Positions 1-64,000 of a stretch of 64,000 nt of DNA are shown here, in pieces. The translations under genes and the position numbers were made by a program. Under the pieces are notes generated by a model, which searched no databases, was not told where the DNA came from, and was given only the letters and a program-made list of their open reading frames with translations. Origin of the DNA: Occultella glacieicola (GTDB taxonomy: Bacteria > Actinomycetota > Actinomycetes > Actinomycetales > Beutenbergiaceae). The stretch's first letter is position 1, and each line of letters opens with the position of its first letter. The stretch covers positions 372,001 to 436,000 of the forward strand of contig NZ_SMNA01000006.1 of assembly GCF_004353825.1 (NCBI RefSeq), written 5' to 3'.

Positions 1-336
1 TACCTCGCCGCCGACGTGTTCACCTCGACCGCCCGTCAGGAGACGTTCGGGCTCGTGGCCCTCGAGGCCGCGGCCGCGAGCCTGCCCATCGTGTTGCGGG
101 ACATCACCGTGTTCCGGGAGTTGTTCGGCGCCGATGGCGCCCTGTTCCCCTCCGACGCCGCCGGGTTCGCCGAGGCGATCGAGGCCCTCCGTCTTGACCC
201 GGGGGTGCGCGCCACCGCCGCCGCGAACGCGGAGCAACTGGCCCACCGGTACGGCGCCGAGGTGGTCGCGCAGTCGGCGGCCGACCTGTACCGCTCCGTC
301 CTCGGAGCACCGGCCATGGCCCGCGTGCGCGGCTGA
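1..336 (+). CDS. Glycosyltransferase family 4 (GT-B), 3' part; starts before the window
   Basis: Frame open from base 1: YLAADVFTSTARQETFGLVALEAAAASLPIV, the ExFGxxxxEA motif of GT4. Confidence 0.85.
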   Translation, partial: YLAADVFTSTARQETFGLVALEAAAASLPIVLRDITVFRELFGADGALFPSDAAGFAEAIEALRLDPGVRATAAANAEQLAHRYGAEVVAQSAADLYRSVLGAPAMARVRG

Positions 337-359
337 GGAGGACGCGCGGGCCGGACGGT

Positions 360-1484
360 TCAGAGCCGGCCGCGGACCGGTGTCCGCTCGGCCGGGTCAC
401 CTCCGTCGGGCATCACCATCTCGGCGCGCACCCCGAGCAGCCGCACCTCCCGCTCGGCGTCGAGCTCGGCGGCGAGGGCCAGGGCGGCGGCGACCACGTC
501 CGCGCGCTCGCGCGTGGGCGCCTGCAGCTTGCGGGCCCGGGTGAACGTGAAGAACGGGGCGTACCTGACCTTCAAGGTGACCCGGGTCACGGCCCGATCC
601 TCCGCGTCCGTGTCGGCGAACGCCTGCTCGGCCAGTTCGGTCACCGCCGCGGCCACCTGCTCCGGCGTGGTGAGGTTGCGCTGGTAGGTGGTCTCCCGGC
701 TGTGACCGCGGGCGATCCACGGGCTGTCGTCGACCTCGGCGGGGCCCTCGCCGCGGCCGAGGTCGTGATACCACCGGCCCATCCGGGGGCCGAACTCACC
801 GACGAGGAGGTCCTCGTCGGCGTCCGCGAGCTCGCGCACGGTGCGGATCCCGTGGCCGAGCAGTCGCTTGGACACCTTCGAGCCGACGCCCCAGAGCGCG
901 ATGGTGTCCCGGTCCCCCATCACCTCGAACCAGTTCGCAGCAGTCAGCACGAACATCCCGCGGGGCTTGCCGAAGTCCGTGGCGATCTTCGCGCGCACCT
1001 TGTTGTCCCCGACGCCCACCGAACAGTGCAGCTCGGTCGCGTCCAGGACGGCGGCGCGGACCCGGGCAGCGAACGTCTCAGGGTCGGCGAACATGCCCGG
1101 ATCCGCGGCGGGGGCACCGAGGAACGCCTCGTCCCAGCCGAGGACCTCCACGACCACACCGAGGCCGCGCAACGTCGCCATCACCCGCTCGGATGCCTCG
1201 TTGTAGGCGTCATGGTCCACCGGCAGGATGACCGCGTCCGGCACCTTCCGGGCGGCGATCCGCAACGGCATCCCGGACCGGGCGCCGAACTCGCGGGCCT
1301 CGTAGGAGGCGGTGGACACGACGGCGCGCTCGGTCGGGTCGCCCCGGCCGCCGACGATCACCGGCTTGCCGGCGAGCTCCGGCCGGCGGAGCACCTCGAC
1401 GGCGGCGATGAACTGGTCCAGGTCGACGTGCAGCACCCGGTGCTCGGTGGTGCCGGGCGTGCTGTGGCCCGGCTCGGCGCTCAT
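360..1484 (-). CDS. dinB: DNA polymerase IV, Y family (DinB2-type)
   Basis: HVDLDQFIAAVE, ASYEAREFG, GWDEAF, KxxAKIATDFGKP. Likely leaderless: AAGACT 6 nt before ATG 1484. Confidence 0.95.
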   Translation of the reverse strand: MSAEPGHSTPGTTEHRVLHVDLDQFIAAVEVLRRPELAGKPVIVGGRGDPTERAVVSTASYEAREFGARSGMPLRIAARKVPDAVILPVDHDAYNEASERVMATLRGLGVVVEVLGWDEAFLGAPAADPGMFADPETFAARVRAAVLDATELHCSVGVGDNKVRAKIATDFGKPRGMFVLTAANWFEVMGDRDTIALWGVGSKVSKRLLGHGIRTVRELADADEDLLVGEFGPRMGRWYHDLGRGEGPAEVDDSPWIARGHSRETTYQRNLTTPEQVAAAVTELAEQAFADTDAEDRAVTRVTLKVRYAPFFTFTRARKLQAPTRERADVVAAALALAAELDAEREVRLLGVRAEMVMPDGGDPAERTPVRGRL

Positions 1485-1550
1485 ACGTTCAGTCTTGCGC
1501 CGATGCCGGGCCTCTGTCACGCCCGCAGACGATGTTCGCCGCGTCGCCTG

Positions 1551-2522
1551 CTACCAGGCGTAGTCCTCCGGCGCCGTGCGGTGGCCGGGGAAGATCTCAT
1601 CCAGTCGCGCGAGCGCGTCGGCGTCGAGGGTGACGTCCACGGCCCGGACGGCGGAGTCGAGCTGGTCCTGCACCCGCGGGCCGACGATGGGAGCCGTGAC
1701 CGCTGCCTGGTGCAGCAGCCAGGCGAGCGCCACGTCCCCGGCCGGGTGGCCGAGCTCGTCGGCGAAGTCCTCGTACGCCTGCACCGCTTCGCGCCGGTCC
1801 TCGAGCACCTGGGCGGCCCGGCCGGTGGTACGGCGCACCCCGTCGCGCTCCTTGCGCAGCACGCCACCGAGCAGCCCGCCCTGGAGTGGGGACCACGGCA
1901 GGATGCCGAGGCCGTAGTGCTGCGCGGCGGGGATCACCTCGAGCTCGATGGACCGGGTGGCCAGGTTGTACAGCGACTGCTCCGAGACGAGGCCGAAGGT
2001 GTTCCGGGCCGCAGCGGCGGCCTGGGCCTGGGCGATGTGCCAGCCGGCGAAGTTCGAGGAACCGGCGTACAGGATCTTGCCCTGGGCGATCGCGACGTCG
2101 ACCGCCTGCCAGATCTCCTCCCAGGGCGTGTTCCGGTCCACGTGGTGGAACTGGTACAGGTCCACGTAGTCGGTCTGCAGCCGCTTCAGGCTCGCGTCCA
2201 GGGCCCGGCGGATGTTCAGGGCGGACAGCTTGCCCTCATTCGGCCAGTCGCCCATCTCCCCGTACACCTTGGTCGCGAGGACGGTGCGTTCCCGCCGTCC
2301 GCCACCCTGGGCGAACCAGTTGCCGAGGATCTGCTCGGTGATCCCCTCACCCTTCTTGCCGCCGTACCCGTTCGCGGTGTCGAAGAAGTTGATGCCGCTG
2401 GCGTGCGCGGAGTCCATGATGGCGTGCGCGTCCGGCTCGGTGGTGTGCGGGCCGAAGTTCATCGTGCCCAGGCAGATGCGGCTGACGGACAGGCCGGTGC
2501 GGCCGAGGTGGGTGTAATCCAT
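1551..2522 (-). CDS. Aldo/keto reductase
   Basis: LGRTGLSVSRICLGTMNFG, FDTANGY, LATK, DLYQFH, PWSPL. Confidence 0.93.
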   Translation of the reverse strand: MDYTHLGRTGLSVSRICLGTMNFGPHTTEPDAHAIMDSAHASGINFFDTANGYGGKKGEGITEQILGNWFAQGGGRRERTVLATKVYGEMGDWPNEGKLSALNIRRALDASLKRLQTDYVDLYQFHHVDRNTPWEEIWQAVDVAIAQGKILYAGSSNFAGWHIAQAQAAAAARNTFGLVSEQSLYNLATRSIELEVIPAAQHYGLGILPWSPLQGGLLGGVLRKERDGVRRTTGRAAQVLEDRREAVQAYEDFADELGHPAGDVALAWLLHQAAVTAPIVGPRVQDQLDSAVRAVDVTLDADALARLDEIFPGHRTAPEDYAW

Positions 2523-2653
2523 GTCACCCAGCCTTGCGCGCCCATGGCGGCGGCGCAACGTCGTCCACGGGCCGGACGTGCCCGCCACCCCGCCCGAGCC
2601 GACGATCGTGCATGATGGCGGCCATGCATCGACGCACGGCAGGCGGCCCCGAC

Positions 2654-3568
2654 GTGGCCACGATCAGGACCGAGTGGGAGATCAGGGACGAGCGGTTCCG
2701 TGGCATCGGTGGGGACCGCTTCGTCCGGGTCCTCTTCGACGGCGGCCGCTGGCTCGAGGGACCGGCGTACTCTCCCGCCTGGCGCTCGCTTCTGTTCTCC
2801 GACATTCCGAACGACCGGGTGCTGCGCTACGACGAGACGACCGGCGCCGTCGGGGTCTGGCGGGAGCCGGCCCACTACGCGAACGGACGCACGCTCGACC
2901 GGGCCGGGCGCATCGTCTCCTGCGAGCACGGGAGCCGCTCGGTCACCAGGGTCGAGCCGGACGGCACTCGCACGGTGCTGGCCGACGCCTGGGACGGCCA
3001 CCGGCTGAACAGCCCGAACGACGTGGTAGCCCGGGCCGACGGCAGCATCTGGTTCACCGACCCCAGCTACGGCATCGACACCGTCTACGAGGGACACCGG
3101 GCCGAGACCGAGACCGGAGGGTGCCATGTGTACCGGGTTGGGAGCGACGGCACCGTGGCCCGGGTGGCCGAGGACTTCGACCGGCCGAACGGCCTCGCTT
3201 TCAGCGCCGACGAGCAAACCCTGTACGTCACCGACACCGGGCGGCGGCACCTGCGTCGGTTCAGTGCGGGCACAGCGGGCGATGACGCCCCAGTTCTCAG
3301 CGGCGGCGACGTGATCGCGGAGTGCGACGCGGGCGGCTACGACGGGATCCGCGTCGACGCCGCGGGCCGGATCTGGGGCGCCGCCGCCGACGGCCTGCAC
3401 TGCCTGGCCCCCGACGGCACGCTGCTCGGCAAGCTGAGGCTCCCGGAGATCTGCTCGAACCTGACGTTCGGCGGACCGCGCGGGAACACCCTGTTCGTCA
3501 CGGCCACGAACACCCTCTACGCAGTGATGGTGAACGTCACCGGCGCGCGCTACCCGGCGGGCCGATGA
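2654..3568 (+). CDS. SMP-30/gluconolactonase family protein
   Basis: WLEGPAY, FSDIPN, LNSPND, WFTDPSYG, PNGLAFS, DGIRVD; GTG start inferred. Confidence 0.9.
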   Translation: MATIRTEWEIRDERFRGIGGDRFVRVLFDGGRWLEGPAYSPAWRSLLFSDIPNDRVLRYDETTGAVGVWREPAHYANGRTLDRAGRIVSCEHGSRSVTRVEPDGTRTVLADAWDGHRLNSPNDVVARADGSIWFTDPSYGIDTVYEGHRAETETGGCHVYRVGSDGTVARVAEDFDRPNGLAFSADEQTLYVTDTGRRHLRRFSAGTAGDDAPVLSGGDVIAECDAGGYDGIRVDAAGRIWGAAADGLHCLAPDGTLLGKLRLPEICSNLTFGGPRGNTLFVTATNTLYAVMVNVTGARYPAGR

Positions 3569-3601
3569 GCCGCTGAACCTCGGCGGCGCGGGACCGGCCG
3601 T

Positions 3602-4660
3602 TCAGGCGAACGTGATCTCGATCAGGTGCGGGACGTAGACGGACGAGTCGATGAAGGTCATGTAGGTGATCCTCCCGCCGTCGCGGGCGAACTCGGGGTG
3701 CTCCTTGCCGGCGTTGAACAGCGAGTCCGGCCGGGCCGACTCCGGGCGGAACACCACCTGCGGCTCACTCCATGGCCCCGTGATCGCCGGGGCGGTGCGG
3801 ATGACCAGCTGGTTCTCCCGCCGGTAGGTCGTCAGCGAGATGAACGCTCCGAGGTGCTCGTTCCAGGACGAGGACATCTCGTTCGGGACGTCCGAGAACA
3901 GGCATGCGGTCGGGGTGAAGGTCCGTCCCCACCGCGGCCGCACGTCCGGTCGCGCCAGGGTCGGCGCCTCGACCAGGTAGGAGTAGGCGGAGATGTCCTC
4001 GATGTCCTCGGGCCGGACCCGGGCCAGGTACATGTCCCCGGACGACTTCTCCTCGGGCTGGATGGAGCCCCACAGGTAGAGGTACTCGTCGTGCCGTTGC
4101 ACCCACACCCCGAAGCCGGGCTCATCGCCCTTCCACCACTCGTAGCTGCCGTCCGGTGCGGGCAACCGCTCGAAGTCGTGGTCCGGACCCGCCTTGGCCA
4201 CACCCATGCCGTCCAGGACGAAGGTCTCGAACACGTCGACCTCCTGATCCATGGTGATGCGGTGGTAGTAGAGGTACAACTCGTCGCCGACCCGGGCGCC
4301 GTGGATCGCCCACAGCCGCTGCCGTGCCCTGTGCTCGGGCGGGATGAACGGGATCAACTGGCGGGCCCGGGCACCGCCCGGCTCGGTGAGGTACCGGAAC
4401 TCGGTGACCCCGCTCGAGATGTCCTGCAACGGCACGATCGCCCCGGTGTTGGACAGCACCTCGGTGAGTTCGAACCCCCGGATGGAGTCGAACGGCCCCT
4501 CGATGGTGTCCCCGAAGATCCAGAACGTGGTGCCGTCGGCCAGTTCCACCGAGCTCACGGCGTCCTGGCCGGTGATGTCGACGTCGTTCCTCAGGAACTG
4601 GACACCGAGATCCCGCACCGTCGCCACCAGCGGACTGTCCGGCAGGTTCGGACCGGTCAT
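3602..4660 (-). CDS. DUF4185-like beta-propeller protein (possible glycoside hydrolase)
   Basis: G-Q-D...TFWIFGDT N-terminal motif, YLYLWG, YLARV, ITGPWSEP. Confidence 0.65.
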   Translation of the reverse strand: MTGPNLPDSPLVATVRDLGVQFLRNDVDITGQDAVSSVELADGTTFWIFGDTIEGPFDSIRGFELTEVLSNTGAIVPLQDISSGVTEFRYLTEPGGARARQLIPFIPPEHRARQRLWAIHGARVGDELYLYYHRITMDQEVDVFETFVLDGMGVAKAGPDHDFERLPAPDGSYEWWKGDEPGFGVWVQRHDEYLYLWGSIQPEEKSSGDMYLARVRPEDIEDISAYSYLVEAPTLARPDVRPRWGRTFTPTACLFSDVPNEMSSSWNEHLGAFISLTTYRRENQLVIRTAPAITGPWSEPQVVFRPESARPDSLFNAGKEHPEFARDGGRITYMTFIDSSVYVPHLIEITFA

Positions 4661-4667
4661 CGCCGCC

Positions 4668-6173
4668 TCACTCCCCCACGAAGCCGGGTCGCCCGTAGGC
4701 CTCGAGCAGACGCAGCCAGACCTCGCTCATCGTCGGGTAGGACGGGACCGCGTGCCAGAGACGGTGCAACGGCACCTCCCCGACCACGGCGACCGTCGCC
4801 GAGTGCAGCAGCTCGGAGACGTCCTGGCCCACGAACGTGGCGCCGACGAGCACCCCCCGATCGGTGTCGACGACGATCCGCGCCGTGCCCGTGTAGTCGT
4901 CGGCCTGCAGGGACCCCCCGGCGGTCTGGCCGATCTCGTAGTCGAGCACCCGGGTGTTCAGACCGGCCCGCTGCGCGGCGGCCGCGGTGAGCCCGATCGA
5001 GGCCACCTCGGGGTCGGCGAACATCACCTGCGGCACGCTGCGGTGATCGGCCGTGGCCACGTGGGCACCCCAGGCCGCGTCCTCGACCGCCCGGCCCCGG
5101 GCGCGTGCCGCGATCACGTCGCCGGCGGCACGGGCCTGGTACTTGCCCTGATGGGTGAGCAGAGCCCGGTGGTTCGCGTCACCGACCGCGTACAGCCAGT
5201 CGATCGGGGCGTCGCCGGGCCCGAGGACCCGCAACGTGTCGTCGGTGGGCAGCCAGTCGCCGTCACGGAGCCCGACGGCGTCGAGGCCGAAGTCGTCCGT
5301 GCGCGGTTCGCGGCCGGTCGCCACGAGCACCTCGTCCACGGTGAGCGTGCCGCCGTCCGTCAGCGCGAGGGTCACCTCGCCGCCCGCCTCCGGGCGGGTC
5401 ACCTCGTCGACACTGACGCCGAGGCGCACGTCGACCCCGGCCTCGCGCAGCCCGGCGCCGACGAGTTCGGCGGCGAAAGGTTCCTCCTTGGCGAGCAGGC
5501 CGCTGCGCACCAGGAGCGTGACCCTCGCGCCCAGGTCCGCGTACGCGGTGGCCATCTCGACGGCCACCACCCCGCCGCCGATGATGGCCAGCCGGCCGGG
5601 GATCTCCGTCGCGGACGTGGCCTCGCGCGAGGTCCACGGGCACGCGGCCCGCAGGCCCGGCGTGTCGGGTACCGCGGCGCGCGACCCCGTGCAGACCGCG
5701 ACGGCGTGCCGAGCCCGCACCGTGCGGACGGTGACCTCGCTCGCGTCGTCGCCGGCCGCCGTCGGGGTCCTCACCTCGACGAGCCGCTCGCCGACCAGGC
5801 GCCCACGCCCACGAAGCAACTCGATGCCCGCGGAGGCCAGCCACTCGACCTGGCCGGAGTCGTCCCAGTCGCTCGTGAACGACGTGCGCCGCGCGAGCAC
5901 GGCGGCGACGTCCAGTGGGCCGGTGACGGCCTCCTTCGCGCCCGCGACCCGCTGCGCGGCCCGACGGACCGCTCCGCTGCGCAGCAGTGCCTTCGACGGC
6001 ATGCACGCCCAGTACGAGCAGTCGCCGCCGACGAGTTCGTGCTCCACGAGCAGGACGCTGAGTCCGCCCTGGACCGCTCGGTCGGCGACGTTCTCCCCGA
6101 CCGCGCCGCCGCCGATCACGATCAGGTCGTACTCCGGCTCGTCCCGGTCCTGCGTGGCACCCTGCTCGGACAT
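4668..6173 (-). CDS. Pyridine nucleotide-disulfide oxidoreductase (dihydrolipoamide dehydrogenase-like)
   Basis: IVIGGG FAD loop, GGDCSYWACMPSK redox disulfide, IIGGGVVAVE, YAVGD, dimerisation domain. Confidence 0.9.
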   Translation of the reverse strand: MSEQGATQDRDEPEYDLIVIGGGAVGENVADRAVQGGLSVLLVEHELVGGDCSYWACMPSKALLRSGAVRRAAQRVAGAKEAVTGPLDVAAVLARRTSFTSDWDDSGQVEWLASAGIELLRGRGRLVGERLVEVRTPTAAGDDASEVTVRTVRARHAVAVCTGSRAAVPDTPGLRAACPWTSREATSATEIPGRLAIIGGGVVAVEMATAYADLGARVTLLVRSGLLAKEEPFAAELVGAGLREAGVDVRLGVSVDEVTRPEAGGEVTLALTDGGTLTVDEVLVATGREPRTDDFGLDAVGLRDGDWLPTDDTLRVLGPGDAPIDWLYAVGDANHRALLTHQGKYQARAAGDVIAARARGRAVEDAAWGAHVATADHRSVPQVMFADPEVASIGLTAAAAQRAGLNTRVLDYEIGQTAGGSLQADDYTGTARIVVDTDRGVLVGATFVGQDVSELLHSATVAVVGEVPLHRLWHAVPSYPTMSEVWLRLLEAYGRPGFVGE

Positions 6174-6293
6174 GTGCTTCTCCTCGGCGGATCGACCTCC
6201 GGGCCGCCGGCTCCGCCTCAGTCATCGACCGGCCCGTTCGCACCCTAGCCCGCGCCCCGCCGGCCCGATAGGTCAACCCGGTCCACCGAGCGT

Positions 6294-6714
6294 GGGTGTG
6301 CGTCATGGATGTGGTGTCAGCGCGTTGGTGCGGGTCAGCGAGTGTCTCCGGCGTGCTGTACACGATCAGATCCGGTCGGCGCGCAGGTCGGGAGGTTCTG
6401 GGGGGAGCGGGCTGTTGAGGCACGGGGTGGCTGGAGCGAGCACGTGCCTGTCGTGGGCGCTGGGTGCGTTCGGCCCGATAAGGGGGTGTGGTGCGCGCTC
6501 GCAGCGCCACACCCCGCTTCACCCTCGGCCGGTGCCCGCCCGTTCGGGTCCCTTGTGGTGTGATCGCGACGTGTCGGGCGCGTCGTTGTCGCACCGTTAC
6601 GGTGTCGCGGCCCTGGGGCGAGCGAGGAGGAGGGTGGGCCTGGGGTGCGGCATGCCCAGGGTCGAGGTGGGTGCGCGTCATCTGATGGCACCACCACACA
6701 CCTGACGCACACCC
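6294..6714. mobile_element. Putative non-autonomous miniature inverted-repeat element (MITE)
   Basis: Terminal IR GGGTGTGCGTCA (6294-6305) / TGACGCACACCC (6703-6714), extending to 20/23 identity. Flanks ACCGAGCgt (6285-6293) and ACCGAGCag (6715-6723). No credible ORF inside. Confidence 0.65.
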
Positions 6715-6802
6715 ACCGAGCAGGCCCCGATGAGCCGGTGTCGGCACGTCCCGTTACGCTCGGGCCCATGCCAGCGACACTTCGCCGACCCTCGCCGATG
6801 CC

Positions 6803-7630
6803 GTGATCGAGTTCCGCGGTGTCGGGAAGCGCTTCGCAGACGGGACGGACGCCGTCATCGACTTCAGCCTGGTGATGCCCTCGCACCGGGTGACCGTGCT
6901 CGTGGGGTCTTCGGGCTCCGGCAAGACGACGATCCTGCGGATGATCAACCGGATGGTCGACGCCACCGTGGGCACGGTCGAGATCGACGGGGAGGACGTC
7001 GCCACCCTCGAACCGGTCCAGCTGCGACGCCGGATCGGCTACGTCATGCAGAGCGGCGGCCTGCTGCCGCACCGCCGGGTCCTGGACAACATCACGACCG
7101 TGCCGCGGCTCAACGGGATGGGCCGCGCCGAGGCCGACGAACGCGGACTGTCCCTGATGGACACCGTCGGTCTCGACCGCACCCTGGCCCGGCGCTACCC
7201 GCATCAGCTCTCCGGCGGGCAGCAGCAGCGGGTCGGGGTGGCCCGCGGGCTCGCCGTCGACCCGAACATCCTGCTCATGGACGAGCCGTTCGGTGCGGTC
7301 GACCCGATCGTGCGCGCGGACCTGCAGGCCGAGTTGCTGCGGCTGCAGCGGGACATCGGCAAGACGGTCGTGTTCGTCACCCATGACATCGACGAGGCGT
7401 TCCTGCTCGGGGACCAGGTCGTGATCCTGTCCACCGGTGGTGTGATCGCCCAGCAGGGCACGCCGGCCGAGATCCTCGCGAACCCGGCCAGCGACTTCGT
7501 GGCCGACTTCGTCGGCGCCGACCGCGGCCGACGGGCTCTGCGGGTCGTCGAGCAGGACGGAAGGCGGGTGGTGGTGGACGGGGACGGGCGGGCCGCCGGC
7601 GTGCTCACCGACGATCCGGCGGCCCGGTGA
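6803..7630 (+). CDS. Osmoprotectant (glycine betaine/choline-type) ABC transporter ATP-binding protein
   Basis: GSSGSGKT, LSGGQQQR, LLMDEPFGAVDP, VTHD; OpuCA/ProV-like. Confidence 0.92.
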   Translation: MIEFRGVGKRFADGTDAVIDFSLVMPSHRVTVLVGSSGSGKTTILRMINRMVDATVGTVEIDGEDVATLEPVQLRRRIGYVMQSGGLLPHRRVLDNITTVPRLNGMGRAEADERGLSLMDTVGLDRTLARRYPHQLSGGQQQRVGVARGLAVDPNILLMDEPFGAVDPIVRADLQAELLRLQRDIGKTVVFVTHDIDEAFLLGDQVVILSTGGVIAQQGTPAEILANPASDFVADFVGADRGRRALRVVEQDGRRVVVDGDGRAAGVLTDDPAAR

Positions 7631-8322
7631 ACTGGGTCGGCGCCAACCTCGACCTCGTCGTCGAGCTGACGTTGACGCACGCGCGGCTCAGCATCGTCCC
7701 GATCCTGGTCGGGTTCGTCGTGGCCGTACCGCTCGGGGTGTTCGCGTGGCGGTTCCGCTGGGCCAGGGGGGTGACACTGACCGTGGTCGGCCTGCTGTAC
7801 ACGATCCCCTCGCTCGCCCTGTTCGTGCTCCTGCCGCCGATCATCGGGATCAGTTTCCTCAGTGAGCTCAACGTGACGATCGCCCTGAGCATCTACGCCG
7901 TCGCCCTGATGACCCGGTCCGCGACCGAGGCACTGGAGTCGGTCGACCCGGCCGTCCGGGGCGCCGCGAACGCGATGGGCTATTCGGGGTGGGGCCGGTT
8001 CTGGGCGGTGGACCTGCCATTGGCCGGCCCGGTGCTGCTCGCGGGCCTGCGGGTGGTCTCGGTGAGCACGGTCAGCCTCGTCACCGTCGGGGTCCTCGTG
8101 GGTAGCCGCAACCTCGGCTACCTGTTCATGAACGGTCTGCAGCGTGGCATCGTCGCCGAGATCGCGACCGGGATCGTGATGACCGTGCTGATCGCGGTGG
8201 CGTTCGACCTGCTCCTCGCCCTCGTCGGGCGGCTCGCGATGCCCTGGACCCAGGGCGCCGGCGGTGGTCGCCGCTCCCGGCGGGTGGCCCGGCGGATCGC
8301 CCTCACGGAGGGCCCGACGTGA
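7627..8322 (+). CDS. Osmoprotectant ABC transporter permease
   Basis: YTIPSLALF, EAA-like loop AANAMGY; GTGA overlap. Confidence 0.9.
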   Translation: MNWVGANLDLVVELTLTHARLSIVPILVGFVVAVPLGVFAWRFRWARGVTLTVVGLLYTIPSLALFVLLPPIIGISFLSELNVTIALSIYAVALMTRSATEALESVDPAVRGAANAMGYSGWGRFWAVDLPLAGPVLLAGLRVVSVSTVSLVTVGVLVGSRNLGYLFMNGLQRGIVAEIATGIVMTVLIAVAFDLLLALVGRLAMPWTQGAGGGRRSRRVARRIALTEGPT

Positions 8323-9065
8323 ACCTGTTCCTGGACGCCCTCGCGTGGCTGACCGACCCCGAACGGGTCACCGGGCCCAACCCGTTGGCCGAGCGGATCG
8401 GCGAACACCTCTGGTACACGGTGCTCGCCCTCGTGGTCTCGGCCCTGATCGCCGTCCCGCTCGGTTACCTGATCGGGCACACCGGCAAAGGTCGCCAGCT
8501 GGCCGTTCTGGGCTCCGGTGCGGCCAGGGCACTGCCCTCGCTCGGGCTGCTCACGATCTTCACGCTGATCGTCGGCGTCGGGAACGCCCAGGTCGCGGCG
8601 ATCGCGGTGTTCGTGATCCTCGGCGTGCCCTCGATCCTCGCCGGCGCCTACGCCGGCGTGGAGGCGGTGGACCGCAGCGTCGTGGACGCGGCCCGCGCGA
8701 TGGGAATGACCGAGACCCAGATCCTGTTCCGGGTTGAGGCGCCACTGGGCCTGCCGCTGCTGCTCGGCGGTCTGCGCAGTGCCGCGCTGCAGATCATCGC
8801 CACGGCGGTCCTCGCGGCCTACGTGGGCCTCGGTGGCCTGGGCATCTACATCCAACGAGGAATCTCACTACGAACCTACGACGAGATGCTGGGCGGGGCG
8901 ATCCTGATCGTGCTCCTCGCCCTCATCGTGGACGCACTGTTCGCGATCGCGGAGCGGGTGGCCCGCCGGGCCATCGGCTCCGCACCGTCCCGTGGCCGTC
9001 CGCGCAGCGAACGTCCCGAACCACTCAGCACCGACCGGCAGTCAACACTGGAGGAGATCCGATGA
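8319..9065 (+). CDS. Osmoprotectant ABC transporter permease
   Basis: RALPSLGLL, DAARAMGMT, GLGGLG. Confidence 0.9.
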   Translation: MNLFLDALAWLTDPERVTGPNPLAERIGEHLWYTVLALVVSALIAVPLGYLIGHTGKGRQLAVLGSGAARALPSLGLLTIFTLIVGVGNAQVAAIAVFVILGVPSILAGAYAGVEAVDRSVVDAARAMGMTETQILFRVEAPLGLPLLLGGLRSAALQIIATAVLAAYVGLGGLGIYIQRGISLRTYDEMLGGAILIVLLALIVDALFAIAERVARRAIGSAPSRGRPRSERPEPLSTDRQSTLEEIR

Positions 9066-10006
9066 GTATCCGTACCGTCCGGAAGGGGCGCCTGGCCACC
9101 GGCGCATTCGCCGTCGGCGCCGTCCTCGCCCTGGCCGCGTGTGGCTCGGGCGACCCACTCGCCCCCGAGGACACCGGATCCGAGTCCGGTGACGGCGGGG
9201 CCGCCACTGGCCCGATCGTGATCGGGTCACAGGCCTACTACTCGAACGAGATCATCGCCGAGATCTACGCGCAGGCGCTCGAGGCGGACGGGTTCGAGGT
9301 GGAACGCCAGTTCCAGATCGGCCAGCGCGACGTCTACATGGCCGCCATGGAGGACGGGTCGGTGCAGCTGATCCCCGAGTACTCCGGGAACCTGCTGCAG
9401 TTCTACGACGCGGAGACCGAGGCCCGCAGCACCGAGGACGTCGCAGCCGCGCTGCCGGACGCGGTGCCGGACGGCCTCGCCGTGCTGGACCCGGCGGACG
9501 CCCAGGACGCGGACTCCTACAACGTGACGGCCGCGTTCTCGGAGGAGAACGGCATCACGTCCCTGGCCGATCTGGCCGACTTCGACGGCACCCTCACGGT
9601 CGGCGGCAACGCCGAGCTCGAGTCCCGCCCGTACGGCCCGCCGGGACTGAGCGAGTTCTACGGAGTGGACGTGGAGTTCGTCGCCATCGGGGACAGCGGC
9701 GGCCCACTCACCAAGGACGCCATCCGGGACGGGACCATCACGATGGGCGATATCTACACCGCCGACCCTGACCTCGCGACCGGTGACTTCGTCACCCTGG
9801 AGGACCCGGAGAGCATGATCCTGGCGCAGAACGTGACCCCGGTGGTCGCGGCGGACCTGGCCGAGGCGGTGACCCCGACCCTGGACGCCGTGAACGCCCT
9901 GCTCACCACGGAGGAGCTGATCGCGCTCAACGCGAGCAGCGTGAACGACCAGCAGGACTCGGCGACCATCGCGACCGCGTGGCTCACCGACAACGGGCTG
10001 CTCTGA
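9062..10006 (+). CDS. Osmoprotectant ABC transporter substrate-binding lipoprotein
   Basis: Lipobox LAAC, IVIGS...EIIAEIYAQAL, PEYSGNL. Confidence 0.9.
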   Translation: MSIRTVRKGRLATGAFAVGAVLALAACGSGDPLAPEDTGSESGDGGAATGPIVIGSQAYYSNEIIAEIYAQALEADGFEVERQFQIGQRDVYMAAMEDGSVQLIPEYSGNLLQFYDAETEARSTEDVAAALPDAVPDGLAVLDPADAQDADSYNVTAAFSEENGITSLADLADFDGTLTVGGNAELESRPYGPPGLSEFYGVDVEFVAIGDSGGPLTKDAIRDGTITMGDIYTADPDLATGDFVTLEDPESMILAQNVTPVVAADLAEAVTPTLDAVNALLTTEELIALNASSVNDQQDSATIATAWLTDNGLL

Positions 10007-10010
10007 GCCG

Positions 10011-10535
10011 ATGAGCGTCAGCACCGACATCCTGGCCGACGGCTTCGCCCGCGTGCAGGGCCTGGTCCACCGTGTCCTCGATGACGCCGACGACCCGGTC
10101 CTCACCTCTCGTCTGGACCCGGCGGCGAACACGGTCGCGTGGCTGATCTGGCACCTGACCCGGGTCCAGGACGACCACGTCGCGGACGCCGCCGGATCGG
10201 AACAGGTGTGGTCCGCGGCAGGCTGGGTGGACCGGTTCGAGCTGCCGCTCCCGGCCGAGGACACCGGGTACGGTCACACCGCCGAGCAGGTCGGCCTGGT
10301 CCAGGCCGGCGCGCAGAACCTGCGCGGTTACCACGACGCGGTCCATGACCGCACCCTCGGCTACCTGGCCGGGTTGACCGAGGATGACCTCACCGCCGTC
10401 ATCGACACGAGCTGGGACCCGCCGGTCACGCTCGCGGTGCGGTTGGTCAGTGTGATCGGGGACGACCTGCAGCACGCGGGCCAGGCTGCCCTAATCAAGG
10501 GAATCCTCGCCCGCACCGGGACCGCAACCCGCTGA
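10011..10535 (+). CDS. DinB-superfamily / DUF664 (mycothiol transferase-like) protein
   Basis: ANTVAWLIWHLTR and DDLQHAGQAA metal-binding helices. Confidence 0.8.
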   Translation: MSVSTDILADGFARVQGLVHRVLDDADDPVLTSRLDPAANTVAWLIWHLTRVQDDHVADAAGSEQVWSAAGWVDRFELPLPAEDTGYGHTAEQVGLVQAGAQNLRGYHDAVHDRTLGYLAGLTEDDLTAVIDTSWDPPVTLAVRLVSVIGDDLQHAGQAALIKGILARTGTATR

Positions 10536-10547
10536 GCCGCACGCAAC

Positions 10548-10585
10548 GGCGGGCGGCCCGGGTCCGGTGACCCGGGCCGCCCGCC
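10548..10585. terminator. Bidirectional hairpin terminator
   Basis: Perfect 17-bp stem GGCGGGCGGCCCGGGTC-cggt-GACCCGGGCCGCCCGCC between convergent genes. Confidence 0.8.
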
Positions 10586-10603
10586 GTCCGCTGCCGCAGG
10601 AAC

Positions 10604-11851
10604 TCAGCGCAGGCCCTCGAAGAACGCCCGGATCTCCGCCACCAGCTCGTCCGGGGCCTCCATCGCCGGGAAGTGGCCACCGACCTCGAACTCCGTCCAC
10701 CGGGTGACGTTCCCCGTGTCGACGAGCGAGCGCACCGAGGGGTCGCCCGCGAACACGGCCACCCCCGTGGGCACGGTGGGCCCAGTGGGCACAGCCGTCG
10801 CCCCCTCCTGCCCGTCGGGTCCGGCTTGCGCGTCGGCTCCGGCGTATTCGGGTCGCTGGTCGTCCTCCCCGCCCGGCGGGGTCCAGTCGAGCTCGCCGTT
10901 CATGGACTCGTACACGAAGTTCGCCGAGCCGGCGCCGCCCTGGAAGAACCAGGTCAGGGTGACGTTGGTCAGCAGCTGGTCGCGGTCCACCGCGTCCTCG
11001 GGCAGGTCCTTGGCCGGGTCGGTCCAGGCCCGGAACTTCTCGACGATCCAGGACAGCTGCGCGACCGGTGAGTCGGTGAGCGCGACCGCGATCGTGGACG
11101 GCTGGTTGCTCTGCAGCAGGAAGTACCCGGACCCATGCTCGCCGAAGTCCTGCTCCGAACTCAGACGCTGCTGCTCGCGCTCCGTGAACTTCTGGCCCGG
11201 TGTCGGCTTGGCGAAGTTCGACGGGCCGTTCATGTGGATCCCGACCACGGCCTCCGGGGCCGCGCCGGCGAGCATCCCGGCCACGCCGGCACCGATGTCC
11301 CCGCCCTGGGTGCCGTACCGCCCGTACCCCAGCCGCCGCATCAGTTCGGCATAGGCGTCGACCGTGCGCGGCAGCCCCCATCCGGTGGTCGCCACCTCAG
11401 GCGAGAGACCGAACCCCGGCAGGCTCGGGATCACCAGGTGGAACGCCTGGTCCGGGTCCGAGCCATGATTGCGCGGGTCGGTGAGCGGACCGATGATCTT
11501 CTGGAACTCGACGACCGTGCTCGGCCAGCCGTGGCTGATCAGCAGCGGCATCGCACCCGGTTCGGGCGAGCGCACGTGCAGGAAGTGGACGTCCTGACCG
11601 TCGATCTCGGTGACGTACTGTGGGATGGCGTTCAGCCGCTCCTCCTGGGCGCGCCAGTCGAAGCCGGTGCGCCAGTACTCGGCCAGCCCGCGCAGGTAGC
11701 CGACCGGGGTGCCCCGCTCCCAGCCGACGCCCGGCAGCGCCACCGGCCACCGGGTCCTGGCCAGGCGCTCGTGCAGGTCGTCCAGGGCGGCCTGCGGGAT
11801 GTCGATCGTGTAGGGCCGGATCTCTGTGTCCTTCTGCATGTTCTTGTCCAT
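10604..11851 (-). CDS. Epoxide hydrolase (microsomal-type, alpha/beta hydrolase)
   Basis: [10 protein letters not shown]...LARTRWP, HGWPS, PSLPGFG, QGGDIG nucleophile, GGHFPAME. Confidence 0.92.
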
Positions 11852-11870
11852 GTCCACGACGCTACGCATG

Positions 11871-11895
11871 GATGTGGCGGGTTCGCTTCCGCATC
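11871..11895. promoter_or_regulatory. Probable operator between epoxide hydrolase and the WYL regulator
   Basis: Imperfect dyad GATGTGG-N11-CCGCATC in a 62-bp divergent gap. Confidence 0.4.
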
Positions 11896-11913
11896 TTCTG
11901 CCACCATCGACGC

Positions 11914-12873
11914 ATGATCTCGACGTCGGCCCGGCTCCTGCGCCTGCTGTCCCTGCTCCACACGCATCGGGCGTGGTCCGGTGGCGAGTTGTCCGAACGG
12001 CTGGGGGTGAGTACCCGCACCGTCCGGGCCGACGTCGAGGCGCTGCGCGAGCTCGGATACCCGGTCGACGCCGTCCGGGGCCCGGGTGGTGGGTACCGGC
12101 TCGTGGCCGGCACGAAACTGCCACCGTTGCTGCTCGACGACGAGGAGGCGGTCGCCGTCGCCGTCGGGCTCCGCTCGGCAGCCACCGGCGCCGTCGGCGG
12201 GATCGAGGAGACCTCGTTGCAGGCACTCACGAAACTCGAGCAGGTGCTGCCCAGCCGGCTGCGGCACCGGGTCGCGACGTTCACCGAGGCGGTGGTGCCG
12301 ATCCCGACGGCGGAGCCCACCGTGGCCGTCGACGTCCTGACCGCGGTCGCCTCGGCGGCCCGCGAGCATCAGCGGTTGCGGTTCGACTACACCGATCACC
12401 GGGGCGCGGTGACCAGGCGTGAGGTCGAGCCGCTCCGGCTCGTGAACACGGCGAGCCGCTGGTACCTGGTGGCGTGGGACACCGACCGCCGGGACTGGCG
12501 CACGTTCCGGGCCGACCGGGTCGAGCCGAAGGTCCCCGTGGGGCCGCGGTTCACACCGAGAGAGCCGCCCGCCACGGACCTGGCGGCCTATGTGAGTGAG
12601 CGGACCGGGACGGCGGTCTGGGGCGTCCAGGCCCGGATCCGGCTGCATGCTTCGGCGGCGTCCGTGGCCGCGCGGATCACGCCCACGATGGGATCGGTGA
12701 CGCCGATCGACGACGAGCACTGCGAACTGCGCACGGGCGGGTCCAGCCTGGAGGTCCTGGCCGCCTACCTGGGCCTGCTCGGCGTGGATTTCGACGTGCT
12801 CGCCCCGGCCGACCTCGTCGAGCATGTGCGCACCCTCGGCGAGCGCTACCGGCGGGCGGCCGACCCGCGGTGA
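11914..12873 (+). CDS. YafY-family HTH-WYL transcriptional regulator
   Basis: [43 protein letters not shown]...RTFRADR. Confidence 0.93.
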
Positions 12874-12891
12874 GGACCGCCCGGGCGAGCG

Positions 12892-14253
12892 TCAACGCTC
12901 GGCGGGCTCCGCCGTCGGGGTCCGGATCCCGATGAACGAGAAGGCCGCGCCGACGCCCATCAACAGCGCACTGACCACCAGACCGCGGTAGAACCCGGCC
13001 AGATCGAGCATGCCGCCGACGATCGTGCCGACCATGGCCACCGCGACCAGCCCGGCCACGCGCGAGATGGCGTTGTTCACGGCGGAGGCGATGCCGGCCC
13101 GCTCCGGGGCCACGGCACCGAGCACCGCCGACGTCAGCGGGGCGACGGTGACGGTCAGGCCGAGCCCGAACAGGATCACGCCGGGCAGCATCTGGGTCCA
13201 GTAGTTCATCGGGTCGGTGACGCTCAGCATGAGCAGGAACCCGGCGCCGGCGAGCAGCGGCCCGGCCGTCATGAACAGCCGCGGCCCGTACCGCCCGGAC
13301 AGCCGGCCGAACGTCGAGGACAGACCGATCATCAGGATCGTGGTCGGGATCATGGCGAGCCCGGCCACGGTGGCTCCGAAGCCCGCACCCTGCTGCAGGT
13401 AGACGACGATCACGAACCCGGACAGGCTCAGCGCCGCATAGATGAAGGTGGTCGCGAGGTTGCCCCAGGCGAAGTTGCGTACCCGGAACAGCCCGAGCGG
13501 CAGGATCGGTTGGGCCGTGGTCGCCTGCCGGCGCAGGAACGCGGCCAGAGCCAGCACGCCGACGAGCATCGGCCCCCAGATCGCGGGACTCGCCCAGCCC
13601 AGGTTGCCCTGCTCGATGAGGGCGAACACCGTGCCGCCCAGACCCACGACGGCCAGCACCGCGCCGGGATAGTCGATGGTGGCGCCCGGCCGGCGGACGT
13701 CCCGCTGCTCGAGTCGCGCGAGCAGGACCAGGCAGATCGCGATCGGGACCACGTTGACCAGGAAGGCGGCACGCCAGGACAGCAGGTCGATGAACCCGCC
13801 TCCGACGACCGGGCCGACGAGCTGGGCGACCGAGGTCCACCCGGTCCAGGACCCGATGGCGCGCGCCTGTGCGGCGTCGCGGAAGTTCGACATGATCAGG
13901 GCGAGCGAGCTCGGCACCAGGAGGGCGCCGGCGACGCCCTGGAGGGCACGCATCACCACGATGAACTCCACCGTGGGCGCGGCCGCGATGAGGGCCGAGG
14001 TGATCCCGAACCCGATCAGGCCGACCCGCAGCACCACGATCCGCCCGTACACGTCCGAGAGTGACCCCGCGATCAGGATCAAGGCACCGAGCGTGATCAG
14101 GTAGGCGTCGACGATCCACTGCTGCGAGCTCAGTCCGCCGCCGAGCTCGTCGCGGATCGCGGGCAGCGCGACGGTCGCGAGGGTGCCGTCGAGGAACGAG
14201 ACGAATGATCCCAGCACGGCGATCGCGAGCACCAGGCGCTGTTCGCGCGTCAC
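12892..14253 (-). CDS. MFS transporter, DHA2 (14-TM) family
   Basis: FLDGT...VALPAI, WIVDAYL, GSLSDVYGR, RALQG. Leaderless GTG 7 nt after TAGGCT. Confidence 0.9.
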   Translation of the reverse strand: MTREQRLVLAIAVLGSFVSFLDGTLATVALPAIRDELGGGLSSQQWIVDAYLITLGALILIAGSLSDVYGRIVVLRVGLIGFGITSALIAAAPTVEFIVVMRALQGVAGALLVPSSLALIMSNFRDAAQARAIGSWTGWTSVAQLVGPVVGGGFIDLLSWRAAFLVNVVPIAICLVLLARLEQRDVRRPGATIDYPGAVLAVVGLGGTVFALIEQGNLGWASPAIWGPMLVGVLALAAFLRRQATTAQPILPLGLFRVRNFAWGNLATTFIYAALSLSGFVIVVYLQQGAGFGATVAGLAMIPTTILMIGLSSTFGRLSGRYGPRLFMTAGPLLAGAGFLLMLSVTDPMNYWTQMLPGVILFGLGLTVTVAPLTSAVLGAVAPERAGIASAVNNAISRVAGLVAVAMVGTIVGGMLDLAGFYRGLVVSALLMGVGAAFSFIGIRTPTAEPAER

Positions 14254-14548
14254 GACCCGCAGCCTAGTCCAGTCCAGCCCCCTGCCCGCGGGGTCCCGCC
14301 GCCGCTCGGTGGGCTCGGCGCTGAGCTCGGCGCCGCCGCGCACGCTTCGGCACTCAGAGCTTCGAGTTCGTCCGCGGGCGGGACCTGCACCGACGCAAAC
14401 GCAACCTGGCCACGTACTTCGTGCTCCCGGTCGGCTACTCGGTCGTGGCCAGCGGTGCCATGATCGGCCGGCTCGTGGAACCACTGGGCAGGGTGCGGTG
14501 GACGAAGGAGGGACCTCCTGACCCCGACGCCGCCCGGGACCCGCGGGG

Positions 14549-15478
14549 TCAGGGCAGCGTGTGTCCGGCGGCGCTGAACAGCCGGTACCACTCCTCGCGC
14601 GTCAGCGGGACCTGCGAACCCGCCGCGGCATCCGCCACCCGCTCGGGACTGGTGGTGCCCAGGACCACCTGCATCTCGGCCGGGTGACGGGTGATCCAGG
14701 CGACCGCGATCGCGGCGGGGGGCACCCGGTAGGCATCCGCGAGGTCGTCGATCTCGTCGTTGAGCGGGCCGTAGTGCTCCCGGTCGCCGAGGAAGACCCC
14801 GGAGGCGAACCCGCTCTGGAACGGTGACCAGGCCTGCAGGGTGATCCGGTTCATCCGGGCGTGGTCGAGGATCCCGCTACCGCGGTCGATCGAGGCGTCC
14901 AGGTGCGCCATGTTCGTCGCGAGCCCGCTCGCGATCAGCGGAGCGTGCACGAGGCTCAGCTGCACCTGGTTCACCACCAGGGGCTGGCGCACCGACCGGC
15001 GCAGCAGCTCGATCTGCCCGGGGGTGTGGTTGGAGACTCCGAAGTTGCGCACCTTCCCGGTGCCCTGGAGTTCGTCGAACGCCTCGGCGACCTCGTCCGG
15101 TTCCATCAGCGTGTCCGGCCGGTGCAGCAGGAGCAGATCCAGGTACTCGGTGCGCAACGCGACCAGGGACTCCTCGACCGTCCGCACGATGTGAGCCTTG
15201 CTGAAGTCGTAGAGGCCCGGCCGGATCCCGACCTTCGACTGGATCAGGACGGACTCCCGTTCCGCCGGTCCGAAGCTGATCGCGTCCCCGAACCGCTGCT
15301 CACAGGCGTGCCGCTGTCCCCCGTAGATGTCGGCGTGGTCGAAGCTGTTCACGCCGTTGTCGCGGGCCACGGCCACCAGGGTGCGGATCTCCTCGTCACG
15401 CAGTTGGGCGATGCGCATCATGCCGAGCACCACGTTGGAGGCGTTCAGGTCGGTCCCGTGGATCGGAAGGATCTTCAT
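14549..15478 (-). CDS. Aldo/keto reductase (YdhF/YcsN-like)
   Basis: LGMMRI, FDHADIYG, IQSKVG, LLLHRPD, GVSNH, QAWSP. Confidence 0.9.
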   Translation of the reverse strand: MKILPIHGTDLNASNVVLGMMRIAQLRDEEIRTLVAVARDNGVNSFDHADIYGGQRHACEQRFGDAISFGPAERESVLIQSKVGIRPGLYDFSKAHIVRTVEESLVALRTEYLDLLLLHRPDTLMEPDEVAEAFDELQGTGKVRNFGVSNHTPGQIELLRRSVRQPLVVNQVQLSLVHAPLIASGLATNMAHLDASIDRGSGILDHARMNRITLQAWSPFQSGFASGVFLGDREHYGPLNDEIDDLADAYRVPPAAIAVAWITRHPAEMQVVLGTTSPERVADAAAGSQVPLTREEWYRLFSAAGHTLP

Positions 15479-15494
15479 GACCCCATCTTGGCGG

Positions 15495-17225
15495 CTACTC
15501 CACGAGTTTGCCCTCCTGCGACACCTCGCCGATCAGGTCGGCGATCTCCGGTGGCACCGGTGGGACCGGCTCTCGCACCACCCCGGCTCCCGGGGACCAG
15601 ACCAGGTTGACGGCGAGTTCGGGGTCGAGGTCCGGGTGGTCGCTGCGGTTGTGGCAGCCGCGGGTCTCCCGGCGTTCGAGGGCGGCGGCCAGGGTCGCGC
15701 GGGCCGCGAGCGCCGAGGCCTCGAGGTCGAACGCGTGGGCCAGGTCGGCGTAGCCGGCGATGTCGGGGTGGATGCCGACGGCGCCGATCCGCTCCTCGAT
15801 CGCGTCGAGTTCGTCGAGGCCGGCGCGCAGGCCGGCCTCGTCACGCACCACCCCCGCGTGCTCGGTCATGGTGTTCCGGATCGCTCGCTGCAGGGCGCGC
15901 ACATTCTCCGAGCCCTCAGCAGCGAGCAGGTCGTCCACCTCCGTCCGGGCCTCGTCGACGGCGGCGGCGGAGCGTCGCTGCGCCTGGAGTCCGGCCGAGT
16001 ACTCGGCCGCTGCCCGCCCCACGATCCGGCCGAACACGAGGAGCTCGATCAGGGAGTTCCCGCCGAGCCGGTTCGCACCGTGCAGCCCGCTGGATGCCTC
16101 TCCGATCGCGTACAGACCGTCGACGTCGGTGCCGTGATCCTCCGGCCGGACCCAGACCCCGCCCATCGAGTAGTGCGCGGTGGGCGCGATCTCGATCGGG
16201 CTCGTGGTGATGTCGAGCATCTGGAGTTCCAAGAGCGTCTGGTAGACGCGCGGCAGCCGGGTCATGATCGTCTCCCGCGGGAGGTGGGACACGTCCAGCC
16301 AGACCCCGCCGTTGTCGGTTCCGCGACCCTCGCTGATCTCGGTGTAGGCGGCCAGCGCGACCCGGTCGCGGGTGGACAGCTCCATGCGCTCGGGGTCGTA
16401 GCGGGTCATGAACCGCTCGCCGAGACCGTTCCGCAGGATCCCGCCCTCGCCGCGGGCCGCCTCGGACACGAGCGTGCCGGCCGCGTTCTGTGGTTCGAGG
16501 AGCCCGGAGGGATGGAACTGCACGAGTTCCGGATCCCGCAGGCGTGCGCCGGCCTCCACGGCCAGCCGGAACGAGTCGCCTGTGTTCTCGTCCCGCCGGG
16601 AGGAGGTGCGGCGCCAGATCCGGGTGTGCCCGCCGGCGGCCAGGATGACGGCGTCGGCGTGGATCAGGTAGCGGGTGCCGTCGGTGAGGTCGAAACCGTA
16701 GGCGCCGAAGACCACGTTGTCCCGGACCAGGATCCGGGTGATGTACACGCCGTCCAGGATCGGCACCTCCACCTGTTCGGCCCGGCGGACCAGCGTGCGC
16801 TGGATCTCCAGGCCGGTGTAGTCGCCGGCGAACGCGGTCCGCCGGTAGGTGTGCGCGCCGAAGTACCGCTGGGAGATCCGGCCGTCCTCCTCCCGGGCGA
16901 AGGCCATGCCGTAGCGCTCCAGGTCCGCGATGCCCCGGCCCGCCCCACGCGTGACGATCTCGACGGTGTGGGGGTTCGCCAGGTGGTAGCTCTCCTTGAT
17001 CGTGTCCGCGGCGTGCTGGCGCCAGCTGTCCTGCGGATCCATGGTTCCGAGTGCGGCGTTGATCCCGCCGGCGGCGAGCGCGGTGTGGGCGTCGAGCCGG
17101 GGCCGCTTGCCGACCGCGAGCACGGCCACCCCGGCCTCGGCGAGCTCGATGGCGGCTCGCAGCCCGGAGCCGCCCGTGCCGATGACGAGGACGGAGGTGG
17201 AGAGTCGGTGTTCTGCGGCGGACAT
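15495..17225 (-). CDS. Succinate dehydrogenase/fumarate reductase flavoprotein-like FAD oxidoreductase (orphan)
   Basis: VIGTGGSG, HTALAAGG, QFHPSG, EAARGEGG, HYSMGG, HGANRLGGNSL, RRETRGCH. Confidence 0.88.
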   Translation of the reverse strand: MSAAEHRLSTSVLVIGTGGSGLRAAIELAEAGVAVLAVGKRPRLDAHTALAAGGINAALGTMDPQDSWRQHAADTIKESYHLANPHTVEIVTRGAGRGIADLERYGMAFAREEDGRISQRYFGAHTYRRTAFAGDYTGLEIQRTLVRRAEQVEVPILDGVYITRILVRDNVVFGAYGFDLTDGTRYLIHADAVILAAGGHTRIWRRTSSRRDENTGDSFRLAVEAGARLRDPELVQFHPSGLLEPQNAAGTLVSEAARGEGGILRNGLGERFMTRYDPERMELSTRDRVALAAYTEISEGRGTDNGGVWLDVSHLPRETIMTRLPRVYQTLLELQMLDITTSPIEIAPTAHYSMGGVWVRPEDHGTDVDGLYAIGEASSGLHGANRLGGNSLIELLVFGRIVGRAAAEYSAGLQAQRRSAAAVDEARTEVDDLLAAEGSENVRALQRAIRNTMTEHAGVVRDEAGLRAGLDELDAIEERIGAVGIHPDIAGYADLAHAFDLEASALAARATLAAALERRETRGCHNRSDHPDLDPELAVNLVWSPGAGVVREPVPPVPPEIADLIGEVSQEGKLVE

Positions 17226-17321
17226 GTGGGGGTCCTTCGGATCGGGGCTCGGTGCCTTGCACACCTATGACCACGCTAGGCACCGAGTCGTGACAGCCCC
17301 GGGCCGAAGGTCCCTGGACGA

Positions 17322-18584
17322 TCAGCCCAGATCCTTCTCGGCGAGCTCCCGGAAGTCGTCCGGGACCCCGGCCCCACGGCCGAGCGTGGCCGGCAGGTAC
17401 CCCACGGCGTCCTTGCCGAACCGGGCCCGGGCGGCGTCCATCGAGGCGTCGAGCGCCCACCGGGCCGACCCGGGCGCCGAGCCCGGCCGCCAGGGATCCT
17501 CGGTGCCGAGCGGGAGTTCGAGCTGCACCCCGCGCTGGGGACCCAGGTTGGAGACCGAGATCGCGAGCAGACTCACCTCCGGCACCGGTTCGCCCTGATC
17601 GCCGATCGCCTGCCAGGCGAGCCGCTCGGCGACCTCCGTGATCGTGAGCGTGGACGACACCGGCGCGCCGAGGGTGACCGACCGGGTGACCGACCGCATC
17701 CCGGCGAACCGCACCCGCACGGTGATGGTGCGCCCGGCCCGCTCCTTCGCACGCATCCGCCCGCCGACCCGCTCCGCGAGGTGACCCAGCACGGCTCGGA
17801 CGAGTTCCGCCGTCGGCTCCCGCCGGCCGAGCGCGGACTGCGCGCCCACCGATCTGGCCCGCTGCCCCGCGGACACCCGCCGTGGGTCGGTGTTGTGGGC
17901 GAGGGCGTGCAGGCGCTCGCCGGCCGCGGGGCCGAGCAGAGAGCGCAGCATCCCCGGGGTGGCCCGCCCGAGCTCCCCGATCGTGTGGATGCCGCGGTCG
18001 GCCAGGTGCTGGCGGGTCACCGGGCCGACGCCCCACATCAGGGCGACCGGCAGCGGGTCGAGGAACTCCCGCTCCCGCTCGGGCTCGACGACCACCAGCC
18101 CGTCGGGCTTGGCCACCTGGGAGGCCACCTTCGCCAGGTGCTTGGTGCGGGCGGCGCCCACCGAGATCGCCAGCCCCACCTCCGCCCGGACCCGTTCGCG
18201 CAGGTGGGCGCCGATCACGCCGGGCGGCCCGAACAGGTGCACCGAACCGGACACGTCCAGGAACGCCTCGTCGATCGAGATCCGCTGCACGGCCGGGGTC
18301 ACGTCACCGAGGATGTCCATGACCTGATCCGCGAGCGGCTGGTAGCGCGTGAAGTTGCCGCGGACGAACACCAGTTCCGGGCACAGCCGGGCGGCCCGCC
18401 AGCCCGGCATGCCGCCCTGCACCCCGAACGCCTTGGCCTCGTAGGACGCGGCCAGCACGACTCCCCCGTGCGCGCTGCCCCCGACGGCGATCGGCCGGCC
18501 CCGCAGCGCAGGGTTCAGCAGCTGCTCGACCGAGGCGTAGAACGCGTCCAGGTCGGCGTGCAGGATCGTGGGCCCGACGAACAC
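17322..18584 (-). CDS. dinB: DNA polymerase IV, Y family (DinB3-type)
   Basis: HADLDAFYASVE, ASYEAK, SIDEAF, KHLAKVAS..KPDG; beta-clamp-like QLELPL near the C terminus. Confidence 0.95.
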   Translation of the reverse strand: MFVGPTILHADLDAFYASVEQLLNPALRGRPIAVGGSAHGGVVLAASYEAKAFGVQGGMPGWRAARLCPELVFVRGNFTRYQPLADQVMDILGDVTPAVQRISIDEAFLDVSGSVHLFGPPGVIGAHLRERVRAEVGLAISVGAARTKHLAKVASQVAKPDGLVVVEPEREREFLDPLPVALMWGVGPVTRQHLADRGIHTIGELGRATPGMLRSLLGPAAGERLHALAHNTDPRRVSAGQRARSVGAQSALGRREPTAELVRAVLGHLAERVGGRMRAKERAGRTITVRVRFAGMRSVTRSVTLGAPVSSTLTITEVAERLAWQAIGDQGEPVPEVSLLAISVSNLGPQRGVQLELPLGTEDPWRPGSAPGSARWALDASMDAARARFGKDAVGYLPATLGRGAGVPDDFRELAEKDLG

Positions 18585-18590
18585 GACCCG

Positions 18591-18613
18591 ATCCTAGTCG
18601 AACATCCGTACGA
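18591..18613 (-). promoter_or_regulatory. LexA (SOS) box abutting a leaderless -10 element
   Basis: TCGAAC-ATCC-GTACGA at 18598-18613 (1 mismatch to TCGAAC-N4-GTTCGA); minus-strand TAGGAT at 18596-18591, 6 nt before GTG 18584. Confidence 0.8.
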
Positions 18614-18682
18614 CGTCGAGAGATCGGGCGACCCCCGCGCGGGGAGGGCCGGACGCGGCGGTCCGGTCGGGGTCGGTCGGGG

Positions 18683-19201
18683 TCAGTCCGTGGCCACGTC
18701 CCAGGTCCCGATGTCCGCGAGGGTCACGCTCGACAGTTCCGCCCCGGCCGCCGTGAGCAGCGCGACGCAGTCCACGAGCGGCTCGGTGTCGGAGAAGCCC
18801 GCCGTCGCCGAGCCGTCCGCCGTGCAGTCGAAGTCGCCGATCACCCGCAGCGGTTCTGCGTCGCCACCACCCGAGACCCGACCGGACCACCCGTCGGGGG
18901 CGAGGGAGGGCACGAGGGCGCGATCGACGTCATCGAGCGTGCCCTCGGTCAGCCCCATGGTCACGGTCACGAACCAGGGTGTGCGACCGGCCAGTGAGGA
19001 GGCGTCGACCCCCATCTCGCCGAGTTCGACGGTGGTCCCGGACCGCACGTCCGTGACCGTGACGGCGAGGGTGGCGGAGTCGCCGGCACCGACGTCGATC
19101 GACTCCCCGACGGCGACCGCGTCGGTGCCCTCGGCGGAGCAGGCGGCCAGGAGCAGGAGGCCGACGGCGGCGGCCAGGGCGGCTGGGCGGGTGCGTTTCA
19201 T
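18683..19201 (-). CDS. Hypothetical lipoprotein
   Basis: MKRTR + hydrophobic stretch + LAAC lipobox; acidic beta-rich body. Confidence 0.75.
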   Translation of the reverse strand: MKRTRPAALAAAVGLLLLAACSAEGTDAVAVGESIDVGAGDSATLAVTVTDVRSGTTVELGEMGVDASSLAGRTPWFVTVTMGLTEGTLDDVDRALVPSLAPDGWSGRVSGGGDAEPLRVIGDFDCTADGSATAGFSDTEPLVDCVALLTAAGAELSSVTLADIGTWDVATD

Positions 19202-19362
19202 CCTCCAACCGTAGGGGGCTCCACCCACCGTCGGGTCCCACCGCGGGCGGCTCAGGAGGTCGGTGGCGTCCAGCCCGTCACCGCGTCCGCGACCCCCTGG
19301 CCAACGTCGGGTGCCCGATCTCCTCGAGGCTCGGCTGCGGCATAATGGGGCCCGAACGACAA

Positions 19363-19553
19363 CTGAATGCCACCGAACCGCGGCGGGAGAGTCCCGCAGT
19401 CGCGGGGCGCCGAAGGAGCAACCTCCCCGGGAATCTCTCAGGCCCCCAGACCGCCAGCGGCGAGGCTCCTCTGGAAAGCAGCCCTTCGGGGTTCACCGAC
19501 GGTGCAAGCGGGTCACGCCCGCGAAAGCTCTCAGGTCCGATGACAGAGCGGGG
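19363..19553 (+). ncRNA. Tandem glycine riboswitch
   Basis: Aptamer 1 GGAGAG...CGCCGAAGGAGCAA...ATCTCTCAGG; aptamer 2 CTCTGGAAAG...CACCGACGGTGCAA...CTCTCAGGT...ACAGAG; -10 CATAAT at 19341-19346. Confidence 0.93.
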
Positions 19554-19600
19554 AACACCCCCGCTGTCGGCGTACCCAGCGCCCTGTCCCAAGGAGTCCC

Positions 19601-20743
19601 GTGGCTCTCATCCTCGGCACGACCCCGACCACCCCCGAGCGCTCGCTCACGAGCGAGCCCGGCCGTGTCCGCGAACCGCTCTCGGGCCGTGGATCCCCGA
19701 ACCGGCGGCTCGGCATCCTCGCCATCATCGTGTCCGCGTCCGCCATGGGCGCGGCCGGACTGTTCAGCCGGATGGCGACGCCGTCCGGCGCCGTGATCGG
19801 TGAGTCCCTGACGCTCGGGCGGATGCTCGTCGGGGCGATCGGGACCCTGGCGGTGCTCGCGCTGGCCGGCCGGATCCGGCAGCTGCGCCGGGTGCGCCTG
19901 TCCGCATCGGTGGTCCTGGGTGGGGTGTTCCTCGGCCTCTCGCTCGCCACCTACATCTCCGCGACCGTGCTGACCGACCTCTCCCGGGCGGTCGTGCTGC
20001 ACTACATCGGTCCCGTGCTCGCGACCGTCCTGGCCCGGGTCCTGCTGAAGGAGCGGCCAGGACGCCTCGATGTGCTCTCCCTCGGGATCGGGTCGATCGG
20101 CATGGTGCTGGCGGCCGGTCTGCTGGTCTCGGGCGACGCCGCGGCCCATCCCCCGGAACAGCAGCGTCTCGGCACCATCCTCGGGATCGCCTCCGGCCTC
20201 AGCTACGCGGTCGCGTTGCTGTGCTACCGCTACCGCTCCGACATGCCGGCCGACGTGCGGAGCTTCTGGAACTTCCTCTTCGGCGCGCTCGGAACCGGCG
20301 CGATGGTCGCCGTGACCCGGCCGGACCTGTCCGGCCTGACGGCGTCGAACTGGGCATGGGCCGGCACGTTCTTCCTGGTCTGCGGTCTGCTCGCGCTCGG
20401 CCTGCTCGTCGTGGCGGGCGCACATCTGCGGGCCGCCGAGCTCTCGAGCCTGTCCTACTGGGAGATCGTCGTGGCCATCGGGATCGGCGCCGTCGCGTTC
20501 GGTGAGGGCATCTCCCCGCTCGCCGCCGTTGGCGTGGTGCTCATCGTGGTCGCGATGGTCCCGATGCTGGCCCGCCGGCAACCCGGCCGGCGTCCGGCGA
20601 GATGCCGGCCGCCCGGAGCCGCTGACGCGATCGGGGCGGTCGACGACGGCGCTGCGACCGGATCGTCCGGGTCCACGGACTCCGCGCGACCACCTGGTCG
20701 CCCTCGACCCGGACCCCGATCTCCACGACCACATCGCCGGTGA
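19601..20743 (+). CDS. EamA/DMT-family transporter
   Basis: About 10 hydrophobic helices in two repeats, AVVLHYIGPV, LLKERPG, LSYWEIV, FGE; AAGGAG RBS. Confidence 0.85.
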   Translation: MALILGTTPTTPERSLTSEPGRVREPLSGRGSPNRRLGILAIIVSASAMGAAGLFSRMATPSGAVIGESLTLGRMLVGAIGTLAVLALAGRIRQLRRVRLSASVVLGGVFLGLSLATYISATVLTDLSRAVVLHYIGPVLATVLARVLLKERPGRLDVLSLGIGSIGMVLAAGLLVSGDAAAHPPEQQRLGTILGIASGLSYAVALLCYRYRSDMPADVRSFWNFLFGALGTGAMVAVTRPDLSGLTASNWAWAGTFFLVCGLLALGLLVVAGAHLRAAELSSLSYWEIVVAIGIGAVAFGEGISPLAAVGVVLIVVAMVPMLARRQPGRRPARCRPPGAADAIGAVDDGAATGSSGSTDSARPPGRPRPGPRSPRPHRR

Positions 20744-20783
20744 GGTCCGGCGCGAGCGTCGCGGGCCGCGAACGTCCTCCGCC

Positions 20784-20818
20784 GACGCGACCCGGCACCA
20801 CGGGTGCCGGGTCGCGTC
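20784..20818. terminator. Bidirectional hairpin terminator
   Basis: Perfect 16-bp stem GACGCGACCCGGCACC-acg-GGTGCCGGGTCGCGTC. Confidence 0.8.
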
Positions 20819-20845
20819 CGCTCCGTTGCCCGGGTGCGACCCGGG

Positions 20846-21697
20846 TCAGGCCTTCTTGGCGAAGTCCTCCGGGAACCCGTTGAACTCATCCGGGTGGAAC
20901 CCGGTCCGGTCGCCGCGCTCGAGGCCGTTGACGGCCTCGATGTCGGCGTCGGTCAGCTCGAAGTCGAAGACGGCGATGTTCTCCGCGACCCGCTCCGGGG
21001 TGACCGACTTCGGGATCACGATGTTGCCGAGCTGCAGGTGCCAGCGCAGCACCACCTGGGCCGCACTGCGGCCGAGCCGCTCGGCGATCGCAGTGATGAC
21101 CGGGTCGGCCAGGACCCGCCCCTGACCGAGCGGGCTGTAGGCCTCGGTGGCGATCCCCTGCGCCGCGTTGAACTCGCGGACGTCACGCTGCTGCAGGTAG
21201 GGGTGCACCTCGATCTGGTTCACGGACGGCAGCGGCAGGCCGGCCTCCACGAGCTGCTCGACGTGGTGGGGCAGGAAGTTGGAGACGCCGATCGAGCGGA
21301 TCCGGCCGGCGTCCTTCAGCTCGCTGATCGCGCGCCAGGAGTTCACGGCCTCACCGCGCTTCGGTGCCGGCCAGTGGATCAGGTAGAGGTCGACGACGTC
21401 CCGGCCCAGCGCCTTCGCGCTCGCGTCGAACGCGGCGAGGGTGCTGTCGTAACCCTGGTCGTCGTTGGCGAGCTTGGTGGTCACGAACACCTCGTCGGCG
21501 CCGAGCGACGAGGCTGCGAGGGCCGCGCCCACGCCGGTCTCGTTGCGGTAGCGGGCGGCGGTGTCGATCGCGCGGTAGCCCGCCTCGAGGGCGTGCGTCA
21601 CGGCGATCTGGGTCTCCTCCGGCGGCACCTGGAACACGCCGAAGCCGAGCTGCGGGATCGTCACGCCGTCGTTCAGTGTCACCTGGGGATGGGTCAT
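20846..21697 (-). CDS. Aldo/keto reductase (2,5-diketo-D-gluconate reductase-like)
   Basis: IPQLGFGVF, GYRAIDTAARY, FVTTKL, DLYLIHWP, IPKSVTPER. Confidence 0.93.
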   Translation of the reverse strand: MTHPQVTLNDGVTIPQLGFGVFQVPPEETQIAVTHALEAGYRAIDTAARYRNETGVGAALAASSLGADEVFVTTKLANDDQGYDSTLAAFDASAKALGRDVVDLYLIHWPAPKRGEAVNSWRAISELKDAGRIRSIGVSNFLPHHVEQLVEAGLPLPSVNQIEVHPYLQQRDVREFNAAQGIATEAYSPLGQGRVLADPVITAIAERLGRSAAQVVLRWHLQLGNIVIPKSVTPERVAENIAVFDFELTDADIEAVNGLERGDRTGFHPDEFNGFPEDFAKKA

Positions 21698-21822
21698 GGT
21701 GCTCCTTCTCTCGTCGCTGTCTGCTTAGGTATGACCATAGCGAGGTTGCGCGTCGAGAGAGTGTTCGTCTCGCTGGACGGCTTGCAGAACCGCGCCACGA
21801 GGCACCCGCTGCCAGCCGTGCC

Positions 21823-22467
21823 TCAGGCCGCGTCCGTCTGTGACCGCGGGTACAGGTCGGCCATCGCGAAGTCCAGATACCTGTGCAGAATGACCGTCCC
21901 ACCGTCCTGGAAGTGAACACGACAAAGGCACAGGAACGGCATGTAACTGTGCGCACGGACTCCGATCGGGCGCCCGGGCTCGCCCTTGACGGTGAAGATC
22001 CGGTTCCGCCAGCCGCGTCCGAGGAAGAACTCAGCTCTCGTCACGTCGGAAAGGTCTGACGGGTAGCCCTTCTCCGCTCGGCGGTGGCCGACGAGGGAGA
22101 CGAACACCTCGAACTTCTGGCCCGGGAGGTTCGACGGCGCGATCACGTGTGAGAGGAAGACGAACCTGTTGTCGTCGTACAGGCGCGACCGTTCGCGCAG
22201 CCACCCGTCCAGGTCCCCCCTCGATGCGCTAGCACCGGCCCCCAGCGCATGTCCGCGCTCGGCATCAACGGATCTGAGGTCCTCGTAACGGTCGATGAGT
22301 TTCGCGCTGAACCCCGCCGGACCACCGAGCTGAAGCTCCGCGCCGGATTTGACACGGGTGGTGATCGATCCCACGAATCGCGTCAGTGGCCTGCGGAAGA
22401 CAAGCAGGAGCACCAACATCGTGATCGGCCACACCAGCGTCTGCAATAGAGGGATCCAAGCCTCCAT
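21823..22467 (-). CDS. Membrane-anchored protein with a C-terminal prokaryotic YEATS-like domain
   Basis: 214 aa; N-terminal TM (LVWPITMLVLLLVFRR); C-terminal FEVFVSL...DVTRAEFFLGRGW...SYMPFLCLCRVHFQDG.TVILHRYLDF pattern; leaderless CATCCT-N6-ATG. Confidence 0.65.
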   Translation of the reverse strand: MEAWIPLLQTLVWPITMLVLLLVFRRPLTRFVGSITTRVKSGAELQLGGPAGFSAKLIDRYEDLRSVDAERGHALGAGASASRGDLDGWLRERSRLYDDNRFVFLSHVIAPSNLPGQKFEVFVSLVGHRRAEKGYPSDLSDVTRAEFFLGRGWRNRIFTVKGEPGRPIGVRAHSYMPFLCLCRVHFQDGGTVILHRYLDFAMADLYPRSQTDAA

Positions 22468-22578
22468 CCAGGCAGGATGGCACCGCACCGGGCGCAGCCG
22501 CAGGCGATTCGCACCAGACGGATACGTCGATCGCCAGCCGATGGGCGCGGGCCGCCGACTGCGACGATACTGACCTGC

Positions 22579-23562
22579 GTGACCAACGACCCCGCCCACG
22601 ACCTGCCCGAGTCCGAGGAGGTCGCCCGACTCGTCGGCAATGCGCCCCGCCCGTCCGCCGTGATCGTCAACCCGCACCGGCTCGACGACATCGAGCGTCT
22701 GCGCCGCACTATCAGCACCACGCTCACCGACGCGGACTGGCCGGAGCCCCTCTGGCTGGAGACCACCGAGGACGATCCGGGCACCGGGCAGGCCCGCGAG
22801 GCTGTGGCAGACGGTGCGGAGGTCGTGTTCGTCAGCGGCGGTGACGGCACCGTGCGGGCATGCGTCGAGGGACTCGCCGGAAGCGACGCGGCCCTGGCCA
22901 TCCTGCCGGGCGGTACCGGGAACCTGCTCGCCGGGAACTTCGCGATCCCCACCGACCCCGCCGACGGCGTGCGGCTGGCCATCGCGGGTGGGCGCCGGCG
23001 CATCGACGTCGGCGAGGTCGGCGCGCAGGTGTTCGCCGTGATGGCGGGCATGGGCTTCGACGCCAAGATGCTCGACAGCGCCTCGACGGAGCTGAAGGCC
23101 AGGATCGGCGCACCGGCCTACGTGGTGTCCGCGATGAAGCACCTGTTCGACCATCCGATGCGGGTGCAGGTGGTCGTCGACGACGCCGAGCCCCTCGACC
23201 GCAGGGCCCGCTCGGTGATCGTCGGGAACGTCGGTCAGATCCAGGCGGGCGTCGCACTCTTCCCGGACGCCGAGCCGGACGACGGCTACCTGGACGTGGC
23301 GATCCTCGCGCCGCGCCATCTCGGGCACTGGGTCTCGACCGTGGCGGGCGTGCTGACGCGCCGGAAGCGCGTGCCGAACCTGGAGATCCTGCGGGGCAAG
23401 CGCGTCCGAGTCCGGAGCACGCAGGCGCATGACCGTGAACTCGATGGCGACGTGATCGAGCCGGGTCACGAACTCCTGGCCACCATCCGGCCCGCCTGCC
23501 TCTGGATCTGTGTTCCCACCGAAAGGCCCACGGGAGGCTCGGGTGCTCGATCGGCCCGCTGA
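22579..23562 (+). CDS. Diacylglycerol/lipid kinase family (YegS/BmrU)
   Basis: VIVNP, GGDGTV, LPGGTGNL, AGMGFDA, DDGYLDV, ELDGD. Confidence 0.92.
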   Translation: MTNDPAHDLPESEEVARLVGNAPRPSAVIVNPHRLDDIERLRRTISTTLTDADWPEPLWLETTEDDPGTGQAREAVADGAEVVFVSGGDGTVRACVEGLAGSDAALAILPGGTGNLLAGNFAIPTDPADGVRLAIAGGRRRIDVGEVGAQVFAVMAGMGFDAKMLDSASTELKARIGAPAYVVSAMKHLFDHPMRVQVVVDDAEPLDRRARSVIVGNVGQIQAGVALFPDAEPDDGYLDVAILAPRHLGHWVSTVAGVLTRRKRVPNLEILRGKRVRVRSTQAHDRELDGDVIEPGHELLATIRPACLWICVPTERPTGGSGARSAR

Positions 23563-23688
23563 CGGCGAGCGTCCCGCCGCCGGAGGCCTCTCGAAGCCCC
23601 CGGTGCGATCGTAGGTGACGACTCCATGGCGGTGCCGGTGAGACGGCGAACAGGGGACGAGCAAGCCGCCATCGCGCGGTGGGTGGCC

Positions 23689-23721
23689 GGGCAGTGTGGG
23701 CAGTGTGGGCAGTGTGGGCAG
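23689..23721 (+). repeat. Short tandem repeat (GGGCAGTGT)x3.7
   Basis: GGGCAGTGT at 23689, 23698 and 23707 plus GGGCAG. Confidence 0.9.
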
Positions 23722-24079
23722 CACACGCATCGGATGGGGCCGGTGCGCCCGGACGGGTGAGGGTCCGCCGTCATAGAACCAGCCGGTGCTCGTCACCGCC
23801 TCCAGGCCGGAGGACTCGATCGTGACGACCACCCGGCCGGCCCGGTTCGGTGGGCACGCGGGCGGCGTCGGCCCCGGGTGGCGGCAACCGGCGCCCATCG
23901 TCCGCAGAGTCGAGTCGCCGAGGGCGGCGGGCTCACCGTCACAGGACGACCGCAGATCCCCGCGACGTGCACCCAGGTGGTCCTGAATCACGGGTGTCGC
24001 AGCGGTCCGGCTGCGAGCGCTCGTGGCACCGCGGTGCTGGACCGGCTCGCCCGGACTCCCTCGGATTTTTCATCCGGGT

Positions 24080-24107
24080 GCATCCGCCGGGGCAGCTTCG
24101 GCGGAAT
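24080..24107 (+). promoter_or_regulatory. Putative SigK/ECF19-type promoter
   Basis: GCATCC-N16-CGGAAT, resembling the mycobacterial SigK consensus CCATCC-N15-CCGAAT; 55 nt upstream of the operon. Confidence 0.6.
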
Positions 24108-24162
24108 ACCTCCATGTCAGCACGTCACCGGCCGCGCCGGGACCCACCCAGGAGGAACCATC

Positions 24163-24981
24163 ATGCGAAAGTCAGCAGCCGCCCTCGGCGGGACGCTCGG
24201 TATCGCCGCGCTCGTTCTCGCCGCCACCCCGGCCACCGCGGACTCCCACACGGCGTCCCTTTCCGTGCTGCACGGCGTTCCGGACCTCACCGTGGACGTC
24301 TACGTCAACGGAGAGATCACCCTCGACGACTTCGCGCCGGGCGAACTGGCCGGCCCGCTCGAGCTCGAGCCCGGCACCTACACCGTCGCGATCACCGCCG
24401 CGGACGCAGCCGATGACGGCGCCCCCGTGATCGGCCCGGTTGACCTGCCGCTGGAGGAGGGCAGGAACTACACCGCAGTCGCCCACCTCGACGCCCAGGG
24501 CAGCGCTCCGACGGCCACACTGTTCACCAACGACACGTCACCGACCGCGCCCGGCGAGGGCCGGCTCACGGTGCGGCACGTCGCCGCCGCTCCCGCGGTG
24601 GACGTACTGGCCGGGGGTGAGGCCGTGATCAGTGGGCTGGCGAACCCGGACGAGGCTTCGCTCGACCTGCCCGCCGGGACCGTCTCGGCCGCCGTGGCGG
24701 CCGCCGGCACCACCGAGCCGGTCATCGGGCCGGCGGATGTCACCGTTGCCGAGGGCGTCAGCACCGTCGTCTACGCCTGGGGCAGCCTCGAGGCCGGCAC
24801 CCTTGCCCTTGCCACGCAGACGATCGAGGGTCTGCACTCCTCCCCGGACGGGGTGCCGACCGGTCAGGTGCAGGTCGTCGAGGAATCGTCCTCGGCCGTC
24901 CTCTGGGCGGGTGCCGCCGCGGTGCTGGCTCTGTTCGTCGGCTTCGGCGTCCGACGGGCCGCCGTGACCCGCGACCGTTGA
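24163..24981 (+). CDS. Secreted DUF4397 protein with C-terminal sortase sorting signal
   Basis: GGAGG RBS; signal peptide; LSVLHGVP..VDVYVNG and LTVRHVAAAPAVDV repeats; VPTG + TM + RR tail. Confidence 0.85.
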   Translation: MRKSAAALGGTLGIAALVLAATPATADSHTASLSVLHGVPDLTVDVYVNGEITLDDFAPGELAGPLELEPGTYTVAITAADAADDGAPVIGPVDLPLEEGRNYTAVAHLDAQGSAPTATLFTNDTSPTAPGEGRLTVRHVAAAPAVDVLAGGEAVISGLANPDEASLDLPAGTVSAAVAAAGTTEPVIGPADVTVAEGVSTVVYAWGSLEAGTLALATQTIEGLHSSPDGVPTGQVQVVEESSSAVLWAGAAAVLALFVGFGVRRAAVTRDR

Positions 24982-25688
24982 TGAACTCGCGGGGCATGCG
25001 CCGCACCGGCGTCGCCGCGGCGGTAGCCGGCCTCGCGCTCATGGTGGGCTGCTCCCTCTCCCCTGGGGGGCAGCCCACCACCTCGACGGCGACGCCGGTC
25101 GGTGATGCCGACCCGGCCGGCGGCGCCACCACCGAGCCGGCACCTGGGCCCAGCGCCCCGGTGCCGGCCTCGCCCGTCCCGGGCGAGGGCCCGATTCCCG
25201 TGGTCGACTCGACCGGCACCCGCACCGCAGAGCCGGTGGTCGCCCCGGCGCGGCTCGAGCTGGCGGCGCTGGGCATCGACATGCCCGTCACGGCGGTCGA
25301 CATCGCCCCGGACGGACAGATGGAGATCCCCGAGAACGCCCTGGTCGCCGGCTGGTACCGGTTCGGTCCGACCGCAGGCGCCGTGTCTGGTGCGGTGGTG
25401 ATCGCCGCTCACGCCGGGTCCTACGTCACCCCGGTGGGACCGTTCCACGACCTGGATGAGGCGGCGGCGGGCGATCCGATCACGGTCACCCTGGTGGACG
25501 GCACCGCGGTGGCGTACGACGTGGAATCGGTGGAACGTCTGGCGAAGGACGTGATCGACCTCGGGCCGTACTTCGATCGGACGGGTGAGCACCGGCTCGT
25601 GCTCATCACCTGCGGAGGCCGTTGGGACCCCGAGCGCCGCAGTTACGACGACAACATCGTGCTGACCGCTAGGATTCGCACAGGATGA
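24981..25688 (+). CDS. Class F sortase
   Basis: GQMEIP, AGWY, VIAAH, LVLITCGG, YDDNIV; possible lipobox MVGC; TGATG coupling. Confidence 0.92.
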   Translation: MNSRGMRRTGVAAAVAGLALMVGCSLSPGGQPTTSTATPVGDADPAGGATTEPAPGPSAPVPASPVPGEGPIPVVDSTGTRTAEPVVAPARLELAALGIDMPVTAVDIAPDGQMEIPENALVAGWYRFGPTAGAVSGAVVIAAHAGSYVTPVGPFHDLDEAAAGDPITVTLVDGTAVAYDVESVERLAKDVIDLGPYFDRTGEHRLVLITCGGRWDPERRSYDDNIVLTARIRTG

Positions 25689-26323
25689 ACGGGCAGGTGG
25701 GGCGTCCCGGCGCAACGACGCGGGACCGGCCGAGCGGGTCCCCGGTGACGTCGAGGAGGTCGGAGCCAGTGGGCGAGGTGGAGGCGACGGCCATGCTGCT
25801 TGAGCGCGCCTTCCTCGACGGCAGGCCCGAGTCGATGCGGGCCCTCTATGACCGATACGCACCGCTCGTTTTCACGATCGCGATGCGTTCCCTGGCTTCG
25901 GTCCCCGACGCCGAGGACGTGACCCAGCAGGTGTTCGTCGCGGCATGGCGGGGCCGGGTTGGGTTCGATCCTTCCCGCGCACCGCTGCAGGCGTGGCTGA
26001 TCGGGATCACCAGGAACGCCGTCGCCGACGCGCACGCCCGCAGAGCCCGAGAGGGACGGGCCACCGACGCTGCCCGGACCGGGGCCACCGACCACATCGA
26101 GGACGGCTCGGCACAGGTGGTGGACCAGGTGCTGGTCGCCGAAGCGATCGACGAGCTGGGTGAACCGCAACGAGCGATTATCAGAATGGCGTTCTTCGAC
26201 GAGTTGACCCATGTCGAGATCGCCGACCGGGTCGGCCTTCCGCTCGGCACCGTGAAATCACACATCAGACGGAGCCTCGGCAGGCTGCGCACGAGACTGG
26301 AGGTGGCAGATGTCGCATCTTGA
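25685..26323 (+). CDS. sigK: ECF RNA polymerase sigma factor (SigK-like)
   Basis: DAEDVTQQVF, WLIGITRN, LTHVEIA..GLPLGTVKSHIRRSL; exact start uncertain. Confidence 0.85.
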   Translation: MNGQVGRPGATTRDRPSGSPVTSRRSEPVGEVEATAMLLERAFLDGRPESMRALYDRYAPLVFTIAMRSLASVPDAEDVTQQVFVAAWRGRVGFDPSRAPLQAWLIGITRNAVADAHARRAREGRATDAARTGATDHIEDGSAQVVDQVLVAEAIDELGEPQRAIIRMAFFDELTHVEIADRVGLPLGTVKSHIRRSLGRLRTRLEVADVAS

Positions 26324-27053
26324 CGACCAGACGATCGCCCTCCGTGCCCTCGGCGAGGACCCGGGGCCTGAGGCGAGCGCGCACCTGGCCGGCTGTGCCA
26401 CGTGCCGCGACGAGGTCGGGGCCCTGCAGCGGGTGACGACCGCCGCGCGTGCGGGCGCGCCCCGCCTGGACGTTCCCGATGAGCGGGTCTGGCAGCATGT
26501 GGCCGAGGAACTCGGCCTGGACCGGATCGGTGCCGATGGAGTCGTCACCGACGAGGTCGACGCGGACCCGGACGACGCCGACGAGCCGCACGCGCCGATC
26601 CGGCTCAGTCACGACGTGCCCGCGCCCACGTCGTGGTGGCGGCGCCCCGTCTGGGTCGCGGCCGCCGGGTTCGTGCTCGGGGCCGCGGTCACCGCCGGCG
26701 CCCTGACGCTGGGTGGAGAAGGCGAACCACCGGTCGTCGCGACGGCCGAACTCGACCCACTGCCCGGCCACGAGGTGACCGGTACCGCCGCAGTTCATGA
26801 CGTGGACGGGCGTCAGGTCCTGCGCGTGGAACTTCCGGACCCCGGTGGCGCCGGGTTCCTGGAGGTCTGGCTCCTCGACGCCGACGCACAACGACTGGTC
26901 AGCCTCGGCATCCTCACCGGCACCGAGGGAACCTTCGACCTGCCCGTCGGCCTGGACCTCAGCGAGTTCCCGGTCGTGGACGTCTCGGAGGAACCTTTCG
27001 ACGGGGACCCAGCGCACAGCGGGGACAGCATCGTGCGCGGCACGCTCGCCTGA
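26310..27053 (+). CDS. rskA: RskA-family anti-sigma factor
   Basis: HLAGCATC (ZAS HxxxCxxC), single TM, extracytoplasmic EVWLL...SLG...VDVSEEP..G.PAHSG. Confidence 0.85.
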   Translation: MSHLDDQTIALRALGEDPGPEASAHLAGCATCRDEVGALQRVTTAARAGAPRLDVPDERVWQHVAEELGLDRIGADGVVTDEVDADPDDADEPHAPIRLSHDVPAPTSWWRRPVWVAAAGFVLGAAVTAGALTLGGEGEPPVVATAELDPLPGHEVTGTAAVHDVDGRQVLRVELPDPGGAGFLEVWLLDADAQRLVSLGILTGTEGTFDLPVGLDLSEFPVVDVSEEPFDGDPAHSGDSIVRGTLA

Positions 27054-27541
27054 GCGGACGGCATCGAGCGCGCACGCTCCCCCGAGCCGGCGGGCCTGCC
27101 ACTCGGAGGTCGACGCGCCCGGGGTGCCCCTCGTATCGATGGTGAACAGGTCCCTGACCTCACGCCGTCTCGCCGCGCCCTGGACCACCCGTCGGTATCA
27201 CGCGCGAGACCCAGGCGCTGAAGTTTCCCGTTCGCCACGTCGACCTCTAGGTCCGACGGCGGGTCGGCGACGACCGAGTGGTCAGACTCCCCCACCGCGA
27301 TGCTCGTGATGACTTCGGCGACCTTCGCGGTCTCGTCAGCATCGTCGTGTCGGCCCTTCCTCGTGGGATGTGCAGTCCGAACGAGTCCTCAGCGGGTCGC
27401 GCACCCGGGCCATCCCCGGCGACCGCCGGCAGACCTACGCCGCCCACCCGTCGTGGCAGGGCGCCGAGCCTGCTGCTCGCAGGCACGCGATAGCGTGACC
27501 CGGGCAACTCCGCCCTCCCCGCTCAGCCCGAAGGACTTCGC

Positions 27542-29065
27542 GTGCCGCACGTCGCCCCCACCCCGCAGTCCGCCACCGGCTCGCCCGAGGCCGACGAGTC
27601 CTTCTCCGTGCGGGCCGCGCTGCGCTCGCCACGCCGGCTGCGCACCGAGGTGCTCGGCGGTCTCGTGGTGGCCCTCGCCCTGATCCCGGAGGCGATCGCG
27701 TTCTCGATCATCGCCGGCGTGGACCCGCGGGTCGGGCTGTTCGCGGCCTTCACGATGGCGGTGACGATCGCGTTCGTCGGCGGCCGCCCGGCGATGATCT
27801 CCGCGGCCACCGGCGCCGTGGCCCTGGTGGTCGCGCCGGTGGTCCGCGACCACGGTCTCGACCATCTCATCGCCACGGTCATCCTCGGCGGGATCATCCA
27901 GGTGGTCCTCGGCGTGCTCGGCGTCGCCAAGCTGATGCGGTTCATCCCGCGGATGGTCATGGTCGGCTTCGTGAACGCCCTGGCGATCCTGATCTTCGTG
28001 GCCCAGGTGCCCCACCTGCTCGGGGTGACCTGGATCGTGTACCCGTTGCTCGCCGTCGGCATCGCGGTCATCGTGTTCTTCCCGAGGTTGACGAAGGTCG
28101 TGCCGGCCCCGCTGGTCGCGATCGTGGCGCTGACGGCGTTCACGGTGCTCGCGGGCATCGACGTGCCGACCGTCGGCGATGAGGGCGAACTGCCCGAGTC
28201 GCTCCCGTCCCTGCTGCTCCCGAACCTGCCGTTCTCCCTCGAGACCCTGCAGATCATCGCGCCGTACGCGCTCGCGATGGCGCTCGTCGGACTGCTCGAG
28301 TCCCTGCTGACCGCCAAGCTCGTCGACGACGTCACCGACACCCACTCCAACAAGACCCGTGAGGCGTGGGGCCAGGGCGTCGCGAACATCGTCACCGGGT
28401 TCTTCGGCGGCATGGGCGGCTGCGCGATGATCGGCCAGACGATGATCAACGTGAAGAGTTCCGGCGCGCGCACCCGGATCTCGACGTTCCTGGCCGGCCT
28501 GTTCCTGCTGATCCTCGTGGTGGGCCTCGGGGATGTCGTCGCGATCATGCCGATGGCCGCGCTCGTGGCCGTGATGGTCATGGTGTCCGTCGGCACGTTC
28601 GACTGGCACTCGATCCGGCCCTCGACGCTGCGCCGGCTGCCGAAGTCGGAGGTCACCGTCATGGTCGCGACGGTCGGGGTCACCGTCGCCACGAGCAACC
28701 TCGCCTACGGTGTGGGGGTCGGGGTGCTGATCGCGATGGTGCTGTTCGCACGCCGGGTCGCCCACGTCACGTCGGTCACCCGCCTGGACGCCTCGGACGA
28801 CGACGGCGAGCGCGTCTATGCGGTCGAGGGCGAGTTGTTCTTCGCGTCCTCCAACGACCTCGTCTACCAGTTCGACTACGCCGGCGACCCCCGCAGCGTG
28901 GTCATCGACATGTCGAAGGCGCACATCTGGGACGCCTCCACGGTCGCCACCCTGGACGCGATCACCACCAAGTACGAGGCCAAGGGCAAGGAGGTCCGGA
29001 TCGTCGGGCTGAACCCCGACAGCGCCGCCCGGCACGGGCGTCTCAGCGGCAACCTCGGCGACTGA
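27542..29065 (+). CDS. SulP-family inorganic anion transporter with STAS domain
   Basis: ALALIPEAIAFS, GGRPAMIS, GGCAMIGQT, GELFFASS. Confidence 0.93.
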   Translation: MPHVAPTPQSATGSPEADESFSVRAALRSPRRLRTEVLGGLVVALALIPEAIAFSIIAGVDPRVGLFAAFTMAVTIAFVGGRPAMISAATGAVALVVAPVVRDHGLDHLIATVILGGIIQVVLGVLGVAKLMRFIPRMVMVGFVNALAILIFVAQVPHLLGVTWIVYPLLAVGIAVIVFFPRLTKVVPAPLVAIVALTAFTVLAGIDVPTVGDEGELPESLPSLLLPNLPFSLETLQIIAPYALAMALVGLLESLLTAKLVDDVTDTHSNKTREAWGQGVANIVTGFFGGMGGCAMIGQTMINVKSSGARTRISTFLAGLFLLILVVGLGDVVAIMPMAALVAVMVMVSVGTFDWHSIRPSTLRRLPKSEVTVMVATVGVTVATSNLAYGVGVGVLIAMVLFARRVAHVTSVTRLDASDDDGERVYAVEGELFFASSNDLVYQFDYAGDPRSVVIDMSKAHIWDASTVATLDAITTKYEAKGKEVRIVGLNPDSAARHGRLSGNLGD

Positions 29066-29074
29066 GCCGGGCGC

Positions 29075-29671
29075 TCACTCGGCCGCGTCGGCCTCGAGGG
29101 CCGACACCAGCACCACGACCGCTTCGAGCGCGCCCTGCAGGTCCTCCCGGGTCAGCGGCCCGAGGTGCTTCGCCGCACCGAGCAGCCCGAGCGTGGTCGC
29201 GGACAGCGCGAGCGCGAGCGGCTCGGACGCCACCCGATCACTCAGCGCCCCCCGGCCCTGCAGGTCCTCGATCCAGGCCACCACCGCCCGGTGCCTAGCG
29301 CGATAGCGACCGTCGGTGACGCCGTCGGCGTAGGAACCGAGCACACCGTGCTCGTCGAGGAACGCGGCGGTCATCAGCGGATCGTCCAGGAGTACCTCGA
29401 CGGCGACGGCGTAGGCGCGGCTCAGCGAGGGCGGAACCGTCTCGCCGAGCCGCGTGCTGGCGGCGGCGTTCATGCGGTCCATCGAGCGGGTCAGCAGCAC
29501 GTCGAGGATCTCGCGCTTGCTCGCGAACTCCCGGTACACCGCACCCTTGGCGATGCCGACCTGCTCGGCAACGGCCTGGACACTCATCGCGTCGAAGCCG
29601 CGGGCGAGCACGAGGGCGCGGGCCGCGTCGAGGATCCGCTCGCGCCGGTCAGGGATGAGCGGACGCGGCAC
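29075..29671 (-). CDS. TetR/AcrR-family regulator
   Basis: RERILDAA...RGF..MSVQAVA..VGIAKGAVYREF.SK. Confidence 0.92.
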   Translation of the reverse strand: MPRPLIPDRRERILDAARALVLARGFDAMSVQAVAEQVGIAKGAVYREFASKREILDVLLTRSMDRMNAAASTRLGETVPPSLSRAYAVAVEVLLDDPLMTAAFLDEHGVLGSYADGVTDGRYRARHRAVVAWIEDLQGRGALSDRVASEPLALALSATTLGLLGAAKHLGPLTREDLQGALEAVVVLVSALEADAAE

Positions 29672-30578
29672 CGTCGCCTCCGGATCCTTGGCCGAGGGCG
29701 TCGAGAAAACCGGCGACGGCGGGGGTCACCAGGTCCGGACGGTCCCGTTGGACCCAGTGCCCGGCTCCTTCGACGACGACCAGGCGGGCGTCCGGGATCC
29801 GCGCGGCGGCCTCGCGGGCGCATGCGACGGGCACACCACCGTCCCGGGAGCCGTGCACGAGGAGCGCAGGCACGGAGAAGTTCTCGAGCCGGTCCAGGTA
29901 GTTCGTCCGGGTTCGGTTCCATTGGACCTGGTCGCGCTGCCACTGCTCGAACGCCACCCGGGCGTCCCGGCGACGCGCAGCAGCCGTGATCTCGGCGAGG
30001 AGGTCCTCGGTCAGTGCGTCCGGGTTACGCACGATCTGCCGCATACCGCTTGCCAGCAGGCGTGGGCTGCGCGCGTAGGCCTCCTGCGCCAGACTGAGGA
30101 GCCCGCTGCGCAGCGCCAGCCAGGTCAGGGTCTGGATGGGCAAGCTGAGCCATCCGTCGGCGAGCCGGTCCTGCAGCCCGTAGCTGCCGAACAGCATCGC
30201 ACCGGTGATCCGCTCGGGTTCGGCGAGGACATGCCCGATGGCCAGCCCGCCGCCGAGCGAGAGGCCCCCGATCGCATACGGCCCCAGCCCGACGGCGTCG
30301 ACGAACTCGGCGACGTAGGCGACCAGCCGGTCCTGGGTCACCGGCCAGGGCGCGCGGGGACTCTCGCCGAAGCCGGGGTGGTCGGGGGCGACCACCGTGT
30401 GCCCCGCCGCCGCCAGCGCTCCGCCGAGCTCGCCCCAGGACAGGGATGCGTTGTCCGCGTTCCCACCGTGCAGGAGCAGCACCGTGCCCGCCGCTGGCCT
30501 CGCCTCCCTCGCGGGCGACCAGTGCAGGTAGGACACCGGACCCCAGGGCAGGTCGACTGTCGATCGGCTCGGTCCCAT
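29649..30578 (-). CDS. Alpha/beta fold hydrolase
   Basis: LLHGG, DHPGFGES, GLSLGG nucleophile elbow, HGSRD, AGHW. Confidence 0.9.
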   Translation of the reverse strand: MGPSRSTVDLPWGPVSYLHWSPAREARPAAGTVLLLHGGNADNASLSWGELGGALAAAGHTVVAPDHPGFGESPRAPWPVTQDRLVAYVAEFVDAVGLGPYAIGGLSLGGGLAIGHVLAEPERITGAMLFGSYGLQDRLADGWLSLPIQTLTWLALRSGLLSLAQEAYARSPRLLASGMRQIVRNPDALTEDLLAEITAAARRRDARVAFEQWQRDQVQWNRTRTNYLDRLENFSVPALLVHGSRDGGVPVACAREAAARIPDARLVVVEGAGHWVQRDRPDLVTPAVAGFLDALGQGSGGDGAASAHP

Positions 30579-30590
30579 CGGACTCCTCTC

Positions 30591-30621
30591 GTAGTGACCA
30601 GACTAGCACTCTGGTCACTAC
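30591..30621. promoter_or_regulatory. TetR operator overlapping a -10 element
   Basis: Perfect 12-bp IR GTAGTGACCAGA-N7-TCTGGTCACTAC with minus-strand TAGTCT inside, just upstream of the hydrolase-TetR operon. Confidence 0.8.
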
Positions 30622-30639
30622 CGGAGCGAGCGACGCGGC

Positions 30640-30999
30640 CTACTGCGCGGATGGCGCCCCGCCGAGGCCGATCTCGTTGCCGTCCGGGTCGCGGTAGATC
30701 ACCTTCCGCACCCCGTTCCCGTACGTCTCGCGTGACTCCGGGTGGATGCCCCGCCGCGCCGCGGCGTCGGCAGCCTCGTCGAGGTCGCCGACGAAGAGCG
30801 TGACGAAGGAGTGCCCGGCGTGCTCGGGCCGTTGCTCCACGTACACGTGCCGACGTTCGGCTACCGTCCACACCCGCTCGGTGTCGTTCGGGTCGAACGT
30901 CTCGACCTCACCGAAGAGCCGGTGGTACCACCCCGCGGCGCGGCCGAGGTCGGTCACGGCGACGCCGGCGAACAACTCGAGTTCCCTCTCGGTCTCCAT
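30640..30999 (-). CDS. VOC/glyoxalase-family protein
   Basis: VAVTDL..A..WY..LFG; YRDPDGNEI. Confidence 0.85.
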   Translation of the reverse strand: METERELELFAGVAVTDLGRAAGWYHRLFGEVETFDPNDTERVWTVAERRHVYVEQRPEHAGHSFVTLFVGDLDEAADAAARRGIHPESRETYGNGVRKVIYRDPDGNEIGLGGAPSAQ

Positions 31000-31102
31000 G
31001 CCCCTACCGACCTCGGCCGGACACCGAACTCATCGGCCCACGGCGCGGTGGTGACCTCACGCTCCGGCGGCGCGGTCCGCGGCACCCTGCCGTCCGGGCC
31101 TG

Positions 31103-33871
31103 CTACTGCTCGATCCGCACGACCGTGCCGAGTCCGCCCCCCGACAGCGTGTCGGTCGTGACGTAGAGCGCACCGTCGGGCCCCACCGTGATGCCGCCGG
31201 GCGCTACCAGTGCCCCGTCCGCCACCTCGCTGCGCACGCCGTCCGGAGTCACCTTGATCAGGGCGCCCTCGAAGTCGCCGGTCGCGAACGCGTGCCCCAG
31301 GCCCTGTTCGGCGATCTCGAGGACGTACATGGTGCCGTCGGAGTCGAACGCGAGGTCGATGATCGAGGTGAAGCCCTCCGCGTGGACCTCGGCCGAGCCG
31401 TCCGCCGTCACCCGGTACACCCGCGACTCGCCCGGTGCGAACGGGAACCCGAGCAGTTCACCGACGTAGTAGGCGCCGTCCGGCCCGACGGTCACGGCGT
31501 CCGGCACGGACTGCGCCATCACCGTGCCCCCGGCGAACGGGACCTCGCGGTCTCCGAACGTGGTCAGGGTGCGCAACTCGCCCGAGTTCGCCTGGAACAG
31601 CAGGGCGTTCGCGCCGGCGTCGGCGATCACTACGCCGCCCGGAACGGCGGCGGCCGAATGCGGATTGGAGTCCGGCAGGCCGCCGTCGGGATTCACGGCA
31701 GCCTCGTAGGCGGCCAGGTCGGCAACCGTCCTCGTCCTGCCGTTGGGTGCAATCCGGAGGAGGACGCCGAGGTCGCTGCCGGCGGGCCGGGCGGCCGGGT
31801 CGTCGCCCAGGCCGACCGGCACGAACATGTTGCCCCGGCCCTGGAACGTCACGTCGTGCACCCCGACGACGTCACCGGCCGGTGCCAGGTAGGTCGGCAG
31901 TCCGCTGACCACGTCCGACGCCGCGCCCGTGCCGGGGTCGAGCCGCACGATCGCGCCGTCGTTCGACCCGCTACCCACGGTGGCGACGTACAGTCCGCCG
32001 TCGGGGCCGAACGCGAGCCCGCGCGGATTGTCCAGGCCGGTGGCGACCACCGTCGTATCGAAGGACAGCCCGAACCCGAGTGGGAGCAGGATGCCGTCGC
32101 CGTCGGCCTCGGGGATGTTCACCGGTAGCCGGCCCGCGGGGTCGATCTCCCCGGCGATCACGCCGACCACACCGTGGAAGTTGACCACGCCGGTGCCGTA
32201 GCTGTTGATCACGGCATCCGCACCGGGCAGCACGCTGATGTCGTACGGGTTCCGGGTGGCGATCACCACCACGGGCACCCCGGTGGCGGCGAGCTCGGCG
32301 ACCATCTGCTGCTGGGCCGCGTTGCCGGTCGCGTTGTAGGACGTGAACACCACGGCGTCGACCTCGGCCGCGGCCGCGACGGCACGCGCCCGGTAGGCGG
32401 CCGACGGCGAGGAGCCGTTCTCGTAGTCCTCGGTCACCTCGAAGCCCTGCTCGGCGAGCATCGGACCGACCCGCTCCGGCCAGCCGGAGCCGGCTCCGAC
32501 CATCAGGATGGTGTCGTCGAGGTCCAGCGGCAGGGTACGTGCGTCGTTGCGCAGCAGGGTGGCGGCCCGCTCGGAGATGGTCGCCGCGGTGGCCAGGTGC
32601 TCCGGCGCTCCGACCACGTCGTCGATCGCGCTCACGTCGGCGAACGGGTCGGCGAAGACGCCGCGCTCGGCCTTCCAGGTGAGGATCCGGCGCACCGACT
32701 CCCGGAGCCGCTCCACGGTGATCTCACCGTCGGCGACCGCCTGGCGCACGCCCTCGAACGAGGCATCCACGTCCGGAGAGTTCAGCAGGATGTCCGATCC
32801 GGCCAGGATGGTCAGTCGGGCGATGTCCTGCTGGCTCCAGTTCGACGCGAGCGCGGCCATGTCCAGGGCGTCGGTGGTGACGATGCCCTCGAAGCCCATC
32901 TCCTCGCGCAGCAGCCCGGTCAGCACCGCCGGTGAGAGGGTGCCGGGCATCGTGGGGTCGATCGCCTCGACGATGATGTGTGCGGTCATGATCATGTCCA
33001 CGCCACCATCGATCGCCGCCTGGAAGGGCGCCAGGTGCTCCTCGAGTGTGGCCCGGTCGTAGGTGACCACCGGCAGCCCGTAATGGGAGTCCTCGGCCGT
33101 GTCACCGTGGCCGGGGAAGTGCTTCGCGGTGGCCGCGACGTACTCCTGCAACCCTTGGATCTGAGCCACTCCGAGTTCGCTGACGACGGCCGGGTCCTCG
33201 CCCATCGACCGGATCCCGATCACCGGGTTGTCGGGGTTGGAGTTCAGGTCGAGCACGGGCGCGAAGTCGACGTTCACGCCGAGTGCGTCCATCTCGGCGC
33301 CGAGCAGCTCGCCCTGCCGTCGGGCCAGGTCCGCGTCGAACGTGGCACCGAGCGCCATGTTCCCGGGCAGCACGGTGGCCGGTGGCCCGATCCGCGCGAC
33401 CAGGCCACCCTCCTGGTCGATCGTGACGGCGAGCGGGAGGCCAGGACCGTCCTCGCCCAGGGCCGCCTCCTGCAGACCGTTGGACAGGGCCGCCGTCTGG
33501 TCGGGGCTGGCGGTGTTGCCGGACCACGCAAAATACAGAACGCCCCCGAGGTCGTACTTCTCCACCACCTCGGCCGGGGTGTCCACGCCGTATCGGGCCT
33601 GGTTGCTGGCGGCCATGGACGCGTCGTCGGCGGATGAGCCGTAGACGTGCGTCCAGGTCATCTGACCGATCAGTTCGTCCAGGCTCATGCTCGCGACGAT
33701 GGCGTCGATCTCGGCAGCGGTGGGGGTGTCGCTCGCCTCCGTGGGCGTGACGTCGGTCGGTGCCGGTGCCCGGGCTGCGCCCGTTGCGGGTGCCAGGGCG
33801 CCGAGCACCAGGGCCCCGGTGGCGAGCGCGGTGAGACCTGCACGGGCGGTCCGCGAACTGGGCAGAGTCAC
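31103..33871 (-). CDS. Secreted GH3 beta-N-acetylhexosaminidase fused to a ScyD/ScyE-like beta-propeller
   Basis: Signal peptide; IDQEGG, FAPVLD, KHFPGHG.T..DSH, MTAH, VTTDALDM; GH3-C ending GFGLSF; then ATGLDNPRGLAFGPDG...DSNPHS...DAGAN...QSVPDAV..GPDGAYYVGEL.GFPF. Confidence 0.88.
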   Translation of the reverse strand: MTLPSSRTARAGLTALATGALVLGALAPATGAARAPAPTDVTPTEASDTPTAAEIDAIVASMSLDELIGQMTWTHVYGSSADDASMAASNQARYGVDTPAEVVEKYDLGGVLYFAWSGNTASPDQTAALSNGLQEAALGEDGPGLPLAVTIDQEGGLVARIGPPATVLPGNMALGATFDADLARRQGELLGAEMDALGVNVDFAPVLDLNSNPDNPVIGIRSMGEDPAVVSELGVAQIQGLQEYVAATAKHFPGHGDTAEDSHYGLPVVTYDRATLEEHLAPFQAAIDGGVDMIMTAHIIVEAIDPTMPGTLSPAVLTGLLREEMGFEGIVTTDALDMAALASNWSQQDIARLTILAGSDILLNSPDVDASFEGVRQAVADGEITVERLRESVRRILTWKAERGVFADPFADVSAIDDVVGAPEHLATAATISERAATLLRNDARTLPLDLDDTILMVGAGSGWPERVGPMLAEQGFEVTEDYENGSSPSAAYRARAVAAAAEVDAVVFTSYNATGNAAQQQMVAELAATGVPVVVIATRNPYDISVLPGADAVINSYGTGVVNFHGVVGVIAGEIDPAGRLPVNIPEADGDGILLPLGFGLSFDTTVVATGLDNPRGLAFGPDGGLYVATVGSGSNDGAIVRLDPGTGAASDVVSGLPTYLAPAGDVVGVHDVTFQGRGNMFVPVGLGDDPAARPAGSDLGVLLRIAPNGRTRTVADLAAYEAAVNPDGGLPDSNPHSAAAVPGGVVIADAGANALLFQANSGELRTLTTFGDREVPFAGGTVMAQSVPDAVTVGPDGAYYVGELLGFPFAPGESRVYRVTADGSAEVHAEGFTSIIDLAFDSDGTMYVLEIAEQGLGHAFATGDFEGALIKVTPDGVRSEVADGALVAPGGITVGPDGALYVTTDTLSGGGLGTVVRIEQ

Positions 33872-33965
33872 GGTGCGTCTCCTCGGTCATGCCGTCGGCG
33901 ACCTGGTCGTCGCTCCCTCACGGCTCCCTTCGGGTCGGACCTCGTTGCCCGACTACGTGCTCGGA

Positions 33966-34034
33966 ACGATATTCAGGAGTCCGTCGATCGTCAAGAACTT
34001 TCACCCTGTCGACAGCAACGTGAAAACGATTTAC
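33966..34034 (-). promoter_or_regulatory. Sigma-70 promoter plus dyad operator of the GH3 gene
   Basis: Minus-strand TTGACG (33994-33989)-N17-TATCGT (33971-33966); inverted half-sites GTCAAGAACTTTCAC-N15-GTGAAAACGATTTAC (33990-34034). Confidence 0.65.
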
Positions 34035-34079
34035 ACGCCCGGTCCGGGCGCGCTCGGCGGCCCGGATTCGGCCGGACGC

Positions 34080-34931
34080 TCAGGAGAGCACGTCCTTCGT
34101 GCTGAACCGCCCGTACGCCAGCGCCCCGAAGAACGCGACGTACGCCGCCTGGAGCAGCGCGTTCTGCGTGAACGACGTCCAGACGACCGGCTCACGGAGC
34201 AGGTCGGCGAACGCGAGCCAATGGTGCGTGAACAACCACGGGTGCAGCCAGGCCAGCTGGTCGAGCTGCCCGAGCACCTGGGCCACGATCGTGAGCACGG
34301 CCACCGCAGCCATCGCGCCCACGCCGGCGTCGGTGAGGGTGGAGATGAACAGCCCGACGGCGGCCAGACCCAGCATGCAGATGCTCACGTGGGCCCCCAC
34401 GAGCAGGGAACGGAGCACGGCGTCGCCGACACCGATCGTGTCACCGGAGAGCAGCGTCGCCTCCCCGGCGCCGAACAGCGCCACGCCGATCGCCCACCCG
34501 ACCAACAGCACCGTGCCACTCGCGGCCAGGCAGAACACGACCGCGGAGAGGTACTTCACCAGGAGCAGGCGCACGCGGCCCGCCGGTGCGACGAGCAGGT
34601 AGCGCAGGGTGCCGAGACTCGCCTCCCCCGCGATCGTGTCCCCGGAGACCACGGCCACCGTAAGCGGCAGGAACAGCGGCGTGGTCACCACGAGCGCGGT
34701 CACGGCCACGAACATGCCGTTGTTGGTCACCTGGTCCAGGAACGGTGGGCCCTCCCCCGGGCCCGGCGGCTCGGAGGAGAGCCGGACCACGACCGCCATC
34801 AGCACCGGGATCGACGCGAGCGCCGCCAACATCGCCCAGGTGCGCCAGCGCCGGAACAGCACGCGCAGCTCCGAGGCGAGCAGCGCACCACCATGCGTGC
34901 GGGCGCGCACGGCCACGGCATCAGCGGGCAA
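34080..34931 (-). CDS. ABC-2 type transporter permease
   Basis: GDTIAGEASLGTLRYLL..PAGR.RLLLVK; 6 TM. Confidence 0.88.
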   Translation of the reverse strand: MPADAVAVRARTHGGALLASELRVLFRRWRTWAMLAALASIPVLMAVVVRLSSEPPGPGEGPPFLDQVTNNGMFVAVTALVVTTPLFLPLTVAVVSGDTIAGEASLGTLRYLLVAPAGRVRLLLVKYLSAVVFCLAASGTVLLVGWAIGVALFGAGEATLLSGDTIGVGDAVLRSLLVGAHVSICMLGLAAVGLFISTLTDAGVGAMAAVAVLTIVAQVLGQLDQLAWLHPWLFTHHWLAFADLLREPVVWTSFTQNALLQAAYVAFFGALAYGRFSTKDVLS

Positions 34932-35937
34932 CGTCGAACCCCTCCCCGGTCAGTGCCACGAACCGTTCCTCCAGGCTCGGCCGGGCCACGTCGAATCCAC
35001 GCACCCGCACCCCGGCGGTCACGAGAGCGGCCACGAGGTCCTCGGCGGCCGGCCCGTCATCCGGCAGGGCCGCCTCGAGGGTGACCTCGCCCGGGCCCGC
35101 GCGCCGGGCCGCGGCAGCGGCGGCGTCCGCCTCGGCCGCCCCCAGGCCGAGGCGAGCGAGTTCGGCGACGGCTCGGTCGCCGTCGGGCGTGAGCATCCGG
35201 ACCACCCGCTCCCCGGAACCACGCAGCTCGTCCAGGCTGCCCTGGGCCACGAGCGACCCGACGTGCATGACGGCCGCGTGCGTGCAGATCTGCTCGACCT
35301 CGGCGAGCAGGTGACTGGAGACGAACACCGTGGTCCCCTCCCCGGCCACGGCCCGGATCAGGGAGCGCACCTCACGGGTGCCCTGCGGGTCGAGACCGTT
35401 CGTCGGCTCGTCGAGCACGAGCAGGTCGCGCGGGGTGAGCAGGGCGGCGGCGATGCCGAGGCGCTGCTTCATGCCGAGCGAGTAGGCGCGTGCCTTCTTC
35501 CGCGCGGCGTGGGTGAGGCCGACCCGCTCCAGGGCGCGGGCGGTCCTGGCGTCGCGAGTGCCAGGGTCGGCGCGGGCGTCGGCGGAGTCGAGGCGGCGCA
35601 GGTTGTCCGCACCGGACAGGAACGGGTAGAAGGCCGGTCCCTCGATGAGCGCACCGACCCGAGGCAGGGCGTCGCGCAGACCCGAGGGCACGTCGTGGCC
35701 GAGGACGCGGGCCGTCCCGCTGGTGGCCGAGGCGAGGCCGAGCAGGACTCGGATCGTGGTGGTCTTTCCGGAGCCGTTCGGTCCGAGGAACCCGAACACC
35801 GAGCCGCGGGGCACGGCCAGGTCGATGCCGTTGACGGCGAGCTGGTGCCCGAACCTCTTGGTCAGGGCGGTCGTGGCGATCGCGAGGTCGGCGGTTTCGG
35901 TCTCCGCCTGATCCGCGAGGCTTGCTGTCTCGCTCAC
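34921..35937 (-). CDS. ABC transporter ATP-binding protein
   Basis: GPNGSGKT, YSLGMKQR, LDEPTNGLD, SSH. Confidence 0.93.
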   Translation of the reverse strand: MSETASLADQAETETADLAIATTALTKRFGHQLAVNGIDLAVPRGSVFGFLGPNGSGKTTTIRVLLGLASATSGTARVLGHDVPSGLRDALPRVGALIEGPAFYPFLSGADNLRRLDSADARADPGTRDARTARALERVGLTHAARKKARAYSLGMKQRLGIAAALLTPRDLLVLDEPTNGLDPQGTREVRSLIRAVAGEGTTVFVSSHLLAEVEQICTHAAVMHVGSLVAQGSLDELRGSGERVVRMLTPDGDRAVAELARLGLGAAEADAAAAAARRAGPGEVTLEAALPDDGPAAEDLVAALVTAGVRVRGFDVARPSLEERFVALTGEGFDVAR

Positions 35938-36992
35938 TCAGCCGCCGCGGCCTGGAGCCGCTCCAGCGGCACCGCCCCGACGAGGATCCGGCCGTCGTCG
36001 GCGACCAGCACGTTCACGAGGTCGGTGCCGAGCAGACGGCCACCGTCGACGGCGGTGGTCAGTTGCGCGAGCAGCGGCTCGTCGCCGAGGCCGGTCGCGC
36101 CGGCGTCGATGATCACGACCGACTCCCAGCCGGTACCGATCACCGAGGGTTCGGGATGCTGGGCAGATGCCGAGGCGTCGCCGCCCTGATCGGAGGGCGG
36201 GGCGACCTCCTCGACGTCGGCGCCGGCCGGCGGGGTGAACTCGAACAGGTCGGCGTCCGGCGCGGTCGGGTCGAGCGAGGTGTAAGCGATCTCGAAGGCC
36301 GGCGTAGCCTCGCCGCGCGCGGTGACGGTCACCCGAAGCGGTTGTCCGGTCTCACCGTCGACCGCGATCGCCACCTCTCCCACGAGGGTCGCGTCCGTGC
36401 GGGGGGTCAGCACGAGGTCATACGCGGCGCGTCCGGCGACCTCGACGTCCTCGCGGACGGTCAGTTCGGTGCTGGGGCCGACGGCGTCGATCAGGTGGTC
36501 GGCAACCTCGTCGGGGCGGTACTGCTGGCCCGGTGCGGCCGTGGTGGCGTCGGCATCGGCGGGCAGAGTCGTGTGGGTCGCGGAGTTGTCGCCGGAGTCG
36601 TAGGCCCAGACCTCGTTCCCGTTGACGATGACGTCACGCTCGCCGAAGGTCTCGAACACCTGGAGGCGGGCCTGGTCCTGCTCGCCGACGAACACCCGGC
36701 CGGAGTGGTCGCTGGTGAGGGCCTCGAGGACGGCGGTCACGGCGGCGGCGTCGCCCGCCGCGTCATCGGGGAGTTCGACCCCGCCGGGCAGCTGCGGAAG
36801 CCCGAGGTCGGAGGTCTGCTCGAACTCGCCGGAGAACGGCTGGTGGTCCCGGTCCGCCAGGAGCGTCAGAATCTCGGCCGGGGTGCGTTCGGGAAGCTCG
36901 TCGGCGCCGGCCTGGGCGGCGAAGGCCACCGAGCCGGCCACGACGAGTGGGACCGCCGCGGCGGGTAGCCAGCGGGACCAGGTGCGTGCCAT
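35934..36992 (-). CDS. LolA-like / DUF2092-type exported protein
   Basis: N-terminal signal anchor; DLGLPQLP, VWAYDS, VAGRAAYDLVLTP, P...FEFTPPAGA. Confidence 0.75.
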   Translation of the reverse strand: MARTWSRWLPAAAVPLVVAGSVAFAAQAGADELPERTPAEILTLLADRDHQPFSGEFEQTSDLGLPQLPGGVELPDDAAGDAAAVTAVLEALTSDHSGRVFVGEQDQARLQVFETFGERDVIVNGNEVWAYDSGDNSATHTTLPADADATTAAPGQQYRPDEVADHLIDAVGPSTELTVREDVEVAGRAAYDLVLTPRTDATLVGEVAIAVDGETGQPLRVTVTARGEATPAFEIAYTSLDPTAPDADLFEFTPPAGADVEEVAPPSDQGGDASASAQHPEPSVIGTGWESVVIIDAGATGLGDEPLLAQLTTAVDGGRLLGTDLVNVLVADDGRILVGAVPLERLQAAAAE

Positions 36993-37109
36993 GAACAACT
37001 CACTCCTCAGATCGTCTGGTTCGACGGTACGTCGCGCGGGCACCGATCACCAGTGGCGCGGTGCGGAGGATGTGTGTGCACGATCGGCACCGGCCGGGCG
37101 AGCCAGCGA

Positions 37110-37147
37110 CATATACCTTGCGTGATATATACCACCCGCAGTATGTT
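37110..37147 (+). promoter_or_regulatory. Probable ArsR operator and leaderless -10
   Basis: AT-rich dyad ATATA-N10-TATAT (37111-37130); TATGTT 7 nt before ATG 37155. Confidence 0.5.
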
Positions 37148-37154
37148 CACGGTC

Positions 37155-37475
37155 ATGTCGCCCGCGTTCGACGTACTCACGCTCCCGCTCCGCCAGGACA
37201 TCCTCGCCGCACTCCGCCATGGCCCCGCCCTGGTCGGCGACCTCGCGGAGCGCCTCGGAGCACCGCAGGCCGCGGTCTCGAAGCAGCTACGGGTCCTGCG
37301 CGAGGCGGGCTTCGTGCGAGCCCGCGTGGACGCCCAGCGCCGCTGGTACGAACTGTGTCCGCAACCGTTCGTCGAGATGGCGCAGTGGCTCGAGCCGTAC
37401 CGGTGGATGTGGGAGGACCGGCTCGACAAACTCGGCGGCACCCTCGAACGGATCAAGGAGAGCGAGCAGTCATGA
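37155..37475 (+). CDS. ArsR/SmtB-family regulator
   Basis: LRQDILAAL..GP..VGDL...QAAVSKQLRVLREAGFV. Confidence 0.9.
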   Translation: MSPAFDVLTLPLRQDILAALRHGPALVGDLAERLGAPQAAVSKQLRVLREAGFVRARVDAQRRWYELCPQPFVEMAQWLEPYRWMWEDRLDKLGGTLERIKESEQS

Positions 37476-38368
37476 CCAGCACCGAGCTACGAGAGACCGC
37501 CGGACGTTCCGAGTTGGTGATCGAGCGCCGGTACCCGCACCCGATCGAGCGGGTCTGGCGGGCCGTCACCGAGCCCGAGCACCTGCGGCAGTGGTTCCCG
37601 AGCGCGGTCGAACTGGACCTGCGCCCGGGTGGGGCCATGCGCTTCGTGGACTTCGCCGGCAGCCCCGCCGAGCACGGACGGATCCTCGAGTGCGAGGCAC
37701 CACACCTGCTCCGGTTCACCTGGGGCGACGAGGCGATGTCGTGGCACCTCACTGCGGACGCCGACGGCACCGTGCTCACCCTGACCCACACCTTCGACGA
37801 CCGGCCCGGGGCCGCGAGTTACGCCACGGGGTGGGAGGCCTGCCTGGGCGCACTGCGCGCGGTGGTCAAGGGCGAGGAGCCCGAGGACGTCGGGCCACGG
37901 CCGGCACGCCACGAGGAACTCGTCCACGCCTTCGGGCTGGACCGGCCCACGATCAGCCGCGGCTCCGACGGCTGGACGATCCGCTTCGAGCGTCAGTTGG
38001 TGTGCAGCGCGCAGACGGCCTGGCTCCTCTTCCTCGGTGGCGACCCGGCCGGCGGCCCGCGGCCCACCCCGCCCGCGGTCGGAACGCACTTCCACGCCCC
38101 GCAGGCCCCCGAGGCCTCCCTCGGCCTGGTCACGGCGATGGAACCGGCCCGGCTGCTCGCCCTCGAGGTCGGCCCCGGCGAGCCGGGCGAGGCGCTCACG
38201 CTGGAACTGACCGACGGCACCGGCCACGGCGCCCGGCTACACCTCACGGTCAACGGAACCGATGACGCCGAGGTCGCGGCCGCCGTCGAGCAATGGGGCC
38301 TCGGTGCGGTCGAGTCGATCGCCCGGGAGGCTCTCGTGCTCGCCGGCGATGGGACGGCCGCGGCCTGA
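37472..38368 (+). CDS. Tandem SRPBCC (Aha1/START-like) domain protein
   Basis: ERRYPHPIERVWRAVTEPEHLRQWF, DLRPGG, ATGW; second degenerate repeat RFERQL; ATGA coupling. Confidence 0.85.
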   Translation: MTSTELRETAGRSELVIERRYPHPIERVWRAVTEPEHLRQWFPSAVELDLRPGGAMRFVDFAGSPAEHGRILECEAPHLLRFTWGDEAMSWHLTADADGTVLTLTHTFDDRPGAASYATGWEACLGALRAVVKGEEPEDVGPRPARHEELVHAFGLDRPTISRGSDGWTIRFERQLVCSAQTAWLLFLGGDPAGGPRPTPPAVGTHFHAPQAPEASLGLVTAMEPARLLALEVGPGEPGEALTLELTDGTGHGARLHLTVNGTDDAEVAAAVEQWGLGAVESIAREALVLAGDGTAAA

Positions 38369-38371
38369 GAG

Positions 38372-38983
38372 TTAGTCGGTGGCCGCCCGGCTCGCGATCC
38401 CGTGCAGGGCCTGGTCGAGCAGGCGTGGCACGAGCGTCTCGTCGAACGGCACTCGGAGCACCAGCATCCGGTGATACACGGCGCCCCAGAGCTGGTCGAC
38501 GATCACGTCCAGGTCGACGCCTTCGCGCAATTCGCCCCGGTCCCGGGCGATGCGCAGCCGGACCCGGGCGAGCTCGCGACGCGGCAGCGCGTAGGCCTCC
38601 GACCACGCACGCCCCAGTTCGGGGTCCACCTGGGCCGCACCGATGAGTTCGGAGACCGGCCTCCCGGCACCCTCGACCGTGAGCAGCCGCACGAACGCGG
38701 TCAGTTGCGCGGTGAGGTCAGCCTCCAGATCGCCGGTGTCATGGAAGTCGAGCGCCTCCTGGCTGCCGGCGAAGTACGCCTCGGCCGCGAGCGCGCCGGG
38801 CGAGGGCCACCACTTGTACAGGGTCATCTTGCTCGACCCCGCCTCCCGGGCGACCCGGTCGAAGGTGACCGCCGGCAGGCCCTCCTCGAGGAGCACGCGA
38901 CCGGCCGCCGCGAGGACGCTGGCGCGCACCTCGGCGGCGGGACGGCGCCCGCGGCCGCGGCGCGGTGTCTCGGATCCCGTCAT
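38372..38983 (-). CDS. TetR/AcrR-family regulator
   Basis: RGRGRRP...VLAAA..VTFDRVAREAGSSKMTLYKWWPS; AGGAGG RBS. Confidence 0.92.
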   Translation of the reverse strand: MTGSETPRRGRGRRPAAEVRASVLAAAGRVLLEEGLPAVTFDRVAREAGSSKMTLYKWWPSPGALAAEAYFAGSQEALDFHDTGDLEADLTAQLTAFVRLLTVEGAGRPVSELIGAAQVDPELGRAWSEAYALPRRELARVRLRIARDRGELREGVDLDVIVDQLWGAVYHRMLVLRVPFDETLVPRLLDQALHGIASRAATD

Positions 38984-39005
38984 CGTCACCCTCCTATCTG
39001 GACAC

Positions 39006-39040
39006 GATGTACATTTCCATGTCAGCATGAAATGGACATC
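39006..39040. promoter_or_regulatory. TetR operator in the divergent TetR/SDR gap
   Basis: GATGTACATTTC-N11-GAAATGGACATC, 11/12 inverted repeat. Confidence 0.7.
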
Positions 39041-39070
39041 TAGTACACATACTACCGAGAGGACGGAATC

Positions 39071-39808
39071 ATGACGGACAACCAGGGTCGGGTCGCGATC
39101 GTGACCGGCGGGTCCGGGGGTATCGGCCGGGTCAGCGCGGCCCGCCTCGCCGCGGCCAACACCGCCGTGGTGGTGCATCACGCGAGCGGCCGGGACCGTG
39201 CCGACGACGTGGTCGACTCGATCCGGGCCGAGGGCGGCCGAGCCGTCGCAGCCGGCGGCGACGTCGCCGACGAGACCGAGATGTCGGCACTCTTCGACGT
39301 CGCCGAGCGCGAGTTCGGGGGTGTCGACGTGCTGGTGCACACGGCCGGCATCATGCCGCTCGCCCCGATCACCGAGATGGACCTGGACACGTTCGACCGG
39401 ATCCAGCGCACGAACCTGCGCGGGACGTTCGTGGTCGACCAGCTCGCGGCCCGGCGACTTCGTCCGGGTGGCGCGATCATCAACCTGTCCACCTCGATCA
39501 CCAGGCTCCAGACGCCGGGCTACGGCGCCTACGCCGCCTCGAAGGGTGCTGTCGAGGCGATGACCCTGATCCTGGCCCGCGAACTGCGTGGCCGGGACCT
39601 GACCGTCAACGCGGTCGCCCCCGGACCCACCACCACTGCCCTGTTCTTCGAGGGCAAGAGCCCCGAACTGATCACCGCGATCGCCTCCGCGAACCCGATG
39701 GAGCGCCTCGGCACCCCGGACGATGTCGCCGAGATGATCGCCTTCCTGGCCGGCCCGGCACGGTGGGTCAACGGCCAGGTGCTGCACGTCAACGGCGGCG
39801 CCGCCTGA
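39071..39808 (+). CDS. Short-chain dehydrogenase/reductase
   Basis: TGGSGGIG, YAASK, VNAVAPG. Confidence 0.93.
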   Translation: MTDNQGRVAIVTGGSGGIGRVSAARLAAANTAVVVHHASGRDRADDVVDSIRAEGGRAVAAGGDVADETEMSALFDVAEREFGGVDVLVHTAGIMPLAPITEMDLDTFDRIQRTNLRGTFVVDQLAARRLRPGGAIINLSTSITRLQTPGYGAYAASKGAVEAMTLILARELRGRDLTVNAVAPGPTTTALFFEGKSPELITAIASANPMERLGTPDDVAEMIAFLAGPARWVNGQVLHVNGGAA

Positions 39809-39831
39809 AGCACGCCAACGGCGCATGGCGC

Positions 39832-39855
39832 TATCATCGTTATATGACGATGCTA
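39832..39855. promoter_or_regulatory. ArsR/CmtR-type operator overlapping the translation start
   Basis: TATCATCGT-TATATG-ACGATGCTA (8/9 IR). Confidence 0.7.
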
Positions 39856-40260
39856 GACCGGGAGGGGGACCAGAACCTCGCGCCGGACCTGGCGCCCGCG
39901 GCCGCCCTGTTCCACGGCCTGTCGGACCCCACCCGGCTGGCCATCCTGCAGCACCTGACCCTCGGCGAGCACCGGGTCCGCGACCTCACCGAACACCTGG
40001 GCCTCGCCCAGTCGACGGTGAGCGCGCACCTGGCCTGCCTGCGGGACTGTGGCCTGGTGGCCTCCCGTCCGCAGGGCCGGGCATCGATGTTCTCGCTGAG
40101 CACCTCCCCGGAGTTGCTCGGCGTGCTCGCGAGCGCCGAACGCCTGCTGGCGGCCACCGGGTACGAGGTCACTCTGCGCCCGAACTACGGCATCGGAACC
40201 AGCGCGAGCCCGAGCCCGGCACACCCGCGGGCGCACCCGAACCCGGTACCCGGACGATGA
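39844..40260 (+). CDS. ArsR/SmtB metalloregulator (CmtR-like)
   Basis: LFHGLSDPTRL; STVSAHLACLRDCGLV. Confidence 0.9.
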   Translation: MTMLDREGDQNLAPDLAPAAALFHGLSDPTRLAILQHLTLGEHRVRDLTEHLGLAQSTVSAHLACLRDCGLVASRPQGRASMFSLSTSPELLGVLASAERLLAATGYEVTLRPNYGIGTSASPSPAHPRAHPNPVPGR

Positions 40261-41177
40261 CCTCGCACGGTCACTCCCACGCACACCCGCCGACCACCCA
40301 CCGCGGTCGGCTGGCGATCGCGTTCACGATCACGGCGACGATCCTGCTCACCCAGGTGGTCGGTGCCCTGATCACGGGCAGTCTCGCCCTCCTGGTCGAC
40401 GCCGGCCACATGGTCACGGACGCGGGCGGGCTGCTCATGGCCCTGCTGGCCGCGAGCCTGATGGCGCGGCCGGCCACCGCCCGGCTCACCTGGGGATGGC
40501 GGCGCATCGAGATCCTCGCGGCCGGGATGCAGGCCGCACTCCTGTTCGTGGTCGGCGTCTACGCCCTGATCGAGGGAGTGCGGCGGCTGCTCGAACCACC
40601 GGAGATCGCCGCCACCGGCACCCTCGTCTTCGGCATCATCGGGCTTGCCGGGAACATCGCGGCGATGCTCGTGCTGAGCGCCGGCCGGAACGCGAACCTG
40701 AACCTGCGCGCGGCCTTCCTCGAGGTCGTCAACGACGCCCTCGGCTCGGTCGCCGTGATCGTCAGTGCCCTGATCATCACCTTCACCGGGTGGGCCCGGG
40801 CCGACGCGGTCGCCGGCATCGTGATCGCCATCCTGATCGCACCGCGCGCCCTGGCCGTGCTGCGCATCGCCGGCCGGGTGCTGCTCGAGACCACTCCCGA
40901 GGGCCTCGACCTCGACGACGTGCGCGACCACCTCCTCGCCCAGCCGCACGTCAGAGGCGTACACGACCTGCACGCCTCGCAGATCGCCACCGGCCTGCCC
41001 GTCCTCACCGCGCACATCGTGCTGGACGACGAGTGCTTCCACGACGGGCACGCACCGCGCATCCTTGACGACCTGCAGGCCTGCGTCGCCGAACACTTCG
41101 ACGTCGGCGTCCAACACTCCACGTTCCAGCTCGAACCCTCGACCCACGTCGGACATGAGCACGGGATGCACGACTGA
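40257..41177 (+). CDS. czcD: Cation diffusion facilitator (CzcD/ZitB-like)
   Basis: His-rich N terminus, GSLALLVDAGHMVTD, NLRAAFLEVVNDALGS, VHDLH, HSTFQLE. Confidence 0.9.
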   Translation: MTSHGHSHAHPPTTHRGRLAIAFTITATILLTQVVGALITGSLALLVDAGHMVTDAGGLLMALLAASLMARPATARLTWGWRRIEILAAGMQAALLFVVGVYALIEGVRRLLEPPEIAATGTLVFGIIGLAGNIAAMLVLSAGRNANLNLRAAFLEVVNDALGSVAVIVSALIITFTGWARADAVAGIVIAILIAPRALAVLRIAGRVLLETTPEGLDLDDVRDHLLAQPHVRGVHDLHASQIATGLPVLTAHIVLDDECFHDGHAPRILDDLQACVAEHFDVGVQHSTFQLEPSTHVGHEHGMHD

Positions 41178-41243
41178 CGCGACGCCGTGACCGGCCCGGA
41201 TCTCCCGCGAGCGGGGCGAACGTCCCGGCCGCAGACTATGCGC

Positions 41244-42344
41244 ATGCGAACCGTTGGTGTGGAAGAGGAACTGCTGCTCGTCGATGGCGAGACGGGCGTG
41301 GCACGAGCGCTCGCGCCGCGGGTGCTGCGGCCGTTCGACGAGCCCGACGAGGATGCTGAGGGCGGCTCGCTGGTCGCCGAACTCCAGCGCGAGCAGGTCG
41401 AGACGGACACCCCGCCCCGGATCGAGATGGCGGACCTGCTGACGGACCTGACGTCGTGGCGGCACACCGCGGACCGCGCGGCCCGGGCCGCCGGTGCCCG
41501 GGTGGCCGCGCTCGCCATCTCACCGTTGCCCGTGCGGCCCACCACGGCCCCGAAGGCCCGGTACGCGCAGATGGTGGAACGGTTCGGGATGTCGGCCTCC
41601 GACCTGCTCATCTGCGGCCAGCACGTGCACGTCCGGATCGACTCGGAGGACGAGGCAGTCGCCGTCCTGGACCGGCTCAGGGTGTGGCTGCCGACCCTGC
41701 TCGCGCTGAGCGCGAACTCGCCGTTCGCGGACGGGCGGGACACCTCGTACGCGAGCTATCGCAGCCAGTCGCTGACGCGTTGGCCGTTGTCCGGGCCGAC
41801 CGACGTGCACGGCTCGGCCGCGGCCCACGAGCAGATGATCACCGACGCGCTGGCCACCGAGGTGCTGCTCGACGCCGGGATGCTGTACTTCGACGCCCGG
41901 GCCTCCCGCCGCTTCCCCACCGTCGAGGTGCGCGTCACCGACATCTGCCAGGACGTGGCCGACGCCGTGCTGATCGCGGCCCTGATCCGCGGGCTCGTGG
42001 AGACCGCTGCCCGGGACTGGGCGGCCGGCACGCCGCCCCCGGATGTGCCGACCCGGATGATCCGGCTGGCGAACTGGCAGGCGGCCCGGCACGGGATGGC
42101 GCAGAACCTCCTCGAGCCGGTCACCTCGCGTCCGCGGCCGGCCGGGGAGGTTGTGACCGCCCTGGTGGAGCACGTGCGGCCGGCACTGACGGACAGTGGC
42201 GATCTCGACCTCGTACTCGAGGGCGTGGCGCGGATCGGTTCCCGTGGCACGGGAGCGGACCTGCAGCGGCGCACTCTGGAGCGCACCGGCGACCTCGCCG
42301 AGGTGGTGGCCGCGGCCGCCCGCCGCACGATCGGACACGAATGA
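41244..42344 (+). CDS. YbdK-like carboxylate-amine ligase (glutamate--cysteine ligase 2 family)
   Basis: TVGVEEELLL, CGQHVHV, LALSANSPF, SYR, YFDAR, PTVEVRVTD. Confidence 0.92.
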   Translation: MRTVGVEEELLLVDGETGVARALAPRVLRPFDEPDEDAEGGSLVAELQREQVETDTPPRIEMADLLTDLTSWRHTADRAARAAGARVAALAISPLPVRPTTAPKARYAQMVERFGMSASDLLICGQHVHVRIDSEDEAVAVLDRLRVWLPTLLALSANSPFADGRDTSYASYRSQSLTRWPLSGPTDVHGSAAAHEQMITDALATEVLLDAGMLYFDARASRRFPTVEVRVTDICQDVADAVLIAALIRGLVETAARDWAAGTPPPDVPTRMIRLANWQAARHGMAQNLLEPVTSRPRPAGEVVTALVEHVRPALTDSGDLDLVLEGVARIGSRGTGADLQRRTLERTGDLAEVVAAAARRTIGHE

Positions 42345-43378
42345 GCGGCCGGTTACACCGCGTCGACGTCGATGCGCCGGGCTGGGGCCGCCGGCGGTGC
42401 GGACGCGGCTGGGTCTACCTGGACACCGATGGCGTCCGCATCGCGGCGGCCGGCGTGATCGCCCGGTGCCGCGACCTGATGATCCCGCCCGCCTGGCAGG
42501 AGGTCTGGATCTGCCCCGACGAGACCGGACATATCCAGGCCGTCGGCACCGACGCGGCCGGCCGGCGTCAGTACCTCTACCACCCGTTGTGGCGGGCCCG
42601 ACAGGATGCCCGCAAGCACATCCGGGTCCGGGAGATCGCCGCGCGGCTGCCGCGGGCGCGCCGGGCCGCGCGGATCGACCTACGCCACACCGGCATGCCC
42701 CGGGACCGCGCACTGGCCGTCGCCTTCCTGCTCCTGGACCAGGGCCTGTTCCGGATCGGGAGCGAGGCGTACACGGCGCAGCACGGCAGCTTCGGACTCG
42801 CCACCCTGCGCAAGCGACACCTGCGCATCACGACGGCGGGAGTCGCCGTCTTCGACTACGTGGCCAAGTCCGGGGTACCGCGGCGGGTCGAGATCACCCA
42901 CACCGAGGTGGTCGAGGCGCTGCGGTTGCTGCGGCGCCGACGCGGCGGCGGGCCCGAGTTGCTCGCCTATCGCGAGGGCTCTCCGACGCGCGGTCCGTGG
43001 CACGACCTGACCAGTGTCGACATCGGCGCCTACGTGAAGCGACGGCTCGGCGAGGACGCGAGCGCCAAGGACTTCCGCACCTGGCACGGTACGGTCCTGG
43101 CCGCCGTCACCCTCGCCCGCGGCGCGGACGACACGGGCGAGGCGGCGCCCGAGGACGCAGTGCGCGAGGCCGTGTCGGCCGTGGCCGAGCGGCTCGGCAA
43201 CACACCGGCTGTGAGCCGCTCCGCCTACATCGATCCCCAGGTGCTCTCCGCGTTCGAGGAGGAGCCGGTCATCGCGACACTCCCGATACCGGGGGCCGGG
43301 GAGCCGGTCATCCCCCAGCCGCCCCGGGTCGAGACGGCCGTTCGCGAGATGCTGGAGGCCGACGACCCTACGTCCTGA
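42341..43378 (+). CDS. Bacterial DNA topoisomerase IB
   Basis: IPPAW..VWI, GHIQAVG.DAAGRRQYLYH, FRIG, KSG, KDFRTW, LGNTPAVSRSAYIDP (catalytic Tyr); ATGA overlap with upstream ligase. Confidence 0.95.
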   Translation: MSGRLHRVDVDAPGWGRRRCGRGWVYLDTDGVRIAAAGVIARCRDLMIPPAWQEVWICPDETGHIQAVGTDAAGRRQYLYHPLWRARQDARKHIRVREIAARLPRARRAARIDLRHTGMPRDRALAVAFLLLDQGLFRIGSEAYTAQHGSFGLATLRKRHLRITTAGVAVFDYVAKSGVPRRVEITHTEVVEALRLLRRRRGGGPELLAYREGSPTRGPWHDLTSVDIGAYVKRRLGEDASAKDFRTWHGTVLAAVTLARGADDTGEAAPEDAVREAVSAVAERLGNTPAVSRSAYIDPQVLSAFEEEPVIATLPIPGAGEPVIPQPPRVETAVREMLEADDPTS

Positions 43379-43463
43379 GCCTTCCGAGTGCGTACTTCCG
43401 ACACCTGACTTAGCGTGGAGTCAGCGCGGAACCACATCCGGTTCCGGCGAGAGGAGAGCCGAC

Positions 43464-43634
43464 ATGGGCATCGACGACAAGATCAAGAACGCCGCCGAAG
43501 AGGCGAAGGGCAAGGCCAAGGAGGCCGTCGGCGACGCGACGGACAACGAGCGGATGCAGGCCGAGGGGAACGCCGAGCAGGCCAAGGCGAACGCCAAGCA
43601 GGCCGGCGAGAACGTCAAGGACGCGTTCAAGTAG
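43464..43634 (+). CDS. csbD: CsbD-family stress protein (56 aa, absent from the ORF track)
   Basis: GAGGAG RBS; MGIDDKIKNAAEEAKGKAKEAVGDATDNERMQAEGNAEQAKANAKQAGENVKDAFK. Confidence 0.93.
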   Translation: MGIDDKIKNAAEEAKGKAKEAVGDATDNERMQAEGNAEQAKANAKQAGENVKDAFK

Positions 43635-44052
43635 GCCGCACTGCCGACCGTGGAGCGGGACTCCCCGGCTCGCGGGACGTGGGACCGGGCTCGTCGTGGA
43701 CCTCCACGGCGTGCTCGGTCTCCACTATTTCCACCACCTCGACGAGTTGCGAGACCTCGAGAAGGAAGAGCACGAAACCGGGCGGATCGACGATCCGCAA
43801 CGGAGTCGGCAGTCGGTAGGCCAAGCGAGCCACGATCGCCAGCACGGCGGAGTCCATGAACGTGACCTCGCCCACGTGGAGCTCGACCGGCTTGCTCGTG
43901 GCGCCGATCTCCTCGGCGACGTCGGCGAGCCGACGGTTCATCGTGATGTCGACCTCACCGCGCAACCTGAGCCGAATGGTCGGGCCCGCTTCGTGCACCT
44001 CGACCGAGCCCAGGATCGCTCCGGTCCCACCGCCCACACCAGAACCCGCCAA
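43627..44052 (-). CDS. STAS-domain anti-sigma-factor antagonist
   Basis: LRLRGEVDI, VTFMDSAVL with phosphorylatable Ser; start uncertain. Confidence 0.8.
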   Translation of the reverse strand: MAGSGVGGGTGAILGSVEVHEAGPTIRLRLRGEVDITMNRRLADVAEEIGATSKPVELHVGEVTFMDSAVLAIVARLAYRLPTPLRIVDPPGFVLFLLEVSQLVEVVEIVETEHAVEVHDEPGPTSREPGSPAPRSAVRPT

Positions 44053-44191
44053 TGTCCTACCGCCGATCGCCTAGATCCATGGCGTCACCGGGGTCAGGAG
44101 CAACGTCGGCCTCGCGACGAGGCCTCGCGCAGACTTTACGCCGCGGACGGCACTCACAACAACAAGCCACCGACAGAGAGGTCGTGACGAC

Positions 44192-44890
44192 ATGTATGAC
44201 CACACCGAGTTCGTCCGGACCACCTCCGACTTCGCTCGCAAACTCGTCAGGCCGTACGACGTCTATGACGTCGTCAGCGACCTCGTGGAGCGACTCACGG
44301 ACCTCCTGGGGCTGGCGGGCAGCGGCGTCTCGGTGGAGGTGGACGGGCGGCTGCGTGCCATCACCACGATCCCGGAGCAACTCGTCGCGCTCGAGCGGGC
44401 CCAGGAGGAGACGCAAGTGGGCCCGTGCGTCGACGCCTTCGCCACGGGTGAGATCGTCGTCGTCAACGATTTGGAGGCCGAGGTGAGGTGGCCACTGTAC
44501 CGGGAGCAAGCCGGACGGATCGGAGTCCGGTCCGTCGTCGGGATCCCGATGCACCTGGGCGAGCAGCCCGTGGGTGCCCTCAACCTCTATGAGGAGGGTC
44601 CACGCTACTGGGCGGACGACGACCTCCTGGCCGCCAGGGTCCTGGCCGATCTGGCCACCGGATTTCTGATCAACGCGTCCCTGTTCGCCAAGCAGGATCT
44701 GCTCACCGGCCAGCTCCAGTATGCGCTCGAGAGCAGGATCATCATCGAGCAGGCGAAGGGGGTGATCGCGGAGGCCCGCGACCTGCCGGTGGCGGAGGCC
44801 TTCGAGGTGATGCGCGCCCACGCGCGAGCCCGCAACCTGCGGATGAACGAGGTCGCACGGGCGGTCGTGGAGGACGGACTGCGGCCCTAG
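44192..44890 (+). CDS. GAF and ANTAR domain protein
   Basis: GPCVDAF.TG, GALNLY; QLQYALESRIIIEQAKGVIA...EAFEVMRAHAR. Confidence 0.92.
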   Translation: MYDHTEFVRTTSDFARKLVRPYDVYDVVSDLVERLTDLLGLAGSGVSVEVDGRLRAITTIPEQLVALERAQEETQVGPCVDAFATGEIVVVNDLEAEVRWPLYREQAGRIGVRSVVGIPMHLGEQPVGALNLYEEGPRYWADDDLLAARVLADLATGFLINASLFAKQDLLTGQLQYALESRIIIEQAKGVIAEARDLPVAEAFEVMRAHARARNLRMNEVARAVVEDGLRP

Positions 44891-44904
44891 CCGAACCACG
44901 GTTA

Positions 44905-44934
44905 CTTGAGTCCTTCACGATATCGACCTACCGT
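44905..44934 (+). promoter_or_regulatory. Leaderless fur promoter with Fur-type box
   Basis: TTGAGT-N17-TACCGT, 7 nt before GTG 44942; box CTTGAGTCCTTCACGATA (44905-44922). Confidence 0.7.
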
Positions 44935-44941
44935 GGTCCGG

Positions 44942-45358
44942 GTGAGCACGGCCACGGGGATCTCGGACGTCGAGTTGCTGCGCGCCCACGGATTGCGCGC
45001 GACCTCCGGGCGTCTTGCCATCCTCACCGTCCTCGACAGCTCGCCGCACGTGGACGCGGAGTCGGTGCGCCGGTTGCTCGGCGCGCAGGCCCCCAGCCTG
45101 CAGGCGGTGCACAACATCCTCGCCGACCTGCAACGGGCCGGCCTGGTCCGCAGGTTCGAGCCGGCCCGATCCGCCGCCCGCTACGAACGCCACGCCGGCG
45201 ACAACCACCACCACGCCGTCTGCTCGGTGTGCGGGAAGGTGACCGACGTGGCCTGCACCACGGGGAGGTCACCCTGCCTGCACGGTCCGACGCCGCCCGG
45301 CTTCGCCGTCGCCACCGCCGAGGTCATCTTCTGGGGAACGTGCGCGGACTGCGTCTGA
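44942..45358 (+). CDS. Fur-family regulator (FurA/PerR-like)
   Basis: GLRATSGR, SPH.DA, DNHHHAVCSVCG, FWGTCADC. Confidence 0.92.
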   Translation: MSTATGISDVELLRAHGLRATSGRLAILTVLDSSPHVDAESVRRLLGAQAPSLQAVHNILADLQRAGLVRRFEPARSAARYERHAGDNHHHAVCSVCGKVTDVACTTGRSPCLHGPTPPGFAVATAEVIFWGTCADCV

Positions 45359-45431
45359 ACGCCTCGATCGCACCGTGGCGGGCAGGATGAAGGCACGCCT
45401 CTCCTTGCTGGCGTACGGCGCCCGACCGGCC

Positions 45432-45453
45432 TAATCTGGAGTCGTTCACGAAA
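45432..45453 (+). promoter_or_regulatory. Fur-type box over the dps -10
   Basis: TAATCT (45432-45437) overlapped by CTGGAGTCGTTCACGAAA, 15/18 identical to the box in front of fur. Confidence 0.7.
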
Positions 45454-45497
45454 CGGCAAGCAGCAGGCCGCCCGACGGCCAGAAGGGCAGGATCTCC

Positions 45498-45959
45498 ATG
45501 ACCACCGTCACCACCGCCTCCGAGAAGCTCCGCGCCAACCTCCAGCGGGTCCTGGTCAATCTCGTCGACCTGCACGTGCTGGGCAAGCAGGCCCACTGGA
45601 ACGTGACCGGCCGCGGTTTCCGGGACCTCCACCTGCAGCTCGACGAACTCGTCGATGTCGCCCGGGAGCACAGCGACGTGGTCGCCGAGCGCATGCGGGC
45701 GTTGCAGGTCGTGCCGGACGGGCGCAGCGAGACGGTCGCCGCAACCACCGAACTGAGCTCCTACCCGGCGGCCCTGGTCGCGGTCGGCGACACGGTGGAC
45801 GCGATCGTCGAGCGGATCGCCCAGACCGTGGCCGTCGCCCGTGAGGTGCACGACGACGTCGACGCCGAGGACCCGACGACGGCGGACATCCTCCATGAGA
45901 TCATCGCCGACCTTGAGAAGCAGGCCTGGATGATCCGCTCGGAGAACCACGAGGTCTGA
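45498..45959 (+). CDS. dps: Dps DNA starvation/stationary-phase protection protein
   Basis: KQAHWNVTG.GFRDLHLQLDE, D..AERM, LEKQAWM. Confidence 0.95.
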   Translation: MTTVTTASEKLRANLQRVLVNLVDLHVLGKQAHWNVTGRGFRDLHLQLDELVDVAREHSDVVAERMRALQVVPDGRSETVAATTELSSYPAALVAVGDTVDAIVERIAQTVAVAREVHDDVDAEDPTTADILHEIIADLEKQAWMIRSENHEV

Positions 45960-45976
45960 CCAACAGCTGTCACGCG

Positions 45977-46009
45977 AACGCCCGGTCCGCTCCACGCGGA
46001 CCGGGCGTT
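45977..46009. terminator. Rho-independent terminator
   Basis: AACGCCCGGTCCGC-tccac-GCGGACCGGGCGTT(T). Confidence 0.8.
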
Positions 46010-46033
46010 TCGTCGGGTCCTGAGGCGCGGGCC

Positions 46034-47875
46034 CTACCGGTCGGTGAGGTGGGCGATCTCCTCGAGGATCGCGTCCCGGGCCGGTCCGTCCGGGATGCGC
46101 CGGGCCGCCACCGACGCCAGCTCCTCCCAGTCCTCGTTGTCGAGGGCCGTGAGGACCTGACGCTCGAACCCGGTGGGTAGGTTGACCCCGATGATCCGGG
46201 ACCGCAGGCCTTCGGCCGTCACGCCCACGGTGAACGCGACCTCGTCGGAGGCGGTGCCGCCCTCGCCCTCCGCGGTGGCGGTCAGGACATGGCCACCGAG
46301 GGCGAGCCCACCCGCCTCGATCACGTCGCCGACGGACACGTCGGCGCCGTCGAGCTGGTAGGAGACGGAGGTGGCGTCGGTGCTCGCGGCGGCCACGATG
46401 ATCTGGCCGCCCCGTTCGACCTCGGTGTCGTCCGCGACCGCGACCAGGTCGACCGTGGGCTCGGACGGTTCCGGATCGACGGCGGCGTACTGGGCCTCAC
46501 GCCAGCCGATGTAGGCGCCGGGCCGGTCGGTGACGATGCCGTCGACGCCGAGGTCCGTCAGCTGCTGCCAGGCGTCGGCACCGTTCACGGTGTAGGGCAG
46601 CACCGCGATCCCGGCCTCGTGCAACCGGTCGATGATCTCCGCGGTCAGGCCCCCGTTCGCCGACGGGTTGTACATGGTGGCACCGACCGACTGGGCCACG
46701 GCCACCGGGTCGGCGTCGACGGCCCCCCGGAGCACTCCGCGTGGGATCTCCGGCGCGTAATCGCGTGCGTAGCCCACCGCGGCGAGGTCGAACGACTCGA
46801 TGACCACCCGGTCGGTCAGCCCGGCCTCGCGGATCAGGTCGATCATGTGCTCGACCTCGGCGCGGGTCTCAGGTCCCTTGATCTCCAGCATCAGGGTTCC
46901 CGGGTTGCGCTGCATCAGGTCGAGGATCTGCGCGAAGGTGGGCAACGACGCGGCGAGGGCCGGGTCACGCCACGAGCCGGCGTCCAGGGTCTGCAGGTAG
47001 CTGCTCTGGAGTTGGGCCACGTCGCCGGTGCCGTCCGTGGTCCGGTCGACCGTCTGGTCGTGAAGCACGATCGGCACACCGTCGGCCGTGGTGTGGACGT
47101 CGATCTCGACGTACTCCGCTCCGGATTGCATGGCCGCGGCCTCGGACAACAGCGTGTTCTCCGGCAGGATCTGTGAGTACCCGCGGTGGGCGATGACGAC
47201 CGGCAGTTCCCCGTCGTCGATGATGAAGTCGGCCGGTTCGATCTCGGTGACCAGAATGTCGTCGAAGCTGACGGTCGAGTTGTCAGCGACCAGGCCGAGC
47301 ACGCCGGCCTCGGAGCGCTGGATCTGACCCCGCAGGATGAGTTCACCGTCGAAGTACCACTTGGCTGAACTGCCCTGGACCTCGACGGCGACCCGGACCT
47401 CCTGACCGACGCCGGCGTCGTAGGGGGCGGCCGCGGTGTACGGGACGTTCCAGCCGCCCGCGGCCGTCCGGTTCGCGAACTCGATACCGTTGCCCGCCGA
47501 GCTGGTGGTGCGCATCGCGGCCTGCCACCAGGGCGTCGAACCGTCCGGGGGGATGTCGAGTGCGATCGCCGTCCACCTGGTGGCGTTGGCGACCTCCTCG
47601 AAGCGGACGGTCGCCTCGACCCGGTAGTTGTCCAGGTGGGTGCCGAAGGTGAGCCGGTCGATGCCGCCGGCAGTGACCACGAGACGGCCGTCCTCGACGC
47701 GCCAGTCCCCCTCGACCGGGTTCCAACCCTCCGGGATCTCGCCCGCATCGAAGTTCTCCGACAGGACGACGTCGCCCGGCTCCGCGGACGCCGCCGGGAC
47801 GATGACACAAGCTCCCGCAACGGCGGCGGACAAGGCCGCCAGGCCCGCGATCGCGGGCCGGAAGGTGCTGCTCAT
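46034..47875 (-). CDS. Secreted glycerophosphodiester phosphodiesterase with N-terminal ConA-like (DUF1080-like) and C-terminal Ig-like domains
   Basis: Signal peptide; VIAHRG...PENT, EIDVH.T.DG..IVLHD.TVDRTT, LEIK, YTVN, GVDGIVTD. Confidence 0.88.
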   Translation of the reverse strand: MSSTFRPAIAGLAALSAAVAGACVIVPAASAEPGDVVLSENFDAGEIPEGWNPVEGDWRVEDGRLVVTAGGIDRLTFGTHLDNYRVEATVRFEEVANATRWTAIALDIPPDGSTPWWQAAMRTTSSAGNGIEFANRTAAGGWNVPYTAAAPYDAGVGQEVRVAVEVQGSSAKWYFDGELILRGQIQRSEAGVLGLVADNSTVSFDDILVTEIEPADFIIDDGELPVVIAHRGYSQILPENTLLSEAAAMQSGAEYVEIDVHTTADGVPIVLHDQTVDRTTDGTGDVAQLQSSYLQTLDAGSWRDPALAASLPTFAQILDLMQRNPGTLMLEIKGPETRAEVEHMIDLIREAGLTDRVVIESFDLAAVGYARDYAPEIPRGVLRGAVDADPVAVAQSVGATMYNPSANGGLTAEIIDRLHEAGIAVLPYTVNGADAWQQLTDLGVDGIVTDRPGAYIGWREAQYAAVDPEPSEPTVDLVAVADDTEVERGGQIIVAAASTDATSVSYQLDGADVSVGDVIEAGGLALGGHVLTATAEGEGGTASDEVAFTVGVTAEGLRSRIIGVNLPTGFERQVLTALDNEDWEELASVAARRIPDGPARDAILEEIAHLTDR

Positions 47876-48065
47876 GAGTGCTCCAGTTCACCGGTGACAA
47901 CTGACCTCCCGACCCTATGAAGCCCCGATGTCGAGCGCCCGTCGAGGAGGAGAACACCTGGTGGCCCTTCGCCGTCGCACGCACTCCGCGTCGGGATGCG
48001 CTCGCGCAACAGCCGGGCGATAGTGGTCGGGCGCGCACGACAACACGTTCCAGGAGGCGACGAGC

Positions 48066-48572
48066 ATGACGAACGATTCGGCCCAGGACCCGGTCGAGGA
48101 GCCCGGCACGACCCACGCGGCGCCCGGTTCGGGGCACCCCGAACTGATGGTCTCGCGGGCCGGGGCCGCCATGCCGGGTGAAGTTCCACTCCGGTTCCCG
48201 CTGGACAAGGACGAGGTCACCGTCGGGTCCGGGCCGGACCAGGACATCCGGCTCGACGGGCTCGAGCCGCATCACCTGACCGTCTATCACGACGAGCGCG
48301 ACGAGTATCGCGTGCGCCCCTACGGCCAGGTCGAGGGCGGTTCCGTGACCGAGCCGGCGCACCGAGTCCTGCGCACGGGTGCCCGGGTCGCGATCGGACC
48401 ATGGGAGGTCACCTTCCAGCGAGCCGAGTACGCCGACCACGGGCGTCCGTTCGGCGGACGCGAGGGGGGCGAACTCTCGGACAACCTCACCCAGCCCCCG
48501 CGGCCCGCCGACCGCGACGATGCCGTGGAGCCTGTGGGCCGCGAAGGGGTTCAGGAACAGCAGAACGACTGA
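48066..48572 (+). CDS. FHA-like domain protein (degenerate)
   Basis: AGGAGG RBS; FPL....TVGS...DIRL.GL...H; LRTGARVAIG; acidic tail. Confidence 0.7.
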   Translation: MTNDSAQDPVEEPGTTHAAPGSGHPELMVSRAGAAMPGEVPLRFPLDKDEVTVGSGPDQDIRLDGLEPHHLTVYHDERDEYRVRPYGQVEGGSVTEPAHRVLRTGARVAIGPWEVTFQRAEYADHGRPFGGREGGELSDNLTQPPRPADRDDAVEPVGREGVQEQQND

Positions 48573-48613
48573 CCCGGTCGCGTGAGGCAGGTGCTGCCGC
48601 AAGGAGGAGGCCC

Positions 48614-49933
48614 ATGACGGAGCCAACGGACACGGCCGACCCCAAGACCCGGCTACGACGGGGCATCGGTGGTGGGCTCCTCTTCGCCTTCATCCTCGGG
48701 GACGTGCTCGGCGCGGGCGTCTACGCACTGACCGGCGAACTGGCTGCCGACGCCGGCGGGCTGATGTGGGTGCCGATCGTGATCGCGATGGGCATGGCGC
48801 TGCTGACGGCGGGCTCGTACGCGGAACTGGTGACCAAGTATCCGCGCGCCGGCGGATCGGCGATCTTCGCCCAGCGGGCCTTCGGTCGGCCGCTCGTCTC
48901 GTTCCTGGTCGGGTACTGCATGCTCTGTGCGGGCGTGGTCAGCGTCGCCGGTCTGGCGATCGCCTTCAGCGGCGACTACCTGGGCACGTTCCTCACGGTC
49001 CCGGTACCCGTCGCGGCGCCGATCTTCCTGTTCCTGCTGGCGTTGCTGAACCTGCGGGGCATCAAGGAGTCGGTGACCTCGAATCTGGTCATGACGATCG
49101 TCGAGGTCAGCGGCCTGGTGCTGGTCATCGCGCTGGTCGGCGCAGCCCTCGGTGCCGGCCGTGGCGACGTCGGCCGGATCCTCGAACCGCCGCCCGGACC
49201 GGGGGCTGCCTTCGCCGTCCTCGGGGCCGCGCTGCTCGCGTTCTACAGTTTCGTCGGGTTCGAGACCTCCGCCAACGTCGCCGAGGAGGTACGCGACGTC
49301 CGCCGTGTGTACCCGCGGGCGCTGTTCGGTGCTCTGATCGTGGCCGGGATCGTCTACGTCCTGATCGCGCTCGCCTCGGCGGCGATGCTGCCGCCGCAGG
49401 AACTGGCCGGTTCGAGCGGACCCCTGCTGCAGGTGGTGACTGCGACCGGCTACTCGGTCCCGGACTGGCTGTTCAGTCTGGTCGCCCTCATCGCCGTCGC
49501 GAACGGGGCGCTGCTCACCTCGATCATGAGTTCGCGCCTCGCGTACGGGATGGCGGAGGAGGGGCTGCTGCCGAGCCCGCTCGCGCGTCTCCTGCCGAAG
49601 CGGCGCACCCCGTGGGTGGCGATCCTGGTGACCGCAGCTCTGTCGGCGCTCCTGGCGGCCGTGGGCACGCTCGAACTGTTGGCCGAGACCGTCGTCCTGT
49701 TCCTGTTGTTCGTCTTCATATCGACGAACCTGGCCGTGTTGGTCCTGCGCGGCGACGACCCCGGGCCGCACTTCCGGGTTCCCACTGCCGTGCCCGTCCT
49801 CGCCCTGCTGAGCTGTGCGGTGCTGCTGATCCAGCAGACCTGGCAGGTATGGGCGCTCGGCGGCGTCCTTCTCCTGCTCGGCGTCGTCCTGTACGCACTC
49901 CACCGCCGGTTCGGCACCAGCGACTCACCCTGA
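48614..49933 (+). CDS. APC-family amino acid permease
   Basis: GDVLGAGVY, SYAEL...PRAGG, FYSFVGFE, SRLAYGMA; 12 TM. Confidence 0.92.
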   Translation: MTEPTDTADPKTRLRRGIGGGLLFAFILGDVLGAGVYALTGELAADAGGLMWVPIVIAMGMALLTAGSYAELVTKYPRAGGSAIFAQRAFGRPLVSFLVGYCMLCAGVVSVAGLAIAFSGDYLGTFLTVPVPVAAPIFLFLLALLNLRGIKESVTSNLVMTIVEVSGLVLVIALVGAALGAGRGDVGRILEPPPGPGAAFAVLGAALLAFYSFVGFETSANVAEEVRDVRRVYPRALFGALIVAGIVYVLIALASAAMLPPQELAGSSGPLLQVVTATGYSVPDWLFSLVALIAVANGALLTSIMSSRLAYGMAEEGLLPSPLARLLPKRRTPWVAILVTAALSALLAAVGTLELLAETVVLFLLFVFISTNLAVLVLRGDDPGPHFRVPTAVPVLALLSCAVLLIQQTWQVWALGGVLLLLGVVLYALHRRFGTSDSP

Positions 49934-49995
49934 ACCGGTGCACGCCCCCGCGCACCCGGTGGCGGGCGCCAGGAAGCGGTGGGATCGTGGCCGGT

Positions 49996-50148
49996 ATGGA
50001 CAACAAGGAGCCGAGGACGCCCTCCGAGCAGCCGTACGACCCGGCTCGGGACCCGGACGCCGATCCCGAGGAGCTGGAGTCCCGTCGGCTCGCCCGTCAG
50101 CCCGACCAGGCCGAGGGCGCGGACGATCCCGCGGAGGATGGGGAGTAA
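49996..50148 (+). CDS. Small acidic hypothetical protein (50 aa)
   Basis: MDNKEPRTPSEQPYDPARDPDADPEELESRRLARQPDQAEGADDPAEDGE; GC3-rich codons; ends 5 nt before the next gene. Confidence 0.55.
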   Translation: MDNKEPRTPSEQPYDPARDPDADPEELESRRLARQPDQAEGADDPAEDGE

Positions 50149-50153
50149 GCATC

Positions 50154-50387
50154 ATGGCGATCTGTGACACCTGCGGCAATGACTACGACAAGCCCCTGAC
50201 CGTGGCCCGCGGCGACGTGCGCGGCACGTTCGACAGTTTCGAGTGCGCCATCCACGCGCTCGCGCCGGCGTGCGCCCATTGCGGCTGCCGGGTCCTGGGC
50301 CACGGCGTCGAGAACGACCAGGGCATCTACTGCTGCGCCAACTGCGCCCGGATGGCCGGCGAGGTCGCCCTCGCCGACCGCGCCTGA
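50154..50387 (+). CDS. Prokaryotic metallothionein-like Cys-rich protein (77 aa)
   Basis: CDTCGNDYDK, FDSFECAIH, CAHCGC, CCANC; 9 Cys. Confidence 0.8.
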   Translation: MAICDTCGNDYDKPLTVARGDVRGTFDSFECAIHALAPACAHCGCRVLGHGVENDQGIYCCANCARMAGEVALADRA

Positions 50388-50447
50388 CCCCTCCACGGTC
50401 GTTCGGGACGCGGCACTACGCTGCGCGCGGCCGCGGTCGACGCCCGC

Positions 50448-50996
50448 TCAGACGGTCTGGCCGCTGTGCTCTCCCTCGGCCAGTTCCTCGACGACCTTGG
50501 CGTTGAAGGCGGGCAGATCGTCCGGGGTGCGGCTGCTGACCAGGCCGGCGTCGACCACGACCTCCTCGTCGACCCAGTGCGCCCCGGCATTGACGAGATC
50601 CGTGCGCAGGCTGGGATAGGACGTCACCGTGCGGCCCTTGAGCACGTCGGCGTCGGTGAGGATCCAGCCGCCGTGGCAGATCACGCCCACCGGCTTGTGC
50701 TGGGCGAAGAAGTCACGGACGAACGACACCGACGCGGCGTCCATGCGCAGGTGGTCGCCGTTGACGACCCCTCCGGGCAGAACCAGCCCGTCGAAGTCAG
50801 CAGCCGACGCATCGGCCGAGCGGACATCCACGGCTGCCTCGTGGCCGTTCTTGCCCGTGATCGAGCCGGTCTCCGGCGAGACGAGACTCGCCGTGGCACC
50901 GGAGTCGGTGACCGCCTGCCACGGACTCGTCAGCTCGCTGTCCTCGAAGCCGTTCGTCGCCAGGAAGGCGACCTTCCGTCCGGCAATATCAGACAT
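50448..50996 (-). CDS. pfpI: PfpI/DJ-1 family (type 1 glutamine amidotransferase-like) protein
   Basis: GFEDSEL, LPGGVVN.D.LR, ICHG, SSRTPDDL.AF. Confidence 0.9.
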   Translation of the reverse strand: MSDIAGRKVAFLATNGFEDSELTSPWQAVTDSGATASLVSPETGSITGKNGHEAAVDVRSADASAADFDGLVLPGGVVNGDHLRMDAASVSFVRDFFAQHKPVGVICHGGWILTDADVLKGRTVTSYPSLRTDLVNAGAHWVDEEVVVDAGLVSSRTPDDLPAFNAKVVEELAEGEHSGQTV

Positions 50997-51100
50997 GACA
51001 TCTCCTCAGTTCGTCGGTCCGTCCCACGCTAAGTGCGCGGTGACCATTGCGCGACAGGTGCTCGGTCGGGTGGGCGGCGGATGCACGATCGGTGGCGTGG

Positions 51101-51116
51101 TGTAATCTGGGTCACA
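51101..51116. promoter_or_regulatory. CRP/GlxR-type binding site
   Basis: TGTAA-TCTGGG-TCACA, 9/10 match to TGTGA-N6-TCACA, in a divergent gap. Confidence 0.6.
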
Positions 51117-51209
51117 CCGTTCGGGCGTCGCGCAGTCGCGCCGCCGTGACGGGCCTGCCAGCCACCTGTTGCTCCTGCCCCCGGCAACTCCACGAGTCCG
51201 GGGAGTGCC

Positions 51210-51659
51210 ATGAGTAGAGGCCAAGGGCCGCGCGTCCGGACGCGACCGAAGCCCGCCACGGAGCCGCCTCACGACGCCGACCAGGATGCGGAGTTCCTGA
51301 ACGGTGTGATCTGCATCGACATCCGCATGCGCGATGAGACCGATGATGAGCGCGCCGCCGCCCTGACGACCGTCACCGAGGACGTCGCCGCCTTCTTCCG
51401 CGAGTACGTCCCGGACCTGCAGGTCGTGTGCCGTTCCGGCTCCGTGACCCTGACCTGCGCCGGGTCGCTCGCCGAGGTGATGGCCGTCGCTGACACCGTC
51501 CGCTGGCACCTGGGCTGCCTGGCACGGTGGGAGGGCGCCACCGCCTTCAACGCCCAGGTCGGCGTGGCCGTCGGCGCGATGGACGCGATCGCCTCGGAAC
51601 TGTCCAGCAGGGCCGAGGCGGCGGCGGCTTGTCCGATGTGGCGCAGGAGGATCCGGTGA
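51210..51659 (+). CDS. Degenerate GGDEF-like (nucleotide cyclase fold) protein
   Basis: GGGAG RBS; GVICIDI...helix...VVCRSGSVTL...AVADTVRWHL...AQVGVA...ELSSRAEAA follows GGDEF motif order without GGDEF. Confidence 0.5.
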   Translation: MSRGQGPRVRTRPKPATEPPHDADQDAEFLNGVICIDIRMRDETDDERAAALTTVTEDVAAFFREYVPDLQVVCRSGSVTLTCAGSLAEVMAVADTVRWHLGCLARWEGATAFNAQVGVAVGAMDAIASELSSRAEAAAACPMWRRRIR

Positions 51660-51991
51660 ACGGCACGAGCCGAAGGGGGACGCCATGGACGCCCGCTGAG
51701 GAGGAGAACCACGCCTACCTGCAGATGCAGGACGTTCCGGACGGCGCCGGTGTCAGCATCTGCGGCCCGCTGTCGCTGCGCACCACCGAGTTGTTGTTCG
51801 AGATCGTCGACCACGAGGACCCGCGGACGAGCCTGACGATCGATCTGAGCCAGACGACGTTCCCGGACGGGCGGGCGGTGCGGCGCCTGGTGGACGAGGT
51901 GGAGCGACGCCGTCGCCATGGTCTGCACATCCGGGTGAAGGGGTCCAGCGTCAGGCTGCTCGGCCTCCATCGCCTCGACGGCGAACCGTAG
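51656..51991 (+). CDS. STAS-like protein
   Basis: VSICGPL, LTIDLSQTTFPDGRAV, VRLLGL; GTGA coupling. Confidence 0.65.
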   Translation: MNGTSRRGTPWTPAEEENHAYLQMQDVPDGAGVSICGPLSLRTTELLFEIVDHEDPRTSLTIDLSQTTFPDGRAVRRLVDEVERRRRHGLHIRVKGSSVRLLGLHRLDGEP

Positions 51992-52095
51992 TGGCACCCA
52001 CTCCTGGCGCCCTGTCACCACCGAGGTGAGCTCACGGGCCACAACGCGCCGGGCGCGGTGCGGGTACGATCACGGCACACCTCGAGGAGGGGGCC

Positions 52096-52821
52096 ATGGG
52101 GGCCGGAGCGGACGGGAACGGGCAGGCGCTGCTCGAGCACGGAACGGTCGCACCCGTCGGCGCGCCGACCTGGGTGCCGCAATCGGGGCCATGGGGTCTG
52201 GGGCTGCGGCTGGCGCTGGCGCTCATGCTGGTCGTGGGTGTGGTCCAGATGGTGTTGCAGCCGGTGGATGGGACGGTCGAGGAGTTGCTCGACGACCTCC
52301 ACGCCGGGCGGGTGTCCGAACTGACGATCCAGCGGCTTCCGGACGGCATGGAGGTCTCCGGCGGCTATCGGGTGGAGTGGTCCGGTGACCGGGCACGCAG
52401 GGTGGCGACCTACGAGCTCAACACCTCGCCCGACGGACCCGAGGTCGACGAGGGCGCCACCATCCTCGCCGCCGCCGAGGACTCGCCCGAGCCCGTGACG
52501 GTCACCGTCACCCGGGACTGGGAGGCACCGGGGCTCCACGCCAACTTGACGGTGCTGGCGGCCATGTTCGCGCTGTTCGTGCTCGTCTTGGGCCCGCAGC
52601 CCAGGCTCGCCACGAAGTGGGCCTGGTTCTGGCTCACCTGCGCGGCCGCACCGATCTGGCTCCTCTACCTGATCCTCGAGCCGGTCCCCTTATGGTCCCG
52701 GGGCCCGGCGACGGCCAGGGCCAGCCGGCTCACCGGCGGGACCGCGTTCATCCTCGCCATCCTCCTGGTCCCCCTGGTCCTCTCGCTGATCCCCGGGGCC
52801 TCACGGTTCTACGGTTGGTGA
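52096..52821 (+). CDS. Hypothetical membrane protein
   Basis: GAGGAG RBS; one N-terminal TM, soluble loop, three C-terminal TMs with GPQPRLATKWAWFW. Confidence 0.75.
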   Translation: MGAGADGNGQALLEHGTVAPVGAPTWVPQSGPWGLGLRLALALMLVVGVVQMVLQPVDGTVEELLDDLHAGRVSELTIQRLPDGMEVSGGYRVEWSGDRARRVATYELNTSPDGPEVDEGATILAAAEDSPEPVTVTVTRDWEAPGLHANLTVLAAMFALFVLVLGPQPRLATKWAWFWLTCAAAPIWLLYLILEPVPLWSRGPATARASRLTGGTAFILAILLVPLVLSLIPGASRFYGW

Positions 52822-52848
52822 CTGCCACGGGTCGACCCGCTCGCACCC

Positions 52849-52879
52849 TTGACCCTCACACTGTGACAAGGTCTTTCAT
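52849..52879 (+). promoter_or_regulatory. MerR-type promoter (19-bp spacer with dyad)
   Basis: TTGACC-N19-TTTCAT; dyad GACC-C-TCACA-C-TGTGA-CAA-GGTC across the spacer. Confidence 0.8.
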
Positions 52880-52899
52880 GGAGTGCGGAGGTGGTCCCC

Positions 52900-53571
52900 A
52901 TGACCCACACGCGTCACCACGACGCTCGATCACAGTTGTCGAACGCGCTGCGGTCCCCCGACCCGTCGGCTCGCCTGCGGGCGGCACTGTCCGCCGGCAC
53001 GCGCCCACGCGAGGAGTACGTCGAGGTGCTGGTGCAGCGGTGCGCGGTGGAGCCGGACTTCTTCGTGCGGGACATGCTCACCTGGGCGCTGACCCGGCAC
53101 GACCCACCGTCCATCCTGGACCGGGTGCTCGCCGAGCTGACGTCCGAGGTCCCGCAGGCGCGAAGCCAGGCGCTGCACACGTTGTCGAAGTTCGGTGACC
53201 GGCGGGCCTGGCCTGCGATCACGGACGACCTGCTTCGCGACGACGACCCGGAGGTCGCCCGCGCGGCGTGGCGGACCGCGGTGGCGCTCGTCCCCGACGG
53301 CGCCGTCGCCGACCTCGCCCAGGTCCTGGCGACTCAGTTCGACCGTGGTGACCGCGAGGTGCGCAGAAGCCTCAGCCGGGCGTTCGTGGACCTCGGGGAC
53401 CCGGGCCACGCCGTCGTCCGGGCGGCGACGACCCACCCGGACGCCGGGGTGCGCCGGCACGCGATGGCGACCGACCGGCTCATCCGCAACCCCGACGAGG
53501 GGTTCGAGGCGGCCGTCGACGAGGCGAACCGCGTCCTCGCGGTCCTCGGGGCGCCCGTGGTGGGAGGGTGA
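52900..53571 (+). CDS. HEAT-repeat protein
   Basis: GGAGG RBS; repeats DPSARLRAALSAG, DFFVRDMLTWAL, PQARSQALHTL, DPEVARAA, DREVRRSL. Confidence 0.85.
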   Translation: MTHTRHHDARSQLSNALRSPDPSARLRAALSAGTRPREEYVEVLVQRCAVEPDFFVRDMLTWALTRHDPPSILDRVLAELTSEVPQARSQALHTLSKFGDRRAWPAITDDLLRDDDPEVARAAWRTAVALVPDGAVADLAQVLATQFDRGDREVRRSLSRAFVDLGDPGHAVVRAATTHPDAGVRRHAMATDRLIRNPDEGFEAAVDEANRVLAVLGAPVVGG

Positions 53572-53575
53572 GCGG

Positions 53576-54571
53576 ATGCTGATCGGTGAGGTCTCCCAGC
53601 GATCCGGGATCAGTGCCCGGATGCTGCGGCACTACGACGCCATAGGGCTCGTGCGCCCCACCGCCCGCACGGCAGGCGGGTACCGGCAGTACTCCCCCGA
53701 CGACGTCCGGCGACTCCTCCACGTGGAGGGGCTCCGGGCACTCGGGCTCAGCCTCCAGGAGATCACCGACGCGCTCGAGGACCTCTCGTTCAGCCCGACC
53801 GACCTGGTCGACCAACTCCTCGAGCGCACCCGGGAGCGGCTCGCACACCAGCAGGAACTGCTCCGCCGGCTCGGGCAGGTGCGCGCGGCCGGCCCTGCGG
53901 ACTGGTCGGACGTGCTGCGCACCGTCGGGCTTATCCGCGCGCTCGACGCGGGCAGTTCCACGCGTCAGCGCGTCGCGCTGTCGATGCCCGACGGCGGAGG
54001 GTCGGGAGATGCCGTCGTCCTCGCCGAGGCAGTACTCACCGAGGCGGAACCGAACGCTGCCGGCGCGCTCCAGTGGGCGCTCGCCCGCACCGGGGATGCC
54101 ACGACCGGCGTGCTCGCCGCTGCCCTGGACTCCCCCGACCCCGACCGCCGCCGGCGCGCGGCCGTGGCGCTGGCGAAGCTCGACTCGCCGGACGCCGGCG
54201 CGGTCCTGGCCGGCGCCCTCGAGCACGCCGACCCACAGGTGCGGGCATGCGCGACGATTGCGCGCGGGCGCCACGGGGACCTCGATGCCGTCCCCGGGCT
54301 CGTGTCGATGGTCGTCGAGGGACGCGAGGACGTGGACGCCGCGAGCGTACTCGGCGCCCTCGCGACCGGCGATGACCGCGCCGAGGAGATCGCCGGGGCG
54401 CTCGCCGCAGCCCTGGCCGGCGCCGGCGCCGGGGCGAGGCAGCGGATCGCCACCGCACTCGCGGACATCCCCGGACCGGCGGCGCCGGCCGCCCTGACCA
54501 CCCTGCTCGACGACCCCGACCGGGCGGTCGCCCTCACGGCGCGCTCCGTACTGCGCACACGATCCTCCTGA
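53576..54571 (+). CDS. MerR-family regulator with C-terminal HEAT repeats
   Basis: MLIGEVS..SGISARMLRHYD.IGLV.P..R..GGYRQY; DPDRRRRAAVAL, DPQVRACA, DRAVALTA. Confidence 0.9.
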   Translation: MLIGEVSQRSGISARMLRHYDAIGLVRPTARTAGGYRQYSPDDVRRLLHVEGLRALGLSLQEITDALEDLSFSPTDLVDQLLERTRERLAHQQELLRRLGQVRAAGPADWSDVLRTVGLIRALDAGSSTRQRVALSMPDGGGSGDAVVLAEAVLTEAEPNAAGALQWALARTGDATTGVLAAALDSPDPDRRRRAAVALAKLDSPDAGAVLAGALEHADPQVRACATIARGRHGDLDAVPGLVSMVVEGREDVDAASVLGALATGDDRAEEIAGALAAALAGAGAGARQRIATALADIPGPAAPAALTTLLDDPDRAVALTARSVLRTRSS

Positions 54572-54594
54572 GGCGACCCTGCGCCGTCGGGCCT

Positions 54595-54610
54595 GGCAAA
54601 GCGCTTTCAC
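54595..54610. promoter_or_regulatory. LacI-type operator
   Basis: Palindrome AAAGCGCTTT (54598-54607) upstream of the LacI gene. Confidence 0.65.
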
Positions 54611-54646
54611 AGCGTGAGCCACCACGGCGACCGCCGACGCACTACG

Positions 54647-55660
54647 ATGCCGAACATGGCGGTCCCCAAGAAGAAGGTGACGCTCAGCGACGTCGCGGCG
54701 GTCGCCGGCGTCTCGCTCTCGACCGCCTCCAAGGCACTCAACGGAGGCGGCCGGATTTCGGTGGCCACACGGCAGCGGATCGAGGCGACGGCGCTGCGTC
54801 TCGACTTCCGGCCGAACGGGCTGGCCCAGTCCCTCGCCCTCGGCCGCAGTCGCACGGTGGCCGTGCTCACGGACCGGGCGGAGAGCACGTTCTCCCGGCC
54901 CGTGATCATCGGAGCGGCAACCTATCTCGGTCAGCATGAGCAAGCGGTATTGCTCTACGACGCCCGGCTGCGCCGCCGGGACGACATGGCCGAGAGCATC
55001 CGGGCGCTGAACGCCCGCCGGATCGACGGCGTGCTCGTGGTCGGTGAGGGTCTGCACCACCGGACCCGTTCGGTCACGGCAGAATTCTCGGTGCCGGTCA
55101 CCTATGCGTTCACCCTCTCCGACGAGCCCGACGACGTCAGCTTCGTCCCCGACAACGTCGCGATCGGACGGATGGCCGGTGAGCACCTGCTCGCCCTCGG
55201 CCGGCGACGCATCGCGCACGTCACCGCCGAGGCTGACGACCTGGCGGCCCAGCTGCGGGTCCAGGGGTTGCGCGAGGCCCTGGCCGCTGCCGGGTTGACC
55301 CTCGCCCACGAGGTCCTGCACGGGTCGTGGACCGAGGCGTGGGGACGAACCGCGGCGCAGCGGATCCTCGCGGAGGACTGGCAGGTCGACGCCGTCGTCG
55401 GCGGCAACGACCACATCGCGCGAGGGGTGGAGAACGTCCTCGCGGCGGCCGGTGTGCGGATTCCCCAGGACGTCGCCCTCGTCGGCGTCGATAACTGGGA
55501 GGGGCTGATCATCAACCAGACCGAGCGCCACCTGACCACGATCGACGTCGGGCTGATCGGCATGGGTGAGGCGGCCGCGGCGCACCTGCTCGGCGGCGAG
55601 CAGACCCCGGGAGTGCACTACCAGGCGCCGACCCTGATCGTCGGCGAGACCACCGGCTGA
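54647..55660 (+). CDS. LacI-family transcriptional regulator
   Basis: VTLSDVAAVAGVSLSTASKALN, FRPNGLAQSL, IPQDVALVGVDN; start uncertain. Confidence 0.93.
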   Translation: MPNMAVPKKKVTLSDVAAVAGVSLSTASKALNGGGRISVATRQRIEATALRLDFRPNGLAQSLALGRSRTVAVLTDRAESTFSRPVIIGAATYLGQHEQAVLLYDARLRRRDDMAESIRALNARRIDGVLVVGEGLHHRTRSVTAEFSVPVTYAFTLSDEPDDVSFVPDNVAIGRMAGEHLLALGRRRIAHVTAEADDLAAQLRVQGLREALAAAGLTLAHEVLHGSWTEAWGRTAAQRILAEDWQVDAVVGGNDHIARGVENVLAAAGVRIPQDVALVGVDNWEGLIINQTERHLTTIDVGLIGMGEAAAAHLLGGEQTPGVHYQAPTLIVGETTG

Positions 55661-55666
55661 GGCGCC

Positions 55667-56623
55667 TCAGCCCTTGATCGCCCCGGCGCTACCGGCAGCC
55701 CGGAGGAACTGGCGCTGGAACACCAGGAAGAGCGCGACCGGGATGACCACCGAGACGAACAGTGCCGCCATGAACACGCCGAGGTCGGTGCTGGACTCCA
55801 CCCGCGGCAGCGCCACCGAGATCGGTTGCAGATCGTGGTCCGGCAGGGCCAGCAGGGGCCACAGGAAGTCCTTGTACGCGCCGATGATCGTCAGCAGGGA
55901 CACCACTCCGAGGATCGGCTTGGCGAGCGGCAGGACCAGGCTCCAGAACACCCGGAAGGAACCTGCGCCGTCGATCCGGGCAGCCTCGAAGAGCTCGCGT
56001 GGGATGGCCTGGAAGTACCGCGAGACGAGCAGCACGTTGAACGCGCTCGCCGACGCCGGGAGCCAGACCGCCCAGAACGAGTTCAGCAGGTTCACGTTCA
56101 GCAGCGGCAGATTCACCACGGTGAGGTACAAGGCGACCAGCGAGATCACGCCCGGGATGAACAGGGTCGCCAGGACTGCGATCTCGACCACCTTCGCGTA
56201 GGCGGGTCGCAGGATCGCGATGCCATAGCCGCCCGTCGTGGCGACGAGGAGCCCGAAGAACCACGAACCGGCACAGATGATGAGCGTGTTGCGCAGGTAG
56301 GTGCCGAACCTGACCGTGCTCCACGCGGCGGTCACGTTCTCCCAGTGCAGCCCGCTCGGCCACAGGCCGAACGGCTGGGCGAGGGTCTCCGTCGAGGTGG
56401 ACGTCGCCGCCTTGAAGAGCCAGAACAGCGGTCCGGCGCACGTGACCACGAGCGCGACCAGCAGCAGTCCCCCGGCGACGGCCACCACGCCGCGCACGAG
56501 CGGCGACTTGCGGTCCATCGTGGAGATGATGCTGCGCTCGTCGCGCACGTCCTCCGCCGGGGCGCGGCGCCGACGGGCCCGGGTCGGCTCCGCGGTCGCC
56601 GGCTCGGTCGTCACGTTCGTCAT
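55667..56623 (-). CDS. Carbohydrate ABC transporter permease
   Basis: IPRELFEAARIDGAG, DFLWPLL. Confidence 0.92.
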   Translation of the reverse strand: MTNVTTEPATAEPTRARRRRAPAEDVRDERSIISTMDRKSPLVRGVVAVAGGLLLVALVVTCAGPLFWLFKAATSTSTETLAQPFGLWPSGLHWENVTAAWSTVRFGTYLRNTLIICAGSWFFGLLVATTGGYGIAILRPAYAKVVEIAVLATLFIPGVISLVALYLTVVNLPLLNVNLLNSFWAVWLPASASAFNVLLVSRYFQAIPRELFEAARIDGAGSFRVFWSLVLPLAKPILGVVSLLTIIGAYKDFLWPLLALPDHDLQPISVALPRVESSTDLGVFMAALFVSVVIPVALFLVFQRQFLRAAGSAGAIKG

Positions 56624-57564
56624 GAGGTGCTCCAACGTCGGGTGGCCCACAGGTAGATCGCCGAGAGCAGCGACAGCGCCAGCGCGAGGAGCAGGCTCAG
56701 CGCGGTGGCCCGGCCGTAGTCCCCGGAGACGAAGGCATAGCGGTAGATGAGCAGGAGCAGGGTCATGCTCCGGTTCTCGGGCCCCCCGCCGGTCATGATG
56801 TACGGCTCGGTGAACACCTGGAACGTCCCGATCAGCTGCAGCAGCAGCATGATGAGCAGGATGCCCCGCATCTGCGGCAGGGTGACGTGCCAGAACCTGC
56901 GCAGGATGCTCGCGCCGTCGATCTCGGCGGCCTCGTAGAGCTCGGTCCGGATCGTCATCAGCGTCGCGAGATAGATGATGACGGCCGTGCCGAAGCTGGC
57001 CCAGGTGGCCTGCACGACGATCGCGGGGATGACCAGGTCCGGGTCGTTGAGCCAGGGCAGCGGCCCGAGACCGAACCACCCGAGGATGGTGTTGAACAAG
57101 CCGGCCTCGTCGGGACGGTAGAAGGTCTTCCAGAGCAGCACCGAGACCACCGGCGGGATGATCACCGGCAGGTAGGCGAGCACCGAGGCGAACCCGCGGG
57201 TCCGGCGCATCTCCGCGATGAGCACGGCGAGCAGGATCGGCACCGGGAACCCGATCGCGACGGCGAGCAGCGTGAAGTAGGTGGTGTTCCAGACCGCGGT
57301 CAGCAGGAGCGGGTCGGCCAGGACCCGCTCGAAGTTCGCAAGTCCGACCCACTCCGTGACGATGAAGTTCGTCTGCTGGAGGCTGAGCACGAGGCTGCGC
57401 AGGATCGGCCACCAGGAGAAGTACGCGAACGTGAGCAGCAGCGGCAGGAAGAACACCAGGGTGGTCAGACCACCGCGGCGCACCCAGGCCACCGCTGAGG
57501 GTCGGCGCCGCACCGGGCGAGCCCGGGTCCGGGCAGCGGTGGGCGGGTCATCGAGGGCAACCAT
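56620..57564 (-). CDS. Carbohydrate ABC transporter permease
   Basis: WVGLANF, ELYEAAEIDGAS, HVTLP, MTGGGP; GGAGG 5 nt before ATG 57564. Confidence 0.92.
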   Translation of the reverse strand: MVALDDPPTAARTRARPVRRRPSAVAWVRRGGLTTLVFFLPLLLTFAYFSWWPILRSLVLSLQQTNFIVTEWVGLANFERVLADPLLLTAVWNTTYFTLLAVAIGFPVPILLAVLIAEMRRTRGFASVLAYLPVIIPPVVSVLLWKTFYRPDEAGLFNTILGWFGLGPLPWLNDPDLVIPAIVVQATWASFGTAVIIYLATLMTIRTELYEAAEIDGASILRRFWHVTLPQMRGILLIMLLLQLIGTFQVFTEPYIMTGGGPENRSMTLLLLIYRYAFVSGDYGRATALSLLLALALSLLSAIYLWATRRWSTS

Positions 57565-57583
57565 GCAGGCCTCCGGTCGTGAG

Positions 57584-57617
57584 GCGGTGGCGCGGCCCTC
57601 GCGGACCGCGCCACCGC
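57584..57617 (-). other. Intercistronic stem-loop after the solute-binding protein gene
   Basis: Perfect 12-bp IR GCGGTGGCGCGG-N10-CCGCGCCACCGC; typical mRNA stabiliser position. Confidence 0.6.
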
Positions 57618-57623
57618 GCGTGG

Positions 57624-59012
57624 TCATCCGACGTCGAGCGCTGCCTGGATCGTGTTCTGCGCGTCACCGAGCAGTTGCGGAATGTCCGCGTCCTCACGGG
57701 TCAGGACGGCCTGGACGACGGGGTCGAGCGTGGCGTACAGCTCCTGCGCCTTGACCGCCGGCTCAGGGATCAGCGGGATCTCCTCGACCGTGCTCAGGTA
57801 CAGCTCGAAGTTCTCCCGCGGCACGTTGATCAGCGAGTCGATCCAGCCGAGGTACTGCTCGTTGACCTCCTCGTTCACGACCGGCAGGCCCGGCGCCGCG
57901 ACCGCGAGGCCGTCCGCGATCCGGGCCTCGGCGTTGGCCACGGCGACCTCCTCGTCCGTGTACTGCAGGAAACTCTTGAACTCGATCCACTCGAGCCCCG
58001 CCGCGATCTCCTCGGGGGTCGCGGTGGGGTTGATGATCGAGATGGTCCCGCCGCCGAGGGTACCGAGACCGTCATCGGTCTGCGGGAGCGGTGCCACGCC
58101 GAAGTCCTGCGGGTCCATGCCCCGGTTCACCACCATGTTGCTGTAGTTGTCGGCGCCTTGGACGAACATGCCCATCTGTCCGGCAGCGAACGCGTTCACG
58201 GCGTCGTCGTAGTTGAGCAGGAAGTTCGACCCCATGCTGTTGTCCTCCCAGCGCAGCGACCGGTAGAACTCCAGGACCTCGGTGGTGGCCGGGTTGTCGA
58301 GGGTGGCCGTCGTGCCGTCGTCGCTCTGCATCGTGCTGCCGAACGCGTAGGACATCGTGGACAGGATCCAGCCACCGGTGTTGTCCAGGGTCATGGTGCC
58401 GAATCCCTGGGCGTCGGTGGCTTCGTCGATCGTCTGAGCTGCGCTCCGGACCTCATCCCAGGTCTGCGGCGGGGCGTCCGGGTCGAGGCCGGCCTGCTCG
58501 AACAGGGCCCGGTTGTACAGCAGGCCCATGGTGTAGGCCGCGATCGGCACGCCGTAGATGCGGCCGTCGGCATCGGTGACCACGTCCATCACGGTCGGGT
58601 TGAGCTGCTCGAGAACCGTGCTGCCGGTGATCTGGTCCGTGACATCGGCGACCTGCCCGCGCTCGATCAGCGCGCCGATCTCGGTGAACGGGACCTGCAT
58701 GACCGTGGGCATGGTGCCGCCCGCGAGCAGTGCCTGGAAGGTGTCCGCCTCCCACTGGGTCTCCTCCGCCTCCACGGTGATGTTGTCGTGCTCGGCGCTG
58801 AAGTCCTCGACCTGGCGCTCGAAGTCGGCGCGCTGCTCGGGGTTCTCGGTCGTTGGCATGCCGCCGACGGAGATGGTGACCGGCGCGTCGGTGTCGACCG
58901 GAGCCCCGTCGGTCGGGTCGTCCCCGCTGCCCCCTCCGCTGCATGCGGAGAGGAACACGGCGGCAACGCCAAGGAGAGCGAGCGGTGCCGCTCGTCGGGT
59001 CGTGCGTCTCAT
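57624..59012 (-). CDS. Carbohydrate ABC transporter solute-binding lipoprotein
   Basis: LSAC lipobox, DGRIYGVP, LYNRALFEQAGL..PQTWDE; AAGGAG RBS. Confidence 0.92.
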   Translation of the reverse strand: MRRTTRRAAPLALLGVAAVFLSACSGGGSGDDPTDGAPVDTDAPVTISVGGMPTTENPEQRADFERQVEDFSAEHDNITVEAEETQWEADTFQALLAGGTMPTVMQVPFTEIGALIERGQVADVTDQITGSTVLEQLNPTVMDVVTDADGRIYGVPIAAYTMGLLYNRALFEQAGLDPDAPPQTWDEVRSAAQTIDEATDAQGFGTMTLDNTGGWILSTMSYAFGSTMQSDDGTTATLDNPATTEVLEFYRSLRWEDNSMGSNFLLNYDDAVNAFAAGQMGMFVQGADNYSNMVVNRGMDPQDFGVAPLPQTDDGLGTLGGGTISIINPTATPEEIAAGLEWIEFKSFLQYTDEEVAVANAEARIADGLAVAAPGLPVVNEEVNEQYLGWIDSLINVPRENFELYLSTVEEIPLIPEPAVKAQELYATLDPVVQAVLTREDADIPQLLGDAQNTIQAALDVG

Positions 59013-59050
59013 CGTTGAAACTCCTTCAGGGTTGGATAACTTCGAACCGG

Positions 59051-60316
59051 TCAGGGGGCGATGAGCCCCCCATCGAGGCCACGCACCTGCGCGGCCCATT
59101 CGTCGTGCCTGGACAGTTCCGCGGGGAAGCGGGCGGCGGCGGCCTCGTCGAGGTCGATCCCCCACCCGGGCGCCTGGTTCGGCCGGAGCCAGCCCTGCTC
59201 GATGCGGAGCGTCCCCGGGAACACCTCGTGAACCGCATCGGAGTACACGTGACCCTCCTGGATCCCGAACGCGGGGGAGGTCACGTCGAGGGCGACGTTC
59301 GCCGCGGCCCCGATCGGAGAGGTGTCCCCGGGCGCGTGCCACGCGGTGCGCACTCCGACGAGCTCGGCGGCCGCGGCCAGCTTCCGTGCCGGGGTGAGGC
59401 CACCGAGCATGGACACGTGCGAGCGGATCAGGTCCACACCCCCGCCGAGGACCAGCCGGCTCGCGTCCGTCATCGACGTGGTCAGTTCGCCGACCGCGAT
59501 CGGCACCGGGGAGGCCGCCCGGACCTGGGGCAGTGCGTCCCAGTGCTCCGGCGGCAGCACGTCCTCGAGGAAGAACAGCCGGTAGGGCTCGAGGGCGCGA
59601 GCGAGCGTGACCGCCTGCTTCGGGTCCAGCCTGGAGTGGACGTCGTGCAGCAGTTCGACGTCCTGCCCCAGTCGCTCGCGCGCGGCCTCGAACAGTCGCG
59701 GCGTACGGCGCAGGTACTCGGTGACCCGCCAGCCGCGCGGGTAGGGCGCCGTGGCGTCGGTGACGGCGTCGAGCCTCGGCGCCCCGTAGCTGCCGGCACC
59801 CGGCTGGGCGACCTGCAGCCGCACGTGCCGCCACCCGGCCGCGACGAAGCGCTCGGCCTGCTCGAGGGTCTGGTCGATGTCCGCTCCACCGGCGTGGATG
59901 TAGGTGTCCGCGGCGCCCCGCACCCGCCCGCCGAGCAGTTCGTGGACCGGGCGTCCGGCCCGTTTGCCGGCGATGTCCCAGAGCGCCTGGTCGAGCCCGG
60001 AGATGGCGTTGTTGCCCACCGGTCCCTCGCGCCAGTACCCGGAGAATCGGGCGAGCCGGGTCAGGTCCTCGATGTCACCCGGGTACCGGCCGATGACGAG
60101 GCGGGCGAGGTGCTCCTCGACGACCGTGACGACGGCACGCCACCGCTGGGTGAACGTGGCACAGCCAAGCCCGTACAGACCCTCGTCCGAGGTGTCCACC
60201 CGGACCACCACGAGCGGGATGCCCTCCGGTGCGGTCACGATCGCGCGCACCCCTGTGATCCGCAGGTCCGCTGGGGCGTCCCACGGCTGCGCGAACGCGC
60301 TCGTCCGGTCGGTCAT
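59051..60316 (-). CDS. Enolase-superfamily acid-sugar dehydratase (RspA/ManD subgroup)
   Basis: GLYGLGCATF, DQALWDI.GK, HVRLQ, LLHDVH, FFLED, AVGE, WHAPGD, IQE. Confidence 0.88.
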   Translation of the reverse strand: MTDRTSAFAQPWDAPADLRITGVRAIVTAPEGIPLVVVRVDTSDEGLYGLGCATFTQRWRAVVTVVEEHLARLVIGRYPGDIEDLTRLARFSGYWREGPVGNNAISGLDQALWDIAGKRAGRPVHELLGGRVRGAADTYIHAGGADIDQTLEQAERFVAAGWRHVRLQVAQPGAGSYGAPRLDAVTDATAPYPRGWRVTEYLRRTPRLFEAARERLGQDVELLHDVHSRLDPKQAVTLARALEPYRLFFLEDVLPPEHWDALPQVRAASPVPIAVGELTTSMTDASRLVLGGGVDLIRSHVSMLGGLTPARKLAAAAELVGVRTAWHAPGDTSPIGAAANVALDVTSPAFGIQEGHVYSDAVHEVFPGTLRIEQGWLRPNQAPGWGIDLDEAAAARFPAELSRHDEWAAQVRGLDGGLIAP

Positions 60317-61248
60317 GGCAGGACCCCGGCCGGCGCCGGTGCTGAGCCGTAGCCCGTGGGCGCATGGATCGAGTGCCGGGGCCGGAAGCCGAGCAGATCG
60401 GTCGCCCGGGTGGTGTCGATCAGACTGCTGCGGCCGGGCAACGCCCGACGGCGGGGCACCCCCGGTGCGTATCGGTCCAGCAGGGTGGTCGTGTCGGTCG
60501 TGAGCAACGTGTCCGCGGCGGACACCCCCACCACGTGGGCGCCCTCGAACGGTGCGACCAGGCCCACGAGCACCACGCCCACGGCGTCCCGCAGGTCCAG
60601 GTAGGACCAGCCCTCCCTGGCCATGCGAGCGGGGTCACGCGAGGCCTGCGCCGCGTACCGGCGCTGGTCGTCCGCGGCGGCCACGTGCGGGAAGCGGAGG
60701 GCGACCACGTCGATGCCCCAGTGGCTGGCCACCATCGCCGCGGTCAGTTCGTCGCTGCGCTTGGACAGCGAGTACCAGTCGTCGATCTGGGTCGGGATGT
60801 CCTCGTCGATCGGGTAGTACGCGGGCTCCACATCGTGGTGGTTCATCGGGACGCCGAACGCGTTGATGCTGCTCGCGATCACGGCGCGGCGGATGCCGCG
60901 CTGTCCGGCCTGGGAGAGGACGTTGAACGTGGCGTCCGTGTTCGTCCGGTACACCTCGTAGGGCGGCGCGAGGTCACGGTGGGCGATCGCGCCGAGGTGC
61001 ACCACGGCATCGGCATCGGCGAGACCATCCGCCACATCGCCGGCGTCGGTGGCGTCGCCGGTCACGATCCGATCGGCCGGGCTCGGCCGGCCCCACGTCG
61101 GGGACAGCGCCGTGACCGGCACTCCGTCCGCCACCAGCGCAGCGACCACGGCTCGTCCGATCAGGCCGTCCGCACCGGTGACGAACACCCGACCGGGCCG
61201 GGCGACCGACGGGTCGGACCAGGCGTCCGCGGGCTCAGACGGGTTCAC
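60313..61248 (-). CDS. NAD-dependent epimerase/dehydratase family protein
   Basis: VTGADGLIG, VVHLGA, ASS, YSLSK. Confidence 0.88.
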   Translation of the reverse strand: MNPSEPADAWSDPSVARPGRVFVTGADGLIGRAVVAALVADGVPVTALSPTWGRPSPADRIVTGDATDAGDVADGLADADAVVHLGAIAHRDLAPPYEVYRTNTDATFNVLSQAGQRGIRRAVIASSINAFGVPMNHHDVEPAYYPIDEDIPTQIDDWYSLSKRSDELTAAMVASHWGIDVVALRFPHVAAADDQRRYAAQASRDPARMAREGWSYLDLRDAVGVVLVGLVAPFEGAHVVGVSAADTLLTTDTTTLLDRYAPGVPRRRALPGRSSLIDTTRATDLLGFRPRHSIHAPTGYGSAPAPAGVLP

Positions 61249-61307
61249 GGGGGTCCCTTCGGCGACGTTGCTCGGGTCTCGGCCGTTTCGCGCGAACCTG
61301 AGATCGA

Positions 61308-61391
61308 GCGAAAGTGCTTTCGCAACCGAGCATGGTGCCTACAGTCATCACTTGTCAATACCCGATTCCAAGGCTGGGAAAGCGCCATACC
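61308..61391 (-). promoter_or_regulatory. Promoter and LacI operators of the sugar-acid operon
   Basis: GCGAAAGTGCTTTCGC (61308-61323); minus-strand TTGACA (61358-61353)-N18-CATGCT; weaker site GGAAAGCGCCATACC (61377-61391). Confidence 0.7.
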
Positions 61392-61574
61392 CGATTCACG
61401 CGGAGACCCTCGCCCGCTGCCACGCTCGGTCGCCGCGCCGACCACGCCGAACCGGGGCCGCGCCCCACCGCCCCCGATCCGTGACGCGGATCATCCGATA
61501 TGACGATGCGCAATGTCAGACCCCTGATCTAACCTCGACGACGGCTCGAACCTCACCCCTGGGAGCACCTCCTC

Positions 61575-63311
61575 ATGACCTTGCTTCGCCTCTCGCTTCG
61601 CTATGCCTCCCCGTACAGACGGTGGGTGGCCGCAGTCGTCGTTCTGCAGCTCATCTCCACCATCGCCGCGCTGTACCTGCCCAGCCTCAACGGCCGCATC
61701 ATCGACGAGGGGGTCAGCACCGGCAACGTCGACCTGATCTGGGAACTCGGCCGACAGATGCTGATCTGGTGCGGCGTCCAGGCCGTCACCGCCGTCGCCG
61801 CCGTCTACTTCGGCGCGAAGACCGCGATGGCGGTCGGTCGCGACATCCGTCGCGACATCTACCGCAAGGTGGACAGCCTCGGCGCCCTGGACATCTCCTC
61901 CATCGGCACCGGCTCGTTGATCACCCGCAACACGAACGACGTGCAGCAGGTGCAGATGCTCGTGCTGATGACGCTGAACTTCATGGTGTCCACACCGATC
62001 ATGTGTATCGGCGGCATCATCATGGCCCTGCGTGAGGACCCGGGCCTGTCCTGGCTCGTGTGGGTCTCCGTTCCCTTCCTGTTCCTCATCGTCGGTCTCC
62101 TGGTCCGGATCCTGCTCCCCCTGTTCCGGACGATGCAGGAACGTATCGACCGGATCAACGACGTGACGCGCGAGCAGATCGTGGGGCTGCGGGTGATCCG
62201 CGCCTTCGTGCGCGAGCCGTTCGAACAGGATCGCTACCGCGACGCGAACGCGGCGATCACCGAGACCTCCATCAAGGTCGGCAACGTCTTCGTGCTGATG
62301 TTCCCGGTCATCATGATGGTGCTGCACATCGTCACGGCGGCCGTGCTGTGGTTCGGTGGCTACCGCGTGGATGCCGGCCAGATGGACGTGGGCCAGCTGA
62401 GCGCGTTCCTGCAGTACGTGCTGCAGATCCTCGTGGCCGTGATGATGGGCACGTTCATGGTCATGATGATCCCCCGGGCCGTGGTCTGTGCCGAGCGCAT
62501 CGACGAACTGCTCGCGACCGAGACCTCGATGCCGGTCCGCGAGCGTGGCTCGGAGGACTTCCCGGCCAACGGGCGGGTGGTCTTCGACCACGTCAGCTTC
62601 GGGTATCCCGGCGCCGAGCTTCCGGTGCTCGACGACGTCAGTTTCGTCGCCGAGCCGGGCACCACGACGGCGATCGTCGGGTCGACCGGAGCGGGCAAGA
62701 CCACGCTGGTCAAGCTCATCCCCCGGCTGTTCGACCCGCAGCAGGGTGAGGTGACGATCGACGGCGTCTCCGTGGGTTCGCTCACCCGTCACCAGATCGC
62801 GGGGCTCGTCGGGCTCGTTCCGCAGCAGCCGTATCTGTTCTCGGGGACGATCGGCTCGAACCTCCGGTTCGGCAACACCGAGGCCGACGAGGACGACCTG
62901 TGGGAGGCGCTGGAGGTCGCGCAGGGCGCCGACTTCGTCCGCGACAAGCCCGGCGGGCTCGACGCGAAGGTCGCCCAGGGCGGCACGAACGTCTCCGGCG
63001 GTCAGCGGCAGCGGCTGTGCATCGCCCGGGCGCTCGTCGCGCGGCCCCGGGTGTACGTCTTCGACGACTCCTTCTCCGCCCTCGACGTCGCGACCGACGC
63101 CCGCCTGCGGGCCGCACTCGACAAGGCCACCGGCGGCGCGACCGTGATCATCGTGGCCCAGCGGATCTCCACGATCTCCGAGGCGGACAACATCGTGGTC
63201 CTCGACGGTGGCGCCGTGGTCGGACAGGGCCGTCACGAGGAACTCCTCGAGTCCAACGAGACCTACCGCGAGATCGTCGAGTCACAGATGAGCATCGAGG
63301 CCGCACGATGA
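61575..63311 (+). CDS. Heterodimeric ABC exporter half-transporter (TMD+NBD, degenerate site)
   Basis: SLITRNTND, GSTGAGKT, VSGGQRQR, FDDSFSALD (E to D), VAQR (H to Q). Confidence 0.92.
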   Translation: MTLLRLSLRYASPYRRWVAAVVVLQLISTIAALYLPSLNGRIIDEGVSTGNVDLIWELGRQMLIWCGVQAVTAVAAVYFGAKTAMAVGRDIRRDIYRKVDSLGALDISSIGTGSLITRNTNDVQQVQMLVLMTLNFMVSTPIMCIGGIIMALREDPGLSWLVWVSVPFLFLIVGLLVRILLPLFRTMQERIDRINDVTREQIVGLRVIRAFVREPFEQDRYRDANAAITETSIKVGNVFVLMFPVIMMVLHIVTAAVLWFGGYRVDAGQMDVGQLSAFLQYVLQILVAVMMGTFMVMMIPRAVVCAERIDELLATETSMPVRERGSEDFPANGRVVFDHVSFGYPGAELPVLDDVSFVAEPGTTTAIVGSTGAGKTTLVKLIPRLFDPQQGEVTIDGVSVGSLTRHQIAGLVGLVPQQPYLFSGTIGSNLRFGNTEADEDDLWEALEVAQGADFVRDKPGGLDAKVAQGGTNVSGGQRQRLCIARALVARPRVYVFDDSFSALDVATDARLRAALDKATGGATVIIVAQRISTISEADNIVVLDGGAVVGQGRHEELLESNETYREIVESQMSIEAAR

Positions 63312-64000
63312 CCGCCCGCAGATCCTCCGAGGAGAACCCGAACGTGAACGACAAGCCGCTCGACCCGGTCGACCGCCGGGGCGGGCCGGCCGCGAAGCCG
63401 GCCTCCGCCGTCGCCGTGGCGGACGCACCCGAGGACGACCTGGAGCAGGAGTTCGTCCCCGGCGAGGACGACATGGGGATGTTCGGCGAGGGCGCCCCGG
63501 CGCGCAAGCCGAAGGCCTTCTGGCCGTCGGCGAAGCGGCTGTTCGGGCTGTTCGGTCCGCACCGGGTGCGGTTCGCCCTGGTCGTGGTGCTGGTGGCCGC
63601 CTCCGTGGTGCTGACGGTGATCGCGCCCAAGGTGCTCGGTCAGGCCATGGACGTGATCTTCGACGGCGCCATCGGGCTCCAGCTGGACGACCAGTTCCCC
63701 GGCCTCACCCTCCCGGAGATCATCGAGGTCCTGCGCGCGACGGGTGACCCGACGTCGGTCCAGTTCGCGGACGTGCTGGCCGGCGCCTCGAACATCGTGC
63801 CGGGCATGGGGATCGACTTCGCGCTGCTCGCCCGGCTCATCCTCACCGTGCTGGCCATGTACGTGGTCGCCTCGGTGCTGATGTGGGCGCAGGGGTTCAT
63901 CCTGAACGCGCTCACCATGCGGGTCATCTACGACCTGCGTCGGGAGATCGAGGAGAAGATCCACCGGCTGCCTCTGTCCTACTTCGACACCCGGCAGCGC
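63308..64000 (+). CDS. ABC exporter partner half-transporter, 5' part (runs off the window)
   Basis: ATGA overlap; KPKAFWPSAKRL, VIAPKVLGQAMD, DLRREIEEKIHRLPLSYFD. Confidence 0.9.
   Translation, partial: MTARRSSEENPNVNDKPLDPVDRRGGPAAKPASAVAVADAPEDDLEQEFVPGEDDMGMFGEGAPARKPKAFWPSAKRLFGLFGPHRVRFALVVVLVAASVVLTVIAPKVLGQAMDVIFDGAIGLQLDDQFPGLTLPEIIEVLRATGDPTSVQFADVLAGASNIVPGMGIDFALLARLILTVLAMYVVASVLMWAQGFILNALTMRVIYDLRREIEEKIHRLPLSYFDTRQR

Follow-up and report, generated by a model that had tools for sequence, protein, structure and literature searches.

The window that we analysed, a stretch of 64,000 nucleotides from contig NZ_SMNA01000006.1 of Occultella glacieicola, contains a minus-strand open reading frame of 722 aa (21823..23991). 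A first-pass annotation, made from the letters alone, had taken only the end of this frame to be a gene, and had read its product as a membrane-tethered, YEATS-like protein that was acquired horizontally and acts in defence. The locus therefore raises the question of whether the gene is real and foreign, what its product is, and whether a protein of this kind could serve as a one-gene response to phage.

A short gene inserted between two housekeeping genes

As that annotation held, only the last 214 codons of the listed frame are gene-like. The CDS (21823..22467, minus strand, 645 bp with the stop) starts at an ATG at 22467 and stops at 21823-21825, as judged from the ORF and its translation, the GC pattern, the N-termini of homologues and Pfam. 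It has the GC3 0.805 > GC1 0.642 > GC2 0.470 pattern of coding sequence, and the 508 codons upstream in the 722-aa ORF have GC1 0.84 > GC3 0.76. The ATG at 22467 coincides with the Met-(Glu/Asp/Ala)-Ala-Trp position at which many homologues start. The 722-aa ORF as one gene was ruled out: the 508 codons before Met1 are the antisense of a plus-strand DAGK_cat/YegS_C gene, and the spurious frame exists because the antisense of this gene stays open. An imperfect hairpin over the stop codon (21791..21832, minus strand; an inverted repeat with 15-nt arms, 80% complementary, and a 12-nt loop) could be a terminator without a T-tract. Scans for consensus promoters and for terminators gave 0 and 0 sites at the locus, and an Rfam search of 21400-22900 gave no match.

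Downstream, and outside the proposed module, lies an aldo/keto reductase (AKR) gene (20846..21697, minus strand; Pfam PF00248, 168.6 bits), which is 89-90% identical at the DNA level in three congeners (G001-G003). The divergent neighbour, 111 bp away, is the gene for the DAGK_cat/YegS_C lipid-kinase-like protein found with Pfam (22579..23562, plus strand); it probably starts at the GTG at 22579 rather than the ATG at 22477, given the GC3 and the homology to congeners from the GTGACC start on. These two flanking genes are adjacent to each other in the three congeners, and neither is a partner gene, in agreement with the first reading. No signal-making enzyme (cyclase, TIR and the like) lies next to the pYEATS gene, and its surroundings in the O. 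glacieicola window are metabolic or housekeeping genes with no defence island.

Blastn and alignment with G001-G003 placed the whole gene and its flanks in a stretch of ~820 bp between anchors shared with the congeners (21746..22564). The same anchors are only ~100-140 bp apart in 3/3 congeners, and the flanks of the insertion are 82-90% identical in all three. On the AKR side, homology to the congeners stops near 21740-21745; on the DAGK side, it restarts at 22565 (G003) or 22627 (G001 and G002, by blastn), with a shared CGATACTGACC anchor at 22565-22575. Neither a mobility gene nor a target-site repeat was found at the borders, where there are only short repeat pairs that probably arose by chance. 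One of these is a 14-nt inverted pair (21711-21724 / 22554-22567). The genome has one copy of the inserted stretch, whose DNA similarity to the loci of homologues is confined to the CDS, and therefore there was no sign of a cassette or MITE common to them.

The richness in A/T that had been noticed by eye was borne out by the base composition. The CDS has 63.9% G+C compared to a mean of 71.1% for the 59 called genes of the window (sd 2.1, minimum 66.8), and a GC3 of 80.5% compared to a mean of 91.0% for the same 59 genes (sd 3.0, minimum 82.2), making it the lowest of the 60 window genes in G+C and in GC3 alike (z about -3.4 and -3.5). Universal conservation in synteny, which had been named as the mark of a housekeeping gene, is not the case: the three congeners with intact flanks have no such gene, the protein was found in 0/40 relatives, and the family profile matched in 1/400 other genomes of the class. 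Together with the low G+C, these absences uphold the proposed acquisition of a solitary gene and support the conclusion that the pYEATS gene was inserted, by horizontal transfer, between two housekeeping genes.

The product is a pYEATS protein with a YEATS fold

The protein is a member of the Pfam pYEATS family and has the YEATS fold. PF20305 matched with 41.7 bits against a cut-off of 26.9, at codons 136-199 (21871..22062, minus strand), which correspond to positions 10-73 of the 73-position profile, and it also matched 50/50 members of the homologue alignment. An NCBIfam match (E 0.074) was set aside as chance. The AF2 model has a mean pLDDT of 86.4, with means of 92-98 for 10-residue blocks over residues 91-200, and the YEATS fold came first in three structure searches with it, as the earlier reading had predicted. 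With Foldseek against the PDB, all matches listed were YEATS domains (best E-value 1.2e-4); in a second look with VIA, 50/50 entries were YEATS, with Z up to 11.4; and a third search, independent of Foldseek and run over 48,161 chains, had YEATS in its first 8 places (Z 10.9-9.2, 11-20% identity), followed by generic Ig/FN3 folds with Z of at most 8.4. The YEATS structure matches cover model residues from about 85/101 to 208. Matches to viral structures in BFVD were only generic Ig-like, with poor rmsd, and were rejected.

At the level of sequence profiles, PF20305 alone was listed, and PF03366, the eukaryotic YEATS family, gave no match at E up to 10. Profile HMMs of the 50- and 148-sequence alignments found no YEATS match among PDB sequences, the former giving 0 hits of any kind. 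Three PDB matches to the 148-sequence HMM were dismissed as chance (E of at least 0.56), one of them being an ATP-synthase b subunit over the region of the transmembrane (TM) helix. It is therefore structure, together with family shares in the Atlas, that ties the protein to eukaryotic YEATS: in the two clusters nearest to it, 45% and 22% of members carry PF03366.

The order of TM helix, linker and all-beta C-terminal domain read from the translation agrees with the model, in which helices extend to residue 99 and are followed by seven strands (103-198); the C-terminal part ends in the motif that the first-pass annotation had quoted. The N-terminal TM helix comprises codons 4-24 (22396..22458, minus strand; model helix 4-23, block pLDDT 91-97), and its hydrophobic segment, residues 5-23, has a Kyte-Doolittle 19-mer mean of 2.16. 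This single helix, with its acidic N-flank and basic C-flank, fits the membrane tether that had been claimed. There are 0 K/R before the helix and 4 K/R in the next 15 residues, and among 50 selected full-length relatives the mean is 0.46 K/R before versus 3.38 after it. From this charge bias, the helix is predicted to be N-out/C-in, with the 4-residue acidic N-terminus outside and the pYEATS domain in the cytoplasm.

Codons 25-84 (22216..22395, minus strand) encode a second helix (25-40), with a conserved Arg38, and a variable linker; the model has helices at 25-40, 54-61 and 71-74, and pLDDT is <50 at residues 42-49. Of 50 aligned sequences, at least 90% retain W13, and likewise R38; P6 and Q9 of the TM helix are also conserved among close relatives, and conservation is 0.46 for the TM segment versus 0.27 for the linker. 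From the TM versus linker conservation and from W13 and R38, we infer that the helix is more than an anchor. The full pYEATS domain, delimited by the structure matches and BLASTP, occupies codons 85-205 (21853..22215, minus strand) and consists of an N-terminal helix (85-99, with Arg93) and the seven-strand beta-sandwich.

A predicted homodimer and an altered putative pocket loop

The pYEATS domain and the helices that precede it are predicted to form a symmetric homodimer. Three runs gave ipSAE of 0.77, 0.77 and 0.76, whereas the best of 3 controls gave 0.00; the ipSAE mark was reached by 20/30 proteins solved as homodimers and by 1/23 solved as single chains. At least 81% of contacts agree between the runs, and the pLDDT of the partner is at least 75. 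The predicted interface holds 13/16 of the positions that are at least 85% conserved, a count that is tied to the alignment from which the prediction was made. The TM helix is absent from the confident dimer contacts. Several of the conserved 'pocket' residues (147-150 and 153) are in the predicted interface, and in this model they may serve dimerisation instead of ligand binding.

Residues R93, H107, G150, W153, G169, R196, D199 and F200 are all present, each being kept in 134-148 of 148 relatives, and Cys180 and Cys182 are both conserved in the family. The loop Tyr175-x-Pro-Phe departs from this pattern. Codon 176 (21940..21942, minus strand) is an ATG, and in the column counts of the 148-sequence alignment this position is Gly in 125, Ala in 16 and Met in 1, this protein; the small residue typical of the family is thus replaced. 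Two nearby positions differ as well, with Ala172 where 122/148 relatives have Thr and Ser174 where 140/148 have Ala. Model residues 101..208 match YEATS2 208..315 (98 aligned), and the offset between these ranges, which is the only basis of the mapping, places Tyr175 on Trp282, Met176 on Gly283 and Phe178 on Phe285, and Trp153 within two residues of Tyr262. By the same offset, the pYEATS consensus Tyr-Gly-Pro-Phe is an aromatic-Gly-x-Phe loop that falls on Trp282-Gly283-Glu284-Phe285 of YEATS2. As described in the YEATS2 study (PMC4856769), the aromatic sandwich of that protein is made of Tyr262 and Trp282, the side-chain-free Gly283 is a further pocket residue, and a G283A mutant lost all binding. 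Compared to both the pYEATS family and YEATS2, this copy would therefore have Met in place of a pocket-wall Gly. Because its loop departs from the family at 176, 172 and 174, the sensor may be altered or dead. The unique Met176 also offers a natural probe of the pocket.

Relatives of the protein and their genomic settings

The closest relative of the protein is 53% identical. A TM helix, linker and pYEATS domain in 197-236 aa are common to 13 other proteins that we found, and a TM-like N-terminal segment is present in 106/148 of the best representative matches. Named full-length homologues are 36-46% identical and include NCBI entries for a 'pYEATS domain-containing protein' from Agromyces sp. 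and from Burkholderia ubonensis. The Agromyces homologue (39% identity) is encoded near genes for a prohead protease and a major capsid protein, a rep-like HTH gene and a large serine integrase, at a locus that adjoins a truncated ComM-like gene, a setting like that of a phage-satellite island. In three IMG/VR contigs, which seem to represent one prophage lineage and hence are not independent, the homologue lies where the prophage ends, in a cargo region of low G+C past the lysis cassette and the tail fibre. In one metagenome contig the neighbours of the homologue are a DDE transposase and two XRE regulators, and 5/8 homologue loci from metagenomes, on short contigs, have metabolic or unknown neighbours only.

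Across these loci the neighbours are unrelated, and the DAGK-like gene is linked to the homologue in 0/12. On the co-localisation of homologues with defence islands, which the first-pass annotation had named as a check, 17 neighbours of homologues gave no defence-model match beyond generic HTH. The profile search for related loci was built on 13 closer sequences, and genome contigs gave 1 locus. Neither the 72,556 plasmid nor the 50,697 phage records searched by tblastn had a match to the protein, a search of viral contigs with the alignment of closest relatives gave no match, and PHROGs has no family for the protein.

Fusions of the domain to effectors

To see which domains accompany pYEATS in larger proteins, we scanned 22 of the longer matches among the best 150. 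DUF4062 was present in 4, TIR_2 in 1 and PNP_UDP_1 in 3, in every case N-terminal to pYEATS, and one of the PNP-pYEATS proteins also has a trypsin domain. The pYEATS domain of the TIR_2 protein is 46% identical to ours (BLASTP, residues 88-200, E 1e-28), and its TIR matches the PADLOC SAVED-TIR and ThsB models. A PNP-pYEATS protein matches PDC-M60C (1.9e-40) and a CBASS PN-superfamily effector. Atlas clusters likewise join DUF4062, TIR_2 and metallophosphoesterase to pYEATS. The protein itself matches 0 families of PADLOC-DB 2.0 at E up to 10.

The statement of the first-pass annotation that prokaryotic YEATS domains had been linked to conflict systems by computation agrees with two sources. 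A preprint describes pYEATS as a ligand-binding domain of conflict systems (10.64898/2026.10.19.760177), and the supplement of an eLife 2021 paper lists nSTAND1+prokYEATS and GDSL+YEATS, although the word 'YEATS' is absent from the main text (PMC8195603). In both, comparative genomics makes the domain a presumed sensor. No experimental work on pYEATS was found in the literature searched. Two further papers retrieved with 'Yeats' (PMC7159879 and PMC13586616) contain it as an author name and are no source on the domain. The protein is an additional member of a known family, whose immune role is a presumption from comparative genomics.

What the protein may do

We propose, tentatively and at somewhat less than even likelihood, that this horizontally acquired gene for a membrane-anchored pYEATS protein, a predicted homodimer, is a self-contained anti-phage conflict module of the abortive-infection type. 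The pYEATS dimer would sense an invader-derived ligand, for which an acyl-amide mark, a peptide mark and a small molecule are candidates; binding would lead to higher-order assembly, which would cluster the conserved TM helices; and the clustered helices would damage the membrane, whereupon the infected cell would stop. In such a scheme of a sensor dimer with clustering helices, the TM helix would thus fill the place that TIR, PNP or DUF4062 has in other pYEATS proteins. Our inference is that a sensor plus membrane effector in defence is made more likely by the fusions to these three domains and by the carriage of homologues on a prophage and a satellite. Against a defence role count the lack of any PADLOC match to the protein, its position outside a defence island in this genome and the unique Met at 176; moreover, one helix per protomer would be a minimal effector, and it takes no part in the confident dimer contacts. 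The boldest version of the idea, which we regard as distinctly unlikely, is that TM-pYEATS is a complete one-gene abortive system, in which the dimer reads an acyl-amide or peptide mark made only in infection, then clusters its helices and kills the cell. If this were true, it would be the first 'reader-domain' immunity in bacteria and would give eukaryotic acyl-lysine reading a prokaryotic root.

The same parts could also work without killing. In the manner of prophage superinfection-exclusion proteins, the membrane-tethered dimer might be a decoy that binds a phage or plasmid protein entering the cell and sequesters it at the inner membrane, with the helix as an anchor only and survival of the cell. 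This explanation, which seems to us unlikely, is consistent with the accessory ('moron') position of full-length homologues at a prophage end and in the phage-satellite-like island, and with a single TM helix that has a 4-residue outer tail and stays out of the confident dimer contacts. However, relatives have the same domain fused to TIR and PNP of the cell-killing type, and therefore a trigger fits better than a trap; the conservation of specific TM residues (W13, and P6 and Q9 among close relatives) also argues against a plain anchor. It is quite improbable, in turn, that the gene is relic cargo, brought in by transfer, whose sensor is altered or dead and which is now kept with no function or with another specificity. 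The family ligand would then no longer be sensed because Met replaces the pocket-wall Gly, a reading that draws on the uniqueness of Met176 among 148 relatives, the rarity of Ala172 and Ser174, the loss of binding by YEATS2 G283A at the residue that corresponds by offset to 176 (PMC4856769), and a locus with no partner, island or mobility gene. Yet the frame is intact over its full length, the other near-invariant residues are kept and the model is confident, while Ala at 176 in 16/148 relatives and a YEATS2 mapping made by offset only weaken the argument from the loop.

Two further explanations were weighed. A physiological, membrane-proximal reader could recognise acyl-lysines or another acyl-amide on envelope-associated proteins or lipid intermediates of the host, and the adjacency to a lipid-kinase-like gene would then carry meaning. 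The YEATS fold, the aromatic residues at 153 and 175, the Tyr-x-Pro-Phe loop and the divergent DAGK/YegS-like gene 111 bp away are all compatible with this role, but three congeners that retain both neighbours have no pYEATS gene, no copy was found in any of 40 relatives or in 399/400 other genomes of the class, its G+C is foreign, and homologue loci have unrelated neighbours with the DAGK-like linkage in 0/12; we consider it very improbable. Finally, the hydrophobic segment might be a signal-anchor that places the pYEATS domain outside, where it would sense cell wall or external ligands, and the conserved Cys180 and Cys182 could in principle form a disulphide there. This topology is highly improbable, as the charge bias is the opposite of that of a signal-anchor (0 versus 4 K/R here, means of 0.46 versus 3.38 in 50 relatives) and TIR and PNP, with which the domain is partnered, are enzymes of the cytoplasm.

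The proposed abortive-infection module lends itself to a simple test. The locus is a very simple case, with a single 645-bp gene, a clean presence or absence among congeners and no partner, and the predicted dimer leaves the soluble domain open to purification. Protection against phage would make it a one-protein defence system and reveal the ligand of a bacterial YEATS domain; if there were none, the assumed immune role of the pYEATS family would need rethinking.

Comparison with known systems

In its layout, an N-terminal TM segment fused to a domain predicted to be cytoplasmic (helix 4-23, charge bias), the protein is like the TM effectors of Pycsar (PycTM) and CBASS, which combine an N-terminal TM part with a cytoplasmic ligand-binding domain at the C-terminus. 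The match concerns only how the proteins would work. Unlike those effectors, the pYEATS protein has no adjacent cyclase or signal enzyme, one helix instead of two or more, an unrelated sensor fold and no PADLOC match.

With the eukaryotic YEATS proteins, which read acyl-lysines (YEATS2, ENL/AF9, GAS41, Yaf9 and Taf14), it shares the same beta-sandwich, the best rows having Z of 9.2-11.4 and rmsd of 2.2-3.0 over 96-102 residues, and pYEATS can be regarded as the bacterial counterpart of a eukaryotic chromatin 'reader' domain. In contrast to these proteins, it is bacterial, anchored to the membrane and without chromatin context. It also carries an additional helix at the N-terminus of the domain, in which an Arg is invariant, and its predicted dimer forms through the domain.

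Compared to the effector-pYEATS fusions (TIR_2, DUF4062, PNP_UDP_1, nSTAND1 and ParA), the protein has a single TM helix instead of an enzymatic effector, with no NTPase and no second gene. The C-terminal domain is the same, however, and the order of N-terminal effector and C-terminal sensor is common to both.

A single-gene insertion between conserved neighbors

The first-pass annotation had placed the gene for P0001, a 214-aa pYEATS protein (CDS 21823..22467, - strand), in only the last 214 codons of a 722-aa ORF (21823..23991, - strand), and codon-position G+C bears this out. From ATG 22467 to the stop codon at 21823-21825, GC1, GC2, and GC3 are 0.642, 0.470, and 0.805, the coding pattern for this high-G+C genome. 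In the 508 codons upstream of this ATG, GC1 (0.84) exceeds GC3 (0.76); we rejected these codons as coding, as they are the antisense of the + strand DAGK_cat/YegS_C gene. ATG 22467 is supported as the start by many full-length homologues, which begin at the same Met-x-Ala/Glu-Trp position. The longest ORF of the DAGK_cat/YegS_C gene opens at ATG 22477, which puts window positions 22477-22578 in question. Given the GC3 profile and an alignment with three congeners, its true start is probably GTG 22579 (DAGK-like gene, 22579..23562, + strand), so that the divergent pYEATS and DAGK-like genes are 111 bp apart and the 34 leading codons of the long ORF probably stay untranslated.

The DNA had also been described as more A/T-rich than its neighbors. 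With 63.9% G+C and 80.5% GC3, the pYEATS CDS is indeed the lowest of 60 genes in both measures, falling below the minima of the 59 others, which were called within the window by a GC3 criterion (G+C mean 71.1%, sd 2.1, minimum 66.8; GC3 mean 91.0%, sd 3.0, minimum 82.2). Because of its low GC3, the GC3-based gene caller overlooked it.

Presence or absence in relatives had been proposed as a check. The protein was found in none of 40 relatives, which comprise 3 congeners, 21 further members of the family, and 16 from other families of the order; the congeners retain both flanks without the insert. In all three (G001-G003), the aldo/keto-reductase gene (20846..21697, - strand; 89-90% DNA identity) adjoins the DAGK-like gene (82-84%). 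Congener homology to the window stops near 21740-21745 and restarts at 22565 in G003; for G001 and G002, blastn homology restarts at 22627, with a short common anchor at 22565-22575. Between the anchors, the congeners have ~100-140 bp, compared to ~820 bp in the window. The inserted stretch is single-copy within the genome, which has one pYEATS match. Neither a mobility gene nor a repeat family or target-site duplication marks the insertion borders, and the flanks of the stretch showed no resemblance to the homologue loci. Since the gene is absent from other genera and its composition is foreign, gain in the O. glacieicola lineage is the simpler reading; the less likely alternative would be one loss in a common ancestor of G001-G003.

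Elsewhere in the class, one of 400 other genomes (G125) matched the family profile. This match (locus L011, 919-1839) is a frame of 307 aa whose N-terminal region differs and is longer, with two Ala/Leu-rich hydrophobic stretches ahead of pYEATS. Pfam finds pYEATS only, with nothing in the N-terminal part, and PADLOC gives no match; the frame represents a further membrane-associated form of pYEATS.

A ~20-nt motif at window positions 21725-21745 (TTAGGTATGACCATAG in the window, TTAAGTATGACCATAGG in the three congeners) lies just upstream of the aldo/keto-reductase start, conserved while the rest of the intergenic DNA has diverged. For that gene it may act as an operator or a promoter element; the pYEATS insertion starts directly after the motif. 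Nothing stands out in the wider gene neighborhood, which comprises aldo/keto reductases, a flavoprotein oxidoreductase, a DinB-type polymerase, an EamA transporter, a DUF4397 protein, a sortase, an ECF sigma/anti-sigma pair, SulP, TetR, and a hydrolase. Within it, a + strand cluster (24163-27053) encodes the DUF4397 protein, the sortase, the ECF-type sigma factor, and an RskA-like anti-sigma factor. Overlaps are 4 bp at its first junctions (24978-24981, 25685-25688) and 14 bp between the sigma and anti-sigma frames. The cluster resembles a sortase-substrate unit controlled by a sigma/anti-sigma pair of its own. Opposite-strand frames at 26265-27188 (-) and 26310-27053 (+) overlap, both with coding-like GC3 (0.83 and 0.85), and the Pfam match (RskA_C) is on the + strand only.

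P0001 has a YEATS-like fold

The sole Pfam family of P0001 is PF20305, pYEATS (41.7 bits, cut-off 26.9, residues 136-199); the same scan gave no match to PF03366, the eukaryotic YEATS family. PADLOC models gave no match, PHROGs no family, and NCBIfam a chance match only. We built an AlphaFold2 model on A2, an alignment of 50 full-length relatives picked from search matches aligning from the N-terminus. The model (mean pLDDT 86.4, pTM 0.69; block-mean pLDDT 92-98 for residues 91-200) contains helices 4-23 and 25-40, a low-confidence stretch at 42-49, short helices, helix 84-99, and seven strands between 103 and 198.

Among the matches listed, Foldseek against the PDB returned YEATS domains only, the best being YEATS2 7eie_A (E 1.2e-4, TM by target 0.62, rmsd 2.9, 103 columns). 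A second look with VIA found YEATS in 50/50 entries, including GAS41 (Z 11.4, rmsd 3.0 over 98 aligned residues) and YEATS2 (Z 11.3, rmsd 2.7 over 100). In a Foldseek-independent search of 48,161 representative chains, the top eight were YEATS (Z 10.9-9.2, 11-20% identity), followed by generic glycosidase, FN3, and Ig domains (Z ≤8.4, 3-15% identity). Because all three structure searches with the model rank YEATS first, the YEATS-like fold suggested earlier holds, in agreement with the PF20305 score. By sequence alone, no link of P0001 to eukaryotic YEATS was seen; profiles of 50 and of 148 sequences (P0001 and 147 relatives) had no YEATS match among PDB sequences. In the protein Atlas, PF03366 is present on 45% and 22% of members in the two nearest clusters.

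In YEATS2, Tyr262 and Trp282 are reported to clamp crotonyl-lysine, with the rest of the site made up of His259, Ser261, Gly283, Glu284, and Phe285, and the G283A mutant no longer binds (PMC4856769). Our best YEATS2 alignment pairs model residues 101..208 with chain residues 208..315 (98 aligned, rmsd 2.2), giving an offset of 107 at both ends. By this range offset alone, the family Tyr-Gly-Pro-Phe loop (175-178) falls on Trp282-Gly283-Glu284-Phe285 of YEATS2, and the invariant Gly150-x-x-Trp153 loop comes to lie within two residues of His259-x-Ser-Tyr262. Of the 148 sequences, 146 have an aromatic residue or His at position 175; position 153 is occupied by Trp (143) or Phe (5), and position 176 mostly by Gly (125), with Ala in a further 16. 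Only P0001 has Met at position 176; its Ala172 (Thr in 122/148) and Ser174 (Ala in 140/148) are also rare.

A membrane helix and a predicted dimer

The tether to the membrane proposed in the first-pass annotation is supported by one N-terminal hydrophobic helix (residues 5-23; Kyte-Doolittle 19-mer mean 2.16). The four residues preceding it lack Lys and Arg, and four Arg/Lys occur within the 15 residues after it. In the 50 A2 relatives, the N-flank averages 0.46 K/R and 1.52 D/E and the C-flank 3.38 K/R; the presence of the helix in A2 is by selection, since A2 was chosen for full-length alignment. Under the positive-inside rule, this charge bias predicts that the short N-terminus of P0001 is outside and the pYEATS domain is cytoplasmic.

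A TM-like segment precedes the pYEATS domain in 106 of the 148 sequences, a set comprising P0001 and 147 of the best 150 representative matches (the long proteins P0071, P0084, and P0092 were left out) that is less selected than A2 and still favors full-length matches to the query through its ranking. Among the nearest relatives of P0001, no architecture is more common than the membrane-anchored one. Conservation in A2 is 0.46 for the TM helix versus 0.27 for the linker, and at least 90% of the A2 sequences retain Trp13 and Arg38; this exceeds the need of a passive anchor.

Two-copy prediction by ESMFold2 with A2 gave ipSAE values of 0.77, 0.77, and 0.76, and 0.00 for the best of three controls. 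The calibration of the tool, in which 20/30 solved homodimers and 1/23 solved single chains reached the ipSAE mark, holds only roughly with A2. The three runs had at least 81% contact agreement and partner pLDDT of at least 75. This prediction supports, but does not show, a P0001 homodimer. The predicted symmetric interface comprises helices 50-68 and 81-97, strands 104-128 and 193-206, and loops 147-160 and 166-181; the TM helix is outside the confident contacts. Of 16 domain positions at least 85% conserved in A2, 13 fall in the interface, and mean conservation is 0.58 there versus 0.46 (one-sided Mann-Whitney p 0.004), which is not independent support because the dimer prediction used the same alignment. 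The predicted interface offers an explanation for the family-specific invariant Arg93, His107, Arg196, and Asp199. As for the loop with Met176, either the P0001 pocket is changed or occluded, or this loop would serve in the dimer interface and not in ligand binding.

Partner domains and genomic settings of homologues

A word-indexed search returned 13 further proteins, 197-236 aa long (E 1.5e-62 to 2.2e-27, 34-53% identity), 12 of them with a precomputed PF20305 match. An exhaustive search of 1.84 billion representatives yielded 507 clusters at E ≤0.001, 281 at 1e-10, and 15 at 1e-30. With named members in Cellulomonas sp., Agromyces sp., and Burkholderia ubonensis, the family spans two phyla. 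We scanned 22 longer matches: N-terminal to pYEATS, 4 have DUF4062, 1 has TIR_2, and 3 have PNP_UDP_1 (one also with a trypsin-like domain), while the remaining 14 have pYEATS only. DUF4062, TIR_2, and metallophosphoesterase also accompany pYEATS in Atlas clusters. P0001 residues 88-200 share 46% identity with the pYEATS domain of the TIR_2 protein (E 1e-28), so near-identical sensor domains are joined to either TIR or a membrane helix. The TIR of that protein matches the PADLOC SAVED-TIR and ThsB models, and a PNP-pYEATS protein matches the PDC-M60C candidate system (1.9e-40) and a CBASS PN-superfamily effector (5.5e-25).

The Agromyces homologue (39% identity) lies 0.7 kb from prohead protease and major capsid genes, followed by a replication-initiator-like HTH gene and a large serine integrase gene, with a ComM-like gene on the opposite side. 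This compact island (L009, 4455-14835), which also holds several unknown small genes, looks like a phage satellite or prophage-like element; it may have integrated into comM, since the adjoining ComM-like gene is without its N-terminal part. A second alignment (A5) led to three IMG/VR contigs that carry a homologue (Pfam 41-42 bits) at the very end of a lambdoid prophage; two of them are nearly equal in length, and all three probably represent one lineage. At locus L023, the order is a host Fe-alcohol-dehydrogenase gene, a low-G+C (51-54%) block with pYEATS (963-3800), and then spanin, endolysin, holin, and tail fiber. The four or five small genes of this block have no Pfam, PHROG, or PADLOC match, and the block could hold further accessory genes.

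On one metagenome contig, a DDE transposase and two XRE regulators adjoin the homologue. The flanking frames on five other metagenome contigs of 2.0-2.7 kb (L012, L014, L015, L016, and L018) are metabolic or without a Pfam family, the single flanking frame scanned at L017 is a DUF7586 protein, and L019 has a pYEATS fragment only. Neither tblastn with P0001 in plasmid and phage records nor the close-relative alignment against viral contigs gave a match. The first-pass annotation had suggested looking for co-localization with defense islands; of 17 neighbors scanned, 0 had a PADLOC match beyond generic HTH. The picture is of a sporadic, mobile accessory gene, sometimes phage-borne, rather than of a proven resident of defense islands.

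A possible one-gene conflict module

Our leading reading, at slightly below an even chance, is that P0001 is a single-gene conflict module. A cytoplasmic pYEATS dimer would sense an infection-linked ligand, and its assembly would gather the conserved transmembrane helices and thereby damage the membrane; the helix would occupy the slot held by TIR or PNP effectors in relatives. A non-lethal exclusion or decoy protein, a reading that fits the phage-borne setting of some homologues, is unlikely. The Met176 seen only in P0001 also brings to mind a relic with a dead sensor, which we regard as quite improbable for a gene with an intact frame. We see little chance for a physiological reader, the gene not having been found in 40 relatives. 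An extracytoplasmic reader would run against the charge bias around the helix, and we give it hardly any weight.

P0001 stands out through a natural one-gene presence/absence locus, through the unusual pocket residue, and through a family for which our literature searches found no experimental study. These searches met pYEATS in two sources. A preprint describes pYEATS as a ligand-binding domain of conflict systems (10.64898/2026.10.19.760177). The supplement of an eLife 2021 paper lists 'nSTAND1+prokYEATS' and 'GDSL+YEATS', and 'YEATS' does not occur in the main text (PMC8195603). P0001 is a member of the curated Pfam pYEATS family, members of which NCBI already names in other genomes.
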